Shown: one piece after another, positions 1 through 64,000 of the stretch
Layout of the letters: each line of letters starts with the position of its first letter
How positions within the stretch are numbered: the stretch's first letter is position 1
Assembly (NCBI RefSeq): GCF_051859625.1
Contig: NZ_JBHYFH010000003.1
Coordinates: 310,853 to 374,852 of the forward strand
Direction of reading: 5' to 3'
Length of the DNA stretch: 64,000 nucleotides
Source of the DNA: Oceanicaulis sp.
GTDB taxonomy: Bacteria; Pseudomonadota; Alphaproteobacteria; Caulobacterales; Maricaulaceae
The notes under the pieces: generated by a model
What the model was told of the DNA's origin: nothing
The model's database searches: none
What the model saw: the letters and a program-made list of their open reading frames with translations, nothing else
Position numbers and translations under genes: made by a program

Positions 1-32
1 GCCGCAAGGCGCGGCGCTCGATGCTCTCTGGG

Positions 33-51
33 TCCCGGACCCAGTCCGGGA
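33..51. repeat. REP-like hairpin TCCCGGAC-CCA-GTCCGGGA
   Basis: Perfect 8-bp inverted repeat; resembles the CCCGGA-TCAAG-TCCGGG hairpins at 46.6-48.3 kb. Confidence 0.45.
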
Positions 52-263
52 AAGAGGGAAAAACTGGAACAGGCGAGAGCCTGATACCGCCCCCAATCCC
101 CCTCCCCCGAAACCGCGCTAGACTCCGCAGCGTTCTTTCTCAGCTTTCAGAGACGCCATTCCGCCGCCATGAGAGGCGTGAGAGTCATCGTAGTCGTGAT
201 AGGAGTCACCGCGATGAGACTCTCATGACTCCCATCGGGACACTCCGCGCGCCGCTCCGGCGC

Positions 264-560
264 CTATTTCGGGTGCTGGCCGCGCCAGGCTTCCATGGAC
301 AGGGAGATGGCGAAAGTTTCGCGGTATTTGGGGCTGCCGGCGGGGCGGGGCGGTTGTTCGCGGGTCAGCTCCATGATTTCCGCCAGCTTGTTATGGGCGG
401 CGCCCGCCTGGCCCGCGCCGATATAGGCGTGCAGCTCCACAAGCGCGTTGGCCAGCGGGTCGTCGGCGCGGATGACGAAATAGGGCTCGTCATCGGCGAG
501 GTCGGGCAGGCAGTCATGCTTGCTGGGATTGGCTTTGGATCCGAGCGGGGCGGTGGTCAT
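264..560 (-). CDS. Hypothetical protein, 98 aa, resembling small phage-type proteins
   Basis: Motif GSKANPSKHDC...DDEPYFVIRADDPLA; upstream AGGAG RBS on the minus strand. Confidence 0.65.
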   Translation of the reverse strand: MTTAPLGSKANPSKHDCLPDLADDEPYFVIRADDPLANALVELHAYIGAGQAGAAHNKLAEIMELTREQPPRPAGSPKYRETFAISLSMEAWRGQHPK

Positions 561-783
561 GGGCGAGCTCCTTGGCGAGGCGGCGCGAATCAGAGCGCCG
601 CACTTTCATCCAGACTAGCAAATAGCGGCGCGCGCGCACCCGCCGAACTGACGCAGGCGCTGACAGGGAAAACGGAGCCCTCGCCTTGCAATCGCCTTGA
701 AATCGCCGCGCCCTTTCAACTCCGGTTCAGCTAGGCTCTGCGCATGATAGGGTTCACACGGGCGAATTGAGGGGAGAGACCAC

Positions 784-1707
784 ATGGTTCGGACCACAGG
801 ATTGATACTGATCGCCAGCACCGCGCTGGTCGGCTGCGGCCAACAATCGACCTACACCAACGATTCCGAAGGCTATATGGTCGATGACATGGCGATGATG
901 GAGGCCCCGCAAGCGGCCCCCGCCCCCATGCGCGCCCGGTCAGAGGCCGTGACGGTCGCAGGCTCCGGCGCCGCTCAGAACGCGCCAGAGGACGTCTCCG
1001 CGCCCTTGCTGGCCTACTCCTATCAAACCAGCCTCGAGCTGCCGGGCGAGGTTCTGGCGGCCACACAGGCCAGCCATGTGGCGGCGTGTCAGGATGCGGG
1101 GCCCGCGACCTGTCAGGTGATCCGCGCGCAGGTGAACAACGCCGACGGGCCGCGCCCCAGCGCCTATCTGCAGCTGCGCGCCGCGCCGGACTGGATCGTG
1201 GAGTTCCGCGCCGGGCTTGAAGGCGAGACCGAAGAGCTGGGCGGTCAGGTGCTGTCAGACCAGACCTCGGTCGAGGATCTGACCACGCGCATCGTGGATA
1301 CCGCTGCGCGCGTTGCGGCCCAGACCACCTTGCGCGACCGGCTGCAGCAGCTTCTGGAGACCCGCGACGGCGATCTCAGCGATCTGCTGGCGGTGGAGCG
1401 GGAGCTCGCGAACGTACAGGCCAATCTCGACGCCCAGGCGAGCGTTCTGGCCGCCCTGCGCCAGCGGGTGAACACCTCCATGCTGACGCTGAACTATCAG
1501 GCCGAGCGTCAGGTGGTGGAGCCTGAAACCTTCAATCCGATCGGGCGCGCCTTCAAGGAAATGGGCGAAGTGTTCGCTGAATCTGTCGCCAGCCTGATCT
1601 TGTTCCTCGCCGGCGCCCTGCCCTGGCTGGTGATCGCGGTTCCCGTGATCTCGGGCGTCGTCATCGGCTTCCGCCGCCTGCTGCGCCGGAAGAAAGCGGC
1701 GAGCTAG
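784..1707 (+). CDS. DUF4349-type lipoprotein
   Basis: Lipobox ALVGC, coiled-coil EDLTTRIVD...LLAVERELANVQ, C-terminal TM helix; GGAGAG RBS. Confidence 0.8.
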   Translation: MVRTTGLILIASTALVGCGQQSTYTNDSEGYMVDDMAMMEAPQAAPAPMRARSEAVTVAGSGAAQNAPEDVSAPLLAYSYQTSLELPGEVLAATQASHVAACQDAGPATCQVIRAQVNNADGPRPSAYLQLRAAPDWIVEFRAGLEGETEELGGQVLSDQTSVEDLTTRIVDTAARVAAQTTLRDRLQQLLETRDGDLSDLLAVERELANVQANLDAQASVLAALRQRVNTSMLTLNYQAERQVVEPETFNPIGRAFKEMGEVFAESVASLILFLAGALPWLVIAVPVISGVVIGFRRLLRRKKAAS

Positions 1708-2126
1708 GCCGAAAGGTGCAGCACCATCTGCCGGACATGCGGCCGGTCCCGATGCTCAAACAGGTAGAGCCCCTGCCAGGTCCCAAGCATCAACCGGCCG
1801 CCGCTGACCGGCACGCCCACTGAAACCGCCGTCAGCGCGGACTTGATGTGGGCGGGCATGTCGTCCGGGCCTTCGGTGGTGTGGCTGAGCCAAGCCATCG
1901 ACAGATCATCCGAGCGCGGAACCAGCCGCGCGAAAAACGCCTGCAGATCGCGCTGCACGTCCGGATCGGCGTTTTCCTGGATCACCACGGACGCCGAGGT
2001 GTGGCGCACGAAACAGGTCAGAAGCCCCTCGCCCATGCCCGACGCCGCCACGAACCGCGCCGCCTCGCGGGTGACCTCATACAGGCCGGGCCCGCGGGTT
2101 TCGATCTCCAGCACCGTCTGCGGCAT
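1704..2126 (-). CDS. yjbQ: YjbQ/UPF0047 family protein
   Basis: HTSASVVIQENADPDV, EGPDDMPAHIKSAL, LGTWQGLYLFEHR motifs. Confidence 0.9.
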   Translation of the reverse strand: MPQTVLEIETRGPGLYEVTREAARFVAASGMGEGLLTCFVRHTSASVVIQENADPDVQRDLQAFFARLVPRSDDLSMAWLSHTTEGPDDMPAHIKSALTAVSVGVPVSGGRLMLGTWQGLYLFEHRDRPHVRQMVLHLSA

Positions 2127-2225
2127 GTGCGCGTCTCCTTCAGGCTCACCAGTCTGTGTCTCGACCCTGAGGGGTAAATCTGAAACAGTCCCGCATCAAT
2201 TCAGCGGCGGCTTGGAAGGTAAGAC

Positions 2226-3074
2226 ATGCGCGAACAGGTTCGGGATTATTATGGCGACGTGCTGCAATCGAGCGGCGATCTGAAATCTGACGCCTGCTGC
2301 GAGATTTCCGCGCCCGAACCCCATATCCGTGACGCGCTGACAAACATCCATCCCGACGTGGCGAACAAATACTATGGCTGCGGCCTGATCGCGCCCGACG
2401 ACATCACAGGCAAGCGCGTGCTCGATCTGGGCTGCGGCACGGGGCGCGACGTGTTCCTGCTGGCCCAATTGGTGGGCGAAACCGGCGAAGTCGTCGGCGT
2501 CGACATGACCGACAACCAGCTTGCCGTCGCGCTGGAGCATGAAGCCTGGCACGCCGGCCGGTTCGGCTATGCCAAACCCAACACCCGCTTCCTCAAGGGC
2601 TATATCGAGGCGCTCGACCAGCTCGACCTTGAGCAAGGCAGCTTTGATCTGATCATCTCAAACTGCGTGATCAATCTCTCCACCGACAAGCCGGCGGTCT
2701 TTGCGGGCGTGCGTCATCTTCTGAAGCCTGACGGCGTGATGCATTTCGCGGATGTCTACGCCGAGCGCGCCGTGCCGGAAGAGCTGCGCACCGACCCGGT
2801 GCTCTATGGCGAATGCCTGGCGGGCGCTTTGGCCTGGTCAGATTTTCTCGCCATCGCTGAAGACACCGGCTTTGACGCGCCGGAGCTCGTCGATCACCGC
2901 CCGCTGGCGATCACCGACAAAGCGCTCATCGAGAAACTGGACGGCCTCAAATTCGTCTCCGCCACGGTCGAGCTTCGCCCCGCCCCCGCCAATGACGCCC
3001 CGCGTCAGGAAAGCGGCGATCCCTTCACCCTGCCCTCCCCGCATGCGCCCAGCAGCGGGTCGTGCTGCGGGTAG
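2226..3074 (+). CDS. SAM-dependent methyltransferase, ArsM/AS3MT-like
   Basis: DLKSDACC, YYGCG, VLDLGCGTGRD, ISNCVINLS, LYGECLAGAL; ends in SCCG. Confidence 0.8.
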   Translation: MREQVRDYYGDVLQSSGDLKSDACCEISAPEPHIRDALTNIHPDVANKYYGCGLIAPDDITGKRVLDLGCGTGRDVFLLAQLVGETGEVVGVDMTDNQLAVALEHEAWHAGRFGYAKPNTRFLKGYIEALDQLDLEQGSFDLIISNCVINLSTDKPAVFAGVRHLLKPDGVMHFADVYAERAVPEELRTDPVLYGECLAGALAWSDFLAIAEDTGFDAPELVDHRPLAITDKALIEKLDGLKFVSATVELRPAPANDAPRQESGDPFTLPSPHAPSSGSCCG

Positions 3075-3078
3075 ACCG

Positions 3079-4188
3079 CTAGCGCCAGCAGGTCAGGCCG
3101 TTTTCTGGAACGTCCATCCCGGCGGCATGGCCAGCGGCCCAGGCGATCGCCATGGGGGAGACAAGCTCCTCCCCGTCTTCGCGATTGGTCAAGACGATCA
3201 CGGACTGGCCCGTCGTCATGTCCCTCACATAGGCCGTGCCGGAATAACCGGCATGGCTGGTGATCTGGCGACCGTCCACGTCATGGCTCCACCAGCCGCG
3301 CGCATACCCCCAGCGTTCGCAGCTTTCGCCCGCATCAAACGCCCGCTGGATTTCGGCGGCCTGCGCAATCACGTCCGGATCGAGCACCTGCGGGTCATCC
3401 AGCTCCGCTTCCCAGATCATCAGATCGTTGAGTGATGAGGTGACGCCAAAATGAGACGTCAGGCCGAACTGCCAGACCCGGCGGTTTCTCGCCAGCTCAC
3501 CGTCATAAACACCATAGCCCTCCGCGCGATGGGACACGATGGCGGACTGGTCGAGCATGCGTGTCTGGTCCATGCCCAGCGGCGTCCAGAACCGGTCCCG
3601 CAAGGCCGTCTCGAAGGACCGCCCCGTCACCTCCTCGATCACCAGACCGAGCAGGAAATAGCCCTGATCGGAATAGCGCCAGTCCGTACCCGGTTCTGAT
3701 TGAAGCGGGGTCTCGATCGCTGAGGCCAGCATCTGATCGGTGGAATAGGCGATCTGGAACTGTCCGTTCGGCATGTCTTCAAACCGATGCGCCAGCCCGG
3801 CCATGTGGCTGAGCAGCTGGTTGACAGTGATCGCCGACCAATCCTCTGGCGTATCTTCGATGTAGAAAGAGAGCGGACCATCCAGTGACAGGCGCCCCTC
3901 TTCAGCCAGGCTGAGCACCATCAGGGCGGTCATATGCTTGGTGAGAGAGGCGAGCTCGAACACGGTGGCTGCGCTGGCGGGAGCGGAATGCTCGAGACTT
4001 GCAAAACCATACTCGCCCACATGAACCGGCTCGCCGTGCTCGAGAACGGCCACCACGACGCCGGGGAAGCGTCCCTCGTCCATGATCGGCGAGACCGCGG
4101 CGTCCACCGCCTCAAGGCGTGGCGGCGTGTCCTGCGCGGCAGCCGGCATGGCCGTGAGCGCTAGCATCATCAGGCTTGTTCTGAGCAT
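3079..4188 (-). CDS. Secreted serine hydrolase, beta-lactamase class C/PBP-like
   Basis: Signal peptide, SxxK (ASLTK), YSD (WRYSDQGY), HAG triad region. Confidence 0.85.
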   Translation of the reverse strand: MLRTSLMMLALTAMPAAAQDTPPRLEAVDAAVSPIMDEGRFPGVVVAVLEHGEPVHVGEYGFASLEHSAPASAATVFELASLTKHMTALMVLSLAEEGRLSLDGPLSFYIEDTPEDWSAITVNQLLSHMAGLAHRFEDMPNGQFQIAYSTDQMLASAIETPLQSEPGTDWRYSDQGYFLLGLVIEEVTGRSFETALRDRFWTPLGMDQTRMLDQSAIVSHRAEGYGVYDGELARNRRVWQFGLTSHFGVTSSLNDLMIWEAELDDPQVLDPDVIAQAAEIQRAFDAGESCERWGYARGWWSHDVDGRQITSHAGYSGTAYVRDMTTGQSVIVLTNREDGEELVSPMAIAWAAGHAAGMDVPENGLTCWR

Positions 4189-4283
4189 GGATCCCCCTCT
4201 TAGCTCTCAGCCTATCCTGGCGAGGCCGCACGCCCTAATGACGAACCCTCAAGGTGAAAGGGTATGACGTCGGCCGCCCTCGC

Positions 4284-4742
4284 CTAAAGCCCGTTCAACT
4301 CCCAGCGGCGGACGGGCTTGGCGTATCCTCCCGAGCTCTCATAGAGCGCTTCGGCGGCTTCGGTTTCAGAGCTGGTCCACATCAGGAAGGTGGCGGGGCT
4401 TTCGCGCACATCCTCGACCACGGCTTCAAAAAGGGCGCGGCCCGCGCCTTCGCCGCGGCCGGCCTTGCCCACGCACACTTCCGCCAGCCAGGCGCCGGCG
4501 CCGCCATGGCCGCTATCATAATAGGCGTGCCAGACCGCATATCCGATGGGCTCGCCATTCGCGGTCGCCGCAACGAGCACATGAAAGCTGGCGTCATGAC
4601 CGAACAGGGTGGTCTTGATGTTTTCCGGGGTGCAGTGCTCGGTTGAATCGCCGACGACTTGATTGAGTTCGCGCGACAGACGCGCGATCGCCGCCGCATC
4701 GCGGGGGCGCGCGGCCCGGACGGTCAGATCTGACTGGCTCAT
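4284..4742 (-). CDS. GNAT family N-acetyltransferase
   Basis: Start reassigned to MSQSDLTVRAARP (AAGGAG RBS); acetyl-CoA motif VGKAGRGEGAGRALF. Confidence 0.8.
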   Translation of the reverse strand: MSQSDLTVRAARPRDAAAIARLSRELNQVVGDSTEHCTPENIKTTLFGHDASFHVLVAATANGEPIGYAVWHAYYDSGHGGAGAWLAEVCVGKAGRGEGAGRALFEAVVEDVRESPATFLMWTSSETEAAEALYESSGGYAKPVRRWELNGL

Positions 4743-4788
4743 GGGATCTCCTTTGAGATGTGAGATGAAGCCGAGGGGGCGCCCTCGG

Positions 4789-6159
4789 CTATTCGCTCGG
4801 CGCGTCTTCGGACAGCAGATCGCCTGAGGTGTCCTCCCGGCGCTCTGCCTCGACGCGTTCGGCCAGAGATGTGTCTGGCGCCACGTCCGTGATCTCAGGG
4901 CTCGCCGCCTTGACGGGCCGCGCGGATGCGCGGTCAGAAGTTGGCGCGGGTTTTGGCTGCGCCGCCGTCGCTGGCAAGGCTCCGCTTTCGATGCGCAGGC
5001 GATAGGTCGGATCGGGCAAGGTGAAGCCCGCCTGATCGAGCGCCGCCTTGACGGTCGCAATGGCCACCGAGCGCGATTTGAGGAAGTCGGATTCCGTCTG
5101 GTCGATCCAGGCGGAGAAGAACAGATTAATGGTGGAATCGCCCACTTCGCGGATGCCGGCCGCCGGATCGGGCTCCGCCATCACGAAGTTCAGAGCCTTC
5201 ATCGCCTCAAGACCCGTCTCGAGCGCGGATAACGGATCATCCTCGGGGTCCACGCCGAGGGTGAAATCAAAGCGGCGCTCAGGGTTGCGGGTGTAGTTGA
5301 GAATGACCGCCTTGAAGACCAGCGCGTTCGGCAGGCGCAGATGATTGCCCTCCAGCGTCATCAGCACGGTGGCGCGCGAGGTGAGCCGGATCACCCGCCC
5401 CTCCTGCCCGTCGATGACGACATGGTCATTGGGGCGGAACGGCTGGCGCACCGACAGCATGATCGAAGCGATGTAGTTCTCGATCGTGTCCTTGACCGCG
5501 AACCCGACCGCGAGGCCGATCACCCCCGCGGCGCCCAAGAGCGCCCCGAGAAAGGCGGCGGCGTCCAGCAAGGTCAGCGCCGACACCAGTCCGAACACCA
5601 CGAACAGGCTGAACACCGTGGAGCCCAGAAGATCGGCCACAAAGCTGTTGGGCGCGAGCAGACGCCACAGCCCGTCCCAGCGGCTCAGCAGCCAGCCGAT
5701 CCCGCCAAGGACCAGAAACACCGCTATCGCCAACGCCAGAAGTGGAATGACCCGCACGAGGTCTTGCAGCGTCGTCTCCAGCTCGCCCATGGCCGGTGCG
5801 ACGCGGGTGGAGACCGACAGATCACGATCAATCCGGTTCTCCACCGTCACCACGCCCTCGACCCGAAGCGCCAGCGCCTCGGCGCGGCTTGCGGCCTCGG
5901 CGGTCAGGGTGTCCCCCGTCAGGGTGACGACGCCTGATTCAACGCTGATCTCGACCCCGGACAGGGTGTCGATCTCTCCAAAGATCGTGGCGATCCGCGC
6001 GGCGATGGCGGCGTCCGACGGCGCGTCGGTCTCAAGCGCGATCTCGCCGCCCGCCTCACCGCCTTCGACTTGCGCGAACGCCGTCTCTGGACACAGCGCA
6101 AAGGCGCTCGCCAGAAGGATCAACAGGGCGAGAGAGCGGAACAGGGTCAGAGGGTTCAT
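4789..6159 (-). CDS. MscS mechanosensitive channel with N-terminal BON domain
   Basis: BON (VESGVVTLTG...VEGVVTVENRI), AVGFAVKDTIENYIAS, QPFRPNDHV, NYTRNPERRFDF. Confidence 0.85.
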   Translation of the reverse strand: MNPLTLFRSLALLILLASAFALCPETAFAQVEGGEAGGEIALETDAPSDAAIAARIATIFGEIDTLSGVEISVESGVVTLTGDTLTAEAASRAEALALRVEGVVTVENRIDRDLSVSTRVAPAMGELETTLQDLVRVIPLLALAIAVFLVLGGIGWLLSRWDGLWRLLAPNSFVADLLGSTVFSLFVVFGLVSALTLLDAAAFLGALLGAAGVIGLAVGFAVKDTIENYIASIMLSVRQPFRPNDHVVIDGQEGRVIRLTSRATVLMTLEGNHLRLPNALVFKAVILNYTRNPERRFDFTLGVDPEDDPLSALETGLEAMKALNFVMAEPDPAAGIREVGDSTINLFFSAWIDQTESDFLKSRSVAIATVKAALDQAGFTLPDPTYRLRIESGALPATAAQPKPAPTSDRASARPVKAASPEITDVAPDTSLAERVEAERREDTSGDLLSEDAPSE

Positions 6160-6245
6160 CCGGCAAGACTTGCGCAAGGCGCAGGAAAAGAAAAGTCGCT
6201 TTAGACCAAACGCCCCGCCGCCCCATTGGTTGCGCCCCCGACAGC

Positions 6246-6276
6246 AAAAAGCCCCGCTGGAAACAGCGGGGCTTTT
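6246..6276 (-). terminator. Intrinsic terminator after rpoD (possibly bidirectional)
   Basis: AAAAAGCCCCGCTG-GAAA-CAGCGGGGCTTTT. Confidence 0.85.
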
Positions 6277-6299
6277 CGTGTCTGTCTGTCGGCGGCGCT

Positions 6300-8360
<2,061 letters not shown>

Positions 8361-8423
8361 TCGGTGATCATGCTCCCGGAGGATTTCATTGGCTGCGCGC
8401 ACATAGGGCGGCGTGGGCGCGCG

Positions 8424-10262
8424 CTAGCGCTGTCGACCCCGCCGCTCCGCGACGAGGTAATTTTTGAGGGCGTCAGAATCACCCTCTTCAAAGAAGTCGG
8501 CGTGTCTTGGTCGGTCCTGAGCGTCTTGCGCAACTCTTTCCATATAAGAAGCCGAAAGTCTGCGCCAAGCCTCAAGCCGGCTGTCAGCATCCGCTTCACT
8601 CCCCCCAAGACTGGCGCGCATCGGCGCTTTGTCTACCGCCAAACGTGTCAGTTGAGGCCCGAAACCCCGTCGAGACAACGCATCGCGCAGTCCGCCGACA
8701 GGCAGAGGTTCCCCAGAGAAACACGCGTCTAGAATCGCGTCCCTAAGGCTGTCAAGCGTTCCGAACGAGATTTGCAGCAAAGTTTCGGCCTCAGCCTCGG
8801 CGATTTCGGGGTGTTCGATCACCGCCAGCAGCAGTTGACGCAAGGGCGCGGACGGCGATTTGTGCTTGCGCTGCGCCACCAGTTCCGCGGTCGGCGGCTG
8901 CAACGGGGTGAAGCGCCGACCGGCGCCGCGCCCGGCGTATCCGCCACGATTTCGTTCAGCTCGGAAGCCGGCCTGGGGCGTGCGCCCGAACTGCGCATCG
9001 ATGCGCACATCAAACTCGGCGCGGTATTCCGCCTTGATGTCAGGGTCCTTGATCTTGGCGACCAACGCCTTGATCCGCTTGCGGAACCCCGCGCGGCGAT
9101 CCGGATCGTCCAGCGGTTCCAACTCAACTTCGCGCCGCCATAACACGTCGATCAGCGGCTTGGCGTCGCTGATGGCGTCTTTCAGCGCCTGGGCGCCCTG
9201 GTCGCGCAACAGGTCGTCGGGATCCTGTCCGTCGGGCAGAAAAACAAAGCGCAAGGTGCGCCCCGGCTCCAGCAATTCAAGCGCGCGTTCCGCCGCCAGC
9301 GCCGCCGCGCGCGTGCCCGCGACATCGCCGTCCAGGCACACCACAGGCTCCGGTCCGGCGCGCCATAATAAACGCAGCTGGTTTTCGGTCAGCGCGGTTC
9401 CCAGCGGCGCCACGGCCTGGCCCAGCCCGGCGCGCGCAAACGCGATCACGTCCATATAGCCCTCAGCCACGATAAGGCCCTTGGCCTTGATCTTGGGATC
9501 ATGGGCGAAGGCGCGCGCTTCGGGATAGCGGTATAAAAGCGAGCCCTTGTGAAACAATTCGGTCTCGGGCGAGTTGAGATATTTAGCCCGGACGTCCTTG
9601 CTCATCGCGCGGCCGCCAAACGCCACCAGCCGGTCGCGCGCATCCTTGATGGGAAACATCACCCGGCCGCGAAACCGGTCATAAGGCTCGCCGCCATCAT
9701 CGGGCAGGATCGACAGGCCGGCGTCCGACATGTCTTGCGCGCTGGCGCCCTTCTGGATCAACGCGCGGGTCAGGCCGCGGCGATTATCGGGCGCAAATCC
9801 CAGACCAAAGCGCTCCATATCCGACCGGCTGAGCCCGCGGCGTTCGAGATAAAGCCGCGCCTCTTCGCCTTCAGGCGCATAAAGAGAGCGCGTGAAATAC
9901 TCCTGGGCGAGCGCGATCCAGTCGAGCAGCGTCTTGCGATGCTGTTCTTGCTGGGGGTCGCGCTGCTCCATGCGCGGCACTTCAAGACCGGCTTCCTGAG
10001 CCAAAGCCTCGATCGCTTCCATGAAGCTCAGGCCTTGGGTTTTCTGAAGCCAGGTGAAGATGTCGCCATGCTCCTGGCTGGCGAAGCAATGGTAGAAGCC
10101 CTTCTCGTCATTGACGAAAAACGAGGGCGTGCGCTCTTTCTTGAACGGAGACAATCCGACGAACTCGCGGCCCTGCCGCTTGAGCGGCACCGTACGCCCG
10201 ATCAGCTCGGATGGGCGGATGCGCGTCTTGATCTCGTCTTTGAAACCGTCGGGAATCGCCAC
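8424..10262 (-). CDS. dnaG: DNA primase
   Basis: PFKKERTPSF...YHCF zinc-finger region, FRGRVMFPI, KYLNSPET, EGYMDV, DGDVAG, DPDD; sits upstream of rpoD. Confidence 0.95.
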   Translation of the reverse strand: MAIPDGFKDEIKTRIRPSELIGRTVPLKRQGREFVGLSPFKKERTPSFFVNDEKGFYHCFASQEHGDIFTWLQKTQGLSFMEAIEALAQEAGLEVPRMEQRDPQQEQHRKTLLDWIALAQEYFTRSLYAPEGEEARLYLERRGLSRSDMERFGLGFAPDNRRGLTRALIQKGASAQDMSDAGLSILPDDGGEPYDRFRGRVMFPIKDARDRLVAFGGRAMSKDVRAKYLNSPETELFHKGSLLYRYPEARAFAHDPKIKAKGLIVAEGYMDVIAFARAGLGQAVAPLGTALTENQLRLLWRAGPEPVVCLDGDVAGTRAAALAAERALELLEPGRTLRFVFLPDGQDPDDLLRDQGAQALKDAISDAKPLIDVLWRREVELEPLDDPDRRAGFRKRIKALVAKIKDPDIKAEYRAEFDVRIDAQFGRTPQAGFRAERNRGGYAGRGAGRRFTPLQPPTAELVAQRKHKSPSAPLRQLLLAVIEHPEIAEAEAETLLQISFGTLDSLRDAILDACFSGEPLPVGGLRDALSRRGFGPQLTRLAVDKAPMRASLGGSEADADSRLEAWRRLSASYMERVAQDAQDRPRHADFFEEGDSDALKNYLVAERRGRQR

Positions 10263-10320
10263 GAACTGAACATCCTCCAGCCCGACAGCATAAACCTGCG
10301 CGGGTCAGACGGCTAGGAGC

Positions 10321-10788
10321 CTAAGCCTGACCTTGCAGCAAAGTTTTCACTTCCTTGCCAGCTTTGGCGAAATCCATGCGGCCGGTATAGCGCTCTTTAA
10401 GCGCCGCCATGCAGCGGCCCATGTCTTTCAGCCCCCCCGCTTCAAGCTCGCTGACCACAGATTGGGCGGCCTGGGCGATCTCGGCGGGCTTCATGGGTTC
10501 CGGCAGATAAGAGCTGACGATCTCGGCTTCCGCGCGTTCGCGCTCGGCGAGATCCAGCCGGCCCGCATTTTCATACGTCTCGGCGCTCTCTTCGCGTTGC
10601 TTGAGGAGTTTTTGCAAGATCGCCTGGATCTCAGGCAAATCGCAGCCGTCGCAGCGGTCTTCCGCCCGCGCGGCGATGTCGCGATCCTTGATGGCGGCCT
10701 GGATCAGGCGCAGCGTGGAGACACGCGTGCTGTCCTTGGCGCGCATGGCGTCTTTGAGGTCAGAGAGGATGCGGTCGCGAAGCGACAT
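10321..10788 (-). CDS. yqeY: GatB/YqeY domain protein
   Basis: MSLRDRILSDLKDAMRAKD...KQREESAETYENAGRLDLAERE; conserved position before dnaG. Confidence 0.9.
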   Translation of the reverse strand: MSLRDRILSDLKDAMRAKDSTRVSTLRLIQAAIKDRDIAARAEDRCDGCDLPEIQAILQKLLKQREESAETYENAGRLDLAERERAEAEIVSSYLPEPMKPAEIAQAAQSVVSELEAGGLKDMGRCMAALKERYTGRMDFAKAGKEVKTLLQGQA

Positions 10789-10964
10789 GAGGGCACCTAT
10801 TTTCGGCGGCGCTGCTAATAAGCGCCAAGCCATTGGAATTACAAGAATTTGCAGCGCTGCCTTTAGCTTGACCCGGCCTCACCGCTCGCCTACGTTCCGC
10901 GCGTTTAACCGCCCGCCGCTGGAGCCCAGCTCGCGGTCCCGCGCGTGTCAGGAGGCGAGCACCT

Positions 10965-12170
10965 ATGCCGGAAGCGATCAAGAATCAAGAGCCGATGCAA
11001 TCAACTTCTTCCGATTCCCAGCCCGATTGGGCCACAGCCGCTCTGATTTTAGCAGACGGAACAGTGTTTTACGGAACAGGGGCAGGCGCGACCGGCTCCG
11101 CCGTCGCCGAACTCTGTTTCAATACCGCGATGACCGGGCACCAGGAAATCCTGGCCGATCCCTCCTATGCGGGCCAGATCGTGTGTTTCACCTTCCCCCA
11201 TGTGGGCAATGTGGGCGCCAACGCCGAAGACGAAGAGGCCTCGAGCCTCATCGCCCGCAAGGCGGCCGTGGGCATGGTCAGCCGCGAGGAGATCACCCCG
11301 CCGGCGAGCTGGCGGGCGGAAACCGGTTTTGACGAATGGCTGGCGGCGCGCGAAATCATCGCCATCACCGGCGTCGACACCCGCGCCATCACCCGCCGCA
11401 TCCGCGAGACCGGCATGCCCATGGCCACCATCGCCCATGCGCGCGACGGCAAGCTCGACATCGCCGCGCTGAAAGCCCAAGCCAGGAACGCCCCGCCGAT
11501 GGAAGGCGTCGAGCTGGCGGGCGCCGTCGCCTGCGACGCCGCCAATGACTGGACGGACGGCGATTGGGGCTGGTCGGAAGGCTTCGCCAAAGGCCCCGAA
11601 GACGGCCCGCTCGTCGTGGTGCTCGATTATGGCGTGAAGGCCAACATTCTGCGCCGCCTCGTCTCCGCCGGCGCCCGCGTACAGGTCGTGCCGGGCAAGG
11701 CGAGCAAGGACGATGTCCTCAAGCTCAACCCCGCCGGCGTTCTGGTCTCCAACGGGCCGGGTGATCCCGCCGCCACCGGCGAATACGCGCTCGATACGAT
11801 CCGCGGCGTGATCGAGGCCGGCGTGCCGGTTCTGGGCATCTGCCTGGGCCATCAGATGCTGGCGCTGGCGCTTGGCGCGAAGACCGAGAAGATGGTTCAG
11901 GGACATCACGGCGCGAACCATCCGGTGAAAAACATCGAGACCGGCCAGGTGGAGATCGTGTCGATGAACCACGGCTTCGCGGTGGATCGCGACAGCCTGC
12001 CCGAGGGCGCGGTCGAGACCCATGTGTCGCTGTTTGACGGCACCAATTGCGGGTTCAAACTAACCGACAAGCCGGTCTGGGCGGTCCAGCATCACCCTGA
12101 AGCCAGCCCCGGCCCGCAAGACAGCTTCAAGGTCTTTGAGAGCTTTGTCGGCGGGCTGAAAGCCGGTTAA
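10965..12170 (+). CDS. carA: Carbamoyl-phosphate synthase small subunit
   Basis: FNTAMTGHQE, SNGPGDP, GICLGHQ, SMNHGFAVD, QHHPEASPGP. Confidence 0.97.
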   Translation: MPEAIKNQEPMQSTSSDSQPDWATAALILADGTVFYGTGAGATGSAVAELCFNTAMTGHQEILADPSYAGQIVCFTFPHVGNVGANAEDEEASSLIARKAAVGMVSREEITPPASWRAETGFDEWLAAREIIAITGVDTRAITRRIRETGMPMATIAHARDGKLDIAALKAQARNAPPMEGVELAGAVACDAANDWTDGDWGWSEGFAKGPEDGPLVVVLDYGVKANILRRLVSAGARVQVVPGKASKDDVLKLNPAGVLVSNGPGDPAATGEYALDTIRGVIEAGVPVLGICLGHQMLALALGAKTEKMVQGHHGANHPVKNIETGQVEIVSMNHGFAVDRDSLPEGAVETHVSLFDGTNCGFKLTDKPVWAVQHHPEASPGPQDSFKVFESFVGGLKAG

Positions 12171-12231
12171 GCCGCTAGCGGCTCCGTCTGGCGCAATGCT
12201 AGTCTGCCTGCCGGGAAGGGGAGGCGCGCGC

Positions 12232-13794
12232 ATGATGGAGCTGACACGGCGGCAAACGCTGGCCACGGGGTTGGCGGGGCTGACAGGATTGACGGTCGCC
12301 GCCTGTTCTGGGCGGACAGGTGCGCCAGACAATCTGTTGCGCGTCGCCATCGAGACCGAGCCTGACAGCCTGGACCCGTTGCGCGGTCAGTTCGCCTCCG
12401 CCGCGCTTTTATACAAGCAGCTCCATGCGCCGCTGACCGAATATGCGCCCTCTGGCGGGCTGGCGCCGGGACTGGCTTTGACGTGGCGCAGCGAAGACGC
12501 CCGCGTCTGGCGCTTCACTCTGCGCCCGGACCTGGTGTGGTCGGACGGCGCGCCCCTGACCGCCGATGACGTGGTCTGGACGGCCCGGCGCGCCGTGGAC
12601 CCCACCACAGGTTTTGCGGATCTGGGCGATTTTTTCGCCGTGATCGGCGCGCGCGAAGCGCTGGCGGGAGAGCGTGATCCCGACACCATCGCCGTCAGCG
12701 CCCCTGACCCGCGCACCGTCGTATTCGAGCTGGATCGCCCGGTGGGTAATTTCCCGGTGCTGATGCGCGAGTTCTACCCCCTGCCCCGCTATCAGGTGGA
12801 AGCGTATCCCGATGACTGGATCCGCCCCGAACACTGGGTTTCGGCGGGACCTTACGTGCTGGACCGCTACGAAGCGCTGTCTTTGCAGCTGGTGAAAAAC
12901 CCGCGCTTTCCCGCCGCTGACAGCGTCAAGGTCAACGCCATCAGCGTGGATGTGATTGATACGCCCTCCGCCCGCGCGCGTCGGTTCCGGGCCGGCGATT
13001 ATGATCTGGCCGAGCGTCCGCCCACCGATCAGATCGGCTTTCTGCGTGAGACTGTGGGCGATCGCCTGCACGCCTATCCCGCCCCGATCCTGACCTATCT
13101 CAAGCTCAATTGCGCCCAGCCCCATCTGAGCGATCCACGGGTGCGGCGGGCGCTGAGCCTGGGGCTCGACCGGGCGTTCCTGAACACGCATTTCTTCAAT
13201 GACGAGGCGCAATCCTCAGACACCGTGATCCCGCGTCAGGGCGACGCCTACACGCCGCCGCGCCCTGACCCTGAGCGCGCACGCGCGCTGCTGGCCGAGG
13301 CGGGCTTCACCGCCCAATCGCCTTTGCGGCTGACCGTGCGCGCGACCGCCGGCGACCGAGACCGGCTGGCCATCGCCCTGCTTGATGACTGGTCGCAAAT
13401 CGGGGTGGAGGGCGAGCTGCTCGCCAGCTATCCCCTCGATCTTTATCAGGCGGTGGACGCCGGGGATTTCGATGTGGCGCTGGCCAGGTTTGATCGCGGG
13501 CTGAAATCGGACCCCGACTTCATGCTGCAGCCCTTTTCCCGCAACGGCTTCGCTGACAACACAAATTGGTCCGGCGCGGCGCGGGAGAATTTCGACGCGC
13601 TGATGGCGGACGCCTACGCCATGATCGACCCGGCGGAGCGGGCGGCGCAGTTCCGACGCGCGGAAGCGATCTTTCTGGAGGCGATGCCCAATATCCCGCT
13701 CCTGCATGAACGCGCCTATTGGCTGGTCTCGGACCGCACCCGCACCCCTGACGACATCCAGCCCCAGCTCTGGCGGGATCTGGCGCTCCGCTAG
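12232..13794 (+). CDS. OppA/DppA-type peptide ABC substrate-binding lipoprotein (Tat signal)
   Basis: TRRQTLATG...VAAC signal, WSDGAPLTADDVVW, DPRVRRALSLGLDR. Confidence 0.85.
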   Translation: MMELTRRQTLATGLAGLTGLTVAACSGRTGAPDNLLRVAIETEPDSLDPLRGQFASAALLYKQLHAPLTEYAPSGGLAPGLALTWRSEDARVWRFTLRPDLVWSDGAPLTADDVVWTARRAVDPTTGFADLGDFFAVIGAREALAGERDPDTIAVSAPDPRTVVFELDRPVGNFPVLMREFYPLPRYQVEAYPDDWIRPEHWVSAGPYVLDRYEALSLQLVKNPRFPAADSVKVNAISVDVIDTPSARARRFRAGDYDLAERPPTDQIGFLRETVGDRLHAYPAPILTYLKLNCAQPHLSDPRVRRALSLGLDRAFLNTHFFNDEAQSSDTVIPRQGDAYTPPRPDPERARALLAEAGFTAQSPLRLTVRATAGDRDRLAIALLDDWSQIGVEGELLASYPLDLYQAVDAGDFDVALARFDRGLKSDPDFMLQPFSRNGFADNTNWSGAARENFDALMADAYAMIDPAERAAQFRRAEAIFLEAMPNIPLLHERAYWLVSDRTRTPDDIQPQLWRDLALR

Positions 13795-14064
13795 GCCAGA
13801 CGCGCGAGCGCGGCATGAGCGTTGCACGTTCTTTCCCCGGACATGCGAATACGGACAGGGCGCTACAGAGCCCAAGCCATGTTCAAATGCCTGAAGAGCG
13901 CTTTTATTTCAAGGCGTTCAGCGCGACCGCAAAGCGGTTGCGCCGCCCCTTAAGGGGCGATCCTGAAGGCGGAAGAAACTGCCGATATGCAGATTTGGAC
14001 GGCAAGACCGACCTGCCGCAGCCTGTGACCCGACCTTCGGGGACAAGACGTCAGGAGAAGACAC

Positions 14065-14640
14065 ATGAGCGCGAGCGCCATTACCGGCCCCTCATGGACA
14101 CCGTGGGACACCAAGCACGCCAAAGGCGCCGCCCTGGGCGAAATGGCCCTGCCCGATCCCACAAAAAAGCCCGAAGACGCCCGCGAGAGCGAACAGGCCG
14201 CCGCTGCGCCTGAGCTGAACCGGGAGGAAAAGGCAGGCAAGATCAATGAAAGCCTGTCGTCGCAATTGTTCGCCGCCTTGCTCGATATGCAGAATTTCGC
14301 GCAATCCAATCCCATGGGGGACCGGGACAACGAAGCCGGCTCTGAAATCGCGAACGGCGCCACCAGCGTGGATGGCGGCAGCGCCAATTTGACAGATACG
14401 GACGACGCATCGGGCGGCGCGACAGGCGAAACGGTTCAACAAGCTGAGGAAAATGACGACAAGCGCGGCGTCAGCGCCCAGCAGTCTGGCTCGGCCACCG
14501 TGATCAGCGGCAAAACCGCGGCGGCGACGACGGATATGGATGACACCGCATTGTCTCCGGCCCTGCTGGCCCAGATCGAGGGGGCTCGTAATCCTCAGGC
14601 CGCGACCGACAGGCTCGCCCGCTTCCTGGCCTATAGCTAA
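14065..14640 (+). CDS. Hypothetical low-complexity acidic protein
   Basis: AGGAG RBS; tightly linked to the next gene. Confidence 0.6.
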   Translation: MSASAITGPSWTPWDTKHAKGAALGEMALPDPTKKPEDARESEQAAAAPELNREEKAGKINESLSSQLFAALLDMQNFAQSNPMGDRDNEAGSEIANGATSVDGGSANLTDTDDASGGATGETVQQAEENDDKRGVSAQQSGSATVISGKTAAATTDMDDTALSPALLAQIEGARNPQAATDRLARFLAYS

Positions 14641-14643
14641 ACC

Positions 14644-15276
14644 ATGACCCCCGATTTCGCCCTCACGCTCTGGCGTGCGGACTTGGTGCGCTTTGAGCTG
14701 CAAGACCGCCAGCTGAAGACCGGCAAGCGCGTGATCGCCAATCATGCCGGCTGGCTGCGGCGCTATCACGGCCTGGATCATCTGGCGGTTCTGTTTGAGC
14801 AAATCGAAGCGCAGACGGACCAGATCACCGACCTGCCGCGCCTGATCTACGCCGCCTGGTTTCATGACGCGATCTATAAGAGCTGGCGCCGCGACAATGA
14901 GCAGCGCAGCGCCGACTGGGCGCAAACGGCGCTTGTGGACATGGGCGCGAGCGAAGATCTGGCGGCGCGCGTACACCGCCTCATTCTGGCGACGGCGGAT
15001 CATGCCGGCGGCGGGGCGGATGCTGATGACGCATTGTTTCTGGACATGGACTGCGCCGTTTTGGGCGCCGCCCCTGACGCCTATGACCAGTATGCCCGGC
15101 AGGTGCGCGCAGAACATGTCTGGGCGCTGCCGCATTCCTATAAAAAAGGCCGCGCGGCGTTTCTCAAACGCCAGCTCGAGCGGGAACGCCTGTTTCACAC
15201 CGCCGCCTATCAGGACCGGTTTGAAGCGCAGGCGCGCGCCAATATGCAGCGCGAGTTGGAGAAGCTGACGCGCTAG
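14644..15276 (+). CDS. HD-superfamily predicted phosphohydrolase (COG4339-like)
   Basis: RRYHGLDH, AAWFHDAIY, NEQRSA, FLDMDCAVLG. Confidence 0.8.
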   Translation: MTPDFALTLWRADLVRFELQDRQLKTGKRVIANHAGWLRRYHGLDHLAVLFEQIEAQTDQITDLPRLIYAAWFHDAIYKSWRRDNEQRSADWAQTALVDMGASEDLAARVHRLILATADHAGGGADADDALFLDMDCAVLGAAPDAYDQYARQVRAEHVWALPHSYKKGRAAFLKRQLERERLFHTAAYQDRFEAQARANMQRELEKLTR

Positions 15277-17222
15277 TCGGCGCGCAACACCTCGTCAAAC
15301 AGGGCCAGCGACCGGTTCAGCAGAATCTGGCGCGAGGCGCTCAGCTCCAGGAAGTGGGTCTCCCCCTCCAGCAGGATAAAATCAAACGCCTGCTCTGATG
15401 ACATGTTCCGCCGAAGCGCATTGGACGCCTCGATCGGCACGACGGAATCTTCATCGCCATGCATCAGCAGAATCGGCGCGTCCAATGCGTCAGCATTGCG
15501 GAAAATCGAAATCCGGGCGGCCTCTTCGCGATCAAAGACAAGATCGCCGATATATTGTTCCCAGAAATCATAGGCGAACACGCCGCCGCCCGATTGACGG
15601 GCCTCCGCCAGCAAGCTGACCGGATCCGTCACCGGCGCCACCGCCACAACGCAGCCCACATCCTCCGGCGCCATGATCGCCGCTCTGAGCGCTGCATACC
15701 CGCCATAAGACGCGCCCGCGACGCAGAATTGACCCGGTCGGGCCAATGACGCCGCCTGCAGCGCCCGCGCCCCATCCAGACTGTCCTCGATCATCCGATC
15801 GCCGAACTCGCCAAATCCGGCGCGCTGGAACTCGACGCCATACCCCAACGAGCCGCGAAAATTGGGCTGAAGAACCATGTAGCCTTGTGACGCATAGGCT
15901 TGAGCCCACCAGTCAAAGTCCAGATCATCGCGGCTGGCGGGACCGCCATGCGGCAAAAGGATCAAGGGGAGCGGACCTGCAGCTTCGGTCCATCCCGCCG
16001 GCGTCGTCAGCACCCCTTCGATCTCCAGACCATCGGAGGCCTGATAGGTGTAAAACCGGCGTTCAGGCAGATCTTGCGCAGACAGGTTCGGATAGCCGGC
16101 GGCCACGACGGCCACGCTGCCTGCCGACCGCTCGTACAAATAATAGGTTTGCGGGCGTCCTGGTTCAGACAGGGTCAGAAGCAGCATGTTCCGGTCGGCG
16201 CTGAAGGATTCAATGATGACCGGCGCCCCCAGAGCCCCCTCAAGCGCGCTCGCATCCGCTCGCAGCTGTTGATCATAGAAATATTGCGCCCTGAGGCCTT
16301 CGCGCTCGCCGATAAATCCCAACAATTGTCGGTCATGACCCCAGACAGGCCGCTCAACGATATCCAGATCGTGCTCATCCGGCAGGGAGATGTCGCCGGT
16401 CGTGCGATCAATCTGACGGTATCCGCCTTGCTCGCTCGGGAACATCGCGAGAAAATCCGTGTCTCCGACAAAGCCCAGGATCGACGGGGCGTCACTCAAG
16501 TGCTGGCGCGAATAGATCACCGCCCCATCCCGGCCCGGCTCGCGGATTTCGAGCAGATTTGATCCTTCATCAAAATGGGTCTCGGCCACGACGTCGCCGG
16601 TCGCGCTGACGACGCGCCCCATGATGTCGCTACGATCGATACGCCGCGCGCCCCCCGTTTCGAGGCTGACCCGATACAGGCTGCTGTCAAACCCGGATCG
16701 TGTCTCAAACCGCGTGCCGACCTGACTTTGGCCGTCGCGATAATAATTCATCTCCATCAAGACCGATTCAGGGTCGTTGATAGCCATGGAGACGATATTG
16801 GTGGTGTTCGTGCTGCTGCGAAGATTGGGCGCCAGAAGCACCACCTCCCCGCTCTCGACGTTCAGAGACACGCTGCGCGAGACCAGGTAATGGCGAAGGC
16901 CTTCAGACGTGCTCAGCGTGTTGTAGGACGAAAAGCTCAAAAGCAGATAACCGTCAGAAGCGAAATAGGCGTCCTCCAGCGAGGTGTCTTCAGGCGCTGG
17001 AATGATATGCAGCAGCGCATTCGCCTGAAGATCATAAACGCAAGCGGCGATCCGCGATTGCTGCCGACAATGCGTCGCCATCCAGCGACCGTTCGGCGAA
17101 AGCCGGGGGTTTGAATCCAGCGGCGTCGCGGCGTAATCCGCCAAGGTCTGAGCCTGAACAGCCGGGGACGCAGCGAAAACCGCCACCCCCAGACACACGA
17201 CGCTGGCTATAATGCTTTTCAT
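15273..17222 (-). CDS. Secreted S9 (prolyl oligopeptidase-family) peptidase
   Basis: Signal peptide, PHGGP, PNFRGSLGYG, GASYGGY nucleophile, HGDEDSVV, GETH. Confidence 0.9.
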   Translation of the reverse strand: MKSIIASVVCLGVAVFAASPAVQAQTLADYAATPLDSNPRLSPNGRWMATHCRQQSRIAACVYDLQANALLHIIPAPEDTSLEDAYFASDGYLLLSFSSYNTLSTSEGLRHYLVSRSVSLNVESGEVVLLAPNLRSSTNTTNIVSMAINDPESVLMEMNYYRDGQSQVGTRFETRSGFDSSLYRVSLETGGARRIDRSDIMGRVVSATGDVVAETHFDEGSNLLEIREPGRDGAVIYSRQHLSDAPSILGFVGDTDFLAMFPSEQGGYRQIDRTTGDISLPDEHDLDIVERPVWGHDRQLLGFIGEREGLRAQYFYDQQLRADASALEGALGAPVIIESFSADRNMLLLTLSEPGRPQTYYLYERSAGSVAVVAAGYPNLSAQDLPERRFYTYQASDGLEIEGVLTTPAGWTEAAGPLPLILLPHGGPASRDDLDFDWWAQAYASQGYMVLQPNFRGSLGYGVEFQRAGFGEFGDRMIEDSLDGARALQAASLARPGQFCVAGASYGGYAALRAAIMAPEDVGCVVAVAPVTDPVSLLAEARQSGGGVFAYDFWEQYIGDLVFDREEAARISIFRNADALDAPILLMHGDEDSVVPIEASNALRRNMSSEQAFDFILLEGETHFLELSASRQILLNRSLALFDEVLRAD

Positions 17223-17483
17223 GATCGCTCCCCCCGAAAGGAAGCAACATTTCCCCCAAAGAGATACATTTCAAGGAATAATTCACTCAACTGGACAGCC
17301 GGACGCACCCGCGTTCCAGCTGGCATGTGAATAGACCGCAATCACCTCTCGCCAAGCGACCGATTCCGGTCTAAGCACGGGTTTCAGCGTACATCATCAG
17401 CGCCGCACGCCGCCTCCGCCCCGTTTCGGGCTTGTCAGAGGCTGCGTTTTCGCGCGCGCGTGCAAAACTTTAAGAGGCCGGCC

Positions 17484-20400
17484 ATGCCCAAGCGCACAGA
17501 CATCCAGTCCATCCTGATCATCGGCGCCGGTCCCATCGTGATCGGCCAGGCCTGCGAGTTTGACTATTCGGGCGTTCAGGCGGTGAAAGCGCTCAAGGAA
17601 GAGGGCTACCGGGTGATCCTGGTGAACTCCAACCCCGCCACGATCATGACCGACCCCGATCTGGCCGACGCCACCTATATCGAGCCGATCACGCCTGAAA
17701 TGGTCGCCAAGGTGATCGAGAAGGAACGCCCCGACGCGCTTCTGCCCACCATGGGCGGACAGACCGCGCTCAATTGCGCGCTGGAACTCGACAAGCGCGG
17801 CGTGCTGGAGCTGTTCAATGTGGAGATGATCGGCGCCAAGGCCGATGTCATCGACAAGGCGGAAAACCGCGAGCGCTTCCGCGTGGCGATGGACTCCATC
17901 GGCCTTGAAAGCCCGATCTCGCGAACCGTGCACACGATGGCGGAAGCCGAGATCGTGCTTGAGGAATTGGGCCTGCCGGCCGTGATCCGCCCCTCTTTCA
18001 CCATGGGCGGCACCGGCGGCGGCATCGCCTACAATGTTGAAGAGTTCCGCGAGATCGTCACCTCGGGCCTCTATCACTCCCCGGTCACAGAAGTGCTGAT
18101 CGAGGAAAGCGTTCTGGGCTGGAAAGAATACGAGATGGAAGTGGTTCGCGACAAAGCGGACAACTGCATCATCATCTGCTCGATCGAAAACATCGATCCT
18201 ATGGGCGTTCACACCGGCGATTCCATCACCGTCGCGCCCGCGCTGACCCTGACCGACAAGGAATACCAGCGCATGCGTTCGGCCTCGATCGCCGTGCTGC
18301 GCGAGATCGGGGTGGAGACCGGCGGCTCGAACGTGCAGTTCGCCGTGAACCCCAAGGATGGCCGCATGGTGGTCATCGAGATGAACCCGCGCGTGTCGCG
18401 CTCTTCCGCGCTGGCGTCCAAGGCCACCGGCTTTCCCATCGCCAAAGTCGCGGCCAAGCTGGCGGTCGGCTACACGCTCGATGAGATCGACAACGACATC
18501 ACCGGCGGCGCGACCCCGGCGAGCTTTGAGCCCACCATCGATTATGTGGTCACCAAGATCCCGCGCTTCGCCTTTGAGAAATATCCCGGCGCGAAAGCCA
18601 CGCTGACCACCTCCATGAAGTCGGTGGGCGAAGCCATGTCCATGGGCCGCAGCTTTGCCGAAAGCGTGCAAAAAGCCCTGCGCAGCCTGGAAACCGGCCT
18701 GTCGGGCTTTGACGAGATCGAGATCGACGGTCTGGACCAGGCCGAAGACGAGGCCGCGCGTCATCAATCCGTGCTGGCGGCGCTGTCGCAACCCACGCCG
18801 GATCGCCTGTTAGTGATCGCCCAGGCCTTCCGCGAAGGACTGACCGTGGAGCGCATCCAGAGCGCGTGCCTTTATGAGCCGTGGTTCCTGCGTCAGATCG
18901 AAGTGATCGTGCACGCCGAAGAACAGGTGCGCATGCTGGGCCTGCCGCAAAATGGCGACGAGCTCTTAAAGCTCAAATCCATGGGCTTCTCCGACAAGCG
19001 TCTGGCAACCCTCGCCAAGGTCGAGGAGACCGAGGTGAAGGCGCTGCGCAAGACCTTCGGCGTACGCCCCGTCTACAAGCGCGTGGACACCTGTGCGGCC
19101 GAATTCGCTTCGCCCACCCCCTATATGTATTCGACCTATGAGCGCGGCGGCGAATGCGAAAGCGCGCCGACGGATCGCAAAAAGGCGATCATTCTGGGTG
19201 GCGGGCCGAACCGGATCGGCCAGGGCATCGAGTTTGACTATTGCTGCTGTCACGCGGCCTTCGCCTTCGCCGAGATGGGCATTGAATCCATCATGGTGAA
19301 CTGCAACCCCGAGACCGTCTCCACCGATTACGACACCGCGGACCGGCTGTATTTCGAACCTCTGACCGCCGAAGACGTGCTGGAGCTGATCGAGACCGAA
19401 ATGCAATCGGGCGAGCTGCTGGGCGTGGTGGTCCAGTATGGCGGCCAGACCCCGCTGAAACTGGCGCCGGAGCTGGAAGCGGCGGGCGTGCCGATCCTCG
19501 GCACCGCGCCGGACGCCATCGACCTTGCTGAAGACCGCGAACGCTTCAAGGCGCTGCTGGATGATCTGAACCTGAAACAGCCGCCCAACGCCATCGCCCA
19601 TGATGAAGCTGAAGCGCGCGTCATGGCCGAGGAGCTGGGCTTCCCGCTGGTGCTGCGCCCGTCGCACGTGCTCGGCGGTCGCGGCATGGAGATCGTGCGC
19701 GATGTCGAGAGCTTCAGCCGCTATATCCGCGAAGCCGTGCATGTGTCGGGCAAGGCGCCGCTGCTGCTCGACCGTTATCTGTCAGACGCGTCCGAAGTGG
19801 ATGTGGACGCGGTCTGCGACGGCGAGGATGTCTGGATTTCCGGCATCATGGAGCATATCGAGGAAGCGGGCGTGCACTCGGGCGATAGCGCCTGTTCCTT
19901 GCCGCCTTACTCGCTCTCTGACCAGACCGTCAGCGAATTGCGCCGCCAGACGAAAGCCCTCGCGAAAGCCATCGGCGTCAAGGGCCTGATGAACGTGCAG
20001 TACGCGGTGAAGGACAACATGGTCTACCTCATCGAGGTGAACCCGCGCGCCAGCCGCACCGTGCCGTTTGTGGCGAAAACCATCGGCGCGCCGGTGGCCA
20101 AGATCGCCGCCAAGGTGATGGCCGGCGCGAAATTGTCAGAGTTCGAGACCCCGGCCATGCCAAGCCGCCATATCGCGGTGAAGGAGGCGGTGATGCCGTT
20201 CTCGCGCTTCCCCGGCGTCGACCCGATTCTCGGCCCGGAAATGCGCTCCACCGGCGAGGTCATGGGCATTGATGAACGCTTTGAAGCCGCCTTCGCAAAA
20301 GCCGAGCTGGGCGCGGGCGTAAACCTGCCGAAATCGGGCACGGTGTTCGTCTCGCTGAAAGAATCAGACAAGCCGATGATGATTGAATCCTGTCATCGTC

Positions 20401-20744
20401 TGACCGCTCTGGGCTTCAAACTGCTGGCGACCTCGGGCACGGCGGCGACCTTGAAAGAGGCGGGCGTCGCGGTTCAGCCGATCAACAAGGTCTTTGAAGG
20501 ACGCCCTCACATTGTTGACGCCATCAAGAACGGCGAAGTGCAGCTGGTGTTCAACACCACCGAGGGTCAGCGCTCCATGATCGACAGCTATTCGATCCGC
20601 AGAACTGCGCTGGAAATGAAGATTCCATGCTATACGACAGCGTCGGCTTCACGGGCCGCAGTGAAGTCAATTGCGGCGATTGATGCAGGCCAGCTTGAAC
20701 CGCGCTCATTGCAATCCTATCGTAATAGGCCGTCTGGCGGCTGA
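17484..20744 (+). CDS. carB: Carbamoyl-phosphate synthase large subunit
   Basis: [60 protein letters not shown]. Confidence 0.98.
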
Positions 20745-20791
20745 GTAGAGTTGTCAGTTCGTCAGAGCACTGATCACGAGACCGGACATTC

Positions 20792-21265
20792 ATGCAGAAA
20801 ATTCCGATGACCGCCGAGGGCCACAAAGCGCTCGACGAAGAACTCAGACACCTCAAGAGCGTGGAACGGCCTGCCGTGATCGCCGCGATTTCCGAAGCGC
20901 GCGAACATGGCGACCTGTCCGAGAACGCCGAATACCACGCCGCCAAGGAGCGGCAGGGCTGGATCGAAGGCCGCGTGCAGGAGCTTGAGGACAAGATCGC
21001 TCGCGCCCAGGTCATCGACATCTCCAAGATGTCGGGCAGCCATGTGAAGTTCGGCGCCACGGTCACCGTGGTGGACGAGGACACCGAGCAGGAGAGCACC
21101 TACAAGATCGTCGGCGATGACGAGGCCGATGTGAAATCGGGCAAGATCTCGCTCTCCTCCCCGATCGCCCGCTCCATGATCAACAAGGAAGAAGGCGATG
21201 TGGTCGAGGTCAACGCGCCGGGCGGCGTGAAAAGCTACGAGATCCTCAAGGTCGAGTGGAAATAG
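20792..21265 (+). CDS. greA: Transcription elongation factor GreA
   Basis: [30 protein letters not shown]. Confidence 0.97.
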
Positions 21266-21293
21266 GCTCGGCCGAACTGCAGACGACAGAGAG

Positions 21294-21322
21294 AAGCCGG
21301 CGGAGTGATCCGCCGGCTTTTT
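21294..21322 (+). terminator. Intrinsic terminator after greA
   Basis: AAGCCGGCGGA-GTGA-TCCGCCGGCTTTTT. Confidence 0.85.
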
Positions 21323-21380
21323 GGCGTCAGGCGGACCGGTCCTGACCGATCCGTCTGACTGAGGACCGTTCGGGGCGGCC

Positions 21381-22805
21381 CTATTGGCTAGCTATCGGAT
21401 GAAGGCCCGGCAGATACATTTCCGGGTCGACCCGGTCGCCATTCTGATGCACTTCCACATGCACATGCGGGCCTGTCGACAGCCCTGTCTGGCCCACGTC
21501 CGCAATGACGAACCCAGCTGTGACCTGGTCCCCGACCGCAACATGCATGTCGCCCAAATGGGCGTACAGAGTGGTCCAGCCAGCGCCATGATCAATCCCG
21601 ATGACATGTCCCCAAGCTGGTGAGCCCTGGTAATTGTCGCCGACGTAAAAGACGTGACCGGGTGCAGGTGAATACACGGGAGAGCCGAGCGGAGCGGCGA
21701 CGTCCACACCGCCATGATTGCGCGCTGACTCCGGTAGTCCCGAGGGTATGGTGCGAAGGCCGTACCCAGACGTGAACCGCCCTTCCAGCACGACATGCGA
21801 GAACACCGGCGCATTGATGGCTCGACCGGACGCCTGGGCCAATTGCAGGCCTGCGGCGCCAACAAGGAGGCTGACAGCCCCTAGCCCGCCAAGTATGAGC
21901 CGCCGCCATTTCGGGGATGGTGCGGGAGATAGAATTGAGATCAGTCGCATTTTGAGCGCCTCTTTGTAGGTTACGCCGAAACCAACAGCAGGTGCGGACC
22001 CCGAATCCGTACGCACTGTGTCCAAAAGCGCCCGGGCGTAAGAACGGACCCTTTCGGTATCTTTGCGACGCAGAACGTCCGCGTCGCACGCCATCTCAAC
22101 AGCGAGCTGACGACGCTGTTCACACGCCCACCAAGCCGGATTGAACCAGAACACAAGCCCGAGCACTCTCATCAGCAGAGCTGTCAGGACATCTCTCCGA
22201 CGCGCATGCGCGAGCTCATGATCGACAATGTCGAGGTTTGATTGGGAGACAGAATAATACGGCGGCAAAACCAGGCAGGGCCGAAACACCCCGCATAGAA
22301 ATGGCGAGCCTGACTGCTCAGATTGGCGAATATCCAGCGCCACGCCTTGATGAGTCGCACGTGGCAAGATCGCCTGAATCAAATCGGCAGACGCAAGAGA
22401 TGTGCGCCTTATGGTCTTGTGCAAGCGCCAGGACCGGATCAGTTCAATCACAAAGCGCGCGCTTGCTCCCAACACCCAGATCAGTGTCAGCACACCTGCC
22501 AGCGTGTAAGACTCCGCCATCCGGCCCAGAGGCTCCAGACCAACGGGCTCTTCCAGTTCTGAAGAGAACACTGGCATGCCACTAAAAGTCGGCCAGATCT
22601 GCGGTGGCTCCCAATGCTCCCCCACGAAATTCGTCACGACCGCTAAAGGGAGAGGCGCCAGCGTGATCAGAAGGGCCAGGGTCCAGATCCGGTCTGCTCG
22701 GGAGCCTGCAGCTCCTTCAAGACTGGCCGCCAGTCTATAACAGATCAGCCCCAGTGGCAGGCTGAGCAGCAAACCGATCAAGACTTCACTCCATAACGCC
22801 TTCAT
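21381..22805 (-). CDS. BlaR1/MecR1-like M56 peptidase fused to an M23 peptidase domain
   Basis: TM helices, HELAH, FWFNP, EMACD; C-terminal HGGVD...TLYAH...GPHVHVEV. Confidence 0.88.
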   Translation of the reverse strand: MKALWSEVLIGLLLSLPLGLICYRLAASLEGAAGSRADRIWTLALLITLAPLPLAVVTNFVGEHWEPPQIWPTFSGMPVFSSELEEPVGLEPLGRMAESYTLAGVLTLIWVLGASARFVIELIRSWRLHKTIRRTSLASADLIQAILPRATHQGVALDIRQSEQSGSPFLCGVFRPCLVLPPYYSVSQSNLDIVDHELAHARRRDVLTALLMRVLGLVFWFNPAWWACEQRRQLAVEMACDADVLRRKDTERVRSYARALLDTVRTDSGSAPAVGFGVTYKEALKMRLISILSPAPSPKWRRLILGGLGAVSLLVGAAGLQLAQASGRAINAPVFSHVVLEGRFTSGYGLRTIPSGLPESARNHGGVDVAAPLGSPVYSPAPGHVFYVGDNYQGSPAWGHVIGIDHGAGWTTLYAHLGDMHVAVGDQVTAGFVIADVGQTGLSTGPHVHVEVHQNGDRVDPEMYLPGLHPIASQ

Positions 22806-23197
22806 GAGTCTGATCGCTTCTCAGATGGGGGTGAAGCCGTCACCTCCAGAATTTGCTCAAGTTCCTCTAGCTCTTCGGAGTTCAACAACGCACTCCCCGT
22901 GAAGGCCGACACCGGCAGAACACCATCGACTTCCAACACACGCTTGGTGAAGTCACTCACCAAGCGGCTGATCAGATCGACCTTGCGATCGGCCGCCGCG
23001 AACACGGCGAGGCCGTGCACGCTGTCCTTGTTCACCAGCCCTTTGTCGACCATGCGCTGGATGACGGTTCGGGTAGTGGAATAGGACCAGCCCTGCGCTT
23101 CGCCGATCTGGTCATGGACTTCACGAGCGCTAAGCCGGTCATGGGACCAGAGCGCCTTGAGCACTGCGAGCTCGCTGGGATTGGGTTCGGCTGCCAT
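22802..23197 (-). CDS. BlaI/MecI/CopY family repressor
   Basis: SELAVLKALW, WSYSTTRTVIQRMVDKG; 4-nt overlap with the M56 gene. Confidence 0.9.
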   Translation of the reverse strand: MAAEPNPSELAVLKALWSHDRLSAREVHDQIGEAQGWSYSTTRTVIQRMVDKGLVNKDSVHGLAVFAAADRKVDLISRLVSDFTKRVLEVDGVLPVSAFTGSALLNSEELEELEQILEVTASPPSEKRSDS

Positions 23198-23219
23198 GTG
23201 ACACCTCGCTTGTTTACGC

Positions 23220-23250
23220 TACATCTGTCACATGATTCTGACAGACGTCA
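23220..23250. promoter_or_regulatory. Putative BlaI-family operator pair
   Basis: TACATCTGTCA and TGACAGACGTCA are near inverted copies upstream of the repressor; similar to TACA-NN-TGTA boxes. Confidence 0.5.
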
Positions 23251-23315
23251 ACTCAAAATCGACCGAACCGCCCTTCCCGCTTGACCCAAAAGGCATTCCG
23301 GCGACGATGTCGGGC

Positions 23316-24218
23316 ATGGACACACGCTCATGCATTGTGGTCTCTGACGGGCGTCGGGGCATTGAAAATCAGGCGCTTGGCCTGGCCGAAGCGCTTGGGC
23401 GGCTGACCCCGCTCCAGATTCTTCCCATCCAGGCGCCTCGCACTGGACGCTTGCCGGAGCCGAGCATGATCGAGCCGGATCTATGGATCGGCTGCGGCCG
23501 GGCGGCGGTGCGCGCGGCGGCGCTGCATCGCCGGCGCTGGCGGCGCACGCGCTTTGTCTATGTGCAAAAGCCGCGCAGCCAGGCCGACCTCTTTGACCTC
23601 ATCATCGCGCCGCGCCATGACCGGATGCACGGACCGAACGTGCTCAATATTCTGGGATCGCCCAACCGCATCACGCCGCAGCGTTTGAACGAAGGCGCCA
23701 GCGCCTTCGCGGATCGGCTGGAAACCCTGCCCGGCCCGCACGCCGCCTTGCTGGTTGGCGGCGACAGCAAACATCACCGCTTCACCGACGCCGCCTGCGC
23801 GAACCTTCTGCACGAGGCGGATTCAATACGGCGTCAGTCGGGATCGCTGATGATCACCGTGTCGCGTCGCACGCCGCACGCCCTGACCGAGGCGCTGCGC
23901 AGTCGCTATGGCCAGGCCGAACGGGTCTGGTTTCATGATGGCGAAGGCCCCAATCCCTATTTCGCCTTTCTCGCGGCGGCGGACTGGATCTGCGTCACCG
24001 AGGACTCAACCAACATGCTGTGCGAGGCCGCCGCCACTGGCGCGCCAGTCTACCGGCTGGGCGTGGACGGCGATCCGGGCAAGTTCCGTCTGCTTTACGC
24101 CGGGCTTGAAGGCGTCGGCGCGGTGCGCCCCTATCTGGGCCGCCTGGAAAGCTGGAGCTATGATCCGCTTCACGAAACCGACAGGGCGGCGCACGCCGTG
24201 CTTGAAATTCTGGCCTAG
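23316..24218 (+). CDS. ELM1/GtrOC1 family protein
   Basis: SDGRRGIENQALGLAEAL, VQKPRS..DLFDLIIAPRHD, NPYFAFLAAADWICVTEDSTNMLCEA. Confidence 0.85.
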   Translation: MDTRSCIVVSDGRRGIENQALGLAEALGRLTPLQILPIQAPRTGRLPEPSMIEPDLWIGCGRAAVRAAALHRRRWRRTRFVYVQKPRSQADLFDLIIAPRHDRMHGPNVLNILGSPNRITPQRLNEGASAFADRLETLPGPHAALLVGGDSKHHRFTDAACANLLHEADSIRRQSGSLMITVSRRTPHALTEALRSRYGQAERVWFHDGEGPNPYFAFLAAADWICVTEDSTNMLCEAAATGAPVYRLGVDGDPGKFRLLYAGLEGVGAVRPYLGRLESWSYDPLHETDRAAHAVLEILA

Positions 24219-24311
24219 GAAGGCGACATCAGGGCCATCAAACCCGTTCCGCCTGCGCACGGCCCGCCTTAAGGGGCTGATGCGCGGCTCATGATCATGA
24301 AGGAGTCGGCC

Positions 24312-25289
24312 ATGGCCGAGACCCGTCACGCCAAGCTTGTCATCATCGGTTCCGGTTCCGCCGGCTATACCGCCGCGATCTACGCCGCTCGCGCCATGCT
24401 GGAGCCTCTGCTGATCGCAGGCATGCAGCCGGGCGGTCAGCTGACCATCACCACCGATGTCGAGAACTATCCCGGCTTCGCCGACCCCATCCAGGGTCCG
24501 TGGCTGATGGAGCAGATGAAGGCGCAGGCGGAAAACATGGGCACGGCCTTCGCTGATGACCTGATCGTCGACGCCGATCTCAGCGCCCGCCCGTTCAAGC
24601 TGACCGGCGATAGCGGCGTGGTCTACACCGCCGACGCCGTGGTCATCGCCACCGGCGCCAGCGCCAAATGGCTCGGCCTTGAAAGCGAGCAGGCGTATCA
24701 GGGCTATGGCGTCTCGGCCTGCGCCACATGCGACGGCTTCTTTTATCGCGACAAGGAAGTCTTCGTGGTCGGCGGCGGCAACACCGCTGTGGAAGAAGCG
24801 CTGTTTCTGACCAATTTCGCTTCGAAAGTGACGCTGGTGCACCGCCGCGATTCCCTGCGCGCGGAAAAGATCATGCAGGAACGCCTGTTCAACCACCCCA
24901 AGGTGGAAGTGGTCTGGGACAGCCAGCTTGAAGAGGTCACCGGCGAAGACAAGCCCGTCAAATCCGTCACCGGCGTCCGGCTGAAAAACGTCAAGACCGG
25001 CGAGATCGAGGACCGCCCCGCTGACGGCGTCTTCATCGCCATCGGCCACGCCCCGGCGACCGAGTTGTTCACCGGTCAGCTGGAAACCAAGGAAGGCGGC
25101 TATCTGGTCACCGCGCCCGATTCCACCTCCACAACGATCCCCGGCGTCTTCGCCGCAGGCGACGTGACCGACGACAAATACCGCCAGGCCATCACGGCGG
25201 CGGGCATGGGCTGCATGGCGGCGCTGGAAGCGGAACGCTATCTCGCCGCCCTCGACGCGGCGCGCGACAAGGCGTCTGACGCAGCCTAG
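24312..25289 (+). CDS. trxB: Thioredoxin reductase
   Basis: [46 protein letters not shown]. Confidence 0.97.
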
Positions 25290-25523
25290 CCACCCCGGTT
25301 TCAATTTGCGGGGCGCGGCTTCGATGATGCACGAGCGTGTGTGAGATCGACGACAGCGCCCCGCGCCCTGCCCATCCTGCACGGATGATTTTGGCCGCCT
25401 TGCAATGTGCAGGCGGCCTTTCTGGTGGGCCGGGAAAACCGCGACATGACACGAATTTCACTTGAAATGCGTGCGGTCACAACCACTTTGAATTTTGCAT
25501 TTTACACACGGGGGCGTGAGATC

Positions 25524-26732
25524 ATGAGCAAAGCGTGGAAACAAATGATTGTTGCAATCATGGCTTGGTTTCTAAGCAGTGCAGCCATGGCGAGCGCCCA
25601 GAATCAGCCCCCCTCATTTGAAACATTCGCGGCCTATACTGCTGATAGCGAAACAAGGATCGATTACCAGGTCTGGAGTGAAATGCTCGGAGCCATCACA
25701 TTTGATGTGGGCATGAGCGACCGGTACGTTCCAAGAGGCCGGATTATTGAAACAGGCAGCCGGATTACCGGGCAAAGCACCTCTCGTTATCGCACTGAGA
25801 GCAATCGAGTCATTTTTCACTTGCTCGAAGACTTTCACAAAGAAGCGATCAGTTCATATCGACAGGATCTGGAAGCCCTGCCAGACAACATGCCGCTTTC
25901 AAATCTGGGGCGGAACGAACAACTCGCCTACTGGATCAACTTGCACAACGTCATCGTCATTGACGAAATCGCCAAGCGCTATCCCTTACGCAATGTAGAC
26001 AGAATTCGACTTGATGACGGCGGCTCCCTGTACGAAGGCCATGTCACCACCATTCAGGGCGTCCCGCTCAGCCTGAACGATATCCGGTTAAATATCGTGG
26101 CCCGGTATTGGGATAACCCTGTTGTCTTGTACGGGTTCTTCTCCGGCGCAGTCAGCAGCCCCAGTCTTCAGGCGCGCGCCTATACCGGTACGAATGTGAT
26201 GCGTTTGCTGAACCGTAACGCCGAGGAATATGTGAACGCGCTGCGTGGGGTGGAAAACACCGCGCCGCCCTTGCGCGTGTCCCCGATGTATTTTGAAGCC
26301 CAACACATGTTCCCGAACTGGCCGCAGGACCTGATCGCCCATCTGGACAGCTTCGCCGATGATGATGTCGCTGAACTTCTTGATGATGCAGACCGGGTCG
26401 TCAGAAACCAATATGATTGGAATGTTGCCGACTTGACCAACGGGGCAGGCCCTTGCGGCGGCGGCGTTCGCAGAAATGTTCAAGAAGTGGCTGGCACATC
26501 CAGCGGTTCAGCAGGCGCGGCCGCCTCTCTGGGCGGATGCAATCCCGTCCCGCCCGTCACGCGTGACTTCATCGTGGATATTCAAGAACGCCGTTTGCGC
26601 TTGCTGCGCAGCGGTCAATTGGGACGCGTCATCGTGACGGATATCGCAACAGAGGATTCAGATCACTCTCGAAGCGGCGGCGCTCAGGGCCAACTTGTTG
26701 ACAGGGACGACAATCAACCCGAAGGGCGCTAA
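25524..26732 (+). CDS. Secreted DUF547-domain protein
   Basis: Signal peptide; QLAYWINLHNVIVI, LSLNDIR..IV; lower GC than neighbours. Confidence 0.75.
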   Translation: MSKAWKQMIVAIMAWFLSSAAMASAQNQPPSFETFAAYTADSETRIDYQVWSEMLGAITFDVGMSDRYVPRGRIIETGSRITGQSTSRYRTESNRVIFHLLEDFHKEAISSYRQDLEALPDNMPLSNLGRNEQLAYWINLHNVIVIDEIAKRYPLRNVDRIRLDDGGSLYEGHVTTIQGVPLSLNDIRLNIVARYWDNPVVLYGFFSGAVSSPSLQARAYTGTNVMRLLNRNAEEYVNALRGVENTAPPLRVSPMYFEAQHMFPNWPQDLIAHLDSFADDDVAELLDDADRVVRNQYDWNVADLTNGAGPCGGGVRRNVQEVAGTSSGSAGAAASLGGCNPVPPVTRDFIVDIQERRLRLLRSGQLGRVIVTDIATEDSDHSRSGGAQGQLVDRDDNQPEGR

Positions 26733-26772
26733 GGATACACACTCAGTCATTCCTAGACCCATGTAGGGTAAA

Positions 26773-27495
26773 ATGCCTTCTTCCCCCAGCAAGCAGACCG
26801 TTCTGTCGATCCAGAATCTGACGTTCGGATACACCGCCAATTCAACGGTCTTAAGCATCCAAGGGTTTGACGTTCAGGCGGGGGAGCGGATTTTCCTGCG
26901 CGGCGCCAGCGGGTCGGGCAAGTCCACTCTTCTGGGGCTGATCTCTGGCATTCTGACGCCGCGATCAGGCGATTTGAACATCCTGGGCCAGCCGATGCAG
27001 ACCCTGTCCCCGGCGGAGCGCGACGCGTTCCGTGCGGCGCATCTGGGCGTGATCTTCCAGATGTTCAACCTGCTGCCCTATTTGCCGGTGGGGGAAAACG
27101 TCATGCTGCCCTGCCGGTTCTCATCCGAGCGTGCGCGCCAGGCGGAAGCCGCCGGCGGCGAACAGGTCGAAGCGCATCGGCTGCTGGAACGCCTGGGTCT
27201 TGACGCCAAAGCGGTCTGGTCCCAGCGCGCCTCCAATCTCAGCGTCGGCCAGCAACAGCGCGTCGCCGCCGCTCGCGCCCTGATCGGCAAGCCGGGACTG
27301 ATCCTGGCGGACGAGCCGACCTCCGCGCTGGATGCGGACAGCCGCGACGCCTTCATCGCATTGCTCAAGGAGGAGTGCACCGCATCAGGCGCCGCCTTGG
27401 TGTTCGTCAGTCATGATGGCGGGCTCGCCGCGCAATTTGACCGCGCCATGGACCTGAGTGAAATCAACACCGCCAGTGCGAAGGAGACCGCATGA
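26773..27495 (+). CDS. ABC transporter ATPase (LolD/MacB-like)
   Basis: GASGSGKST, LSVGQQQR, ILADEPT. Confidence 0.92.
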   Translation: MPSSPSKQTVLSIQNLTFGYTANSTVLSIQGFDVQAGERIFLRGASGSGKSTLLGLISGILTPRSGDLNILGQPMQTLSPAERDAFRAAHLGVIFQMFNLLPYLPVGENVMLPCRFSSERARQAEAAGGEQVEAHRLLERLGLDAKAVWSQRASNLSVGQQQRVAAARALIGKPGLILADEPTSALDADSRDAFIALLKEECTASGAALVFVSHDGGLAAQFDRAMDLSEINTASAKETA

Positions 27496-28754
27496 TGGCG
27501 CGTCTGCCTGTCCTGAACCTCGCCTTGCGCTCCATCGCCAACCGCCGCGCCACCGCCATCCTGACCGTCCTGACCGTCGCCATTTCGGTGATGCTGTTTC
27601 TGGGCGTGGAAAAGGTGCGCCATGGCGCGCGTGAGAGCTTTGAGAACACCATCTCAGGAGTGGACCTGATCGTCGGCGCGCGCTCCAGCCCTGTGAACCT
27701 GCTGTTGTATTCAGTGTTCCATATCGGCGACGCCACCAACAACATCACCTGGGACAGCTATGAGACGGTGGCGAGCGCGCCGGGCGTGGCCTGGACCGTG
27801 CCGATCAGCCTGGGCGATTCCCATCGCGGATATCGGGTCATCGGGACGACGCCGACCTTGTTTGAGCACTACCAGTATGGCCGCGGCCGCCATCTGGAGT
27901 TCGCCAGCGGTCAGTCTTTCGACAGCCTGTTTGAAGCCGTGATCGGCGCCGCCGTCGCGCGCGAGCTGGGCTATCAGACCGGGGACGAGATCATTGTCGC
28001 CCATGGCATGGGCGAAGTCGGCTTTATTGAGCATGACAACAATCCGTTCACCGTGGTGGGCGTCCTGGCGCCGACCGGCACGCCGCTGGACCAGTCCGTC
28101 ATGGTCACTCTGGAAGCCATCGAAGCCATCCATCTGGGCGGCGCCACCGGATCCGGCGCCACAGTCTCCGCGGATGAATTGCGCGCCATGGACCTGACCC
28201 CGGACCAGCTGACCGCCTTTTTCGTGGGTCTGGACAGCCCGGTGGCGGCGCTGCGGCTGCAGCGCGCCATCAACACCTATCCCGAAGAGCCGCTCCAAGC
28301 GGTGATCCCCGGTGTCGCCCTTTCGCAGCTATGGAGCATTGTGGGCGTGGCGGAACGCACCCTCGCCGCTGTCGCGGCCTTTGTGGTGCTGACCGGTCTG
28401 GTGTCCATTCTGACCGCCATCCTGACCAGCCTGAACGAGCGGCGACGGGAAATGGCGATCCTGCGCGCCCTGGGCGCACGCCCCGGCCATGTCTTTGTCC
28501 TGCTGGTCGCTGAAGCGACTCTGGTCGCATTCGCCGGCGCCATTCTGGGCGCACTGGCGACCTATGGCGCGCTGAACCTGCTCTCCCCGTTTCTGGAAGC
28601 GCGGTTTGGCATCGTATTGCCGGGATTGCGGCCTGGCCTTTACGATTTGGCCATTGTCGGCGCCGTTACTGGGGCCGCAGCCATACTGGGCCTGTTTCCG
28701 GCCTGGCGCGCCTATCGCAACTCCCTCGCTGACGGCATGACGATCAAATTGTAA
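27492..28754 (+). CDS. ABC transporter permease, MacB/FtsX-like
   Basis: DLIVGARSSPVNLLLYSVFHIG, ERRREMAILRALGA; 4-nt overlap with the ATPase. Confidence 0.88.
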   Translation: MMARLPVLNLALRSIANRRATAILTVLTVAISVMLFLGVEKVRHGARESFENTISGVDLIVGARSSPVNLLLYSVFHIGDATNNITWDSYETVASAPGVAWTVPISLGDSHRGYRVIGTTPTLFEHYQYGRGRHLEFASGQSFDSLFEAVIGAAVARELGYQTGDEIIVAHGMGEVGFIEHDNNPFTVVGVLAPTGTPLDQSVMVTLEAIEAIHLGGATGSGATVSADELRAMDLTPDQLTAFFVGLDSPVAALRLQRAINTYPEEPLQAVIPGVALSQLWSIVGVAERTLAAVAAFVVLTGLVSILTAILTSLNERRREMAILRALGARPGHVFVLLVAEATLVAFAGAILGALATYGALNLLSPFLEARFGIVLPGLRPGLYDLAIVGAVTGAAAILGLFPAWRAYRNSLADGMTIKL

Positions 28755-28767
28755 AGGCGCTCCCCTC

Positions 28768-29661
28768 ATGGATTGGGACAAGCTCAAAACCTTCCACGCA
28801 GCCGCCGAAGTGGGATCGCTGACCGGCGCTGCGGAAGCTCTGGCGCTGTCGCAATCGGCCGTCAGCCGCCAGATTTCGGCGCTTGAAGGCGAGCTGGGGG
28901 TGAAGCTGTTTCATCGCCATACGCGCGGCCTGTTGCTGACCGAGCCGGGACGCGTTCTGTTTGAAGCCAGCAAGGATGTGGCGGGCAAGATCGCGCTCGC
29001 CGAAGCCAATGTGCTCGACTGCCGCGATGAACCCAGCGGATTGCTGCGGGTCACCGCGCCGACCGCCATGGGCGCCACCTGGCTGGCGCCGCGACTGGCG
29101 CGCTTTAATGCGCTCTATCCGCAAATTCGGGTGCGCTTGCTGCTGGTCGATCATGAACTCGATATTGCAAACCTCGAGGCGGATGTGGCGCTGCGCCCCT
29201 GGGCGGCGACCCAGAACGACTTGATCCAGCGCAAGCTGATGGTTGTGGACCAGCATTTGTATGCGTCAGAGGCCTATCTGCAGCGCAAGGGCGCGGTGGA
29301 GAGCTTTGACGATCTCGACCGCCATGACTTCGTCGGATACGGGCCGCGCAATCTCGCGCCGATCCCCAATCTGAACTGGCATCTCGATCTTGGCCGGGAG
29401 CCCGGTGAAAAACCGCGCGAAGCGCTGGCCGAGGCCAGCACCATTCACGGCATGATGCGGCTGGCCGAAGCCGGTCTGGGTCTGGTCGGCCTGCCCGATT
29501 ATGTGGCGCGTGAAAATGACAGGCTCAAACGCCTGTTTGACGCCATAGAAGGACCGCCGTTCGAGGTCTATCTGATTTTCCCTGAGGAATTGCGCGCGTC
29601 GCGCCGGGTGAAAGCCTTCCGGGATTTCATCATGGAAGAAGTCAAACTCTGGCGCGAGTAG
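28768..29661 (+). CDS. LysR-type regulator resembling LsrB/VtlR
   Basis: MDWDKLKTFHAAAEVGS...LSQSAVSRQISALE...KLFHRHTRGLLLTE; downstream of trxB as for rhizobial lsrB/vtlR. Confidence 0.85.
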   Translation: MDWDKLKTFHAAAEVGSLTGAAEALALSQSAVSRQISALEGELGVKLFHRHTRGLLLTEPGRVLFEASKDVAGKIALAEANVLDCRDEPSGLLRVTAPTAMGATWLAPRLARFNALYPQIRVRLLLVDHELDIANLEADVALRPWAATQNDLIQRKLMVVDQHLYASEAYLQRKGAVESFDDLDRHDFVGYGPRNLAPIPNLNWHLDLGREPGEKPREALAEASTIHGMMRLAEAGLGLVGLPDYVARENDRLKRLFDAIEGPPFEVYLIFPEELRASRRVKAFRDFIMEEVKLWRE

Positions 29662-29776
29662 CGATTTTGTCCCGTTAGAGGACGCTTTTACGCCAATTGC
29701 GACACGATTGCGGCGGGGGCCTGACACAATTGTTGCAGCCCCGCAAAAACGCATAACGGCTATGGCGAACGGGCTG

Positions 29777-29805
29777 TTGTCTCGCAAGCGGGTGAGAGGC
29801 ATATA
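29777..29805 (+). promoter_or_regulatory. Sigma70-type promoter for sRNA candidate 1
   Basis: TTGTCT-17 bp-CATATA. Confidence 0.55.
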
Positions 29806-29812
29806 CCCCCCG

Positions 29813-29918
29813 ACAGCAGGTGTTCATCTGCTTTCCCCTTTGAGCGCATACCGTCTCCTCCCCGATTAGGTATGCTAAACTGAGCCGGTCACCGCAGATG
29901 CGGGGCCGGCTCTTTTCT
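29813..29918 (+). ncRNA. sRNA candidate 1 (AbcR-like architecture)
   Basis: Hairpin AGCAG/CTGCT, single-stranded TTCCCCTTT, stem GCATACC/GGTATGC with CTCCTCCCC loop, terminator GAGCCGG...CCGGCTC-TTTT; no ORF. Confidence 0.65.
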
Positions 29919-29933
29919 TATTATATAAGGCTT

Positions 29934-30027
29934 AGTCAGCCGCCATGAACGTCATGGACGTGCGCACCCTCCCCCTCGAGCGCACGTACAGAAAACCCCG
30001 CCAGCGTCATCGCTGGCGGGGTTTTTC
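29934..30027 (+). ncRNA. sRNA candidate 2 (tandem)
   Basis: TATATA at 29922-29927, hairpin CCATGA/TCATGG, 8-bp stem ACGTGCGC/GCGCACGT with CCCTCCCCCT loop, terminator hairpin 29992-30026. Confidence 0.5.
29992..30027. terminator. Bidirectional terminator after dps
   Basis: AAAACCCCGCCAGCG-TCAT-CGCTGGCGGGGTTTTT. Confidence 0.85.
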
Positions 30028-30049
30028 ATGGTCGGCGGAGCTTGAAGTC

Positions 30050-30517
30050 CTAGCCCAGCGTCGCGCGCAGCATCCAGGCTGTTTTCTCATGCAGGGTGAT
30101 GCGCGGGGCGATCAGATCGGACGTCGCCTCATCGCCATGCTCTTCAGCCAGCTTCAGAGCGTCCCGCGCGGTGCGCACGACCTGTTCATGACCGGCCACG
30201 AGATTGGCGACCATGGTGTTGGCGTCCGGCGTGGAGCTGTCGTGCTTGATCTTCGCGGACGCGCCCATCTCTTCGTATGAGATCGGGGCGAGCACGCCCA
30301 GCGCCCGGATGCGTTCGGCGATGTCGTCAGTGGCCGTCCACAATTCTGTGTATTGCTCTTCAAACATCGTGTGCAGATCGTGAAACCGCGGTCCGGTGAC
30401 GTTCCAGTGATAGGCGTGCGTCTTGAAATAGAGCGCATACGTGTCCGCCAGGAGCGCCGTGACCGCCTTGGCCATGGTTTCGCGCTGCTCTTTGCTCAGG
30501 CCCATATTGATGTCCAT
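30050..30517 (-). CDS. dps: Dps family DNA-protecting ferritin-like protein
   Basis: KTHAYHWNVTGPRFHDLHTMFEEQY...DDIAERIRALG, HEKTAWML; AAAGGAGG RBS. Confidence 0.95.
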   Translation of the reverse strand: MDINMGLSKEQRETMAKAVTALLADTYALYFKTHAYHWNVTGPRFHDLHTMFEEQYTELWTATDDIAERIRALGVLAPISYEEMGASAKIKHDSSTPDANTMVANLVAGHEQVVRTARDALKLAEEHGDEATSDLIAPRITLHEKTAWMLRATLG

Positions 30518-30601
30518 TGCCGCCTCCTTTGCGGTGAATTCCATACCCACAATGTGGGGATGAACGCGCGCGAACGCCAACTGAGTTTTTGATAGAAACC
30601 T

Positions 30602-32428
<1,827 letters not shown>

Positions 32429-32620
32429 GGCGACATACTCCCGTGATCCATCGCCAGCCTAGCCCCCAGGTCATCGCGCACAACCGCCCCGCCCAGAAAT
32501 CAACACATTTGACCTCGCCTTCGCCCGATTTCAGCCCCGGAGCCGCCTCGTGACAGGCTGAGGCTGATTCATGTCCGGTTCATAAGCCGCACACTAGGCA
32601 GACCAAGGGAGGGCGAGACG

Positions 32621-32788
32621 ATGAAGCAGAACACATCCAGCATGGGCCTTCTGGGCCTCAGCCTCTCCGCGCTGTGCCTCGTCGCCGCCGCCTGGACGCT
32701 GTACGCCGGATCGGCCAGCGGCGCAGACTCCCTGTTTATCGCCAATGAGGCGCATCAAACGACAGTTCTCGGCGCCCTCAGCGACTGA
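32621..32788 (+). CDS. Small membrane/secreted protein, 55 aa (not in ORF track)
   Basis: GGGAGG RBS; MKQNTSSMGLLGLSLSALCLVAAAWTLYAG...; hydrophobic helix. Confidence 0.6.
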   Translation: MKQNTSSMGLLGLSLSALCLVAAAWTLYAGSASGADSLFIANEAHQTTVLGALSD

Positions 32789-32831
32789 TACGAGATTGAA
32801 ACCCCGGCGCAATGGCCTCATCTGTTGCGCT

Positions 32832-33800
32832 GTGAGTCTCTCCGCTTCCCCGCTCCCCGCCCTCAGCCCTGACCGGTTGCGCGACGCGATCCGGCGCAGC
32901 CTGCCGCTCGGGCTGGCGATCACACTGCACGTCGCGATGTTGGCGATCCTGATCCGCACCCCTCCGGCGGAACTCTTGCGGGTCACAAGCGTCATCGAAG
33001 GCCTGGATGTGCGCTTTTATACGGTCAGCGCACCGGACGCAGAAAGCGACGCCCGTCTGGTTGAGCCGCCCCTGGCGGACGTTGAACCGGACCCGGCGGC
33101 GTCTGAACCAGCGCCTGTAAACGAGGTCGCTGCCCCCGAGCCCGCTACCCCAGAGGGCGATGACAATGACTCTCCGGTGGAAGAGACGCCGCCGCTTGAC
33201 GAAACCGCAGCCGGTCCGGCCCCGGACGCAGCCGTTACAGATGACAGCCCCGCGACTCGGGCCGGTTCGCGCACTCCGGGTTCAGGTCAGATTGCTTCGC
33301 CACCCTCACCCTCTGCAAATGGTCCCGTAGCCACTACCCAGATCACCCCGCCGCCACCGCGAGCCGGCGCCCGAAGACCCAGCTTCGCCGATATTCTGGC
33401 GCGGACGGAAACCCGTCTGGACCCGGCCGATTTTCAGGTCGCCCTGTCTCTGAACGGCGTTGCTGGAACTGTGCGTGAGAGCTTCTGCCTGTCCTCATCG
33501 CAAGCCAATCTTGAAGCGGGAGCGTGTCCGGACGGCCCCAATGCGCGATCCGCCGAGCTGGCGCGCTTTGGATTGCAGGCCCTGGGCGAGGCGTCGCCGG
33601 AATTTATCGAGGACATGGATCGTATGGCGTTCCAGCTGCGGCAGCTGGGCGCAAACCCCTCCCAAGTCGAACGGATCATGCTGGCGCTGAGCGAGGCGCG
33701 CCGTGACGCCATCGCAACCCCCGGCGTCACCCGGGCCATGCAGCGCGATGCTGACAGCAGAACCGACAATCTGGGCAATCTGATCCCCGATCCGGATTGA
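32832..33800 (+). CDS. Hypothetical membrane-anchored protein with Pro/acidic linker
   Basis: TM LGLAITLHVAMLAILI, Pro/Glu/Ala-rich linker, folded C-terminus with two Cys; GTG start inferred. Confidence 0.6.
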   Translation: MSLSASPLPALSPDRLRDAIRRSLPLGLAITLHVAMLAILIRTPPAELLRVTSVIEGLDVRFYTVSAPDAESDARLVEPPLADVEPDPAASEPAPVNEVAAPEPATPEGDDNDSPVEETPPLDETAAGPAPDAAVTDDSPATRAGSRTPGSGQIASPPSPSANGPVATTQITPPPPRAGARRPSFADILARTETRLDPADFQVALSLNGVAGTVRESFCLSSSQANLEAGACPDGPNARSAELARFGLQALGEASPEFIEDMDRMAFQLRQLGANPSQVERIMLALSEARRDAIATPGVTRAMQRDADSRTDNLGNLIPDPD

Positions 33801-33891
33801 TCCTCGGCCAGACGCCGTTCACGCGAGTGATTAAGCGCCCGGCAACCCGAACGGTGAAGGCTTCCAAGTAGCGTTCCTGGAGGGTGTCCCA

Positions 33892-36231
33892 ATGCTGTCT
33901 AACTTTCCGATCACTTGGCGCATGATCGCGTCGGTTCTTTTGCCGATCCTGGCCTTGCTGTTTTTCGCCTCGAGCCTCGTGCTCAAGGACTGGCGCCTGG
34001 CCGAGCAGATGAAGGTCGCTGAGGAAGCGACGGCGTTCACCCGCGACATCAGCCAGCTGGTGCATGAACTGCAACGCGAACGCGGCCGCTCCGCCGGGTT
34101 TGTGGGCAGCGGGGGCGAAACCACCTATCGCCGTTTGATGGACGAACAGCGCGACGCCACGGATACCGCATTGGCAGCCTATATGGCGGCGCGCCGCGAG
34201 GTGACAGACACCCTGACCGACCCGGTCCTGCAATCGAAACTGCAGGAAATCGATGCCCAGCTCTCTGAACTCGATGCGCACCGGAGCCAGGTCAATACGC
34301 TGTCCTTCGGACTGGGCGATACGGTGCGGCCCTACACCCAGACCATTTCCAACATGCTCGAAACCGTAGCGGAACTGGCCCATGCTTCGGGGTCAGGCGA
34401 GCTGTCCACGCGCATGGTCGGTCTGCTGAACATCATGAACGCCAAGGAGAACGCCGGCATCGAACGCGCGGTGGGCTCCAACATCTATGCCTCCGGCCAG
34501 ATCAATCCCGCCCTGCACCAGCGCGCCCTGCGGCTGATCTCGAACCAGGAGGCGTTTTTCCTGGAATTCCGGGAGCTTCTGGGCCGGGAATGGTCCCAGC
34601 GTCTGGATGATGTCCTCGCCCGGCCCGAATCCATCGCCGTTGCCGACGCCCGGGAAAACCTGATCGCAGCGGGCTATGGCGCGCCGCTGGCCGACATGGC
34701 CGGCAGCGAATGGTTCGCACTGACCACCGAACGCATTGAAATGCTGATGGATGTGGAAGAGGCGCTGGCCCAGGACATCATCACCTTCGCCAGAATCACC
34801 CAGGACCGGGCGCGCAACAATGCCCTGTTTGAAATGGCGCTGACGATATTGGTCCTTGTCCTGACCATTGCGGGGACCAGCGTGCTGATGAGCTCGGTGG
34901 TCGTCCCCCTGGGCAAGATCACCGAATCCCTGAGCCAACTCGCCGCCGGGGAAAATGATGTCGAGATCGAAGGCGCCCGCCGCAAGGACGAAATCGGGGT
35001 GCTGGCTCGCACCGCCGTGTCCTTCCAGCAGGCGACAGCGGCCCGTGAAGAGGCGGTGCGCGAACAGACCCGCCTGGAACAGGCCGCCATGCAGGAACGT
35101 CGGCGTGTCCTGAGCGAAATGGCGAAAAAGGTGGAGGCCGCCACTTTGGAATCCGTGGGATCGGTGGCTCAGACCGCCCAGTCCCTGGCGACCAGCAGCG
35201 AAACAATCCGCACCACCCTCGCCAATGCCGGCCAGACGGCTGACCAGGTCACCCAGGCCACCGAACAGAACGTCAAGCATTCCGGCCGCGCTTCCGAGCT
35301 GGCGTCAGAGCTGACCTCCGCCATCGGGGAAGTGACCCAGCAGATCACACGCGGCGACCAGATGGCGCGTGACGCCATCGGCGAAGCGGAACGCTCGCGC
35401 CAGAGCGTTGAGGAACTGAATGAAGCCGCCCAGCAGATCAGCGATTTCATCGGTCTGATCACCGATATCGCCGAGCAGACCAACCTGCTGGCGCTGAACG
35501 CCACCATTGAAGCCGCTCGCGCCGGTGATGCCGGCAAGGGCTTTGCGGTGGTCGCCAGCGAGGTGAAGGCCCTGGCGGCGCAAACCAACCAGTCCACCAC
35601 CCAGATTGCCGAGCGGGTCGCCCATATCCAGAGCCGCACCCAGTCCACGGTGGAGGCCATGAACGCGATTACCAGCTCGATCGAGACCATTGGTGAAGTG
35701 ACCGCTTCAGTCGCCGCAGCCATGGAGGAGCAATCCGCCTCGACCGGCTCCCTGTCCCAGTTCGTGGAACAGAACAGCCAAGCCATGACCCGCGTCAGCG
35801 AACATATCGCTCAGCTGGTGGAAATGAGCAATCAATCCAGCAAGGACGCCGAGGAAATGGCCAAGCTGGTCGGCACGGTCTCCCACCGCGCTGAAGAGGC
35901 CAACACCAGTATTCCCAAGATTGTCCGGGATTCGGTCAAAGCGGCGGAAAACCGTAAGGAAGACCGCATTCCGACCAATTACAATGCGACCCTTCTGATC
36001 GACAACGAAGAACAGGATATCTGCATCCTGAACGCCTCAACCAACGGCATGCGGGTCATCTGCAAGGACATCCGCAAGGGGCAGACCGTCAAGCTGACCA
36101 GCCCGGTCGTGACCGAATCCGCCACGGTCGCCTGGGTCAAGGACGGCGAAGCCGGCCTCAAATTCATCACCCCGGTCACCGCAGACGCCCTGCAGGCGCT
36201 GCTGGATGCAGGAGCGGAAATGGCGGCCTGA
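33892..36231 (+). CDS. Methyl-accepting chemotaxis protein, NIT sensor + HAMP + C-terminal PilZ
   Basis: [13 protein letters not shown] (NIT), RKDEIGVLA (HAMP), [25 protein letters not shown]...NASTNG (PilZ). Confidence 0.88.
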
Positions 36232-36237
36232 TCTGTC

Positions 36238-36828
36238 TCACCCCGGCTTCGAGCCTTGTACTTCCAGTTCGAACAGGCGTTTGAGATGCTCGGTTGCTTG
36301 AGACACACTCATGTCTGGATCTGCGCTGAGAATAAGGCCGGCCAGACCATCGCGCATGGCTTCCAGCCGCACGGCGGTTGCGGCTGCGTCGCGCAGGAAC
36401 CAGGCTTGCTCAACCATTCCCTCTTGCAATAACGCCGTCACCCTGTCGCGCATCTGGACGCGAATACGCCCCAGCGCCTCCGCGATAGGAGCGTCCCCCG
36501 GCGCCAGACGCTCCGCCTCCAGCCACAGCTTCCAGAACAACCGCGCTTCTGAGGCGAACGCCTCGTCCAGAAACCGGTCCATGGCGCCTCGCGGCGTTTC
36601 CCCTGTTCGCCAGAGGTCTTGCACAACGGCCTGGAAGATCATTTCCCAGGCTGCAGCCCGCAAGTCCGGCCATTTGAAATAATGGTTGAGAAGTCCCGTT
36701 CCGACCTTGGCGCGGTCCGTAACCATGCGCGTCTGCGCCTCGGCCAGACCCTTTTCGTAGATGACTTCGGCGGCTGCCTGGAAAATCCGGTCCCGGCCTC
36801 CGCCGCGTGAAGATTTCGTATCGTTCAT
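36238..36828 (-). CDS. TetR family regulator (BetI-like)
   Basis: RIFQAAAEVIYEKGL...VTDRAKVGTGLLNHYF. Confidence 0.85.
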   Translation of the reverse strand: MNDTKSSRGGGRDRIFQAAAEVIYEKGLAEAQTRMVTDRAKVGTGLLNHYFKWPDLRAAAWEMIFQAVVQDLWRTGETPRGAMDRFLDEAFASEARLFWKLWLEAERLAPGDAPIAEALGRIRVQMRDRVTALLQEGMVEQAWFLRDAAATAVRLEAMRDGLAGLILSADPDMSVSQATEHLKRLFELEVQGSKPG

Positions 36829-36844
36829 TCAAACCTCATTGACC

Positions 36845-36883
36845 ATTGAGCGACCGCTCAATAACGTTGAGCAGCCGCTCAAT
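36845..36883. promoter_or_regulatory. Two tandem TetR-type operators
   Basis: ATTGAGCG-AC-CGCTCAAT (perfect) and TTGAGC-AGCC-GCTCAA in the divergent intergenic region. Confidence 0.75.
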
Positions 36884-36894
36884 TGGAGTTCTTC

Positions 36895-38040
36895 ATGACC
36901 ACGCCGGATCGCAACGCCATCGTTGACACCTTACGCACCGCCGCGCTGATCGGCATCTGCGTCGTGAACCTGCCCTATATGGCGCTGCCCGAGGCGCAGA
37001 CACTCTCTGTTGCGCAAGCCGAACCTGACCAGATCGCCGCAATGGTCACATCCGTCTTCTTTGAAGCCAAGTTCTTCATCCTGTTCTCTTTCCTGTTCGG
37101 GTGGGGCATGGACATCCAGCACCGCGCCGCAGAACGCGCGGGAGCTGACCCAGGTCGGCGTCATTGGCGGCGCATGGTCATGCTGGCGATGATCGGCGTG
37201 TTACACGCCGTTTTCGTATTCTCTGGAGATATTCTCTTACTCTACAGCCTGGTCGGCAGCCTGATCTGGCCCTTGCGGCGCGCCTCTCCCGGCAAGCTGA
37301 TACGCTTCGCTCTGGTCATGATTGCGCTCAGCCTTGTCTGTCTTATGGCCATCAGCGCCGCCCTGGCGGTCTCCCCGCCCATACTGGCAGACGCTGGCTC
37401 CGGCCTGGCGGGCGGCTATATCGAGACCGTATTGGCGCGCCTCATCGCCTGGCCGGAAACCCTGGTCTTCCTGATACTGTTTCAGGGCCCGTTGGCCGCC
37501 GGTGCTTTCGCCGCAGGACTCGCCGCTGCAAAGCTGGATGTGCTGGACCCTCAAGCTACGCGCTGGGGCAGACGCTGCGCGTTCGCCCTTCCCGTCCTAC
37601 TCGCCATCGGACTGCCCTTGAATATCGCCTATGGCTTGGTCGCCAGCGGACCTGGGTTGGGCTGGGGAGGCCTGGCCGACCTCGCCGGCTTCCTGTCGAT
37701 CGCGGTCGGCGGACCGGTTCTGACCCTCGCCTATATCTGCATCATCCGGCTGGCGGGCGATCATCTGAAGCTCCCCGCCCTTCTGGTCCTGGCTGGGCGC
37801 AACTCTCTCTCCAGCTATGTGCTTCAGGGCGTGCTGGCCGGACTGGTCTTCGGCGGCTATGGGCTGGGCCTGTTCGGACAGTTCGGACAAGCCTGGCTGC
37901 TGCCGATCAGCATCGCTCTGGCGCTGGTCTCCATGATGCTCGTAGGCCTGTGCGCCAGGCTCACAGGTCGAGGTCCGCTGGAGTTCGTGCTTCGACGCGT
38001 CACTTACGACGCCGGTGAGTCCAGCTCGGCAAAGGCGTGA
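36895..38040 (+). CDS. DUF418/YeiB family membrane protein
   Basis: RNAIVDTLR, KFFILFSFLFGWG, GDILLLY, GRNSLSSYVLQ, RGPLEFVLRRVTY. Confidence 0.88.
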   Translation: MTTPDRNAIVDTLRTAALIGICVVNLPYMALPEAQTLSVAQAEPDQIAAMVTSVFFEAKFFILFSFLFGWGMDIQHRAAERAGADPGRRHWRRMVMLAMIGVLHAVFVFSGDILLLYSLVGSLIWPLRRASPGKLIRFALVMIALSLVCLMAISAALAVSPPILADAGSGLAGGYIETVLARLIAWPETLVFLILFQGPLAAGAFAAGLAAAKLDVLDPQATRWGRRCAFALPVLLAIGLPLNIAYGLVASGPGLGWGGLADLAGFLSIAVGGPVLTLAYICIIRLAGDHLKLPALLVLAGRNSLSSYVLQGVLAGLVFGGYGLGLFGQFGQAWLLPISIALALVSMMLVGLCARLTGRGPLEFVLRRVTYDAGESSSAKA

Positions 38041-38630
38041 CTGTCATGAAGCGTGTGTTCCCGGGGCTCGTCGCCACTTGCGCCATCCTCTGCGGTTGCG
38101 CCACCCCCTCCCCTCCTCCGGATCGGTCAGAGCATATAGAGCGCATGTCCGGCGTCTGGCGTCTGCCGAATGAACAAGGTTGGGTCGATCTTGGCCCGTG
38201 TCCTGAGACCCCGGACCAGCTGTGCGGCGTCCTGACCGGCTTTGACGGCGACCCTGAAGCCCGCGACTTCAACCATCCCGACTTCTGGTCCTGGGGCGAA
38301 CGGCTCTGCGGCGCTGCTGTGGTTCAATCCGCGACGCTGGACGCCGAAGCGGGCGTCTGGCGCGGTCACGTATATTGGCGCGCCGATGGGCAGATACTGG
38401 ACGCCGAACTGACCCAGACGGGCGAAGACACGCTTGAGGTTCTGTTGTTTGAAGGCGCGGACCTTGATGAAGGCGTCTCCATGGCGGTCTCCACCCTACT
38501 GGGCAGCCCGCCAGATCCCTTTGACCTCACCTATTATTCCGTGCGCGCCGCCATAGGCCGCGACGCGTTGAGCCAGTCACAGCACTGGCATCGGGACACG
38601 CCGCCCGCCAATCTTATCTGCACGCCCTGA
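38037..38630 (+). CDS. DUF2147-like lipoprotein
   Basis: ILCGC lipobox; GVWR...VDLGPC...LCGVL. Confidence 0.65.
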   Translation: MTVMKRVFPGLVATCAILCGCATPSPPPDRSEHIERMSGVWRLPNEQGWVDLGPCPETPDQLCGVLTGFDGDPEARDFNHPDFWSWGERLCGAAVVQSATLDAEAGVWRGHVYWRADGQILDAELTQTGEDTLEVLLFEGADLDEGVSMAVSTLLGSPPDPFDLTYYSVRAAIGRDALSQSQHWHRDTPPANLICTP

Positions 38631-38681
38631 GGCCGGTTTTAGGCCATTGACGCGACAGGAGGATTGCGGCTCATTGCGGCC

Positions 38682-39704
38682 ATGAACTTCCTGTCCGACA
38701 CCACCGCACCCGCCCATCCCGCCCTGCTGGACGCGCTCGCCCGCGCGAACGAGGGCTTCGTCCCCAGCTACGGAGCCGACCCGGTCAGCCAGACTGTGAA
38801 GCGCCAACTCTGCGAGCTGTTCGAGACAGAGCTTGAGGTGGTCTTCACCGTCTCGGGAACGGCCTCCAATGCACTGGCCCTGTCGGTGTTGTCTCCGCCG
38901 GACGCCATGGTGCTGTGTCATGACGAAGCGCACATCCATCGTGATGAACGCGGCGCGCCTGAGTTTTTCACGCGCGGCGCCAAAGTGCTGCCGCTGGCGG
39001 GCGAGCACGCCAAAATCCATCCTCAGGCGCTGGCCGATGCGCTGAAACAATGGCCCAGTGATTTCGTCCACGCCACGCCGCCCGCCGTGCTCAGCCTGTC
39101 CCAGCTCAACGAGTCCGGATGCGCGTACACGCTGGGCGAACTCGACGCCTTGATCGGCCAGGCGAAAGCGCGCGATCTGTTCGTGCACATGGACGGTGCG
39201 CGCTTTTCCAACGCGCTGGTCTCGCTGAGCTGTACGCCCGCCGAGATGACCTGGAAACGCGGCGTGGACGCGCTGAGCCTCGGCGCCACCAAGAACGGCG
39301 TCATGGCCAGCGAAGCGATTATCTTGTTTCCTTCAGTGCAGGATCGCCTGCCACACCTTCTCGCCAATCAGAAGCGCGCCGGTCTGATGCTGCCCAAGAT
39401 GCGCTATGTGTCCGCCCAGATGGGCGCCTGGCTGGAGAAGGATCTCTGGCTAGAGCTGGCGCGACGGGCCAACGCCGCGGCGAAGCGTCTGTCAGACGGG
39501 CTGGCGGCCGTAGACGGCGCCGCGCTGGTGCATCCCACCAACGGCAATGAAGTCTTTATTCGCCTGGAGGACGCGCTCGCGGCTCGCCTGCGCGAGGCGG
39601 GCGCAGGCTTCTACAGCTGGCCGGACGGCTCAGCCCGCTTCGTGACGAGCTGGTGTACGACGGACGCAGACATCAGCGCCTTGCTGGAAGCTGCGCATTC
39701 ATAG
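38682..39704 (+). CDS. ltaE: Low-specificity L-threonine aldolase
   Basis: MNFLSDT, SYGAD, GTASNAL, AHIHRDERGAPEF, HMDGARFSNA, GATKNG. Confidence 0.88.
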   Translation: MNFLSDTTAPAHPALLDALARANEGFVPSYGADPVSQTVKRQLCELFETELEVVFTVSGTASNALALSVLSPPDAMVLCHDEAHIHRDERGAPEFFTRGAKVLPLAGEHAKIHPQALADALKQWPSDFVHATPPAVLSLSQLNESGCAYTLGELDALIGQAKARDLFVHMDGARFSNALVSLSCTPAEMTWKRGVDALSLGATKNGVMASEAIILFPSVQDRLPHLLANQKRAGLMLPKMRYVSAQMGAWLEKDLWLELARRANAAAKRLSDGLAAVDGAALVHPTNGNEVFIRLEDALAARLREAGAGFYSWPDGSARFVTSWCTTDADISALLEAAHS

Positions 39705-39779
39705 CGCGTATCGCTAACCGTAATCATAGCCTCTAAGGCAGAAGCGGCTCACAAGACCGCCTCTGCCTCAGCGGATGGC

Positions 39780-40070
39780 TTAAAGGCCAAACTCAGAACA
39801 ATCGAAGATCTCGGGTATGCCGCTGCTATCGCGGCAAACCACTGCTCCGCAACTCAATTCACCTGTGATGGGATCGGGCAGCCAGAAGACTTCACAGTTA
39901 CTGGGCACACCGCTTCCTGTACGAATACGAGCGATCTCATCCGAGCTCAAGCGTTTGGACACTGAACTACTCTGCTCGCTCTGGATGGGCTGGTTCTCGA
40001 CCTTGTCAGCCCCGTCAGAACCCAATGCGCCTAGCGCCAAAGCCAATGAAACGGCGAATACTGAAAGCAT
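39780..40070 (-). CDS. Small secreted four-Cys protein, paralog 1 (96 aa)
   Basis: GAGGAG RBS, signal peptide, clear paralogy with 40253..40540. Confidence 0.8.
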   Translation of the reverse strand: MLSVFAVSLALALGALGSDGADKVENQPIQSEQSSSVSKRLSSDEIARIRTGSGVPSNCEVFWLPDPITGELSCGAVVCRDSSGIPEIFDCSEFGL

Positions 40071-40212
40071 GAGACACTCCTCTCGGGTCAAAAAGACACG
40101 ACTCAGAAACGGAGCTTTCAAGGCTCACAAGAGTCCGCAAGCGATCAAACAACCTTACAGACGCCCATCCAAGCCACTGATAAAAAGACACAACCGAAAC
40201 CAAGCGGTCCGT

Positions 40213-40242
40213 GTCGGGGACGGCGGTCTCCGCGTCCCCGAC
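40213..40242 (-). terminator. GC-rich hairpin between the paralogs
   Basis: GTCGGGGACG...CGTCCCCGAC, no strong U-tract. Confidence 0.45.
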
Positions 40243-40252
40243 CCGAGAACCG

Positions 40253-40540
40253 CTAGAGTCCGAACTCCCAGCATTCATGTAGGGACCAGACACCGCCCGG
40301 CGGGCGGCAGATGACATAGTCGCACTGCTGGTCGCCTGTAACCGGCTCCAGGCCGGAATAAGCTTCGCAATACGATGGCAGCTGGCCGGGGATCAGGCGC
40401 GTCAGCTCCGCCGAACTCAATCGCTTGGACAAGTCCACGGTCTGCTCGGCCTGTGCGGGCTGCACCGGGACTTTATCCTTGAAATCGGCGTCCGGCGCGC
40501 TGAAGGACAGCGCCATGGAGACAGTGATGAGCGTAAGCAT
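40253..40540 (-). CDS. Small secreted four-Cys protein, paralog 2 (95 aa)
   Basis: GGGAG RBS; shares SKRLSSxE, PSxCE, PxTG, CxxVxC and CxEFGL with paralog 1. Confidence 0.8.
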   Translation of the reverse strand: MLTLITVSMALSFSAPDADFKDKVPVQPAQAEQTVDLSKRLSSAELTRLIPGQLPSYCEAYSGLEPVTGDQQCDYVICRPPGGVWSLHECWEFGL

Positions 40541-40632
40541 GTCGGTCACTCCCTATTCAATCAAGAAGGGAACCGTGACACGGATTACGGGAAATACAAT
40601 CCCTTAAACGCGAATTTTTCAACCAGCAGGGG

Positions 40633-41142
40633 TTAGCCCTTGCCTTCTTCCTTATCGCCGATACGGCGGAAGGGACCGGCATAGCGCGGGTCCTGGCGGC
40701 GACGGCGGTCAGGTCCGAAATAGCCCGGCGTCTTCACAAAGCGACGCGGCTTTTCGATCAGCGTCACCAGGCGATTATACAGATCCACCGGCCGGACCGG
40801 CTTGGCGAGATATTCGTTCACGCCCGCATTTATCGCCTCAAAGACTTTCGAGCGGTCGGTATGGCCTGACACCATGACGATCGGCAGATATTTGTTCGGG
40901 CTGTCGGACGCGGTTCGGATCAGCCGGGTGAATTCCAGCCCGTCCACATCGCCGAGCATGTAATCGACCAGCGCCAGATCCGGATTGGCGTTGCGCATCA
41001 GCTCGAAAGCGTCCGCCGCATCGCGGGTCTCGATCACCGAGCGCACCCCGAAGCCCTGCAGAATCGTGCGCAGGATCGAGGACATGTGGGCGTTATCCTC
41101 AACGATGAGCACCCGAATTCGTTCAAAACTGCCTTGAGACAT
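40633..41142 (-). CDS. CheY-like receiver with Arg-rich tail (Cle-like)
   Basis: LIVEDN, ALVDYML, LAKP; tail YFGPDRRRR...YAGPFRR. Confidence 0.8.
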   Translation of the reverse strand: MSQGSFERIRVLIVEDNAHMSSILRTILQGFGVRSVIETRDAADAFELMRNANPDLALVDYMLGDVDGLEFTRLIRTASDSPNKYLPIVMVSGHTDRSKVFEAINAGVNEYLAKPVRPVDLYNRLVTLIEKPRRFVKTPGYFGPDRRRRQDPRYAGPFRRIGDKEEGKG

Positions 41143-41264
41143 GGCGCTTTAGCGACCCTGCTGATTGACGTCCGTGACCCGCACCTTGCCTCACAAACGG
41201 TTAAACAAGACTTGCAGCTCCGCACCCCCTGTTCAAGCCGTTGCAGCGCCCCCATATTGCCCCC

Positions 41265-43448
41265 ATGCCCAAGCTGACCCGTGATGATAGCGCCCTCGCC
41301 CCGCAAGGCGTCGAGGACATGGCCCAGGCCGATTTTGTTCAGGACCAGGCCGTGTCCGGATCCATCAAGGATCCGCTGAGCCTGCCCGCGAACTGGACCC
41401 CGCACCGTCCCGACCGCCCGGACAAATCGGAAGGCGGTCAGAAATTCCAGATGGTGTCCGACTATGAACCCGCCGGCGACCAGCCCCATGCGATCGCGGA
41501 GCTGGTGGAGGGGGTCAATCAGTCGGAGAAGGACCAGGTTCTCCTCGGAGTCACCGGCTCCGGCAAGACGTTCACCATGGCGAAAGTGATTGAAAACGTT
41601 CAGCGTCCCGCTTTGATCCTGGCGCCGAACAAAACCCTGGCGGCGCAGTTGTACGGCGAGTTCAAGGCGTATTTTCCCCATAATGCGGTGGAGTATTTCG
41701 TCTCCTACTACGACTACTACCAGCCCGAAGCCTATGTGCCGCGCACGGACACCTTCATCGAGAAGGAGTCCACCATCAACGAGGCCATCGACCGGATGCG
41801 CCACGCCGCCACCCGCGCGATCCTGGAGCGCGACGACGTCATCATCGTCGCCTCGGTGTCTTGCATTTACGGCATCGGCTCGGTTGAGACCTATACCGCC
41901 ATGGTATTCGATCTGGAGGTGGGGGCGGAGAAAGACCCCCGCCAGGTCATGCGCGACCTCGTCTCGCTGCAGTACACAAGAAACGACGCCGCCTTCCAGC
42001 GCGGCACGTTCCGCTTGCGCGGCGACGTGCTGGAGATCTTCCCCGCCCACTATGACGCCCGCGCCTGGCGCATCAGCTTTTTCGGCGACGAGATCGAATC
42101 CATCACCGAGTTCGACGCCCTGACCGGCCATCCGATCAGCACGCTTGAGAAGGTCCGCGTCTACGCGAACTCGCACTATGTCACCCCGCGCCCGACGCTG
42201 AACCAGGCCATTGTCAGCATCAAGAAGGAACTCCAGGAGCGCCTTGAATGGATGGAGGCCAACGGCAAGCTCTTGGAGGCCCAGCGCCTGCAACAGCGCA
42301 CCGAGTTCGACCTTGAAATGCTCGAGGCCACAGGCTCGTGCATGGGGATCGAGAACTATTCGCGCTATCTCACCGGCCGCAAGCCCGGCGAGCCGCCCCC
42401 CACCATGTTTGAATACATGCCCGACAACGCGCTGGTCTTCATCGACGAAAGCCATGTCACCGTGCCCCAGCTGGGCGCGATGTACAAAGGCGACTTCAGC
42501 CGCAAGCGCACCCTGGCCGAGCACGGCTTCCGCCTGCCCTCATGCCTGGATAACCGCCCCCTCAAATTCGAGGAATGGGAGGCCATGCGCCCGCAAACCC
42601 TGCACGTCTCCGCGACTCCGGGCAAATGGGAGCTGAACCAGACCGGCGGCGTCTTCACCGAACAGGTCATCCGCCCCACCGGCCTGATCGACCCGCCCGT
42701 GGAAGTGCGCCCGGTGCAGACAGACACCTCCAGCCAGGTCGACGACATCATCGAGGAGGCCCGCAAGGCCGCCGAGAAGGGCTTTCGCACCCTCATCACC
42801 ACCCTCACCAAGAAAATGGCCGAGGACCTCACCGAATACATGCATGAGCAGGGGCTGAAGGTCCGCTACATGCACTCGGACATCGACACCGTGGAGCGGA
42901 TCGAGCTGATCCGCGATCTGCGCCTGGGCGAATACGACGTCCTTGTCGGCATCAACTTGCTGCGCGAGGGCCTCGACATCCCCGAATGCGGCCTTGTGGG
43001 CATTCTCGATGCGGACAAGGAAGGCTTCCTGCGCTCTGAAACCTCGCTCGTTCAGACCATTGGCCGCGCGGCAAGGAACGCCGACGCCAAGGTGATCCTC
43101 TACGCCGACCGCATCACCGGCTCCATGGAGCGGGCGATGGAGGAGACCGAGCGCCGCCGCGAAAAACAGATCGCCCACAATCTCGAGCACGGCATCACCC
43201 CGCGCACGGTGGTCCGCGGCGTCAGCGACATTCTGCAAGGCGTGATGGAGCAAACCGCCAAAGGCCGCGGGAAAAAGCGGGACAAAAAACGCTTGACGGT
43301 TGCAGAGGAGCAAGCTTCCTTTGAACCCAATAACTTGAAGGCTACAGTCGCTGACCTTGAAAAGCGTATGCGAGAAGCTGCTGCAAATCTTGAATTTGAG
43401 GAAGCAGCACGCTTAAGAGATGAAATTAAGCGCTTGAGTGAAAGCTAA
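41265..43448 (+). CDS. uvrB: Excinuclease ABC subunit B (start may be 41319)
   Basis: [53 protein letters not shown]. Confidence 0.97.
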
Positions 43449-43453
43449 AACTA

Positions 43454-44128
43454 ATGGCAGCAAGCAACGACAATGATAGCTCCTCACACTTTATCATTTG
43501 GATTGTATTGCTCGCATTGATTGCGATTATGGGATGGTTTTTCACCGTACTCATGGCAATGGCGGACACCAACGGACCAAATATCCTTTCAGGTCCTTCG
43601 TTTACTCTTTTAATTTCAGCGCTTTTCGGTGCTGCGACCGTAGTTTTAGCAGGAACAGCAGTAACAGTTGCCGTCGTAACTTTCTTTGGTTTCCGGCAGG
43701 TTCGTCGATCTGCTATAAGTGCAGCGGTCGAGCAATCAGTTTCACAATCAATAAGCGCTGCAACTGAGACCGCAGAATCTGAAGCCCGAAAAGCTGCGGA
43801 GGCTAAAGTTCCACTTTATGTTGAAAGTTTTTTGCGGCGTGAAATTGAGTCTAATGGGTTCATTAGAAAACACATCAGCGATCGAGTAAATAAGATTGTT
43901 GAACGACTTCTCTCACAAACTCCAGCTAAGCATTTAGATGCGTTGGTTGAGGCAAAAGTCAAAGCTGAACTTGAACGACGATCTTATAATGTTGATTTAG
44001 ATGATGCTCTTAACACATTCCCGGATACGCCATCTGGAGATGATCCTGAGAATATAAGACGAACTCGGGAAACAGGCACAAATTCAGAAGCAGAAGTATC
44101 AAACCCCGAGAGGGATAGTGATGGATAA
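43454..44128 (+). CDS. Hypothetical two-TM protein with helical cytoplasmic tail
   Basis: Two hydrophobic segments, then Ala/Glu-rich helices; 5 nt after the uvrB stop. Confidence 0.75.
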   Translation: MAASNDNDSSSHFIIWIVLLALIAIMGWFFTVLMAMADTNGPNILSGPSFTLLISALFGAATVVLAGTAVTVAVVTFFGFRQVRRSAISAAVEQSVSQSISAATETAESEARKAAEAKVPLYVESFLRREIESNGFIRKHISDRVNKIVERLLSQTPAKHLDALVEAKVKAELERRSYNVDLDDALNTFPDTPSGDDPENIRRTRETGTNSEAEVSNPERDSDG

Positions 44129-44642
44129 TGCGCTTTGGTCAAAAGTACGAAGCGATGATATCTCAGTAATTGAGCCATTCCTCACTTCAACACCGGTCTC
44201 AATGAATAAAATAGCGGAAGCTCTAGGAATACGCGTCCGGGGCGCGTCATTACCTGCTGGCGTATCTGGTGAAATCAGGCCTGTTAATCCCGGAGCGAAC
44301 GAATTCATTATTCGTGTAAATCGGCATGAATCCAAAAAAAGACAACGTTTTACTGTGGGACATGAACTTGGTCACTTTCTTCTGCATCGAGAATTGATCG
44401 GAGCTGGTCTGACGGATAATGTTTTGTACAGATCTGGCCTCAGCAATAAAAAAGAGACCGAAGCAAACAAAATTGCAGCCGATCTTCTAATGCCTAAATC
44501 ACTTCTGTTTTCAAAACTTAGAAATTATACAAGTGATAAAAGAAAACTAACGCTTGATGAGCGCCCATCTATTGTAAAATTTCTTGCTGAAGATTTTATG
44601 GTTTCCGAAGACGCCATGCGCATACAACTTGGGTGGAAATAA
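44121..44642 (+). CDS. ImmA/IrrE family Zn-metallopeptidase, no HTH
   Basis: RQRFTVGHELGHFLLH (HExxH) and ETEANKIAADLLMP. Confidence 0.88.
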   Translation: MDNALWSKVRSDDISVIEPFLTSTPVSMNKIAEALGIRVRGASLPAGVSGEIRPVNPGANEFIIRVNRHESKKRQRFTVGHELGHFLLHRELIGAGLTDNVLYRSGLSNKKETEANKIAADLLMPKSLLFSKLRNYTSDKRKLTLDERPSIVKFLAEDFMVSEDAMRIQLGWK

Positions 44643-45790
44643 TGTTCGAGAATATTTCCCCATATATACCTACACTTTCAGTTAAACCTGCTGAGATGGC
44701 CGGACTAAAGAACCTTCCCGGCCCAACAAAATTCCTTTTATCGCCTCATATACTACTTCGACCTTGGGTGGGCTCTGAATATCTTGAATCTTCAATTAAG
44801 GTTATTTTGGAGGCTTATGACAGCCCATGTATTATCGAGTTAGATCCCTCCCTAGACCTAACCGAAGAAGAGGGGGAGCGGTCGGTTTTCGCCGAGCTTA
44901 GAGCTTTGACTAGCCCAGATGACGGGCACCGTAACTGGGTTAATTTCATTAACAAGCATGAGCCCTTCACCCCAACCTTGATCCAGACCGGAACTGTTGA
45001 ACAAATTAAGCAGCAAGCAAGCGCATTTTCAGAGCTTGGGCGTGGCATTGTTATGCGAATTCGTTTGCACTCAAATATTGAGGCGACAAACAATGTGACA
45101 CAGTCGCTTGATATACTGGATATTCTCAACGGGGTCGTGAAGCCTGAGAAGTTCTTACTTATTGCGGACTTCGGGCAACGCGCCCAAGGCTGGGAGTATC
45201 AAGCTGCTATTGCACATAAATTGTTGAGTGCCGCAAAGGATAAGTTTCCCATTTCAAACGCAGTTGTTTCCTCAACAACTTTTCCATTGGAATTCGATGA
45301 TAATATACCAGCTCAATCTGTCTATGAGCGTGGAATGTTTCAGCAACTTCAGCAGCTACATCCAGAGCTTCGATTAGTATATGGAGACAGAGGTAGCGCG
45401 CGTGCCGAAAGCCTTGATATTCCTCTTGGCGCCCCGCTACCAAGGATAGATTTGGCATTAGAGCATCACTGGTATTTCTTTCGGGAGAGGCCCGACTACC
45501 CAAAAGACCGGCGTGGACTGCCTGTCGTGCTCAGCCCCGAAGAGCGCAAAAGACACAAAAAAGAAGCATATATCAGAGCAGCCCGCCGTGCGATTGATTC
45601 CGAACACTGGCTGAATGTACCCAACGTTTGGGGGCGGCAACTGATTTTAGATACCTTCAATGAAGCAGAAACTGGTATTTATTCTCCGGCACGAGCAACT
45701 GCAGCTAGGATCAATATCCATTTATTTCAGCAAGCCAACTATGGATCTAAACTGCTTCCTGATCCAGAAGAGGATTGGGAAGAGTTTTAG
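44642..45790 (+). CDS. Beta family protein (T4 beta/sce7725-like)
   Basis: YIPTLSVKPAEMAGL, LVYGD, PRIDL..W.FFR, RINIHL pattern; TAATG overlap with the peptidase stop. Confidence 0.7.
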   Translation: MFENISPYIPTLSVKPAEMAGLKNLPGPTKFLLSPHILLRPWVGSEYLESSIKVILEAYDSPCIIELDPSLDLTEEEGERSVFAELRALTSPDDGHRNWVNFINKHEPFTPTLIQTGTVEQIKQQASAFSELGRGIVMRIRLHSNIEATNNVTQSLDILDILNGVVKPEKFLLIADFGQRAQGWEYQAAIAHKLLSAAKDKFPISNAVVSSTTFPLEFDDNIPAQSVYERGMFQQLQQLHPELRLVYGDRGSARAESLDIPLGAPLPRIDLALEHHWYFFRERPDYPKDRRGLPVVLSPEERKRHKKEAYIRAARRAIDSEHWLNVPNVWGRQLILDTFNEAETGIYSPARATAARINIHLFQQANYGSKLLPDPEEDWEEF

Positions 45791-46352
45791 AGAAATAACG
45801 AATTTTATTGATATTCTGCGCCCGGCAATAAATAGCACGGATAAATTCTGATCGTGGCGTCTTGTCGATCAGATCTTCAAAATTTGACTCAGCTTCTCGT
45901 CGCGTGATTTTATGACACTTTGCTATCAGACCAACCAATTCTGATGAGTTTAGAAGGGCAGCATATGAACGGACATTGTCATGAGGAACCGTTTTGCCAC
46001 GCCTTTCAACGATCACTTTTCCTTTATCGAAATATAACACCTCAACTCTTTCACCATATTTAGAAGAATCAAATCTTTTCCTAAAGCATAAATCTAAGCA
46101 AATTATCACTTTATCAAAATGATTATTGTAGATATCTATTTGATTCGATAGCTTTTTTAAGCTGTCAGATTTAGACTTAACCTCAAATGCAACTACACTG
46201 CGATTCCTGAATATTGCGCTGTCAGCTCGGCATAGACCATTAAAGAAACGGAATTCATCCACTCTAATTCCATCAATATCTTTACTGCGGCGTCGCCAAC
46301 TAGCAATCGCCGCCTCTCTCAAGTTCGCCTCAGTGGATTCTGTAATTTCCAT
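45747..46352 (-). CDS. sce7726-like PD-(D/E)xK nuclease-fold protein
   Basis: EF...RADSA...FEVKSKSDSLKKLSNQIDIY...FDKV; 44-nt convergent overlap with the Beta gene. Confidence 0.72.
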   Translation of the reverse strand: MEITESTEANLREAAIASWRRRSKDIDGIRVDEFRFFNGLCRADSAIFRNRSVVAFEVKSKSDSLKKLSNQIDIYNNHFDKVIICLDLCFRKRFDSSKYGERVEVLYFDKGKVIVERRGKTVPHDNVRSYAALLNSSELVGLIAKCHKITRREAESNFEDLIDKTPRSEFIRAIYCRAQNINKIRYFSKTLPNPLLDQEAV

Positions 46353-46417
46353 GCCCGATTGACTAGCTGTTGAACGGATTAAGATAAACCCTTGTTTGAC
46401 CGTAAGGGTAGCTCTCC

Positions 46418-46569
46418 CCTATCCCCACCCCGCCCTCACCCCCTATCCTTGCGGCATGAGCGCTGAGAGCCCTGACATCACAGATCCGAGGATCGCCCGG
46501 GCGCGGGCGATGCGGCAGGCGGGGGCGGAGACCGCCGAGATCGCGCGCGCCTGCGGCGTGGGGGTGAGC
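46418..46569 (+). repeat. Direct repeat copy 1 (upstream region + 5' end of the HTH gene)
   Basis: Near-identical to 47932..48085. Confidence 0.9.
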
Positions 46570-46587
46570 CGCCAGCGGCCCACCTGA
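46456..46587 (+). pseudogene. Truncated copy of the HTH gene
   Basis: MSAESPDITDPRIARARAMRQAGAETAEIARACGVGVS, then diverges and stops. Confidence 0.7.
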
Positions 46588-46597
46588 CCAACAACTC

Positions 46598-46696
46598 TGT
46601 CATCCCGGACGCGCAGCGAGCCGGCATCTGCCGGACACACTCTGTTCTGATCACAGAGACGCCTGCACCAGATCCCGGATCAAGTCCTGGATGACG
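46598..46696. repeat. REP-like palindromic element (YGTCAT...ATGACG ends)
   Basis: TGTCATCCCGGA ... CCCGGATCAAGTCCTGGATGACG. Confidence 0.75.
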
Positions 46697-46727
46697 GGTG
46701 GGGAGATTGGGAGAATGCGCCCAACCT

Positions 46728-46819
46728 CTCGGCCTTCGGACGAGCTTGCCCCGGACTTGATCCGGGGGAGGCCCATGCGGCGGCTCGACTGGGTCCCCGG
46801 GGCAAGCCCGAGGACCGAG
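46728..46819. repeat. REP-like palindromic element
   Basis: GCTTGCCCCGGACTTGATCCGGG ... CCCCGGGGCAAGCCCGAGGACCGAG. Confidence 0.65.
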
Positions 46820-46863
46820 GGGGAGAGGGTCGTACCCCTCCCTGTGTGACGCGAAAATCCGGT

Positions 46864-47835
46864 CTAGCTTTCGGTCTTCTCTGGATATCCCACATGATCG
46901 GGGTCGAATTCGTTTTCTGCGCAAAGCCAGATCACGGCCAGCAGGCCAATCCATCCAAGGTTCGACCTTTCATCGGTGAAGGCGCGGCTCGGGAGCCGGA
47001 GCCATTCCCGGATGCGCGCGTCGCCCGCTCGCGGATTTTTCACGGGCAGATCGATAAAGGCCCTCGGAACGCGGTTAATGACACCCCATTCGGTCAATGC
47101 AGTGTGCAATTTGCGAAAGGGTTCCGTGTAAATGCGCTCTTTGGCGAAAGAGCGCAGGTCTTCTGGCCGCTCCTCGACATGCACATGGGGGAAGAGCGGA
47201 TCGTGGGACTGGCCCATCGGGAAATACAAGCGCTGTACATCGACGGCATCCCAGTTGATGACAAAGGTGCGCTCATCGCCGGTTATCAGGATCCCTTTCT
47301 GGCCAATCTTGAATGTGGCTTGCCCCAGCCCCGTGACGAGATAACGATCCGTTTCAGAGTCACGCCGTTCGGTCTCAATCACTTCCGACCAGGCGCGGAC
47401 ACGGCGGCTGCGAACGACATGGACGCCCAGCTGGCCGAGAAAGCCGATCGCAAACCCGACCGTGGCGACAATCCATTCCATGGCGGTCAGCACCGACAGG
47501 CCCGCTGTGATAACGCAGGTCTCGCCAGGGCAAACAAAGCTGCCCTCGGCAAGGGTTGGATCAATCTCTATCGATACCGCAGACAGGCCTTGGGACAGCA
47601 GGGCCAGAACGCCGCCCGCGACACCGAACCAGCTGGTGACCGAGACCAGTCCCAGCAGGATTTCCGTGACCGTTGAACCGCGCTGAATTTTCGAGATGTG
47701 AAGGCTGCGTCCGACATCCGCGGGCTCAAGCTGAATCGTCGCGCTGGTGAAGACGTCGTAGGCGTTCTTTTCAAAAGTCGCCTCTCTGGTTCCGGGCGCA
47801 AATTCGCTGTGCCCCGTCGGGATACGGTCTACCAT
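46864..47835 (-). CDS. Hypothetical two-TM protein with soluble C-terminal domain
   Basis: Start reassigned to MVDRIPTG; two hydrophobic helices; lower GC. Confidence 0.65.
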   Translation of the reverse strand: MVDRIPTGHSEFAPGTREATFEKNAYDVFTSATIQLEPADVGRSLHISKIQRGSTVTEILLGLVSVTSWFGVAGGVLALLSQGLSAVSIEIDPTLAEGSFVCPGETCVITAGLSVLTAMEWIVATVGFAIGFLGQLGVHVVRSRRVRAWSEVIETERRDSETDRYLVTGLGQATFKIGQKGILITGDERTFVINWDAVDVQRLYFPMGQSHDPLFPHVHVEERPEDLRSFAKERIYTEPFRKLHTALTEWGVINRVPRAFIDLPVKNPRAGDARIREWLRLPSRAFTDERSNLGWIGLLAVIWLCAENEFDPDHVGYPEKTES

Positions 47836-47931
47836 GATTGTCCCCCTCATTCCCCAGGCAGAGCCTAATTCAGACCGCGACACGCGTTCAAGCTGAACCT
47901 GACCGGGATTTCGCGTTTCAAGGGAGGCGCG

Positions 47932-48085
47932 CCTATCCCCCACCCCGCCCTCACCCCCTATCCTCACCGCCATGAGCGCTGAGACACCTGACATCACAGA
48001 TCCGAGGATCGCCCGGGCAAGGACGATGCGGGTGGCGGGGGCGGAGACCGCCGAGATCGCGCGCGTCTGCGGCGTGGGGGTGAGC
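47932..48085 (+). repeat. Direct repeat copy 2
   Basis: Near-identical to 46418..46569. Confidence 0.9.
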
Positions 48086-48679
48086 ACCATCTATCGCTGG
48101 GCCGAGGCCCATGGCTTTCGCGTCGCCGATCTGGAGGCCGCGGCCTGGGCCGCGTCGGGGCGGGGTGACGCGCCCTCTCTTTGTCATTCGCCGGTTTATC
48201 CGGGGAATCCATGCCGTGACCTGTCCTCCACTCAACCGGAATGGATCCCCCGCACAGGGCGGGGGATGACAGAGGGAGAGGGAGCGCCTCACGCGGCGGG
48301 AGGCCCCGGATCAAGTCCGGGGTTTCAGGCTGGGAAAGAGAGTGAAGAGACCGACGACGCCGAGATCACGGCGGCGCAATGGGCGGCGATGGCGCGGGGG
48401 TTGAAACAGCGCGCTGTGCGCCTGACCGAGGCCGGGCGCCTGCGCCAGGCCGAGCAGGCGCTGCGGCTGGCCGAACGCTATGAGCGGATGCAGGCCAGCG
48501 CCGCGCCGGCGCCGGCAAAGGATGACGGCGTGGATTATCACGCCCTGCTGGAAGCCAAGCTGACCCGGCTGCACGAGCACTTGCGCGAGAAGGCCGGGCT
48601 GAAAGAGGGCGAGGACTTCACCGACGCCCACCGCGCCGCCCTGGGCATCCCGCCCCTGCCGCCCGAGTATGGCGGGTGA
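47972..48679 (+). CDS. N-terminal HTH protein carrying in-frame palindromic inserts
   Basis: AETAEIARVCGVGVSTIYRWA HTH; C-terminal amphipathic helices. Confidence 0.7.
   Translation: MSAETPDITDPRIARARTMRVAGAETAEIARVCGVGVSTIYRWAEAHGFRVADLEAAAWAASGRGDAPSLCHSPVYPGNPCRDLSSTQPEWIPRTGRGMTEGEGAPHAAGGPGSSPGFQAGKESEETDDAEITAAQWAAMARGLKQRAVRLTEAGRLRQAEQALRLAERYERMQASAAPAPAKDDGVDYHALLEAKLTRLHEHLREKAGLKEGEDFTDAHRAALGIPPLPPEYGG
48182..48271. repeat. 90-bp REP-like palindrome inside the CDS, in frame
   Basis: TGTCAT...GGAATCCAT / ATGGATCCCC...ATGACA; codon-aligned 30 aa CHSP...WIPRTGRGMT. Confidence 0.75.
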
Positions 48680-48689
48680 CGCGGGGAGA

Positions 48690-48833
48690 GGGAGATGGCA
48701 AGATCGGGGTCTTGCCATGACGATGTGTGGTTAGCCTTCTTCGTCTCCCGCTCCCCTCCCCCTACCCTCCAGCGTCATCCCAAGACCCCGTTCATGGGAT
48801 CTCAGATGGCAAGAACACGTCTTGCCATGACGA
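48690..48833 (+). repeat. 144-bp direct repeat, left of GIY-YIG
   Basis: Two GGCAAGA-loop-TCTTGCC hairpins plus CGTCATCCC...GGGATC. Confidence 0.9.
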
Positions 48834-48857
48834 AGGCAGGGAACGCACACTTCGTGT

Positions 48858-49205
48858 ATGGCGCGTGTTTTCTACACTTATATACTCTGCAATCGCCCGC
48901 ACGGCGTGCTCTATTGCGGCGTCACCAATGACCTGGTGCGCCGGGTCCACGAGCACCGCTCAGCGCGCGGGGGCGTCTTCACGACGCGCTACAAGGTGAG
49001 GTGGCTGGTCTGGTTCGCAGGCCATGAAATTCCGGGGGCCGCCATCGGGCAGGAAAAGACGATCAAAGGCTGGCCGCGCGCCTGGAAGGTGAACCTGATC
49101 GAGACGGACAATCCCGACTGGTGCGATCTCTGGCCGGTGATTTCTCAGGCGGCGGGTGAGATGGGAGAGGGCAAGAACACGTCTTGCCATGACGATGTGT
49201 GGTGA
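48858..49205 (+). CDS. Small GIY-YIG nuclease
   Basis: FYTYIL...LYCGVTNDLVRRVHEH, EKTIKGWPRAWKVNLIE.DNPDW.DL. Confidence 0.9.
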   Translation: MARVFYTYILCNRPHGVLYCGVTNDLVRRVHEHRSARGGVFTTRYKVRWLVWFAGHEIPGAAIGQEKTIKGWPRAWKVNLIETDNPDWCDLWPVISQAAGEMGEGKNTSCHDDVW

Positions 49206-49306
49206 GCCTTCTCCGCCTCCCGCTCCCCTCCCCCTACCCTCCAGCGTCATCCCAAGACCCCGTTCTTGGGATCTCAGATGGCAAGATCGGGGTCTTGCCT
49301 TGACGA
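49163..49306 (+). repeat. 144-bp direct repeat, right of GIY-YIG
   Basis: Near-identical to 48690..48833, hairpin loops in swapped order. Confidence 0.9.
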
Positions 49307-49347
49307 TGGGTGTGAAGGGCGAGGGCCGGAGTGGACAGGGCGCGCCC

Positions 49348-50661
49348 CTACGCCGGCAGGCTGACCCGTGCGCGCAGGCCGCCGAGCGGGGAGTCCTCAA
49401 GGCGCAGTTCGCCGCCATGGGCGCGCAGGGTGTCGCGGGCGATGGCGAGGCCGAGGCCCACGCCCTTGCGGTTGGCGTTGCGGCTTTCATCGAGGCGGGA
49501 GAAGGGTTTGAACGCCTCCTCGCGCTGATCGCCGGGAATGCCGGGGCCGTCATCATCAATCAGGATTTCAATGCGCGAACCGTTGCGGCGCGCGCTCAGG
49601 CGCACATGTCGCGCATGGGCTGAGGCGTTGGACACCAGATTGGCGAGGGCGCGCTTGAGCGCGCTTTCGCGCGCCGGCGCGGTCAGCCCGTCTTCCAGCT
49701 CCAGCTCCAGATCGACGCCCTCGCGCGCCGCGTCATCGGCCAGGGTTTCGCACAGGGCGGTGAGGTCGAGCGCGTCCGCCTCCTCCCCCGCCTGACCGCG
49801 GGCGAAGGCGAGATATTCCTCCAGCGCCGCCTCCATGTCCGCGAGATCGCGGCGGGCGGCGTCGCGCTCCTCGCTTTGCGGCATCAGGGCGAGCTGCAGG
49901 CGCAAACGGGTCAGCGGGGTGCGCAGGTCATGACTGACACCCGCCAGCAATTGCGTGCGCTGTTCGATATGGCGTTTCAGGCGCGCGCGCATGTCGAGAA
50001 AGGCCGCGCTGGCGCGGCGCACTTCGCGGGCGCCGGCGGGCTTGAACCGCTCCACATCCTGACCTCTGCCGAACGCTTCAGCGGCCTCCGCCAGCTGGCG
50101 GATGGGTTTGACCTGATTGCGGATGAACAGGATGGCGACGGTCAGCAGGAGCCCCGTGGCGATAAACAGCCAGATCAGGAAGATATGCCCGGTGGTGGCG
50201 AACACCCGGTCGCGCACGGCGATGAAGCGCAGCACGCCGCCATCCACCTGCACCCGGATGTCCACGTAAGAGGGATAGCGCGTGGTGTCGAACCAGAAGG
50301 CGTGATCGAGCTCCGCCCCCAGCGCGCTGCGCAGCGTGCGGTCGAGCGCCCGGAAGAAGGCCGTGCGGCGCGTGGTGGGCAAGGTGTCGCCCTCGCGATA
50401 CTCGACGCTGAGATCAGTCGTGGCGAAGGCGAGATTGGCCAGCGCGTCAAACTGTTCAGGACCGTCACGCTCAAACAGCCTGACCACCAGCGACACCTCG
50501 CCGGCGACGCTCTCAGAGAGGCGCGCCGTGGTGGTCTGCCAGTGCTGATCGAAAAAGGCCCAGGTCACCGCCCCCTGCATCAGCGCGACGGGCAGCACGA
50601 TGATCAGGAGCGAGCGCTCAAACAGGCCCTTGGGCAGATAGGGTTTGAGGGAAAAGCGCAT
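49348..50661 (-). CDS. EnvZ-like sensor histidine kinase
   Basis: TM-HAMP, GVSHDLRTPLTRL, NLVSNA, DDDGPG, GVGLGL. Confidence 0.92.
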   Translation of the reverse strand: MRFSLKPYLPKGLFERSLLIIVLPVALMQGAVTWAFFDQHWQTTTARLSESVAGEVSLVVRLFERDGPEQFDALANLAFATTDLSVEYREGDTLPTTRRTAFFRALDRTLRSALGAELDHAFWFDTTRYPSYVDIRVQVDGGVLRFIAVRDRVFATTGHIFLIWLFIATGLLLTVAILFIRNQVKPIRQLAEAAEAFGRGQDVERFKPAGAREVRRASAAFLDMRARLKRHIEQRTQLLAGVSHDLRTPLTRLRLQLALMPQSEERDAARRDLADMEAALEEYLAFARGQAGEEADALDLTALCETLADDAAREGVDLELELEDGLTAPARESALKRALANLVSNASAHARHVRLSARRNGSRIEILIDDDGPGIPGDQREEAFKPFSRLDESRNANRKGVGLGLAIARDTLRAHGGELRLEDSPLGGLRARVSLPA

Positions 50662-50666
50662 CGGGC

Positions 50667-51377
50667 CTAGGGCTCGGCGCCGTCATAGACCGGGTCGGCG
50701 ACCAGCTTGTAGCCCGAGCCGCGCACGGTCTGGATATAGAGCGGGGATTTGGGATCGGTTTCGATCTTGCGCCTCAGGCGAGTGATCTGCACGTCCACCG
50801 CCCGTTCGCCTGCGCCATTGGCGGCCTGTTCAGACAGCGCTTGGCGCGACACCGCCTCGCCATTGGACCGCGCGAGCGCCGCCAGCAGCGCCGTCTCCCC
50901 GCCAGTCAAACGCACCGACGCGCCGTCCTGGCTCAGCTGCCCGGCCTCGATCTCGAACCGCCACGGGCCGAACGCCACCGCCGACGGCCCGCGCATCTGC
51001 GGCAGGGCGCGGCGCAGGATCGCCTGCACGCGCAGCACCAGCTCTTCAGGCTCGAACGGTTTGGCGAGGTAATCGTCCGCCCCCAGGCTGAGCCCCTTGA
51101 TGCGGTCCTCGGGCTCGCCGCGCGCGGTCAGCAGCAGGATCGGGGTCGCGTCGGTGCGGCGCACGGTTTCAGTCACCTCAAACCCGTCTGCGCCGGGCAT
51201 CATCACGTCCAGAATGATCAGGTCAAAGCGCATCTGCGCCAGCAAGGACAGCGCTTTCGCCCCGTCACGCGCCGCCGTGACGCGCAAACCGCGCGCGCGC
51301 AGGAACTTCGTCAGAAGGTCGCGAATGCGGTCATCATCATCGACAACCAGAATATGGGCGGGGCGCATGTCCGTCAT
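50667..51377 (-). CDS. OmpR-family response regulator
   Basis: LVVDDD, ILDVMMPG, GADDYLAKPF, DVQITRLRRKIE, IQTVRGSGY. Confidence 0.93.
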   Translation of the reverse strand: MTDMRPAHILVVDDDDRIRDLLTKFLRARGLRVTAARDGAKALSLLAQMRFDLIILDVMMPGADGFEVTETVRRTDATPILLLTARGEPEDRIKGLSLGADDYLAKPFEPEELVLRVQAILRRALPQMRGPSAVAFGPWRFEIEAGQLSQDGASVRLTGGETALLAALARSNGEAVSRQALSEQAANGAGERAVDVQITRLRRKIETDPKSPLYIQTVRGSGYKLVADPVYDGAEP

Positions 51378-51440
51378 AAGGGCGAGACTGCCCAAATCCG
51401 TCGCGATTGACCAGTTGCGTTTCTGCGCCTGAAACGCCCG

Positions 51441-51743
51441 CTAATGCTTCTTGAACGGAGAGCTCAGCGCGGTGCCCACGATCGCCACCAGAATACGCGC
51501 CACCATGGTGAAGAACAGCAACAGGATCGCGCCCTCTTCAATCAACAGGTCCAGCCAGACCTTGTAGCGGACCGGAATGCCGGGACGCACGATCATCGCC
51601 TCGACATCCTTGGCGCGCTGCACCAGCCAGTCGAGCCCTTCGGGCCACAAAATGCCCATGGCGATCAACATGATGTAGGACAGGACGAATGACAGAAAAA
51701 TCGTGAATGTCGCATTGGTCGCGCGCGCGAAGATCAGCCCCAT
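51441..51743 (-). CDS. Small two-TM hypothetical protein
   Basis: GAGGGAGG RBS; two hydrophobic helices. Confidence 0.7.
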   Translation of the reverse strand: MGLIFARATNATFTIFLSFVLSYIMLIAMGILWPEGLDWLVQRAKDVEAMIVRPGIPVRYKVWLDLLIEEGAILLLFFTMVARILVAIVGTALSSPFKKH

Positions 51744-51830
51744 TTCGGCCTCCCTCAAACCATGGCGCCACCTCCCCACGGGTGACACGAGCCGACCCTA
51801 GCATTGCTTGCGGCCAGAACGCAGCTTTTA

Positions 51831-51846
51831 TTAAGACGGCTTTAAC
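51831..51846. promoter_or_regulatory. Full CtrA-type box TTAA-N7-TTAAC
   Basis: TTAAgacggctTTAAC, intergenic, upstream of 51441..51743. Confidence 0.6.
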
Positions 51847-51866
51847 CCCGCCTGGCGGCGACGGCC

Positions 51867-52247
51867 CTATTGAATGCGGGTGATGCGGGCCGGCGCGCCG
51901 TGCGCCGTCCAGTACCGGCTGTCATAGCTTTCACCGATCTCGATATCGCGCCAGGGCGTGCAGACTTCATACTCTGGCGCCTGCGGACCTGCGGCGGCGA
52001 TCAGCATGCACAAGGTGCGCCCGTCAAAATGCCAGCGCCCGGTCCGTGGCCTGTCGTCCTGATACGCGCCGCCGGGTTGAAACCGCGCCGTATAGCTCTC
52101 CCGCTCCGTCCGAACGTCATAAACGCGTCCTTCCGGCCCTGTCATCTGCGCCTGAGCCGCGCCGCTTGCGAGCATCAGACACGCCAGAAGCAACGCCCCC
52201 GCGCACACGCGACCGCTCTGTCTGATCATCGTGAAAGACAGTGTCAT
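51867..52247 (-). CDS. Secreted hypothetical protein
   Basis: Signal peptide ending AQA; GRWHFDGRTLC...C. Confidence 0.65.
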   Translation of the reverse strand: MTLSFTMIRQSGRVCAGALLLACLMLASGAAQAQMTGPEGRVYDVRTERESYTARFQPGGAYQDDRPRTGRWHFDGRTLCMLIAAAGPQAPEYEVCTPWRDIEIGESYDSRYWTAHGAPARITRIQ

Positions 52248-52390
52248 CCCTCATCCCCCATGGGCGCTATAAAACGCCACACACGCCATGGGGGCAAGAG
52301 CTTAGCTCGAATTCGCGTCGGGATAGGCGGTCCGGGCTTCGCCACATCACCAAGGCTTTAAAAATCCAAGCCGGAAATTTGAATAAAAAT

Positions 52391-52522
52391 TCAGGCGATA
52401 AAACTTATCGCCGCAATAGCCAAAACAAGAGCAGATCCAGCCAAGGAGGCATACAAGACCTTTTCCTGCCAACCCTTACGTTCAGCTTGACGTGCTTCGT
52501 TCTTTTCGAGACGCGCAGCCAT
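52391..52522 (-). CDS. Small single-TM protein, 43 aa (not in ORF track)
   Basis: AAAGGAG RBS; MAARLEKNEARQAERKGWQEKVLYASLAGSALVLAIAAISFIA. Confidence 0.7.
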   Translation of the reverse strand: MAARLEKNEARQAERKGWQEKVLYASLAGSALVLAIAAISFIA

Positions 52523-52582
52523 ATCATCTCCTTTATGATTTTTGATATACATCACATAGGATGAAATGGTCCTGTCTCAAGT

Positions 52583-55500
52583 TCAGGGGGAGGAATCGGC
52601 CGAGTTGGGCGCCTGTGACAGAGGACGCCCCTTCAATCCATTCAGCGCTTCGACCAGCGCCTGCATCTCGACGGGCTTTGTGAAATATCCATCCACATCC
52701 AGCGCCCCGACACGGGTGCGAGTCTCCAGGGTGGCGTCTGCGCTGACCACATAGACCGGCACGCCGGCCGCCCCCGCCTCGCCTGCGCGAATCCGCCGGA
52801 TGGCCTCTTCTCCGCCCATGCCGGGCATGTGCAAATCCATCAGCACCGCGTCAAACCGTTCCGCCTGCAACAAATCAAGCGCTTCGCGTCCGCTGGCGGC
52901 GACGACGGGATGACAGCCGCCCTGGCGCACCATTTCGGCTGTCACATCAAGATTGACGGGCTGGTCATCCACCACCAGCACACGCATGTGCATGTCATCG
53001 TCAGCGCCCGGCGGACGGATCATGCGGTCAGACGCCATCGTCTCCACCGGAGCGTCATCCGCGCTGGCGGACGGGGCCGGAATCTCAAACCAGAAGCACG
53101 CCCCTTCGCCGACACGGGAGTTCACCCCGATCCGTCCGTCCATCAGCACCACCAGTTCGCGGGCGATGGCCAGCCCCAGGCCGGACCCTTCATGGCTGCG
53201 GCTATGGGACATGTCGGCTTGTTCGAAACGACCAAAAACGCGGCTCTGCACGGACTCGCTCAACCCCGGACCCGTATCCCGCACCTCCACGCGCAAGATC
53301 TCGTCATCACACCGCATCGCCTCCACGTGAACCGAGCCGGCGTCTGTGAATTTCACGGCGTTGCTCAAAAGATTGCTGAGCACCTGACGCAAGCGATTGG
53401 CGTCAATCATCGAGATGCCGGACAGCTCCGGCGACAGGTTCAGGGTCAAGGCCAACGATTTGCGCGCCGCTTCGGGCGTGTGCGCCTGACAGGTTTCAGA
53501 AATGATGTCGGACGGTCGGCTCGGGCGCTTGACCAGATTGAGCTTGCCGGCCTCGATCTTGGACAGATCCAGAATGTCCTCGATGATCGACAGCAGCGCC
53601 CGGCCTGATGAGCGGATGGTCTGCACGAACTCTTTCTGCCGCTCGCTCAGATCGGTCAGCGCCAGCAATTGCGCGATCCCCAGAACCCCGTTCAGCGGCG
53701 TTCGGATTTCATGGCTCATATTGGCGAGGAACAGGGATTTGGCGTCGCTCGCCGCCTCGGCGCGCGCCAGGGCGCTTCTCAGCGTATCCTCCGCCGCTTT
53801 CTGCTGAGAGAGATCCTCGACAATGCCGACAATTCGCGAAGGGGCTCCGAGCGCGTCACGGTCCGTGACCCGGATATGCACCTTGATCCACACGACCGCA
53901 CCCGAATGGGTGATGATCCGGTGTTCCATGACCAATTGATCGAGCTCTGCGGTCAGCAAGGCGCCAAACTGCGCCTGGGCGTGCTCGACATCATCGGGAT
54001 GCGCGAAGTTGAAAAGCTCTTCAGGCTCTCTCAGCCCGTCCGCCAAGGCGGGGACGCACAAAATCCGAGCCAGCGTCGCATCCACACGGACGGTGTTCTG
54101 GGCCACATCGAGCTCCCAGACGCCCAGCCCCGCCACCCGCAACGCCATCTGCGCCCGCAAGCCGGCTTCACGCGCTTGTTGCTCGATCCGCCGACGCTCG
54201 GTGATATCGCGCAAGGTGCCGGACATGCGTTCGGGGCGCCCTTCGCTGTCGCAGACCACTTCGCCGGCGCCCTCAATCCACAGATACCCGCCGTCGGCCC
54301 GGCGCAACCGGAACACGAGATGCTGTTTGTGGGGGCCCTCTCCGCTCTCGTCCAGATCAGGCTCCCGCATCACACGCTGCACGTCTGGCAGATCATCGGG
54401 ATGCACCGCTTCAAGCAAATCGGTGATGCGCCGCCATGAGGTGGGTTGCGGATGGCCTAGCATCTCGTAATACCCCGGCGAGGCGAAAACCTGGTCCGCC
54501 TTGAAGTCAATGTCGAAGACGGCTTGATCGGACCCTGCAATCGCAAGCTCGTAGAGGCGACGCAATTCGTTGGCTTCGTCTTCCGCCTTGCGCAAAGGGG
54601 TATGATCGGCGGCGATTCCCGTCATTTCCCGGGGCCTGCCATGCTTGTCCCGGCGAATGACGGCGCCATCCACCTGCAGCCACACCATATCGCCGTCCGC
54701 GCGAATGATGCGATGCGACAGGCTCAGCCGTCCGCTGGGAGAATCAAGCGCCGAGGCGACGCCGGACACCACTCTGTCGCGATCCTCCGGCACCGTCAGG
54801 GACAACATTTCAGACATTGAAAATGACTTGCCGTCCAGTTCAGGACGCCCAAGCAGCGCAGCGCACCGGGTATCCAGATGGATTCTTTCGTCATCGACGG
54901 AATACCACCAGCGCCCCATATTCGCGCTTGATATCGCCACCTCCGCCGTCAACCGCGCCTTCAGCGCAGTGTCCTGCGCATCCGCCAGGTCGCTGACATC
55001 GACCATGGTGCCGACCATGCGCCGAAGCGCGCCTTCCCCGTCCCGCTCCGCCTGGCCGTGACAATTGACGGTGATCCAGACGCCATCTGCGCGCCGCAAG
55101 CGGACCCGCAGCTGGAACGGTTCGCCGCTGACCATATGAGTCCGGAGCGTTTCACGATATCGCGTCAAATCCTCAGGATGGACGAAATCCTCTCCAAGCC
55201 TGGATGTCGGCGGCTTGTAGTCAGGAGCAAAGCCGAGAATCGACTTCAGCCGGGGCGACCAGTACTGGGTCTGATCGTCGGCATTCCATTCCCAGACCCC
55301 CGCACCCGTCCCCCGGATAGCGAGCGCGTAGCGGGTTTCTGAATGCTCCAGCCTCCGCTGGGCGCTCCGGGCGGCGTCCTCGGACCGGCGCGCCTTGATG
55401 AACGCGCCCATCGTGTTGGTCAGCGTCTTCAGGAAATCGGGAAAATCTGCGTCGTATCCGCCGTCCCGGTTGGCGACGCCGGCCACGCCCAGCAATTCGT

Positions 55501-55930
55501 CGCCGCTCATCATGGGCAGGCCGAGAAATGAGGACATGGACGGGTGGCCGCGAGGCAGTCGGACATTCAGGGTCTCGCCCGGCCCGGCGTTGGCGATCAC
55601 CGCCTGATTGTCTTTCAGGATCGAAGCGAACAACAGTTCAGTGCTGGTGAACTCCATGAAACCGGATGCGCCGTACCTCGCCCGGGAGTCCTCGTCCCAG
55701 CTGATATCGGTCATCGCCCAGGTGTGAAGCCACGGATTCACCCCGTCGCCCGTACCGACGACCTCGCCGACGAAACCGTACTCGGAATCCGTGATATCGA
55801 GCAGAATATCCAGCAAGCGCTGGAAAAACGCGTGCGCGTCCTCATCGCCGCCAATATAGATCGCCTGGACCTCGGAGATGGCTTCCAGAAGACGGCGGCT
55901 CTTGGACTCTGATGTGGTATCGTTCGCCAT
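52583..55930 (-). CDS. Cytoplasmic hybrid histidine kinase, GAF + four PAS + HisKA/HATPase + REC
   Basis: FLGLPM..GDELLGV (GAF), four G.W.W...HPED-type PAS repeats, FLANMSHEIRTPLNG, GSGLGL, VLMDLHMPG. Confidence 0.9.
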   Translation of the reverse strand: MANDTTSESKSRRLLEAISEVQAIYIGGDEDAHAFFQRLLDILLDITDSEYGFVGEVVGTGDGVNPWLHTWAMTDISWDEDSRARYGASGFMEFTSTELLFASILKDNQAVIANAGPGETLNVRLPRGHPSMSSFLGLPMMSGDELLGVAGVANRDGGYDADFPDFLKTLTNTMGAFIKARRSEDAARSAQRRLEHSETRYALAIRGTGAGVWEWNADDQTQYWSPRLKSILGFAPDYKPPTSRLGEDFVHPEDLTRYRETLRTHMVSGEPFQLRVRLRRADGVWITVNCHGQAERDGEGALRRMVGTMVDVSDLADAQDTALKARLTAEVAISSANMGRWWYSVDDERIHLDTRCAALLGRPELDGKSFSMSEMLSLTVPEDRDRVVSGVASALDSPSGRLSLSHRIIRADGDMVWLQVDGAVIRRDKHGRPREMTGIAADHTPLRKAEDEANELRRLYELAIAGSDQAVFDIDFKADQVFASPGYYEMLGHPQPTSWRRITDLLEAVHPDDLPDVQRVMREPDLDESGEGPHKQHLVFRLRRADGGYLWIEGAGEVVCDSEGRPERMSGTLRDITERRRIEQQAREAGLRAQMALRVAGLGVWELDVAQNTVRVDATLARILCVPALADGLREPEELFNFAHPDDVEHAQAQFGALLTAELDQLVMEHRIITHSGAVVWIKVHIRVTDRDALGAPSRIVGIVEDLSQQKAAEDTLRSALARAEAASDAKSLFLANMSHEIRTPLNGVLGIAQLLALTDLSERQKEFVQTIRSSGRALLSIIEDILDLSKIEAGKLNLVKRPSRPSDIISETCQAHTPEAARKSLALTLNLSPELSGISMIDANRLRQVLSNLLSNAVKFTDAGSVHVEAMRCDDEILRVEVRDTGPGLSESVQSRVFGRFEQADMSHSRSHEGSGLGLAIARELVVLMDGRIGVNSRVGEGACFWFEIPAPSASADDAPVETMASDRMIRPPGADDDMHMRVLVVDDQPVNLDVTAEMVRQGGCHPVVAASGREALDLLQAERFDAVLMDLHMPGMGGEEAIRRIRAGEAGAAGVPVYVVSADATLETRTRVGALDVDGYFTKPVEMQALVEALNGLKGRPLSQAPNSADSSP

Positions 55931-56099
55931 GAACGATCTCCCCGCACGGGTTGCATCATATACAAGCGTATCATCGCTGACCGGTGTCAATGACTGGTGA
56001 ACTTCGAGCGGAACGTCTTCCTCTCATCGCTGCGGCGCGCTATATGCGCGGGTGAACCTGCGCAACGCGCAAACCCGACTCATCAGAAGGACCGGTTTC

Positions 56100-56180
56100 A
56101 TGGCAGCTCTTGTCGCCCTTGGCCTCGCTTTCGGCATTTTTGCGATCCTCAACCTGATCGACAACAAGCGCCTGGATTAA
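56100..56180 (+). CDS. Very small membrane peptide, 26 aa (not in ORF track)
   Basis: AGAAGGA RBS; MAALVALGLAFGIFAILNLIDNKRLD. Confidence 0.5.
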   Translation: MAALVALGLAFGIFAILNLIDNKRLD

Positions 56181-56222
56181 GGTCGCCGGCGGGAGCAGAT
56201 CCCGCCCGCGCCGGATACATCC

Positions 56223-57227
56223 ATGCCTGATATGTTCCTGTTCAGCCTGATGGTGCTTGGCGGCATCGTCGTCCTTTTGACGGGCGGCGACATCCTGGTG
56301 CGCGGCGCCACCGCGCTCGCCAGCAAGATGGGCGTGCCGCCGCTTCTGGTGGGGCTGACCATCGTCGCCTTCGGCACCAGCGCCCCTGAAATGATGGTCA
56401 GCGCCGCCGCCGCCGTGGAAGGCGCGCCCGGCCTCGCCATCGGCAATATCGTCGGCTCCAATATCGCCAACGTGCTGTTGGTGCTGGGCCTGCCGGCGAT
56501 CCTGGCGCCCATCGCCTCCACCGCGACCGGCATCCGCCGCAACGCCCTGATCGCCCTCGCCTTCACCGCGCTGTTCATTGCGTTGTGCTGGGATGGCGGG
56601 CTGGGCCTGACGGACGGCGCGATCCTGACGGCCGGCATTATCGGATATATCGGGTTTCTGGCGCTGACCGCGAGAACCCATCGCGACGATCCCATGATCG
56701 CCGAACTCACCGACATCGACCAGATGGAAGGGCTGCCCCGCAAAGCGCCGATGGTGGCGCTGTTCCTGCTGGGCGGTCTGGTCATGCTGCCTGTGGGGGC
56801 GAAGCTGATCGTGGACGGCGGCGTCGGGATCGCCGAGCTGTTCAATGTGTCGGACGCCGTCATCGGCCTGACCATTCTGGCGTTCGGCACGTCCTTGCCG
56901 GAACTGGCCACCGCCTTCGTCGCCGCCATGCGCAAACAGGGCGGCATGGCCATCGGCAATGTGGTCGGCTCCAACATCTTCAATATCTGCGCCGTCGGCG
57001 GCATCACCGGGATTGCAGCGGGCGCCGTGACCGGCGCGCCGGCGCCGGTCGAGGCGGAATTCCTGCAGCTCGATTTCTGGGTGATGGCGGCCGCGGCGCT
57101 GGCCATTGTGACCTACGCCGTCCTGCGCCGTCCGATCGGGCGCGTCTCCGGCGTTGCATTGACGCTGGCGTATGTCGGTTATCTCGCGGTCCTGCTACTC
57201 ATGAACCCGCCCAGCCTGCCGGTCTAA
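56223..57227 (+). CDS. Calcium/sodium antiporter (YrbG-like)
   Basis: GTSAPE and GTSLPE repeats, GNIVGSNIAN, GNVVGSNIFN. Confidence 0.92.
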   Translation: MPDMFLFSLMVLGGIVVLLTGGDILVRGATALASKMGVPPLLVGLTIVAFGTSAPEMMVSAAAAVEGAPGLAIGNIVGSNIANVLLVLGLPAILAPIASTATGIRRNALIALAFTALFIALCWDGGLGLTDGAILTAGIIGYIGFLALTARTHRDDPMIAELTDIDQMEGLPRKAPMVALFLLGGLVMLPVGAKLIVDGGVGIAELFNVSDAVIGLTILAFGTSLPELATAFVAAMRKQGGMAIGNVVGSNIFNICAVGGITGIAAGAVTGAPAPVEAEFLQLDFWVMAAAALAIVTYAVLRRPIGRVSGVALTLAYVGYLAVLLLMNPPSLPV

Positions 57228-57237
57228 GCGGGCGTGC

Positions 57238-57345
57238 AAAAAAATGACCGGCTGCACGAAGCAGCCGGCCAGATGGGAAGGTTCGTCCGCCTTTCGGCGG
57301 GTGCTCGGGGAGGAGCACTGTCACTCTCATCCCGCGCTGTGACCT
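57238..57345 (-). ncRNA. sRNA candidate 3
   Basis: Minus strand: GTCAC/GTGAC hairpin, GTGCTC-CTCCCC-GAGCAC, CCGCC-GAAA-GGCGG, 10-bp terminator stem + U7. Confidence 0.55.
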
Positions 57346-57449
57346 CTTAAGGGCTGCATCAAGGAAAGCTCGGGGCGTCATTAAGGCCGCTTCGCCGCAA
57401 GCCTGACAGCGCGTTCATCTGCACATCCGACTTCAAGGCCGCAACGACA

Positions 57450-57479
57450 CAGGGCCGGTTGCTGTCGCAACCGGCCCTG
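57450..57479 (-). terminator. Hairpin downstream of the EF-hand gene
   Basis: CAGGGCCGGTTGC-TGTC-GCAACCGGCCCTG (13-bp stem). Confidence 0.55.
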
Positions 57480-57522
57480 GCCGTGCACGCTGGGGAACGT
57501 GCGAGGGTGTGAAGCGTGGCGT

Positions 57523-57783
57523 TTACTGGTGGTCGCCGTGGTCGTCGGTCGGCAGAGTCGCCGCCCAGGCGTCAAACTCGCCCTCGTCCAGGCCGCCATC
57601 CGCGTTCACGTCAAACGCAGCGAACTCGCCTTCGGTCAGCTCAGGCGCGACAGCTTGCGCTTCAGACAGGGTGACAAGGCCGTCGCCATCGACATCGACC
57701 GTGTCAAACATCGGCGCTTCAGCGAAAGCGGTCCCCGCAAAGGCGGCGGCGGCGATGGTCGTAATCAGAACTTGGCGTTTCAT
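57523..57783 (-). CDS. Small secreted EF-hand protein
   Basis: Signal peptide; DVDGDGLVTLSE and DVNADGGLDEGE loops. Confidence 0.85.
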   Translation of the reverse strand: MKRQVLITTIAAAAFAGTAFAEAPMFDTVDVDGDGLVTLSEAQAVAPELTEGEFAAFDVNADGGLDEGEFDAWAATLPTDDHGDHQ

Positions 57784-57965
57784 CAGTCTCTCTCCTTGCT
57801 CTAGAGCCAGACTCTGACGCGGCGTCTGAGGGTCGCCCCGTCGTCTGGCAGGATCGAGATTGATGGGCGCATGTGGCCGCAGATGGCCGAAACAATGATA
57901 TTCTGGAGTGGATTTGACGGCGTATTCCCGCCCGCAAGCAGGCGGAAATGTGAACGTCTGTTCAT

Positions 57966-58550
57966 TCAGGGCGCCGGCGCGAGGTGGGTCACCTTGGTCT
58001 GAAAGGCGTCGTCATTATCTTCCACGATCAGTGGAAAGGCGCGCGCTATGGCGTCCAGCAACGGCCCCAGCCACACACCCTCCGCCTTGGAGAAGTCGCC
58101 CAGCACCCAGTTGGTCACCTGGTTCTTGTCGCCGGGATGGCCGATGCCGATGCGCCCGCGTTTGAAGTCGCCCTGGATATGCGCCTTGGTGGACCGCAAA
58201 CCGTTATTGCCGGCATGGCCGCCGCCCGTCTTGAGGCGGAACTTGCCCGGCGCCAGATCCAGCTCGTCATGGAAGACAAGGATGTTCTCAGGCTCGATCT
58301 TGTAGAACCGCGCCGCCTCGGCCACCGCGCGCCCCGCTTCGTTGTAATAGGTCTCAGGCTTGAGCAGGAGCACCTTGCGCGGGCCTTTGGCGGTCTCCAC
58401 CATCCCTTCGGCGGTCTGGCCCTGGAAGCGTTTCTTCCACGGCCCCAGCCGCCAGTCCTCGGCGATGGCGTCAAGCGCCATGAAACCGACATTGTGACGG
58501 TTGCCGGCGTATTGGCCGCCCGGATTACCCAGGCCCACGATCAAATGCAT
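57966..58550 (-). CDS. pth: Peptidyl-tRNA hydrolase
   Basis: LIVGLGNPG, NRHNVGF, FHDELD, GGHAGNNGLRS, RIGIGHPG. Confidence 0.96.
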   Translation of the reverse strand: MHLIVGLGNPGGQYAGNRHNVGFMALDAIAEDWRLGPWKKRFQGQTAEGMVETAKGPRKVLLLKPETYYNEAGRAVAEAARFYKIEPENILVFHDELDLAPGKFRLKTGGGHAGNNGLRSTKAHIQGDFKRGRIGIGHPGDKNQVTNWVLGDFSKAEGVWLGPLLDAIARAFPLIVEDNDDAFQTKVTHLAPAP

Positions 58551-58635
58551 GGCGCGCTCCACAAATGAAAAAGGCGGCCGGGACCCAAAGTCCGCCAGCC
58601 GCCTTTTAAGTCCGTTTCCGGCGAAGGGAAGAGGA

Positions 58636-59271
58636 TTACTCCTCGCCGCCCTCGGCCTCGGTCTCGGCTTCGTCGCCTTCAGCCTCGGCCTCGTCGCTGT
58701 CACGTGCAGCGCGCGAGTTCTGGATGGTGGCGATGGTGAAGTCACGATCGGTGATCGCCGGCTTCACGCCTTCCGGCAGGGTCACTGCGGAGATGTGAAT
58801 GGAATCGCCGATGTCATAGCCAGACAGGTCAACGTCGATCTGATCAGGGATCGAGCCAGCCGGCACGTTCACTTCAACAGCGTGACGCACAACGTTGAGG
58901 ATGCCGCCGCGCTTCAGGCCCGGAGACTTTTCTTCGTTGTGGTATTGAACGGCCACTTCGACGGTGATGACGGTGGTTTCGTCAACGCGCTGGAAGTCGA
59001 TGTGCACCGGCTCGTCACGCACCGGGTGGAATTGCACGTCGCGCGTCAGCACGGTCTGCTTTTCACCCTTGTGATCAATGGTGATCATCGAGGCCAGGAA
59101 GTGACCCGAATTGATCGCCTTGACCACTTCGTTGTTTTTCAGCGCGATCGCGACGGGACCTTTGTCACCGCCATAGAGAACGCCCGGCACAAGGCCGTTG
59201 CGGCGGGTCTCACGCGAGCCGCCAGTACCCGTGCGCTCGCGCACTTCGACGGAGAGAACAATATCGCTCAT
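58636..59271 (-). CDS. rplY: 50S ribosomal protein L25/Ctc
   Basis: RRNGLVPGVLYG, DVQFHPV, HIDF, GLKRGG. Confidence 0.96.
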   Translation of the reverse strand: MSDIVLSVEVRERTGTGGSRETRRNGLVPGVLYGGDKGPVAIALKNNEVVKAINSGHFLASMITIDHKGEKQTVLTRDVQFHPVRDEPVHIDFQRVDETTVITVEVAVQYHNEEKSPGLKRGGILNVVRHAVEVNVPAGSIPDQIDVDLSGYDIGDSIHISAVTLPEGVKPAITDRDFTIATIQNSRAARDSDEAEAEGDEAETEAEGGEE

Positions 59272-59444
59272 GATCCGGTCCCATACGAAATCGGTTTAAA
59301 CGCAAGCGCCGCCGGTTTTGGCGGCGCGCGCTTCGTTCAGCCATCAGTGACTGAGTAAGAACTTTCGAGCCGCGGCGTATAGCGGATGCTTGCGATGAGC
59401 GCAAGCGATCCGCTGACTCTTCGCCGCGGCGCGAGGCGAAAAGG

Positions 59445-60377
59445 TTAGTCAAACAGCTTGGAGACGGACTCGTCATTGGCGATCCGGCGGATCGCCTCGC
59501 CCAGAAGCGGCGCCACGGACAGCGAGCGGATGTTCTTGCCCGCCTTGACCTTGGCGGTCACGTCGATGGAATCCGTCACCACCAGCTCTTTGAGAACCGA
59601 GTTGGAGATGCGCTCCACCGCCTTGCCTGACAAGACGCCATGGGTGATGTAGGCGGAGACTTCCTTGGCGCCTTGATCTTTCAGCGCCGCAGCCGCGTTG
59701 CACAGCGTGCCGCCCGAATCGATGATGTCGTCAAAGATGATGCAGCGGCGACCTTCGACATCGCCGATAATGTTCATCACTTCAGACACGCCCGCCTTGG
59801 GCCGGCGCTTGTCGACAATGGCGATGTCCGCGCCCAGACGCCCGGCCAGCGAGCGCGCGCGCACCACCCCGCCCACATCCGGCGACACGATCAGCAGATC
59901 CTCCACGTCGTAATGACGGCGGATATCCTCCTCGATCACCGGGGTGGCGAAGAGATTGTCGGTCGGAATATCGAAAAAGCCCTGGATCTGGCCCGCATGC
60001 AGATCAATGGTCAGAACCCGGTGCGCGCCCGCTTCGGCGACCAGATTGGCCACCAGCTTGGCGGTGATCGGGGTGCGGCCGCCGGTTTTGCGATCCTGCC
60101 GGGCATAACCGAAATAGGGAATGACGGCGGTGATCCGGTTGGCGCTGGCGCGCGCCAGCGCGTCCATGCAGATCAGCAATTCCATCAGATGGTCATTGGC
60201 CGGTTCGGAGGTGGGCTGGATGATGAAGACATCCTGGCCGCGCATGTTTTCATCAATGCGCACGAACAATTCGCCGTCTGCGAAGCGCTCGATCTCCACG
60301 TCCGACAGAGGGGCGTCAAGATAATCGGCGATGGCCTTGGCCAAAGGTCGGTTGGCGTTGCCGCACATCAGTTTCAT
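59445..60377 (-). CDS. prs: Ribose-phosphate pyrophosphokinase
   Basis: [47 protein letters not shown]. Confidence 0.97.
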
Positions 60378-60590
60378 GATCTGCCCTCTCCGGTGTTCTG
60401 GGTCGCGGCGCTCATAGCAGGATAAGTGCGCGTGGCAAAGCGGCGGGGCGCCCTGTCTGCTGCCATGGCTGTCAGGACGCAAACGGATGAAATTCTCCTC
60501 TCAGGGGCATCACTCGCCTTTTACTGGAACATTGTCTTAAGGGAGCCGACCCAAGAATCGCGGCGAAACTCGCGTTTGAGAGAGGGCTAT

Positions 60591-61763
60591 ATGCAATCGC
60601 TCCACGGCTTCATGCCCCATGGAATGTGTTATCTGTGGCGCCTGGACATTCTGATCATGCACGTCCTGGCGGATGTGCTGATCGGCCTGTCCTATCTGTC
60701 GATTCCCGTGGTGATCTGGTGGATCTCGGTCAAACGGCCTGACATCCTGTTTCGGCCGGTCGCGTATCTGTTCATTCTTTTCATCATCTTCTGCGGCGTC
60801 ACGCATTTGTTCTCGATCTACACGATCTGGACGCCGGCCTATTTCATGGAAGGCGGGCTCAAACTCGCCACCGCCGTGATTTCAGTCGCCACCGCTGTCG
60901 CGCTCTGGCCGCTATTGCCCAAAGCGCTGGCCATGCCCAGCAGCGCCCAGTTGGCGCAGAGCAATAAAAGCCTTCAAGAAGAAGTGCTTCTGCGCACCGG
61001 CGCCGAGCACAAGCTCACACAACTCACCAATACGCTGGAACGTCAGGTGCAACGCCGCACTTCCGAGCTCGAGCGCTCAAACGGCACCCTGCGCGATTTC
61101 GCCGCCGGCGCGTCCCATGATCTCAAGGCGCCTGCTCGGCAGATTTCACTGCTGGCCGACCTCGCTCAGCGCGAGCTTGGCGACACCGCAAGCCTCAAGG
61201 CCAGAGGGTATCTGCATGATGTGAAGTCCAAATCCCGCGACATGCTGATGCTGATCGACACGCTGCTGAGCTATTCAGACCTGGTGGAGACCAAGGCGGC
61301 GTCAAACGCCACCGCGCTCAAACCGCTGCTGGAGACCTTGCTGCGTGAATACTATCCGAACGCCCCGATCACACTGAACGTCACAGGCGAACCGACCGTT
61401 CAGGGCGACGAGACCTTGCTGGCGCACCTGTTTCGCAATCTGGTCGACAACGCTGTCAAATACGCCGACACGCCCAGGGTCATCCTCACCGTGGACAGTC
61501 ATGAAACACCGAACGGGCTTGTGGTCCGGTTCGCCGACAACGGCCCCGGCATTCCCGCCAGTCAGGCCGAAGGCGTGTTCAAGATGATGCAGCGCTATCG
61601 CAGCGACGTGCCCGGATCCGGCGTCGGCCTGGCCTTCTGCGCCCGGATCATGGAGGCGCATGACGGCGCTATCCGTGTCGACGCCGATTATGACGCCGGA
61701 GCGCGGTTCATTCTCAGTTTCCCCCCGTTTGAGGAGTTTGCAGATGACAAGCCTGATCATTGA
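60591..61763 (+). CDS. Sensor histidine kinase with ETR1-type ethylene-binding domain
   Basis: ADVLIGLSYLSIP, FIIFCGVTH, KLATAVISVATA; H-box ASHDLKAP, NLVDNA, DNGPG, GVGL. Confidence 0.85.
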   Translation: MQSLHGFMPHGMCYLWRLDILIMHVLADVLIGLSYLSIPVVIWWISVKRPDILFRPVAYLFILFIIFCGVTHLFSIYTIWTPAYFMEGGLKLATAVISVATAVALWPLLPKALAMPSSAQLAQSNKSLQEEVLLRTGAEHKLTQLTNTLERQVQRRTSELERSNGTLRDFAAGASHDLKAPARQISLLADLAQRELGDTASLKARGYLHDVKSKSRDMLMLIDTLLSYSDLVETKAASNATALKPLLETLLREYYPNAPITLNVTGEPTVQGDETLLAHLFRNLVDNAVKYADTPRVILTVDSHETPNGLVVRFADNGPGIPASQAEGVFKMMQRYRSDVPGSGVGLAFCARIMEAHDGAIRVDADYDAGARFILSFPPFEEFADDKPDH

Positions 61764-62130
61764 AGACAGCCTGATCGACGCGACCTTGATCACGGACGCG
61801 CTGACGGCGCAGGGGTTTGACGACCTTCAGGTTTTCGAGCGCGCAGAAGATGCGCTGGCGTATATCCGCAGCGACGCCGCCAGACCCGATTTCTGCCTGG
61901 TGGACAGTCGCCTGCCGGGCATGTCCGGGACGGATTTCATCAAGCTGGTCAAGGCCTGCCAGAAGATGGCGGGCGTGCCGTGCATCAGCCTGTCCACCTC
62001 CAATCTGAAAGATGAAATCCGCATCGCGCTCGCGGCGGGGGCCGACGGCTATTTCGTCAAACCCTCAGACGTCGACGAGTATGAGCGCGTCATCGCCCGC
62101 ATCATCGAGGCGCATCTTACGGCGAACTAA
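61744..62130 (+). CDS. Single-domain response regulator
   Basis: IIEDS, LVDSRLPG, LSTS, YFVKP; overlaps the kinase 3' end by 20 nt. Confidence 0.88.
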   Translation: MTSLIIEDSLIDATLITDALTAQGFDDLQVFERAEDALAYIRSDAARPDFCLVDSRLPGMSGTDFIKLVKACQKMAGVPCISLSTSNLKDEIRIALAAGADGYFVKPSDVDEYERVIARIIEAHLTAN

Positions 62131-63257
62131 CGCTTGAACGGCGCGATTCCCGGCGCGGGCGGCAGACCGTCTGAGCTGAACGCCGCCAGCTTGAACAGCT
62201 CTCCCATATCCTCCGCCGAGACGAGGCGGTGCATCTGGCGCTTGAGCCGGGCCTGGCCCGCTTCATCCACCGATTTCGCCAGCACCGCCGCGCGTTGCTC
62301 GATCCCCAGCTCGGTCAGGAACTCGCCCTGGGTCATGGGACCGAACGCTGTCAGCCCTGCATCGAGCCCCAGCCGCAACAAGCGGTCAAAATCCACCCAG
62401 GCCGTCAGATCCGCCGTGCCGGGCGCCTCCAGCGGGTCCACCTTTTGATGGGCGCGGATCGCTTGCAACGTGTCGCCGGTCTCCGGCTTTGACGAGCCGT
62501 AATCCACAAACAAAGCGTAGCCCGGATCGCGTTTGAAGCGACCCGCCAATTGCTCCACCTGTTGCTGGTCGCCGGGACGCAGCTCCACCAGCACGCCGTC
62601 CTCCGCCTTGCGCAGGGGCGGAGCGATATAGCCGATATCCGCCTCGCTCAGCACCGGGCCCAGGCCGAAGACGAACTGCGCCTCGTCCTCAGGATGCAGC
62701 GTCACCACCCGTTCGCGCCACTGGCCCTGATGGCGCACAGCCTGGCGAATCGGCAGGCAGTCCAGAAACTCATTGCCGATCACCACGGCGGGACCGGACG
62801 GCGCCTTCTCGAAATCCTTCGCCCAGCGGATCGGAACCGACGCGTTCGCCAGCGTCTGGCCCTGCACCATTTTCAAAGCGGGAGACGCCTCGATCAAGGT
62901 CACGTGGACCGCCTCCAGAAAGCCCGGCGCCGCGCGGCCCGCCCGCAGCATGTCGCTCATCATCCGGCCCGTGCCCGGCCCCAGCTCAATCAGCTCGAAC
63001 CGCGACGGCGCGCCCATCTGCATCCAGCATTCCGCCGCCCACAGGCCCAGAAGTTCGCCGAACATCTGGCTGATCTCAGGCGCGGTGATGAAGTCGTTCG
63101 CCGCGCCCAGCGGATCTTTCGTAGCGTAAAATCCCGCCATGGGATGAAACAGCGCTTCCGCCATGAAGGCGGCGACCGACAATGAGCCTTCACTGCGCAA
63201 ACGGTCCTGCAGACGCGCTTTGATCATCTGGGCGGGGCGAAACTCATCATCGCTCAT
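62127..63257 (-). CDS. MidA/NdufAF7 family SAM-dependent methyltransferase
   Basis: DFITAPEISQMFGEL, ELGPGTG, NEFLDCLP, ADLTAWVDF, MGELFK. Confidence 0.92.
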   Translation of the reverse strand: MSDDEFRPAQMIKARLQDRLRSEGSLSVAAFMAEALFHPMAGFYATKDPLGAANDFITAPEISQMFGELLGLWAAECWMQMGAPSRFELIELGPGTGRMMSDMLRAGRAAPGFLEAVHVTLIEASPALKMVQGQTLANASVPIRWAKDFEKAPSGPAVVIGNEFLDCLPIRQAVRHQGQWRERVVTLHPEDEAQFVFGLGPVLSEADIGYIAPPLRKAEDGVLVELRPGDQQQVEQLAGRFKRDPGYALFVDYGSSKPETGDTLQAIRAHQKVDPLEAPGTADLTAWVDFDRLLRLGLDAGLTAFGPMTQGEFLTELGIEQRAAVLAKSVDEAGQARLKRQMHRLVSAEDMGELFKLAAFSSDGLPPAPGIAPFKR

Positions 63258-63279
63258 GGCAAGGCGTCCTCGTTACGGG

Positions 63280-64000
63280 TCAGGCTTTGCGCGCGCCCAC
63301 AGCCGTGTTCTTGCGCGCTCGCCAGACCAGATAGGCGCCTGCGGCGATCATGGGAATGCACAACACCATGCCCATGGTCACATACCCCTGCAGCGCTTCG
63401 GGCATCTGCCGGTCCGGTTCGCGGAACACCTCGACGAAGGCGCGGAACACGCCATACCCCGCCAGGAAAGCGCCGGTCAGAAGCCCCGGACGGCTGAGCG
63501 CCCTGAAGCGGTAGATCAACACCGTCAGGATCACGAACAGCACCACGCCCTCAAGCGCCGCTTCATACAGCTGGCTGGGATGGCGCAGCTGGCAGGTCGG
63601 GTCGGCGGAAAAGCGCATCGCCCAGGGCAGGTCCGGCGCCGGACGCCCCCACAGCTCGCCATTGATGAAATTGGCCAGCCGTCCGAAGAACAAACCGATG
63701 GGCGTCGCGGCGGCCACCGCGTCCGACACCCGCAGCAAGGGCGCTTTGTAAGCGCGCGCGGTGAACACCATCGCCAGCGTCACGCCCAAGAGCCCGCCAT
63801 GAAAACTCATGCCGCCGTCGGTGATGCCGGTGACCACGCGCACCGGCTCCTCCCAGATCATCGAGGTGTTGTAGAAGAGCACATAACCCAGCCGTCCGCC
63901 GCCGATGATGCCGATCATGATCCACAGCACCAGATCGTCCACAAAGGCGCGGCTGTACGGCGCGGTCTGGGTTTTGGGCGTCAGCCCCCAGAGCCGCCCC
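63280..64000 (-). CDS. lgt: Prolipoprotein diacylglyceryl transferase (5' part outside the window)
   Basis: GGRLGYVLFY, GGMSFHGG, GRLANFINGELWG, RHPSQLYEA. Confidence 0.96.
   Translation of the reverse strand, partial: GRLWGLTPKTQTAPYSRAFVDDLVLWIMIGIIGGGRLGYVLFYNTSMIWEEPVRVVTGITDGGMSFHGGLLGVTLAMVFTARAYKAPLLRVSDAVAAATPIGLFFGRLANFINGELWGRPAPDLPWAMRFSADPTCQLRHPSQLYEAALEGVVLFVILTVLIYRFRALSRPGLLTGAFLAGYGVFRAFVEVFREPDRQMPEALQGYVTMGMVLCIPMIAAGAYLVWRARKNTAVGARKA

Follow-up and report, generated by a model that had tools for sequence, protein, structure and literature searches.

In Sinorhizobium, Agrobacterium and Brucella, the regulator gene lsrB/vtlR is linked to trxB and to the AbcR small RNAs with their C/U-rich anti-Shine-Dalgarno (anti-SD) motifs. 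Through the LsrB/VtlR-AbcR1 circuit, rhizobia, Agrobacterium and Brucella regulate how they take up nutrients, resist stress and interact with their hosts; so far the circuit has been regarded as a feature of the Rhizobiales. The two seeds of AbcR1/2 have been defined experimentally in S. meliloti as aSD1, CUCCUCCC, and aSD2, UUCCCCU(C/U); rhizobial abcR1 promoters carry a box at -61 to -49, and the alphaproteobacterial promoter consensus is CTTGAC-N17-CTATAT (PMC8844928). The VtlR box has been described as GCAT-N3-TG-N3-T (PMC7486931). LsrB also activates a second S. meliloti RNA, NfeR1 (alpha-r14), via a box of the T-N11-A type at -72 to -57; this RNA works with anti-SD loops of the sequence CCUCCUCCC, and its targets are ABC transporter mRNAs (PMC10746234). 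By taxonomy, the nearest studied relatives are SisA-D/MmgR (alpha-r8, RF00519), known from Caulobacter crescentus and further Alphaproteobacteria; in these sRNAs of the Hfq type a weak hairpin is followed by a C/U-rich anti-SD 10-mer, which is single-stranded, and there is a terminator (PMC12559287).

Here we describe a locus of Oceanicaulis sp. that lies in a window of 64,000 nt, by which we mean the whole stretch of DNA that was analysed (features in Table 1). The RNA behind the LysR gene, called unit 1 in the following, is probably an independently transcribed, trans-acting sRNA gene and the counterpart of rhizobial AbcR1 in Maricaulaceae and Hyphomonadaceae.

The LysR-type regulator and its neighbours

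The best PDB match of the LysR protein, covering residues 1-295, was 9HH1 (E 2.2e-71), the next LysR-type regulator (LTTR) following at 7e-28; the identity of 9HH1 as A. tumefaciens LsrB was confirmed (PMC11975290). With proteins named VtlR by NCBI the identity is 40-41%, and in an NCBIfam search of the protein no LsrB/VtlR-specific model matched, the top model being YafC, far under its cutoff. The thioredoxin reductase gene trxB is located upstream on the same strand in the window. The same holds for 69 of 80 related loci, most of which have it directly next to the LysR gene. As described for AbcR1/AbcR2 of S. meliloti, A. tumefaciens and B. abortus, the order trxB ... lsrB, sRNA is found on one strand, although, unlike in these loci, trxB and the LysR gene are separated by three genes, assigned by Pfam as DUF547, an ABC ATPase and a permease of the FtsX/MacB type. 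Close relatives show the order trxB, ABC ATPase, permease, LysR. Judged by the margin over other LTTRs in the PDB and by the synteny with trxB, the LysR gene is an LsrB/VtlR orthologue, so that the LsrB/VtlR-like character proposed in the earlier note was borne out.

Unlike A. tumefaciens LsrB, the regulator lacks the redox cysteines Cys144 and Cys273, which align to V140 and I270; its only cysteine is C85. The Cys144-Cys273 thiol switch that has been put forward for LsrB of A. tumefaciens can therefore not account for the signal perceived here. Among 12 aligned orthologues, Cys273 was limited to the three Rhizobiaceae proteins, indicating that the redox cysteine is a trait of this branch and not of the orthologue group, and the absent cysteines argue for redox sensing by LsrB as a derived, lineage-specific trait.

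Table 1. Positions of genes, signals and RNA elements at the Oceanicaulis locus (window coordinates)
Feature	Position	Strand	Basis or details
trxB (thioredoxin reductase)	24312..25247	+	tblastn with TrxB of related loci L016 and L029: 70% identity, E 1e-137
LysR-type regulator, 297 aa	28768..29661	+	HTH_1 PF00126 E 2.8e-23; LysR_substrate PF03466 E 2e-32
LsrB/VtlR-type operator (predicted)	29742..29765	+	CGCA-N5-GCATAACGGCTATGG; sequence, likeness to abcR1 promoters
Core promoter	29777..29805	+	TTGTCT 29777-29782, N17, CATATA 29800-29805; sequence
Small RNA unit 1, ~105 nt	29812..29919	+	sequence, folding, covariance model
SL1 of unit 1	29812-29835
Seed UUCCCCUU	29833-29840		between SL1 and SL2, single-stranded
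SL2 of unit 1	29846-29875		arms GCAUACC 29846-29852 and GGUAUGC 29869-29875; 16-nt loop
SL2 loop seed CUCCUCCCC	29855-29863		contains AbcR motif CUCCUCCC
Terminator 1	29882-29919		hairpin 29882-29912, then UUUUCUU
Unit 2	29934..30027	+	hairpin ACGUGCGC/GCGCACGU 29958-29987 showing CCCUCCCCCU; fold z -7.5
Unit 2 terminator	29991-30027		strong, two-way, shared with dps
dps (ferritin-like DNA-protection protein)	30050..30580	-	Pfam Ferritin and NCBIfam Dps matches; convergent neighbour

Promoter, structure and seeds of unit 1

Unit 1 starts 150 nt past the LysR stop codon. Both signals read by the earlier note from this region, a TTGTCT-N17-CATATA promoter and upstream of it a GCATA-N5-TATG dyad, are present, the latter as GCATA (29751-29755), N5 and TATGG (29761-29765). 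The hexamers agree with the alphaproteobacterial consensus and predict a transcription start at 29812/29813, while a generic scan for E. coli-type promoters and terminators called neither the unit 1 promoter nor terminator 1. All homologues, like the abcR1 promoters, keep a -10 element, CATAT(A/C) or CTATAT, at this distance. The motif GCAT-N7-ATG begins 61 nt 5' of the predicted start, about as far from it as the AbcR1 operator is from its own, and a CATAT -10 element is common to both; at -61 to -49 the sequence reads GCAT-AAC-GG-CTA-T, with one mismatch to the published box (TG to GG); this GG centre sets the locus apart from the AbcR/LsrB loci. Layout and distance of the box are equal to those in abcR1 promoters from Rfam-verified Rhizobiaceae AbcR loci. 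Enrichment of GCAT-N7-ATG 3' of the LysR gene was evident (32 of 80 loci versus 0.04 expected per locus). When it was applied as a strict regex to the Maricaulaceae loci L001-L020, only L018 matched, as the right half-site is degenerate in most Maricaulaceae homologues and most of these loci are thus missed. In the proposed mechanism, the LsrB/VtlR orthologue would bind this box, whose centre lies some 55 nt before the start, and in the bound state would activate the sigma-70-type promoter.

The three hairpins, the loop motif and the U-tailed terminator expected from the first reading of the sequence could all be located, the U-tract of terminator 1 being interrupted behind a strong, 13-bp, GC-rich hairpin at which the RNA is predicted to end. 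Folding of unit 1 led to a minimum free energy of -46.7 kcal/mol compared to -31.1 +/- 3.4 kcal/mol in shuffled sequences (z -4.6), and none of 200 shuffles was as good. In its overall design, with three hairpins, an intrinsic terminator and a length in the range of about 105-115 nt, the RNA resembles AbcR1/AbcR2; a hairpin loop with CUCCUCCC and, in the linker from SL1 to SL2, a single-stranded UUCCCCU are further points of agreement. Both AbcR seeds are recognizable, CUCCUCCC with eight of eight and UUCCCCUU with seven of eight positions. The latter corresponds to aSD2 and is placed as in AbcR; within it, the UUCCCC at 29833-29838 had been described as single-stranded, which holds for its last three bases, whereas the first three (UUC) can pair at the base of SL1. 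Unlike in AbcR, aSD1 is located in the loop of SL2 with no seed in the SL1 loop, and SL2 is not of the GGAGG/CCUUC type.

The unit had also been called free of open reading frames and about 105 nt long; the predicted length stands (29812-29919), but a mechanically defined 53-codon TTG ORF (29708-29869) overlaps it. That the stretch is a small-protein gene read from this frame has a negligible probability in our view, since the start of the ORF lies 5' of the conserved promoter, the conservation follows stems and loops, and indels between homologues are not multiples of three (unit lengths of 107-139 nt; 2 nt in SL1 between the window and L081).

Conservation and family membership

The covariance model of unit 1 matched in more than 40 loci from Maricaulaceae, Hyphomonadaceae and metagenomes, and homologues 3' of the LysR gene occur in Marinicauda, Woodsholea, Hyphobacterium, Maricaulis, Euryhalocaulis, Litorimonas, Hellea and Robiginitomaculum. 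Seeding the search on the RNA core only gave 21 true homologues, 14 of them with the LysR gene directly upstream; the promoter box is kept in the homologues, including six without an adjacent LysR gene. As MAFFT misaligned SL1 and the terminators of the first 16 homologues, a small model (R1) was built and the sequences were realigned to it. In SL2 and the terminator, 91.9% of the cells were paired compared to 32-43% with slid partners, and 14 pairs with double changes were counted compared to 4.9 in shuffles, both on a model-fitted alignment that biases the counts towards the structure. In Maricaulis the SL2 stem is wholly replaced (GUGCGCCC/GGGCGCGC) and the loop retained, and an SL1 hairpin of varying sequence is present in 28 of 28 homologues. 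Conservation with covariation in relatives places unit 1 beyond chance, and with the structural conservation on which the earlier note had made its candidate depend, the RNA candidate stands. The RNA was not found beside the LysR gene in the close relatives L001, L082 and L085-87, suggesting that it is dispensable or mobile.

Since the region sits between the convergent genes lysR and dps and its last terminator is bidirectional, the hairpins could also be read as 3' UTR and terminators of these two genes without any independent RNA gene. Of the first 16 metagenome homologues, 11 have dps 3' of the sRNA, as does L180. We consider this reading very improbable, as a mere 3' UTR does not account for a loop sequence that is conserved while its stems covary, nor for a -10 element and an operator conserved at fixed distances, and the homologues in L160, L132, L161 and L098 have neither a LysR gene upstream nor dps downstream. 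An RNA gene of its own is thus preferred for unit 1.

To which family this RNA belongs was addressed with Infernal and Rfam, as the earlier note had proposed for alpha-r15/AbcR, suhB/alpha-r8 and cuckoo, and no family match resulted: neither ar15, ar14, suhB/alpha-r8 nor cuckoo was detected in the whole window at the gathering threshold, nor were ar15 (RF02345), ar14 (RF02344), suhB (RF00519) or cuckoo in 29600-30100 at E<=10. As a control, RF02345, with a gathering threshold of 40 bits, gave 75-117 bits on eight AbcR copies in L088, L090 and L091. Matches to ncr1175, sodF sRNA and anti-hemB at E<=10 were at chance level and driven by the second terminator. Twenty related loci gave nothing at threshold; nine loci searched at E<=5 likewise gave none at threshold and only SorX, ar14 and suhB below it, namely SorX with 33 bits in a Rhodospirillales-type locus, ar14 with 24.5 bits (E 1.7) in a Hyphobacterium homologue and suhB with 24.8 bits (E 0.69) in a Caulobacteraceae locus. 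In the opposite direction, a 27-sequence model (R2) reached a Sinorhizobium AbcR2 at E 0.057 only, which leaves homology with alpha-r15 unproven.

Some of these data would also fit a real RNA of another C-rich family (alpha-r14/NfeR1, alpha-r8/MmgR/SisA-D or cuckoo/CcsR) that lies behind lsrB by coincidence or convergence. The SL2 loop UCUCCUCCCC is similar to the alpha-r14 motif, and NfeR1 is likewise linked to LsrB as its activator (PMC10746234); in alpha-r8 RNAs a weak hairpin is followed by single-stranded UUUCCUCCCU (PMC12559287), and the sub-threshold ar14 and suhB matches point the same way. Nevertheless, such an origin seems improbable. None of the three Rfam models matches even at the relaxed cutoff; alpha-r14 requires three identical loop motifs, as present in NfeR1, which is not encoded behind lsrB, whereas unit 1 carries the motif in one loop only. 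Alpha-r8 RNAs typically adjoin an FGase gene, to which the canonical copy is linked, have no reported LsrB box and use UUUCCUCCCU as core, whereas the neighbours here are the LysR gene and dps and the main seed of unit 1 lies in a loop. AbcR1, on the other hand, is matched specifically in three respects, namely the place behind lsrB, a box at -61 and, as a single-stranded stretch that separates SL1 from SL2, UUCCCCU. By its position, promoter type and motifs unit 1 is therefore best described as AbcR-like, with no detectable membership in alpha-r15.

The orthologous regulator, the RNA structure with its seeds, and the promoter box with its position are conserved in this lineage, in line with the proposal that the same regulatory module exists here, but the regulator comes without the rhizobial redox cysteines. 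Free-living marine Maricaulaceae and Hyphomonadaceae thus appear, by sequence comparison, to possess an RNA with AbcR1-like position, operator and seeds that is of a different sequence family. Together with 41 more distant loci that have weaker relatives of the RNA in the same place, this suggests that the circuit is class-wide and much older. Opinion is evenly balanced on the further idea that the sRNA behind lsrB is one ancient locus common to most Alphaproteobacteria, with alpha-r15 as one branch, seeds and hairpins reshuffled by lineage (here to SL2) and a non-thiol signal in most. As most LsrB orthologues lack the rhizobial cysteine switch, the circuit would, across most of the class, respond to something other than the oxidation of thiols. 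Rfam and genome annotation overlook the unit 1 RNA, and a covariance model from these homologues could seed a new RNA family.

Unit 2 and possible targets

Two readings are considered for unit 2, downstream of terminator 1: a second RNA in tandem, as would resemble rhizobial AbcR loci, or a 3' extension of a read-through transcript. Three close relatives, L081, L106 and L157, share the hairpin of unit 2 without any change although its flanks vary, the family model matched unit 2 weakly (E 0.031), and its sequence contains no convincing -35 element and no LsrB box. If terminator 1 is leaky, units 1 and 2 would be parts of one RNA that spans 29812-30027, about 215 nt, and has three anti-SD sites; we regard this as possible though rather unlikely. 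This reading agrees with the missing promoter signals of unit 2, with the interrupted U-tract of terminator 1, which favours read-through, and with the modular fold of the whole 219-nt stretch (z -8.8). Moreover, in the homologues from Hyphobacterium and Maricaulis, SL2 is directly followed by a third hairpin that shows CUCCUCCCC and lacks a good U-tract, and their real terminator lies further downstream, beside dps. It conflicts with the strength of the terminator 1 hairpin, which Woodsholea, Marinicauda and other relatives retain together with tails of U7-U9, and with the rule of independent tandem copies at rhizobial lsrB loci, where 2 to 4 ar15 copies occur. A separate unit 1 ending at terminator 1 is therefore retained as the preferred transcript.

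Such an RNA would expose two C/U-rich anti-SD seeds, UUCCCCUU in the SL1-SL2 linker and CUCCUCCCC in the loop of SL2, which may pair with the ribosome-binding sites of target mRNAs, most likely with the involvement of Hfq, resulting in a block of translation and probably in faster decay. With one regulator, one box and one sRNA, the locus offers a simple test case in marine oligotrophs. Solute-uptake genes would be the likeliest targets. A scan of the 64-kb window with crude gene calls was mostly uninformative and led to one plausible candidate, an SBP_bac_5 solute-binding gene at 12232 with the ribosome-binding site GGGGAGG, for which a duplex of -20.7 kcal/mol was predicted compared to a mean of -9.6 (sd 3.7) over 730 start regions.

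The gap between the LysR and dps genes

All elements named in the earlier note lie in the 388-nt gap between the LysR gene and the convergent dps gene: the promoter, the dyad, the hairpins, UUCCCC, the loop motif and the U-tailed terminator were present, and the observation as a whole was confirmed. The 111-nt stretch of the candidate RNA (unit 1) folded at -46.7 kcal/mol, compared with -31.1 +/- 3.4 kcal/mol for shuffled sequences (z -4.6; 0 of 200 as good). A generic E. coli-type scan called neither promoter nor terminator of unit 1; the promoter hexamers agree with the alphaproteobacterial consensus CTTGAC-N17-CTATAT (PMC8844928).

Features of the LysR-dps region and upstream trxB (window positions)
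Feature	Position	Strand	Remark
trxB	24312-25247		upstream of LysR gene
LysR ORF	28768-29661	+	297 aa
Dyad GCATA-N5-TATGG	29751-29765		read from sequence
Promoter, TTGTCT	29777-29782		predicted, read from sequence; followed by N17
Promoter, CATATA	29800-29805		predicted, read from sequence
Unit 1, first hairpin (SL1)	29812-29835
UUCCCC	29833-29838
Second hairpin (SL2)	29846-29875		7-bp stem GCAUACC/GGUAUGC; loop 16 nt
CUCCUCCCC	29855-29863		within SL2 loop
Terminator hairpin	29882-29912		GC-rich; then UUUUCUU
Unit 2	29934-30027		8-bp hairpin with CCCUCCCCCU in loop; strong two-way terminator also serving dps
dps	30050-30580	-	convergent; Pfam Ferritin, NCBIfam Dps

Structural conservation in relatives, on which the earlier note had made its sRNA depend, was retained, with covariation among 29 sequences. 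Relatives with the core GCAUAC..UCUCCUCCCCGA..GUAUGC behind their LysR gene are Marinicauda, Woodsholea, three Hyphobacterium genomes, Euryhalocaulis, Litorimonas, Hellea, Robiginitomaculum and MAGs, whereas Maricaulis has it 1.7 kb further downstream; a covariance model of five sequences (R1) retrieved all core-carrying relatives. In the 29-sequence alignment, which is model-guided and hence biased towards the R1 structure, 91.9% of cells were paired compared with 32-43% with partners slid, and two-sided changes were found at 14 pairs compared with 4.9 +/- 1.4 in shuffles. Evidence independent of this alignment comes from Maricaulis, where the SL2 stem is wholly exchanged (GUGCGCCC/GGGCGCGC) and the loop retained. 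The 5' hairpin is present in 28 of 28 homologues with unrelated sequences. As the homologues (107-139 nt) differ by frame-shifting indels, an overlapping 53-codon ORF was ruled out as an explanation. Some close relatives (loci L001 and L082) carry no RNA behind the LysR gene. In one lineage (loci L085-L087, 3395-3565), with a LysR protein 82% identical, a TATGC-N7-GCATA dyad is retained directly after the gene, and an AT-rich stretch without significant structure (z -0.5) takes the place of the sRNA.

Unit 2, 3' of unit 1, folded with z -7.5; three close relatives share its hairpin unchanged, with variable flanks and without the small 5' hairpin. Unit 2 lacks both an LsrB box and a convincing -35 element, and R2, a covariance model of 27 family members, scored it at E 0.031. 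Hyphobacterium and Maricaulis have a similar third anti-SD hairpin immediately after SL2, and there the unit is closed by the terminator beside dps. Two readings would fit unit 2: a second gene in tandem, like AbcR2, or the 3' part of a ~215-nt read-through transcript.

The LysR regulator and the promoter box

The description of the regulator as LsrB/VtlR-like was borne out. Its closest solved structure is 9HH1 (E 2.2e-71, residues 1-295), determined by cryo-EM for LsrB of A. tumefaciens (Atu2186 = VtlR; PMC11975290), compared with E 7e-28 for the runner-up LysR-type structure. Homologues of 60-97% identity bear the names Oceanicaulis, Marinicauda, Glycocaulis, Alkalicaulis, Hyphobacterium and Maricaulis, which places the window in a Maricaulaceae genome of the Oceanicaulis type. 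A species-genome scan gave 80 loci with identities falling to 45%, among them Bradyrhizobium, Azospirillum, Thalassospira and Kiloniella. In 69 of these 80, trxB precedes the LysR gene on the same strand, in most cases as its immediate neighbour, the arrangement given for vtlR (PMC7486931). Because of the 9HH1 match and the trxB synteny, the protein is filed as an orthologue of LsrB/VtlR. In this protein, which has one cysteine in total, V140/I270 stand at the positions of Cys144/Cys273, the redox pair proposed for A. tumefaciens LsrB; among 12 aligned orthologues Cys273 is confined to three Rhizobiaceae proteins. Between trxB and the LysR gene the window holds DUF547, ABC ATPase and FtsX/MacB permease genes, and close relatives share this order without DUF547 (trxB, ABC ATPase, FtsX permease, LysR at loci L081 and L180); the DUF547 gene (25407-26732), which here separates trxB from the ABC ATPase gene, was found in the window only.

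Metagenome contigs scanned with the RNA core alone yielded 105 stretches, 21 of them true homologues by R1. A LysR orthologue lies directly upstream on the same strand in 14; six have no adjacent LysR gene, and one contig was too short to tell. Because these six unlinked copies retain the upstream box (e.g. CGCAAATTTGCATAGCGGCTATGG) and the -10 element at unchanged distances, the box, a putative LsrB/VtlR operator, belongs to the RNA's own promoter and is not left over from the 3' flank of the LysR gene; its retention without a LysR neighbour is as regulation in trans would predict. Of the 80 loci, 32 have GCAT-N7-ATG in the 400 nt that follow the LysR gene (0.04 expected per locus). In the window the box reads CGCA-N5-GCATAACGGCTATGG, its GCAT 61 nt upstream of the start that the -10 element predicts.

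Relation to AbcR RNAs

Control loci of the Rhizobium/Agrobacterium, Sinorhizobium and Hoeflea types, whose proteins are NCBI-named VtlR, were fetched with the LsrB sequence that the 9HH1 alignment contains. Downstream of their genes the Rfam AbcR model (ar15, RF02345) detected AbcR copies in tandem, numbering two, two and four, at 75-117 bits. The model thus works, yet it matched nothing in the window, in 29600-30100 not even at E<=10. In a Hoeflea locus (L091, 3046-3918) the four tandem copies behind vtlR carry one GCATGGCTGGCATGC box apiece. The control abcR1 promoters (TGYG-N6-GCATGGCTGNCATGC, GCAT at -61, CCATATC as -10 element) agree with the reported LsrB box at -61 to -49 (PMC8844928) and the VtlR motif GCAT-N3-TG-N3-T (PMC7486931). 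They have the GCAT-N7-ATG dyad in common with the window, where the central TG is GG. S. meliloti AbcR1/2 carry two seeds, CUCCUCCC in the 5'-hairpin loop and, in the single-stranded stretch from SL1 to SL2, UUCCCCUC (PMC8844928); unit 1 has UUCCCCUU between SL1 and SL2, whereas CUCCUCCC lies in the SL2 loop and the SL1 loop is seedless. Unit 1 thus resembles AbcR1 in where it lies, in its promoter and length, in its modular build and in its seeds, and the interpretation given in the earlier note is supported. By sequence and structure, however, it falls outside alpha-r15: unit 1 adds a new sequence variant to a known kind of circuit without being a detectable alpha-r15 member.

R2 gave matches at E<0.1 in 41 distant loci, all on the + strand and 85-620 nt past the LysR stop codon (all but one <=350 nt). 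It reached a Sinorhizobium AbcR2 at E 0.057 at best, so common descent of the unit-1 family with alpha-r15 is no more than plausible. By inspection, AbcR-like RNAs with a perfect GCATG-N5-CATGC box upstream were seen in Bradyrhizobium and other Hyphomicrobiales, e.g. GUUCCCCUCUGGAAGG in L069; at such Bradyrhizobium-type loci (L053, L046, L069 and others, ~3960-4230) they lie behind lsrB. Rfam ar15 reported none of them at gathering or E<=5, which makes this Rfam family look too narrow even for Hyphomicrobiales. Rhodospirillales-type loci (L015 4045-4144; L079, L077, L063) carry another sRNA type behind the LysR gene (hairpin ACGUCUCCCAGACGU, then GAAGCCUCCCUGUU, then terminator), which scored 33 bits against Rfam SorX, below the gathering threshold of 46.6. 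The studied C-rich sRNAs of Caulobacter crescentus are the alpha-r8 siblings SisA-D (PMC12559287), of which CCNA_R0014 (now SisA) had been labelled an AbcR1 homologue (PMC6237742). The literature found describes no such lsrB-orthologue-linked RNA outside Rhizobiales.

Proposed working and candidate targets

For unit 1 we infer transcription, regulation, Hfq binding and targets alike. Most likely, the LsrB orthologue would bind the box and activate the promoter, and the RNA, probably with Hfq, would pair with ribosome-binding sites via its two anti-SD seeds and lower translation of solute-uptake and other mRNAs. A weak lead to a target, of a class typical for AbcR, is the SBP_bac_5 solute-binding protein gene (12232-13794; also listed as 12218-13794). 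Its ribosome-binding site is GGGGAGG, and its predicted duplex with the SL2 loop seed (-20.7 kcal/mol) is among the best in the window. In the carbamoyl-phosphate synthase large-subunit gene, GAUCGGGGUGGAGAC (18302-18321) is near-fully complementary to the SL2 loop (-26.8 kcal/mol) and also a partial covariance-model match on the opposite strand; this complementarity could be fortuitous or mark a target site inside the gene.

Follow-up and report, generated by a model that had tools for sequence, protein, structure and literature searches.

The window analyzed here, a stretch of 64,000 nucleotides of Oceanicaulis DNA, contains two small genes in tandem on the minus strand. We call the copy that adjoins a response-regulator gene B and the distal paralog A. 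The genes and the regions of their products are listed below.

40253-40540, minus strand: gene B, copy adjoining the response-regulator gene, 95-aa precursor; ATG at 40540, stop codon at 40253-40255
40496-40540, minus strand: B residues 1-15, short hydrophobic segment resembling a signal peptide, no Lys or Arg; candidate signal-peptidase site between SFS and AP, from hydropathy and the -3/-1 rule
40427-40495, minus strand: B residues 16-38, variable acidic Pro/Gln-rich linker, predicted to be disordered (pLDDT <50)
40385-40426, minus strand: B residues 39-52, KRLSSAELTRLIPG, with the family-invariant L-S and the LSxxE(L/I) helix-start motif
40256-40384, minus strand: B residues 53-95, predicted four-Cys acidic beta domain (C58, C73, C78, C90) ending in EFGL; net charge -5
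39780-40070, minus strand: gene A, distal paralog, 96-aa precursor; ATG at 40070, stop codon at 39780-39782
39915-39956, minus strand: A residues 39-52, KRLSSDEIARIRTG, helix-start motif as in B, from alignments
39783-39914, minus strand: A residues 53-96, predicted four-Cys acidic beta domain, from alignments; net charge -6

The first-pass annotation had described a tandem pair of paralogs here, and both the coordinates and the paralogy held up. The two proteins align end to end by BLASTP with one gap (42 of 96 residues identical, 44%, E 5e-27). All of the motifs that had been named were found, including DKV..QP.Q.EQ, SKRLSSxE(L/I)xR(L/I)xxG, four aligned Cys, and the C-terminal CxEFGL, and the tails after the motif Gly are 43 aa in B and 44 aa in A as described. 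Orthologs of B are 60-88% identical to it and orthologs of A 58-98%. The sequence AGGGAG lies 8 nt upstream of the B ATG, and GAGAGGAG lies upstream of the A ATG. A mechanical listing of ORFs extended B to a GTG at 40549 and A to a TTG at 40121. These longer starts are unlikely, since an in-frame TAG stands ahead of B in the window and the upstream frame is not kept in orthologs (it differs in locus L005); the TTG and GTG starts upstream of B were dropped. We also took the overlapping ORFs listed as antisense, at 39817-40314 (plus strand) and 40015-40317 (minus strand), to be spurious because codon-level constraint falls on the A and B frames. A and B are real genes under purifying selection. 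The GC3 of A is 0.57 and that of the neighboring genes 0.72-0.82; B is among the latter at 0.78, which is typical for the genome. The low GC3 of A could mean recent import or recombination from a relative with lower GC, or weak codon selection.

The family to which A and B belong had not been recognized from the sequence, and database searches led to the same outcome. Scans of both proteins against Pfam, NCBIfam, and PADLOC gave no family match, and a profile search of PDB sequences returned nothing relevant, the best hit (E 0.047) being to a stretch of acetyl-CoA synthetase. Among 5.8 billion proteins there are about 35 clusters of the family; word-indexed searches of this set returned 9 and 7 clusters, and 24 when a profile was the query. 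When 1.84 billion representatives were searched exhaustively with a profile, there were 13 hits, 2 of which were repetitive false positives. The only named carriers among species-representative genomes are Oceanicaulis alexandrii ac9, Oceanicaulis sp. MMSF_3324, and HTCC2633. Of the 27 species genomes of the GTDB genus, 7 have members; a sample of 93 genomes from 25 other genera of the same taxonomic family had none. Searches of plasmids and phages with tblastn gave no matches, and a scan of metagenome contigs with a narrow alignment added only three loci, all resembling HTCC2633. From these searches the family appears to be rare, accessory, orphan, and almost restricted to one genus.

To describe the N-terminus, we compared 41 members of the family. 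All 41 have a hydrophobic segment of 12-20 aa ahead of the motif, and this is followed by sites that obey the -3/-1 rule. The h-region has a mean Kyte-Doolittle value of 2.1-2.8 over 10 residues and small residues are present at -3/-1. In A the candidate signal-peptidase site falls between ALG and ALG or between LGA and LGS. Lys or Arg occurs in the n-region of 11 members, which are distant ones, and several of these (P0021, P0023, P0024, P0028) have canonical signal peptides. The other 30, including A and B, have no Lys or Arg before the hydrophobic stretch and a signal-like segment of only about 14-17 aa, and the positively charged n-region of a type I Sec signal is absent from both A and B. 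The genome of the window encodes DsbB and several proteins of the DsbA family. We infer that the family is exported by the Sec pathway; the window copies carry what looks like a somewhat atypical signal. The two products had been called secreted. The export-type N-terminal segment stands, and because it is short and without a basic residue in the window copies, we treat export of A and B themselves as plausible on sequence grounds. The linker that follows is acidic and rich in Pro, Gln, and Ala across the family and is its fastest-evolving region.

Helices that begin with a hydrophobic staple plus a capping box carry the signature [hydrophobic]-[S/T/D]-x-x-[E]-[hydrophobic] at the N-terminus. 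This pattern occurs in 39 of the 41 members, and the L and S of LSxxE(L/I) are invariant in 32 aligned sequences. A short helix was placed at residues 43-47 by the second of two AlphaFold2 runs (pLDDT 60-69); it was not in the first model. The spacer from the motif to the first Cys differs in length by only a few residues across members. The resemblance of LSxxE(L/I) to a bacteriocin leader is best explained as an ordinary helix-start motif. That the L-S and the helix are strictly conserved while the cores diverge could just as well mean that a processing enzyme or a partner docks there.

Across the family the tail is 30-48 aa long and begins at a conserved (L/V)P-x-x-C. Its four aligned Cys are invariant, 39 of the 41 members have exactly four Cys, and the core carries a net charge of -3 to -9 in every member. 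Structure prediction of the cores had been proposed as a check, and the two AlphaFold2 runs agree on a compact beta domain with a three-stranded sheet and a short C-terminal helix (pLDDT about 90). The register and layout of the strands suggest that the disulfides pair C1 with C3 and C2 with C4. A Foldseek comparison of the two models with the PDB gave no fold neighbor (best E 1.8 and 2.1).

We estimated dN/dS by the Nei-Gojobori method from codon alignments of the eleven Oceanicaulis-type sequences with retrievable DNA. In B orthologs the values were 0.31 for the signal segment, 0.40 for the linker, 0.13 for the KRLSS..G motif, and 0.05 for the Cys core. In A orthologs they were 0.39, 0.79, 0.08, and 0.11, respectively. 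The motif and the core thus range over 0.05-0.13, and the linker, at 0.40-0.79, has the highest value of the four regions in both groups. Between the paralogs the core is the most diverged part, with 40% identity, the KRLSS segment having 57%, in agreement with the strong divergence between the Cys residues that had been noticed at the outset. A core that is constrained within each group and diverged between paralogs fits, at the level of sequence, duplication followed by specialization. Many RiPP and bacteriocin families have a conserved leader and a free-running core. Because the core here is strongly constrained within orthologs and diverged between paralogs, this family shows the opposite pattern.

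The usual site of the family lies between a gene for a 169-aa CheY-type receiver, upstream on the same strand, and a convergent Beta_elim_lyase (threonine-aldolase-like) gene on the other side; in most carriers uvrB is found beyond the receiver gene. By domain, the neighbors in the window are a CheY-type receiver, Beta_elim_lyase, DUF2147, DUF418, and UvrB. Copy number at this site ranges from 0 to 4. There is one copy in L003, L004, L005, L017, L022, and L024, and these single copies are of type B, C, or A depending on the carrier. The window has two. Locus L021 has three, in the order B-type, an intermediate type that we call C, and A-type, and the more distant L006 and L019 have four each. 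In a metagenomic strain the single copy (L023:1331-1621) has an in-frame stop in the linker and is probably a pseudogene or a sequencing error.

The genes are missing from one close relative, and the segment concerned is as follows.

39698-40633, no strand assigned: 936-bp segment with both genes, absent from the close relative G088 (blastn of the window against locus L025)

In G088 (L025, 1494-1501) the receiver is 99% identical, the stop codons of the aldolase-like and receiver genes overlap, no intergenic DNA is left, and there are zero copies of the family. Because these stops overlap, 39698-40633 of the window has no counterpart there. The 936-bp segment is a clean presence/absence polymorphism. 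Several copies are mosaics. A B-like N-terminal part is joined to an A-like core in P0013, P0014, and L022, and the middle copy of L021 has an A-like N-terminal part and motif with a core that leans toward B. These mosaic paralogs point to recombination between tandem copies.

Members were also found in other contexts (L007, L016) and, without the receiver, in L010 and L015. In the loci examined no second gene is conserved beside family members, and in none of them is there a further conserved ORF between the regulator and aldolase-like genes. The adjacent receiver (40633-41142, minus strand, 169 aa), which ends YFGPDRR...YAGPFRR, is of the Cle type and is probably a c-di-GMP-binding regulator of the flagellar motor. 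A functional link between this regulator and the small genes was considered and dropped: the regulator is nearly identical in genomes without them, and some members lie in unrelated contexts. Because the receiver also occurs in family-free genomes and members occur elsewhere, we see no evidence for functional pairing. A second receiver paralog was seen in each of four other genomes of the genus that we checked.

In L006 (236-998) and L019 (3727-4199) the interval from uvrB to the receiver gene contains tiny ORFs of 60-68 aa. Their products consist of a signal peptide and, immediately after it, PPGC-x8-10-C-x3-4-C-x8-10-C, without an LSxxE segment. Comparison of their profile with the family core by hhalign gave a probability of 34% (E 4e-4), which is only suggestive, and ORFs of this type had no match in the window's genome. 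Judged by their sequences, they could represent the family's four-Cys module lacking the helix segment. Homology would mean that the core can occur in the absence of that segment, which fits a removable pro-region and the gain or loss of a domain equally well.

Sequences around the two genes suggest how they might be expressed, and the candidate elements are given here.

40615-40624, minus strand: GGTTGAAAAA box, conserved upstream of regulator-proximal copies (9 of 9 orthologous upstream regions); candidate -35
40549-40554, minus strand: Shine-Dalgarno AGGGAG of B; TTCCCT at 40567-40572, farther upstream, could pair with it in a conserved 5' UTR hairpin, as read from the sequence
40213-40242, minus strand: G+C-rich inverted repeat then a T-run after B, terminator-like, between B and A; a scan flags the adjacent site at 40209-40192
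39737-39767, no strand assigned: inverted repeat between the convergent A and aldolase-like genes, probable two-way terminator, as read from the sequence

The box upstream of regulator-proximal copies has the consensus GGTTG(A/C)AAAA, and we regard GGTTGAAAAA as the candidate -35 region of a promoter belonging to these genes. A scan of the locus for consensus promoters found nothing, and an Rfam scan gave only a chance miRNA match. In orthologous leaders the Shine-Dalgarno sequence has a possible pairing partner in TTCC(C/T)(C/T), and the two would enclose an invariant TTGATTGAA loop. Over nine such leaders the consensus fold is weak (-2.9 kcal/mol, with double changes at 2 of 11 pairs), so this pairing is a possible element of translational control with weak support from folding. 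The terminator-like repeats after B and after A suggest that the two are separate transcription units.

The likeness that had drawn attention to these genes is to double-Gly leader peptides, and it extends over several positions. The recognition consensus of such leaders is Leu(-12)-x3-Glu(-8)-Leu(-7), with the leader ending in GG, GA, or GS, and recognition by the double-Gly peptidase involves the hydrophobic residues of a helix at -4, -7, and -12 (PMC6363468). The amphipathic helix, the hydrophobic residues at -12, -7, and -4, the Glu at -8, and the terminal Gly are shared with the leaders of class II bacteriocins, competence pheromones, and the Nif11 and NHLP RiPPs, which are substrates of PCAT/AMS transporters. 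When the motif Gly is set to -1, both B (...LSSAELTRLIPG) and A (...LSSDEIARIRTG) fit at -12, -8, -7, -4, and -1; B has Pro and A has Thr at -2, where double-Gly leaders have Gly. Shifting the register by one residue breaks the helix positions in both. The full double-Gly pattern is present in only 4 of the 41 members, all of them distant and none a window copy, and 24 match only up to a single Gly. This Gly is missing from many members and is not conserved in the family.

On the strength of this alignment, A and B could be class II bacteriocin or pheromone precursors whose cleavage and export depend on an ABC transporter with a peptidase domain, encoded elsewhere in the genome. Peptidase_C39 (PF03412) has no match in the window's genome (G000, 100% complete), and the same search matched 7 control genomes. 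Two other carriers (G102, G111) also lack the domain and three (G048, G103, G110) have C39 transporters, so the family and C39 do not occur together consistently. Double-Gly leaders stand at the extreme N-terminus without a Sec signal; in all 41 members here the motif comes after a hydrophobic segment of Sec type. Bacteriocin-leader HMMs of Pfam and NCBIfam gave no match up to E 10, no linked immunity gene was found in the loci examined, and there is no RiPP modifying-enzyme or exporter gene among the neighbors in the window, as had been said originally, the other contexts being unrelated to each other. The cores are acidic. For the window's genome this explanation is largely refuted, and we give it hardly any credence. 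Because of the missing C39, the residue at -2, the Sec-type segment, the lack of an immunity gene, and the anionic cores, we conclude that the likeness does not indicate that A and B belong to the double-Gly class and that what they share with it is generic, namely a capped amphipathic helix followed by a flexible linker that contains Gly. The proposed double-Gly leader therefore fails as a mechanism. What remains of the overall interpretation, as far as sequences can tell, is small, Cys-stapled products of an unrecognized family that are probably exported. An LSxxE(L/I)...G string by itself does not indicate a double-glycine leader.

The reading that we favor, with slightly more confidence than doubt, is that A and B are exported by Sec, oxidized by the Dsb system, and act outside the cytoplasm as acidic binding mini-proteins with paralog-specific cores. 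The precursor would be exported by the Sec pathway and signal peptidase I would remove about 14-17 residues. In the periplasm DsbA and DsbB would oxidize the four Cys to two disulfides. This would give a product of about 80 aa with a disordered acidic tail, a short amphipathic helix with its start set by the hydrophobic staple and capping box of LSxxE(L/I), and a compact, strongly acidic beta domain of 41-44 aa. The product would serve as ligand or inhibitor, each paralog having a partner of its own, and would be neither pore-forming nor a double-glycine bacteriocin. The helix segment would be the element held in common and the core the element of specificity. Tandem duplication, loss, and recombination between copies would then generate the variation between strains.

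Another possibility begins in the same way, except that after Sec export a putative periplasmic or extracellular protease would read the KRLSSxE(L/I) helix and cut near the Gly, freeing a diffusible signal or inhibitor of 41-44 aa with two disulfides. Apart from the Cys, no positions are conserved more widely than the L-S and the helix motif, in spite of divergent cores, and the linker from helix to core is short, rich in Gly, Ser, and Ala, and variable in length, all of which would suit a cleavage site, as would the four members that match the full double-Gly consensus in register. The short ORFs of L006 and L019, with a similar four-Cys module directly after the signal peptide, suggest that a core can stand alone. 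However, no cleavage residue is conserved, the Gly is absent from many members, and no protease gene is linked in any of the contexts examined. A nearly neutral linker upstream, next to a motif under as much constraint as the core, would be expected just as much if the motif were a structural part of the mature protein. We regard release of the core by a protease as unlikely, although it deserves attention. A more elaborate form of this idea is a Sec-exported pro-peptide system in which a helix like that of double-Gly leaders has moved behind a signal peptide, an extracytoplasmic protease frees anionic two-disulfide peptides as strain-specific signals or inhibitors in the algal phycosphere, and recombination shuffles a common address module against variable message cores; we consider this speculative and improbable. 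Finally, the hydrophobic stretch might be an uncleaved membrane anchor or no export signal at all, with the four Cys as metal ligands on the side of the cytoplasm or the membrane. In the window copies the signal-like segment is indeed unusually short and lacks Lys and Arg, but relatives with canonical, cleavable signal peptides have the same domain. The Cys spacing of x14, x4, and x11 (with shorter loops in distant members) contains no CxxC knuckle, and beyond the four Cys there is no conserved pattern of His or Cys ligands. An anchored or unexported metal-binding protein seems a doubtful alternative, with a small chance of being correct.

The exported acidic mini-protein that we favor can be compared with several known systems. 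Heat-stable enterotoxin precursors of enteric bacteria, which we compared by name only, have the architecture that the first-pass annotation proposed, with a signal peptide, a pro-region, and a small Cys-rich core oxidized by DsbA in the periplasm. Unlike these, A and B show no similarity to them in sequence or fold (Pfam, NCBIfam, PDB), have beta-domain cores of 41-44 aa, and would undergo processing of a pro-region only as a proposal; their host is a free-living or alga-associated marine bacterium. Enterocin P and lactococcin 972 are also small proteins exported by the general secretion pathway, but bacteriocins of that type are cationic or neutral, have immunity or ABC genes beside them, and fall into defined families. 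None of these traits was seen for A and B. Small secreted cysteine-rich proteins of fungi and oomycetes, which are a concept more than a single family, resemble A and B and their relatives in being lineage-restricted, tandemly expanded, and rapidly reshuffled disulfide proteins, although they come from a different kingdom without homology and the analogy holds for evolutionary behavior only. If our reading is true, A and B belong to yet another lineage-specific family of small disulfide proteins that are exported, and their fold is without a solved neighbor. The population pattern, in which one chromosomal site has between zero and four copies and the paralogs are mosaic, is unusually clear. 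The family should be of interest for associations between Oceanicaulis and algae and for the mining of bacterial mini-proteins, and it opens no long-standing question.

The surroundings of the site also vary among carriers. Directly beyond the aldolase-like gene, L003 (9448-11790), L022, L023, and L024 have a gene for a 780-aa chemoreceptor (NIT-HAMP-MCPsignal), in which a weak PilZ hit was obtained for L022 and L024. In the window the DUF2147 and DUF418 genes adjoin the aldolase-like gene at the place where several relatives have the chemoreceptor. In the metagenomic relative L006, IS481-type and DUF4096 transposase genes (1204-2778 and 4316-4633) are interleaved with the four family copies. 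Thioredoxin-like and DsbB genes lie a few kb downstream in L006, and a thioredoxin-like gene lies downstream in L019.

Follow-up and report, generated by a model that had tools for sequence, protein, structure and literature searches.

A foreign islet downstream of uvrB in Oceanicaulis carries a probable four-gene anti-phage module of the P4 gop-beta-cII / TIM-B class

To our knowledge, the gop-beta-cII / TIM-B class has been proven in phage defence in two E. coli forms only. The P4 locus consists of gop and beta on the plus strand, followed by cII on the minus strand. It confers resistance to lambda and P1 on E. coli, and Gop becomes toxic when beta is missing (Rousset 2022, PMC9122126); the phage gene orf184 triggers gop-beta-cII toxicity (bioRxiv 10.1101/2023.04.06.535777). 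Both P4 Gop and the Pasteurella phage Pmp11 protein at the Gop position have about 130 aa and combine two transmembrane segments (2TM) with a coiled coil. PD-lambda-2 combines an Xre–M78 protein with a Beta-like third gene required for defence (Vassallo 2022, PMC9519451). Recently, TIM-B systems were described from sequence in a preprint of 22 October 2026 (section 'TIM-B systems'; bioRxiv 10.64898/2026.10.19.760177). In that section, a PF14350 protein stands beside an effector, which can come from a further 2TM family, separate from that of Gop, and a convergent overlapping gene encodes a restriction-endonuclease-type protein of the P4 cII type. The section presents a mechanistic model similar to ours for the same architecture, and relates TIM-B specifically to deazaguanine transglycosylases and to nucleobase transfer.

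We analysed a 64,000-nt stretch of an Oceanicaulis sp. genome (contig NZ_JBHYFH010000003.1, positions 310,853–374,852), hereafter the window, in which a foreign islet lies between the native body of uvrB on the left and a conserved flank with an HTH gene on the right. Its features, in window coordinates, are as follows:

43287–46416, no strand: the whole low-GC foreign islet, about 3.1 kb, delimited by the GC profile, the break in GC3 and identity, and the resumption of sibling homology
43287–43448, plus strand: the replaced terminal part of uvrB, its 3′-most 54 codons, of foreign composition with the protein sequence kept
43454–44128, plus strand: gene A, a 2TM protein of 224 aa with hydrophobic segments at residues 7–39 and 47–81
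44121–44642, plus strand: gene B, a stand-alone M78 (ImmA/IrrE-type) zinc metallopeptidase of 173 aa (Pfam PF06114, Peptidase_M78)
44642–45790, plus strand: gene C, a Beta / TIM-B protein of 382 aa, homologue of P4 beta (Pfam PF14350)
45747–45790, no strand: the 44 nt over which genes C and D overlap tail to tail, with stop codons read from the sequence
45747–46352, minus strand: gene D, a P4-cII / sce7726-family protein of 201 aa with a restriction-endonuclease-like fold (NCBIfam NF033832)
46353–46416, minus strand: the right islet edge, the sole foreign DNA upstream of gene D, defined by position only

The uvrB gene (41241–43448) ends with TAA and is separated from the ATG of gene A at 43454 by the 5 nt AACTA. 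The ATG of gene B at 44121 overlaps gene A by 8 nt, and that of gene C at 44642 lies within TAATG, overlapping gene B by 1 nt. The original prediction had noted the low GC content, the 5-nt gap to uvrB, the 8-nt and TAATG couplings and the 44-nt overlap of genes C and D, all of which the sequence confirms.

Genes C and D are both homologous to their P4 counterparts. Gene C aligns with P4 beta over its full length (BLASTP, 27% identity, E 1e-31) and matches Pfam Beta_protein (E 1.2e-39) and the PADLOC 'beta' model (E 4.7e-35). Foldseek assigns its AF2 model (pLDDT 89.6) to the TIM barrels (E down to 3.5e-4), and the best 50 PDB matches are generic TIM barrels with TM-scores of 0.28–0.54. A sequence search of the PDB with the Beta profile returned nothing relevant. 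Gene D is 40% identical to P4 cII over 73 aa (BLASTP, E 2e-9) and matches the PADLOC 'cll' model (E 7e-19). Within its family, E8, E33, R42, D44, E57, K59, D63 and Q71 are invariant. The AF2 model of gene D (pLDDT 91.5) matches 3dnx, XisH, FANCM/FAAP24, Bax1, XPF and McrC in Foldseek, and a sequence search of the PDB with the gene D profile gave no meaningful match. The AF2 alignments for both proteins were built without P4 rows. The conserved residues and the AF2/Foldseek fold bear out the proposal that gene D is a PD-(D/E)xK-type protein, and its catalytic signature is intact. The islet copy is a short form, missing part of the C-terminal helical region common to most members.

The original prediction had called gene D sce7726-like and described sce7725 and sce7726 as uncharacterised paired families. 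Gene D is indeed an sce7726 member, scoring 73.1 bits against sce7726_fam NF033832 (cut-off 70). Gene C, by comparison, has no NCBIfam match at E ≤ 0.1, so that the NCBIfam model does not place it in sce7725; the sce7725 half of the pair falls away and this candidate was rejected. P4 cII itself carries the RefSeq name 'sce7726 family protein'. For the Pfam and NCBIfam HMM matches reported here, the E-values put chance far out of reach.

Gene A occupies the position of P4 Gop and combines two transmembrane segments with a helical cytoplasmic tail and an acidic C-terminus; the second transmembrane segment is the conserved core of its family. No homology to P4 Gop was detected by BLASTP (E 0.19) or by hhalign with a 24-sequence profile (probability 0.6), and the PADLOC 'gop' model matches no protein of the window, while P4 Gop itself scores 4.8e-70. 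We therefore claim likeness to Gop for topology alone: gene A has the same build as P4 Gop and the Pmp11 protein at the Gop position. It is presumed to be the membrane effector, and the toxin role is assigned from position and topology only.

Gene B matches Pfam Peptidase_M78 over residues 32–169 (E 7e-17) and contains a HELGH motif, as expected from the intact HExxH peptidase without HTH that had been predicted. The protein has neither an HTH nor a sensor domain and ends after the peptidase domain. H81, E82, H85 and E112 are invariant among 58 members of the family; judged by sequence, the catalytic signature of the peptidase is intact. The best PADLOC match of gene B is capP (6e-28), with further matches to RmrA and PD-Lambda-2_B (2e-4), and among solved structures IrrE (3dte, E 0.003) is the closest by sequence. 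RosmerTA was considered and rejected, as RmrA is an HTH–M78 protein of about 360–400 aa paired with RmrT, whereas gene B has 173 aa; the RmrA models match it through the peptidase part only (profile positions ~146–287 of 357–400).

Our comparison with the described systems reveals a close match in layout. Like P4 gop-beta-cII (PADLOC gop_beta_cll; DefenseFinder Rst_gop_beta_cll), the islet has homologous beta and convergent cII genes in the same order, with a small 2TM protein first. It differs in the M78 gene inserted between the 2TM gene and beta, in a 2TM protein without detectable relationship to Gop, and in the junction of the convergent genes, which in P4 is a 27-nt gap with an annotated terminator and in the islet a 44-nt overlap. 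An M78 peptidase protein and a Beta-like gene also occur together in PD-lambda-2, and P4 beta matches the PADLOC model PD-Lambda-2_C at 8e-14. By comparison, the first gene of PD-lambda-2 is HigB-like and its peptidase carries a fused Xre HTH, while the islet has the cII-type nuclease; gene A has no HigB match and gene B consists of the M78 domain alone. The CapP/CapH, IrrE/DdrO and ImmA/ImmR pairs share the M78 fold and zinc site with gene B, whereas the islet lacks a cognate HTH repressor and a controlled CBASS or mobile-element operon. No HTH domain occurs in genes A–D, and the nearest HTH gene is that of the conserved flank beyond the islet.

The closest agreement is with the TIM-B systems, as far as these are described in the 'TIM-B systems' section of the preprint. 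A TIM-barrel PF14350 protein, an upstream 2TM gene on the same strand, a metallopeptidase gene between them and a convergent overlapping nuclease gene are found in both, in the same order. The '2TM-B' family of that section and the gene A family are likened here by description only. The link to deazaguanine transglycosylases made there was not reproduced by Foldseek, as no such enzyme is among the best 50 PDB matches of gene C. The original prediction held that the locus corresponds to no named system; this does not stand, since PADLOC 'beta' and 'cll' match genes C and D and the layout is that of TIM-B in the section cited (bioRxiv 10.64898/2026.10.19.760177).

The arrangement of the islet recurs widely. 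Linkage was counted in 64 loci recruited via Beta homologues with motifs of gene C's own clade, so the counts hold for that Beta clade only. An M78 gene lies directly upstream of Beta in 60 of the 64 loci, and a convergent nuclease gene lies downstream in 56–57. Homologues of gene A were found at the equivalent position in 51 loci by phmmer and in 5 further ones by eye, giving an upstream 2TM gene in at least 56 of 64; the A-B-C order is also seen in related loci, and one locus has an M78–Beta fusion (P0047/L083). As far as gene neighbourhoods can tell, these counts show that the four-gene linkage is near-universal in this Beta clade and the layout widespread, which agrees with the predicted co-occurrence of the four families. 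Of 57 loci, 32 show an overlap between Beta and the nuclease gene; the median stop-to-stop distance is −4 nt. This conserved tight convergent packing makes an antisense interplay between genes C and D plausible, as had been proposed from the overlap. The module of O. alexandrii has no nuclease gene, and tblastn found no remnant of one there, indicating that gene D is dispensable in some members.

The islet is horizontally acquired DNA. Its GC content is about 44% against about 63% in its surroundings (0.37–0.47 over 43250–46250, 0.60–0.66 on either side). The foreign DNA begins within uvrB, at about 43287, rather than after it: GC3 of the last 54 codons is 0.37, compared with about 0.84–0.86 in the remainder of the gene, and identity to the nearest sibling species drops from 95–98% to 64–69% inside these codons. 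Across the siblings, uvrB identity is 0.59–0.74 in 43287–43448 and 0.79–0.98 upstream. On the right, homology to sibling genomes starts again at 46416 (query 3517–3670). The promoter of gene D presumably lies within 46353–46416, on the basis of position only; no consensus promoter was found in this segment. The islet was detected in none of the 40 relatives searched. In sibling species, the cargo between uvrB and the conserved HTH gene is Kiwa, PDC-M53, a SIR2/ThsA-like gene or a second TIM-B module, which marks this interval as a defence hotspot in Oceanicaulis. Outside the genus, a Vibrio copy of the module lies in an island together with an integrase, Mrr, HsdR and HipA.

The P4 homologies of genes C and D, the P4-like layout, the four-gene linkage, the intact catalytic signatures and the defence slot in siblings together support an anti-phage reading. 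We consider it probable that the islet is defence-hotspot cargo and that its four genes form a toxin-antitoxin-like system against phages, of the P4 gop-beta-cII / TIM-B class. The original prediction of an anti-phage or abortive-infection type of module is very probably right. Because the layout is widespread and also appears in the 'TIM-B systems' section of the 2026 preprint, the islet is a real, probably defensive module of a kind already known. For the protease-bearing four-gene members, we infer defence, toxicity and proteolysis alike.

The same genes could instead form a plain addiction (toxin-antitoxin) cassette, which would stabilise only itself or the islet and bring no anti-phage benefit. 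P4 gop and beta do act as a toxin-antitoxin pair, and the module's small size, self-containment and horizontal mobility also fit. However, relatives with an equivalent core give phage protection, recognised defence systems occupy the slot in sibling species, and simple addiction would not need as many as four conserved genes, with two enzymes as well as a nuclease, making this explanation unlikely. A decaying P4-like satellite or prophage remnant, by now functionless, might be suspected from the founding members, which are carried by P4 and by a temperate phage of Pasteurella. Yet no integrase or further phage gene is present within the islet, for which reason we rejected a P4-like satellite remnant; all four frames are intact, every invariant residue is present and the translational coupling of A-B-C is preserved, so that a remnant is highly improbable.

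The position behind uvrB raises a further alternative, part of the original prediction, in which the module belongs to the DNA-damage response, is co-transcribed with uvrB and is switched by damage through its IrrE-like peptidase. The IrrE, ImmA and CapP proteases are DNA-damage-responsive. Co-transcription of uvrB and gene A would be compatible with the 5-nt gap and with a consensus scan of 42900–46700, which found no promoter or terminator between uvrB and gene A or between genes C and D, its match counts not exceeding chance. The uvrB–module junction was already present in the donor DNA, and uvrB adjoins the module in nine Rhizobiaceae-type loci too. Against this, no alphaproteobacterial SOS box (GTTC-N7-GTTC, at most one mismatch) occurs near the uvrB promoter, the 32 matches found comparing with 46 expected by chance. 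Only about 11 of 65 loci, the window included, adjoin uvrB, and in the Rhizobiaceae loci the orientation is reversed, uvrB reading into the nuclease gene. Moreover, unrelated defence cargo fills the slot in siblings, and the peptidase has neither the sensor domain nor the HTH substrate known from damage-responsive systems. The predicted damage or uvrB regulation is accordingly not borne out, and we regard a damage-response module as quite improbable.

Returning to the anti-phage system, we propose the following model. In the uninfected cell, the TIM-barrel Beta protein would silence the effector arm, as P4 beta does for the membrane toxin Gop, and a phage cue would lift this restraint. The M78 peptidase, which lacks a sensor domain and sometimes occurs as a fusion with Beta, may add a proteolytic step, whose most likely target would be the 2TM protein's cytoplasmic tail, or else Beta itself. 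Against the peptidase step, the islet carries no HTH repressor of the type cut by ImmA, IrrE or CapP. The 2TM protein would then damage the membrane and thereby stop the infected cell. The convergent PD-(D/E)xK protein may serve as a second, DNA-directed effector or as a regulator, its expression being set against that of the A-B-C operon via the overlapping 3′ ends.

As a discovery, the islet adds little beyond the 2026 preprint (bioRxiv 10.64898/2026.10.19.760177). It is, in turn, a compact and fully intact example of the most widespread, protease-bearing form, from a marine alphaproteobacterium, and a reasonable candidate for first tests of the peptidase's substrate, of possible enzymatic activity in the TIM-barrel protein and of a back-up effector role for the opposing nuclease gene. 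The hotspot downstream of uvrB should be useful for locating more defence systems in Oceanicaulis.

The recurrent junction with uvrB is possibly not accidental, given that the module arrived with a foreign uvrB 3′ end and that uvrB reads into the nuclease gene in Rhizobiaceae. Tentatively, and with considerable doubt, we suggest that read-through from uvrB might bias the convergent effector/nuclease switch, thereby tying TIM-B immunity to the expression of nucleotide-excision repair. In a more modest version, the conserved uvrB 3′ end may act as a portable homology anchor by which defence cassettes are swapped between distant taxa.

The low-GC four-gene layout of the original prediction, with its overlaps and family assignments, is borne out by the ORF list, the GC profile and the raw sequence, and the module is real, intact and correctly described. 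The genes are arranged as follows.

Layout of uvrB and the four module genes (positions in the window)
41241–43448: uvrB, ending in a TAA stop
43454–44128, plus strand: gene A, 2TM protein, 224 aa, starting 5 bases past the uvrB TAA
44121–44642, plus strand: gene B, M78 peptidase, 173 aa, ATG start, 8-nt overlap with gene A
44642–45790, plus strand: gene C, Beta protein, 382 aa, ATG start within TAATG
45747–46352, minus strand: gene D, nuclease gene, 201 aa, 44-nt tail-to-tail overlap with gene C

The GC content is 0.37–0.47 over genes A–D versus 0.60–0.66 on either side. In family searches, gene B is a Peptidase_M78 protein (E 7e-17; domain at residues 32–169) in which no HTH was found, and gene C is a Beta_protein (PF14350, E 1.2e-39). 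Gene D belongs to the sce7726 family with 73.1 bits, barely above the curated cut-off of 70. No family matched gene A. Its two hydrophobic segments (residues 7–39 and 47–81) precede a helical stretch, and its tail is acidic.

The statement that the module could not be matched to a named system does not hold. The PADLOC model 'beta' matches gene C (E 4.7e-35) and the model 'cll' matches gene D (E 7e-19); both stand for gop-beta-cII, a system of the satellite phage P4. In the P4 record, gop (133 aa) and beta (355 aa) lie on the plus strand, with beta starting 3 nt past gop, and cII (264 aa, minus strand; RefSeq name 'sce7726 family protein') is convergent to beta. Gene C aligns with P4 beta over its full length at 27% identity (E 1e-31), and gene D aligns with P4 cII at 40% identity across a 73-aa catalytic core (E 2e-9). 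By its sequence, P4 Gop is small, with hydrophobic segments near the N-terminus and a tail of coiled-coil type, and gene A is built alike; direct comparison detected no sequence relationship between the two, and the gene B peptidase is unrelated to Gop as well. Among phage records, a tblastn search with the gene C Beta found relatives in P4 and in one Pasteurella phage, Pmp11. The Pmp11 copy (locus L088, 3086–5378) is a P4-type three-gene module in which a 2TM protein of 131 aa and Beta face a convergent gene of 260 aa. It adjoins the cI-like repressor of this temperate phage, and its first gene shares the hydrophobic N-terminal segments and coiled-coil tail of Gop.

The co-occurrence of the four genes elsewhere is confirmed. 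A scan that took a single genome from each species yielded 64 loci, whose ORFs were searched with phmmer; since the loci were recruited by motifs of this Beta clade, the counts describe the clade rather than all of PF14350. An M78 homologue lies immediately upstream of Beta in 60/64 loci, a convergent cII/sce7726 homologue downstream of Beta in 56–57, and a gene A relative upstream of the peptidase in 51, with the full four-gene set scored in 46. A 2TM protein of the gene A design is present in 5 of 7 loci scored as lacking gene A, and most other gaps are contig ends or broken copies. Most hosts are Alpha- or Gammaproteobacteria; Bacteriovoracaceae, Eremiobacterota and Treponema contribute one locus each. 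The Beta and nuclease stop codons are separated by a median of –4 nt, and the genes overlap in 32/57 loci. In addition, a protein search returned 144 Beta relatives, one of which (P0047, 541 aa; positions 383–2008 of locus L083) fuses the M78 and Beta domains in one chain; an ORF overlaps it upstream, and a convergent gene at this locus belongs to the Pfam family Phage_P4_cII.

Of the local evidence, what speaks most strongly for a defence role is the location of the islet, the low-GC foreign DNA between the uvrB body and a conserved HTH gene. The islet is present in 0/40 relatives, and homology to sibling genomes resumes on the right side at 46416. The four nearest species have 2.9–3.6 kb of differing low-GC DNA between their uvrB and this HTH gene, with the following contents.

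PADLOC matches in the uvrB–HTH slot of sibling genomes
G014: Kiwa (KwaA and KwaB)
G013: PDC-M53 A and B
G021: SIR2/ThsA-like protein
G024: weaker matches

Furthermore, O. alexandrii (L014, 624–2722; L069) carries a second 2TM–M78–Beta module at this slot. Its proteins share only 29%, 50% and 33% identity, respectively, with those of the window, and no cII-type nuclease gene or remnant was found in it, a 92-aa ORF without family match standing in the nuclease gene's place; it is therefore a separate acquisition. The uvrB–HTH slot is a defence hotspot in the genus Oceanicaulis (sibling loci L013–L018). A Vibrio copy of the module sits in an island with integrase, AlpA, Mrr, HsdR and HipA.

The last 54 codons of uvrB (43287–43448) have a GC3 of 0.37 versus 0.85 in the remainder of the gene, and identity to the nearest sibling is 64–69% there versus 95–98% before, with the protein kept. 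The islet carried its own uvrB 3' end and therefore entered through a recombination event inside uvrB; the donor was of lower GC and already had the module 5 nt past uvrB. The gene also adjoins the module in nine Rhizobiaceae-type loci of Rhizobium, Agrobacterium, Pararhizobium, Neorhizobium and related assemblies (L020, L022, L023, L026, L028, L040, L044, L078 and L081), there on the nuclease side and co-directional with the nuclease gene. The proposed co-transcription with uvrB finds room in the sequence: no match to a promoter or terminator was seen between uvrB and gene A or between genes C and D, so read-through from uvrB into the module is possible. Control by DNA damage through uvrB, by comparison, is not borne out, because no GTTC-N7-GTTC box was found near the uvrB promoter, most module loci lie away from uvrB, the orientation of the module to uvrB differs between the two lineages, and sibling species hold unrelated cargo in the slot.

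The predicted active sites are conserved. Peptidase residues H81, E82, H85 and E112 (HExxH and the ExxAN glutamate) are invariant across 58 peptidases, as are H89, D99, R104 and S105. In gene D, residues E8, E33, R42, D44, E57, K59, D63 and Q71 are invariant in 29 sequences including P4 cII, and correspond to the E...D...ExK...Q pattern of restriction-endonuclease-like enzymes. The best PDB matches of its confident AlphaFold model (pLDDT 91.5) are SPO1766 (3dnx, E 1.8e-5), XisH, FANCM/FAAP24, Bax1, AF1548, XPF and McrC, all of the restriction-endonuclease-like fold. Gene D is a short form, as is its relative in Maricaulis; both miss part of the C-terminal helical region. The Beta model (pLDDT 89.6) matches TIM barrels (E from 3.5e-4, TM-scores 0.28–0.54), with triosephosphate isomerases, old yellow enzymes and diaminopimelate decarboxylase at the top, and also has a helical C-terminal part. 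A preprint ties TIM-B specifically to deazaguanine transglycosylases (bioRxiv 10.64898/2026.10.19.760177); none is among the top 50 structural matches of our model. Beta has 36 invariant positions, many of them charged, including D176, E229, R230, D249, R250, R254, R268, D270, R281, R356, N358 and H360, which fits a catalytic or ligand-binding role more readily than that of a passive antitoxin.

Cloned gop-beta-cII protects against lambda and P1 (Rousset et al., PMC9122126), and Gop is toxic without beta (Ghisotti 1990, as cited there). The phage accessory gene orf184 sets off gop-beta-cII toxicity (Silas et al., bioRxiv 10.1101/2023.04.06.535777). PD-lambda-2 consists of a HigB-like gene, an Xre–M78 fusion toxic alone, and a third gene that is needed for defence and 'related to a P4 phage antitoxin' (Vassallo et al., PMC9519451). 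P4 beta matches the PD-Lambda-2_C model (8e-14), and the gene B peptidase matches PD-Lambda-2_B weakly (2e-4). The preprint, dated 22 October 2026, gives PF14350 the new name 'TIM-B', and the layout that it gives for TIM-B systems equals that of the module (bioRxiv 10.64898/2026.10.19.760177). The module is a member of a class with two experimentally proven relatives, not a new kind of system, and its exact layout is already published in that preprint as a computational description.

What is established is the homology, the gene layout, the linkage of the genes, the conservation of the active sites and the placement in a hotspot. We consider a defence module probable; the mechanism is what we infer, and any single step carries much less weight. 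By analogy with P4 beta and Gop, Beta would hold an effector arm in check until a phage cue releases its restraint. The peptidase lacks both its own sensor domain and an HTH substrate, and at least one of its homologues is fused to Beta. It may act together with Beta, making a cut that would set the 2TM protein free to attack the membrane, and the nuclease could be a second effector or a regulator. Because almost no space separates the converging stops family-wide, interference between converging transcripts is plausible, as the preprint likewise proposes (bioRxiv 10.64898/2026.10.19.760177). The module merits experimental study as an example of the protease-bearing form, so far known from sequence.

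Beyond the islet, the HTH gene has its start in two copies (46416–46569 and about 47950–48100), which flank a second insertion with a 408-aa ORF (46864–48090, minus strand) that has no Pfam, PADLOC or NCBIfam match. A repeat of about 100 bp (46597–46700), with many copies in this genome and in sibling genomes at 75–89% identity, resembles a REP or MITE-like element. Just past the HTH gene lies a stand-alone GIY-YIG domain gene of 115 aa (48858–49205; Pfam E 9e-11).

Follow-up and report, generated by a model that had tools for sequence, protein, structure and literature searches.

A small GIY-YIG gene lying between two nearly identical clusters of hairpins in Oceanicaulis sp. raises the question of whether the hairpins are the substrate of the neighbouring protein, and whether gene and hairpins spread together. 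An earlier note on this DNA had proposed a possible REP-mobilising unit, with a layout parallel to that of RAYT transposases flanked by REPs. We analysed the locus in its window, a stretch of 64,000 nucleotides from contig NZ_JBHYFH010000003.1 of assembly GCF_051859625.1; coordinates given below without a contig label are positions in this window.

Organisation of the locus

The GIY-YIG ORF lay in the interval between the stop codon of an HTH-protein gene (47972–48679) and the stop codon of a convergent histidine-kinase gene (49348–50661). Two composite repeats of about 140 bp each (48693–48832 and 49166–49305) were placed one on either side of the ORF (48858–49205). Their 106-nt core (48709–48814 vs. 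49181–49286) showed 96% identity with a period of 472 bp. Each repeat had four parts, a GGCAAGA hairpin, a 50-nt pyrimidine-rich spacer, a CCCAAGA hairpin, and a second GGCAAGA hairpin. The features along the window were as follows.

48693–48722, minus strand: H1-left, SRM-like hairpin CGTCAT-GGCAAGA-CCCCGA-TCTTGCC-ATC (minus-strand reading)
48723–48772, no strand: spacer S-left, 50 nt, pyrimidine-rich, inside the 106-nt core (96% identity with the right copy)
48773–48801, plus strand: R-left, SRM-like hairpin CGTCAT-CCCAAGA-CCCCGT-TCATGGG-ATC
48804–48832, minus strand: H2-left, SRM-like hairpin, minus-strand loop CGTGT, start codon 25 nt downstream
48858–49205, plus strand: ssn-like gene, 115 codons, single GIY-YIG domain, core ending near 49148
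49146–49205, plus strand: C-terminal tail of this genome only, 1-nt deletion near 49149
49166–49194, minus strand: H2-right, SRM-like hairpin, loop CGTGT, C and not A after the stem (CTC for ATC)
49195–49244, no strand: spacer S-right, 94% identical to S-left
49245–49273, plus strand: R-right, SRM-like hairpin CGTCAT-CCCAAGA-CCCCGT-TCTTGGG-ATC
49276–49305, minus strand: H1-right, SRM-like hairpin, loop CCCCGA, 5′ flank CGTCAA

The pattern GGCAAGA-N5-6-TCTTGCC(A/T)TGACG occurred four times in the window (48697–48722, 48808–48832, 49170–49194, and 49280–49305), against 0.00 expected from shuffles. The two CCCAAGA hairpins, CGTCATCCCAAGA...TGGGATC (48773–48801 and 49245–49273), had the plus-strand pattern CGTCATCCCAAGA-loop-TC(A/T)TGGGATC. 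The architecture described in the earlier note was reproduced in three respects. The repeats with two GGCAAGA hairpins and a GGGATC arm flanked the GIY-YIG gene where it had placed them, the plus-strand loop order was TCGGGG then ACACG on the left and ACACG then TCGGGG on the right, and the last ~15 codons of the ORF fell inside the right repeat.

All six hairpins shared one frame, CGTCAT, an 8-bp stem, a loop of 5–6 nt, the returning stem, and ATC, either exactly or with one base off. The two stem classes, GGCAAGA/TCTTGCC and CCCAAGA/TCTTGGG, differed in a compensatory manner, GG in one arm being replaced by CC and CC in the opposite arm by GG, and R-left is in this sense the inverted partner of H1. 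The motif strand was plus for the two CCCAAGA hairpins and minus for the four GGCAAGA hairpins. A module can thus be written as motif(−), spacer, motif(+), motif(−), in which the neighbouring (+)(−) pair forms a near-palindrome of ~60 nt. For R-right and H1-right this palindrome was near-perfect and resembled a REPIN doublet. Folded as ssDNA, the modules were more stable than shuffled sequences, with z values between −3.2 and −4.1.

The GIY-YIG protein

Pfam assigned the ORF to GIY-YIG (PF01541 alone, residues 5–79, E 9e-11). The catalytic-type residues were Y8, Y19, R29, H33, E66, and N85, and the first five of these were invariant in 38 homologs. The AlphaFold model (pLDDT 92.6) showed one compact GIY-YIG domain, whose best structural matches were UPF0213 BH0048, the Slx1 nuclease domain, and UvrC-N. 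A dN/dS of 0.08–0.21 indicated purifying selection on the gene. A sequence search of the PDB with phmmer matched no chain, and NCBIfam gave no match.

The protein resembles the UPF0213/YhbQ group (E. coli YhbQ; B. halodurans BH0048, PDB 1ZG2) as a stand-alone GIY-YIG domain of ~100 aa, and this group also gave the best structural match. It differs from YhbQ in sequence, with 24% identity and a local BLAST match of just 22 residues, and in a conserved C-terminal W-x-R-x-W-K...NPxWxDL block, which is missing from YhbQ.

Probable assignment to the Ssn family

The 94-aa protein SsnA of N. meningitidis consists of a single GIY-YIG domain (CDD cd10448). It binds the NTS hairpin CGTCATTCCCGCGMAVGCGGGAATCYRG as ssDNA only, on that strand only, and its cut in ssDNA lies 5′ of the motif at a distance of a few nt (Chenal et al., Nat Commun 2025, PMC11893778). 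In the NTS, the three bases before the palindrome weigh most for cutting and the C just after it for binding, and alanine mutants of SsnA Y6, Y17, and E64 kept binding but lost nuclease activity (PMC11893778). Motifs were reported in the flanks of 71% of Ssn homologs and on both sides in 42%, and the role proposed for the hundreds of genome-wide NTS in Neisseria is restriction of transforming ssDNA (PMC11893778).

Ssn proteins are formally defined by a BLASTP match to SsnA (CAX49033.1) with E <1e-10 and at least 75% coverage, or by cd10448 as top CDD match. Our assignment was made via bridging homologs, residues, and motif frame, which stand in for the SsnA/cd10448 comparison. The protein has the size expected of the family (a single GIY-YIG domain, <150 aa, typically 90–100). 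Y8, Y19, and E66 were spaced as Y6, Y17, and E64 of SsnA with a two-residue offset. The expected flanks, CGTCAT ahead of the stem and C following the palindrome, were found in all six copies, at most one base off.

In 30 homolog loci of this order, the density of the SRM pattern was 0.56/kb up to 500 bp from the gene and 0.034/kb further away, a 16-fold difference. For GTCA-hairpins in the same loci, the density was 2.38/kb within 300 bp and 0.29/kb further away, an 8-fold difference; 16 of the 30 loci had at least one such hairpin beside the homolog, and 10 had them on both sides. Homologs of this genus carried near-canonical NTS in their flanks, and the stems differed between protein clades. 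The 25-nt NTS core with at most one mismatch was detected in 54 of 401 sampled Alphaproteobacteria, a count that takes in one unpublished genome (G082), whose single match supports no conclusion here; the reversed control gave zero. In L105, one of the NTS-rich alphaproteobacteria, a 52%-identical homolog had a Neisseria-type NTS perfect at 28/28 positions, located 130 bp upstream of it, and on its downstream side a variant at 25 bp.

From these results, the ORF probably encodes a member of the Ssn family, a predicted ssDNA nuclease, with the six hairpins beside the gene as its cognate Ssn-related motifs; we put the probability of this reading at about 0.8. The cassette is a fresh example of the Ssn nuclease/hairpin system published in 2025 and not a new mechanism. 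Small GIY-YIG genes of this kind are truly and generally associated with flanking CGTC-type palindromes of their own, as the 8- to 16-fold enrichment in the 30 loci shows; the earlier note had proposed to test this in homologs from other genomes. That note had also cautioned that the association might have been published. This was the case, for both the NTS-ssnA-NTS layout and the analogy with RAYT/REP and IS200/IS605 are in PMC11893778.

Its suggestion that the nuclease nicks these palindromes agrees, by analogy, with the published SsnA biochemistry (PMC11893778). If the protein behaves like SsnA, it would bind a hairpin while the motif strand is single-stranded. Recognition would depend on the stem sequence, on the CGTCAT that precedes it, and on the C that directly follows it, and the protein would cut the motif strand only, a few nt 5′ of the motif. 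There are four minus-strand and two plus-strand motifs, and each strand therefore has predicted cut sites to the left and to the right of the gene. The cellular role, again by analogy, may be processing or restricting motif-bearing ssDNA. The restriction role in Neisseria is not simply transferable, because here there are six substrates only, all beside the gene.

Similarities and differences between this locus and the Neisseria Ssn/NTS-SRM system can be set side by side. Both have a single-domain GIY-YIG protein of ~100 aa, oriented CGTCAT...ATC hairpins on both sides of the gene, and a conserved stem with a free loop, and NTS that are perfect or nearly so flank homologs of the present protein. 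The stems are different, GGCAAGA/CCCAAGA here compared with TCCCGCG, and they escape the published SRM pattern. Six copies, all at the gene, compare with hundreds genome-wide in Neisseria. The conserved four-part module per side (hairpin, spacer, inverted hairpin, hairpin) is a further difference.

Copy number and variation of the hairpin

Exact matching and BLAST-short, both run on the complete 3.23-Mb assembly, found neither the hairpin nor the 145-bp module elsewhere. The genome total was four H and two R copies, all inside 620 bp. The genome-wide count proposed in the earlier note thus returned a single locus, and the identification of the hairpin as a genome-wide REP was rejected. The published degenerate SRM pattern (HGTCWY..YYVSBRH..) matched none of the six hairpins, and by this pattern SRM hairpins were found on neither side of the gene, because the stem letters GGCAAGA and CCCAAGA do not conform to YYVSBRH. 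The pattern was not enriched in the genome, with 43 matches vs. 17–38 in Markov-1 simulations.

Covariation was evaluated over 35 motif copies from eight loci. Pairing was retained in 98% of the stem cells, four of the eight pairs were altered on both sides, and none of 500 shuffles reached the observed covariation. Loops were free to vary. The CGTCAT...ATC frame was retained in these copies while the stems changed in a compensatory manner.

When 185,579 species genomes were scanned for exact matches to the hairpin, 32 loci were returned. The alphaproteobacterial loci carried TGGAT-GGCAAGAC-loop-GTCTTGCC-ATGACG, and no GIY-YIG homolog was detected in the stretch around the match (up to 8 kb). 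Matches in Collinsella and cyanobacteria appear unrelated and were set aside. As a separate observation, the variant TGGAT-GGCAAGA(C/A)-loop-GTCTTGCC-ATGACG was conserved at 1–2 copies per genome in distant alphaproteobacterial lineages (L046, L047, L048, L051, L060, L067, L073, and L077), so this stem class is widespread at low copy.

Could the hairpins be ordinary intergenic elements, either of the REP/BIME type or acting at the transcription level (as terminators or stabilisers of mRNA, for example), around a passenger GIY-YIG gene with whose protein they have no specific partnership? Intergenic regions of this genus are rich in varied palindromes that swap at fixed positions, and GGCAAGAC-type hairpins also occur in alphaproteobacterial genomes without a nearby homolog, as this explanation would allow. 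We nevertheless regard it as very improbable. Orthologs at 69–84% protein identity are accompanied by the same two stem types, and the density of GTCA-hairpins beside homologs is 8 to 16 times that of the DNA >500 bp from the gene at these loci. No terminators or promoters were predicted at the hairpins, T-tracts were absent, and Rfam had no family for them, giving sub-threshold chance matches only. The CGTCAT and ATC flanks also coincide with the positions important for cutting and binding by SsnA (PMC11893778).

Orthologous cassettes and relatives

Orthologs on metagenome contigs showed 84, 81, and 69% protein identity, and the five orthologous cassettes spanned 69–84%. L078 and L100 had the same gene order, HTH gene, ssn gene, kinase, and regulator, with a full hairpin-spacer-hairpin-hairpin module on both sides. 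Ortholog contigs carried the same hairpins on every side where the contig reached beyond the gene. H1-left was 100% identical to the L079 copy over 33 nt, although the dS between the two ssn genes was ~1.2. The flanks of L078 were just 80% identical to those of the present genome, and its ssn gene was equally diverged. As gene and flank divergence agree (~80%) and the cassettes share one locus, a long vertical residence is indicated. Gene and modules are an old, co-inherited unit between the HTH and histidine-kinase genes.

No ortholog was detected in any of the 26 other species of the genus, where the best homolog had 56% protein identity. In G014, whose flanks are 91–95% identical, and in G013, the same intergenic region contained unrelated palindromic elements, and local alignment of these regions to both modules gave chance scores only, without a deletion scar. 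In G023 (C1:1064284–1067391) and G024 (C1:2253142–2256222; loci L093 and L094), a gene of ~1030 codons lay between the HTH and kinase genes. This gene, which takes the place of the ssn cassette, has internal repeats and a signal-peptide-like start. The HTH–kinase slot is a variable hotspot of the genus. The comparison with relatives suggested in the earlier note therefore gave a divided answer: the closer relatives lacked the cassette, while L078, with 80%-identical flanks, had it. The cassette is old at this site yet patchy, via losses or allele exchange by homologous recombination.

This distribution also bears on the possibility of a free-standing homing-endonuclease cassette, recently inserted, with the 140-bp repeats as a duplicated target or insertion scar. 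GIY-YIG domains are common among homing endonucleases, and the closest sequenced relatives (91–95% identical flanks) are without the gene. An I-TevI-type enzyme combines a catalytic domain with a separate DNA-binding domain and is associated with an intron, intein, or homing site; the present protein is a single domain in an intergenic region, and no DNA-binding domain was found outside its ~100-aa catalytic core. The empty alleles share no repeat-related or target-like sequence. The complete cassette, including the modules to the left and right of the gene, is already present in a more distant relative whose flanks are 80% identical. In the orthologs the left spacer has diverged from the right one, so the duplication is old. 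We give this possibility almost no weight.

Solo (+)(−) doublets were found in G023, G024, and G041 at two other loci, directly after stop codons. As a side observation, the sister species had a CCCAAGA/GGCAAGG doublet there (L096–L099), and the present genome had unrelated palindromic doublets (C2:691666–691800 and C1:463639–463758). One of the latter is the element found at the ssn locus of G014 and G013. Palindromic doublets thus appear to replace each other at fixed intergenic positions. The solo doublets show turnover of such elements; their distribution does not identify the agent that moves them.

Loop order, spacer homogenisation, and the C-terminal tail

The mirrored loop order had been taken in the earlier note as a sign of recombination or conversion between hairpins. 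In L078, the left module ended with ACACG, and the right module opened with ACACG followed by ACGGGG. Three of four loop positions correspond between the two genomes, two exactly and one with a difference of one base. The mirror order is therefore largely inherited, and it does not support recombination between hairpins.

The spacers behaved differently from the loops. Left and right spacers were 94% identical in the present genome vs. 56–74% in the orthologs, and both spacers were most like the right spacer of L100. From these identities, the core lying between the loops of the hairpins seems to have been homogenised recently in this genome, probably by gene conversion.

Orthologs were 100 aa long and ended in ...SQGGG*, with the TGA immediately before the right module. 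The present genome has lost one G near 49149 (CAGGGCGG to CAGGCGG), which places the ortholog-type TGA (49157–49159) out of frame. The shifted frame encodes 19 different residues, crosses H2-right, and reaches a TGA at 49203. The length of 115 aa and the tail running into the right repeat are thus explained by a 1-nt deletion that bypasses the ortholog TGA.

Comparison with mobile palindrome systems

In RAYT and REP/REPIN systems (Nunvar 2010; Bertels and Rainey 2011, PMC3116915), as here, a single-copy gene is flanked by its presumed target palindromes, and the palindromes occur as inverted doublets just after stop codons. The enzyme at this locus differs, being a hydrolytic GIY-YIG nuclease and not an HUH/Y1 transposase, and the repeat is not amplified to many genome copies. 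Y1_Tnp (PF01797) had zero matches in the whole genome (100% complete). With IS200/IS605, in which TnpA acts on subterminal ssDNA hairpins, the locus shares presumed ssDNA hairpin recognition and directly oriented hairpin ends flanking the gene. It differs from IS200/IS605 in that an HUH transposase is absent, transposition is not in evidence, and the orthologs all occupy one locus.

The discussion of PMC11893778 proposes domestication and draws parallels between NTS-ssnA-NTS and insertion sequences, IS200/IS605, and REP/BIME. A selfish GIY-YIG analogue of RAYT/REPIN or IS200/IS605, in which ssDNA hairpins are nicked and host repair or recombination copies doublets or the cassette elsewhere, is put forward there as a hypothesis. 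Several results fit such an analogue. The R·H doublet is REPIN-like, with two inverted motifs in a palindrome of ~60 nt, and solo R·H doublets follow stop codons at two other loci in the sister species G023, G024, and G041. The cassette is patchy relative to flank divergence, the flanking modules of the present genome are homogenised, and the genome has no Y1 transposase able to move REPs instead.

Other results speak against it. Outside the cassette, this genome has zero hairpin copies. The five orthologous cassettes sit at one locus, where the genes have diverged as far as their flanks (~80%). The species with solo doublets have no cognate ortholog, their best homolog being at most 56% identical. 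No pair of empty and filled sites with a clean insertion junction was found, and the sites show replacement, not insertion. GIY-YIG enzymes hydrolyse DNA and are not known to carry out strand transfer. We therefore consider a selfish analogue unlikely, and the reading of the locus as a REP-mobilising unit is not supported, with no hairpin copies outside it in the genome and with all orthologous cassettes sharing one site.

A related proposal is that the cassette maintains itself, hairpin nicking driving gene conversion of the flanks and sometimes seeding solo doublets just after stop codons. We hold this, too, to be a doubtful prospect. If true, the locus would be a hydrolytic GIY-YIG counterpart of RAYT/REPIN, seen in a minimal, unamplified state.

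Significance of the probable Ssn assignment

Under the Ssn-family reading, the basic picture published in 2025 is unchanged by this locus. What is new here are the stems beyond the published pattern, the copies confined to a single locus, the conserved module, the compensatory stems, the homogenised core, and the frameshifted tail. The Ssn hairpin vocabulary is widened to stems outside the published search pattern, and as that pattern misses these stems, pattern-based surveys undercount Ssn-motif pairs. With six sites in two compensatory stem classes, the locus offers a minimal putative enzyme–substrate pair that suits the study of stem reading by a 100-residue protein. The modules, their homogenisation, the patchy cassette, and the solo doublets of sister species are the type of evidence with which to ask whether Ssn genes spread or maintain repeats.

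Other palindromes near the HTH gene and a second Ssn-like gene

Upstream of the ssn-like gene, the first ~38 codons of the HTH gene and its upstream sequence were duplicated ~1.5 kb apart (46396–46587 vs. 47972–48160, 92–93% identical). The duplicates enclose a minus-strand ORF of 408 codons, which had no match in Pfam or NCBIfam, and several REP-like elements. The HTH ORF (47972–48679) itself contains two SRM-like hairpins (48182–48282) without losing its frame. The first is TGTCAT-TCGCCGG...CCGGGGA-ATCCATG and the second, on the minus strand, is TGTCAT-CCCCCGC...GCGGGGG-ATCCAT. This ~100-bp doublet was found with 89% identity in an intergenic position in G013, downstream of the orthologous HTH gene, and G014 had a different insert at the corresponding position of the HTH gene.

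The genome also encodes a second Ssn-like protein outside the window (C1:1377411–1377698; L001/L045), with 96 aa, 57% identity, and different flanking hairpins. Upstream of this gene lie TGTCA-TCCCGGC-cttga-GCCGGGA-TCT and ATCCCGGATCGC...GCGTCCGGGAT. The ATCCCGGATCGC...GCGTCCGGGAT type also overlaps the stop codon of the gene; it has ~9 copies in the genome, three of them within 1 kb of the gene.
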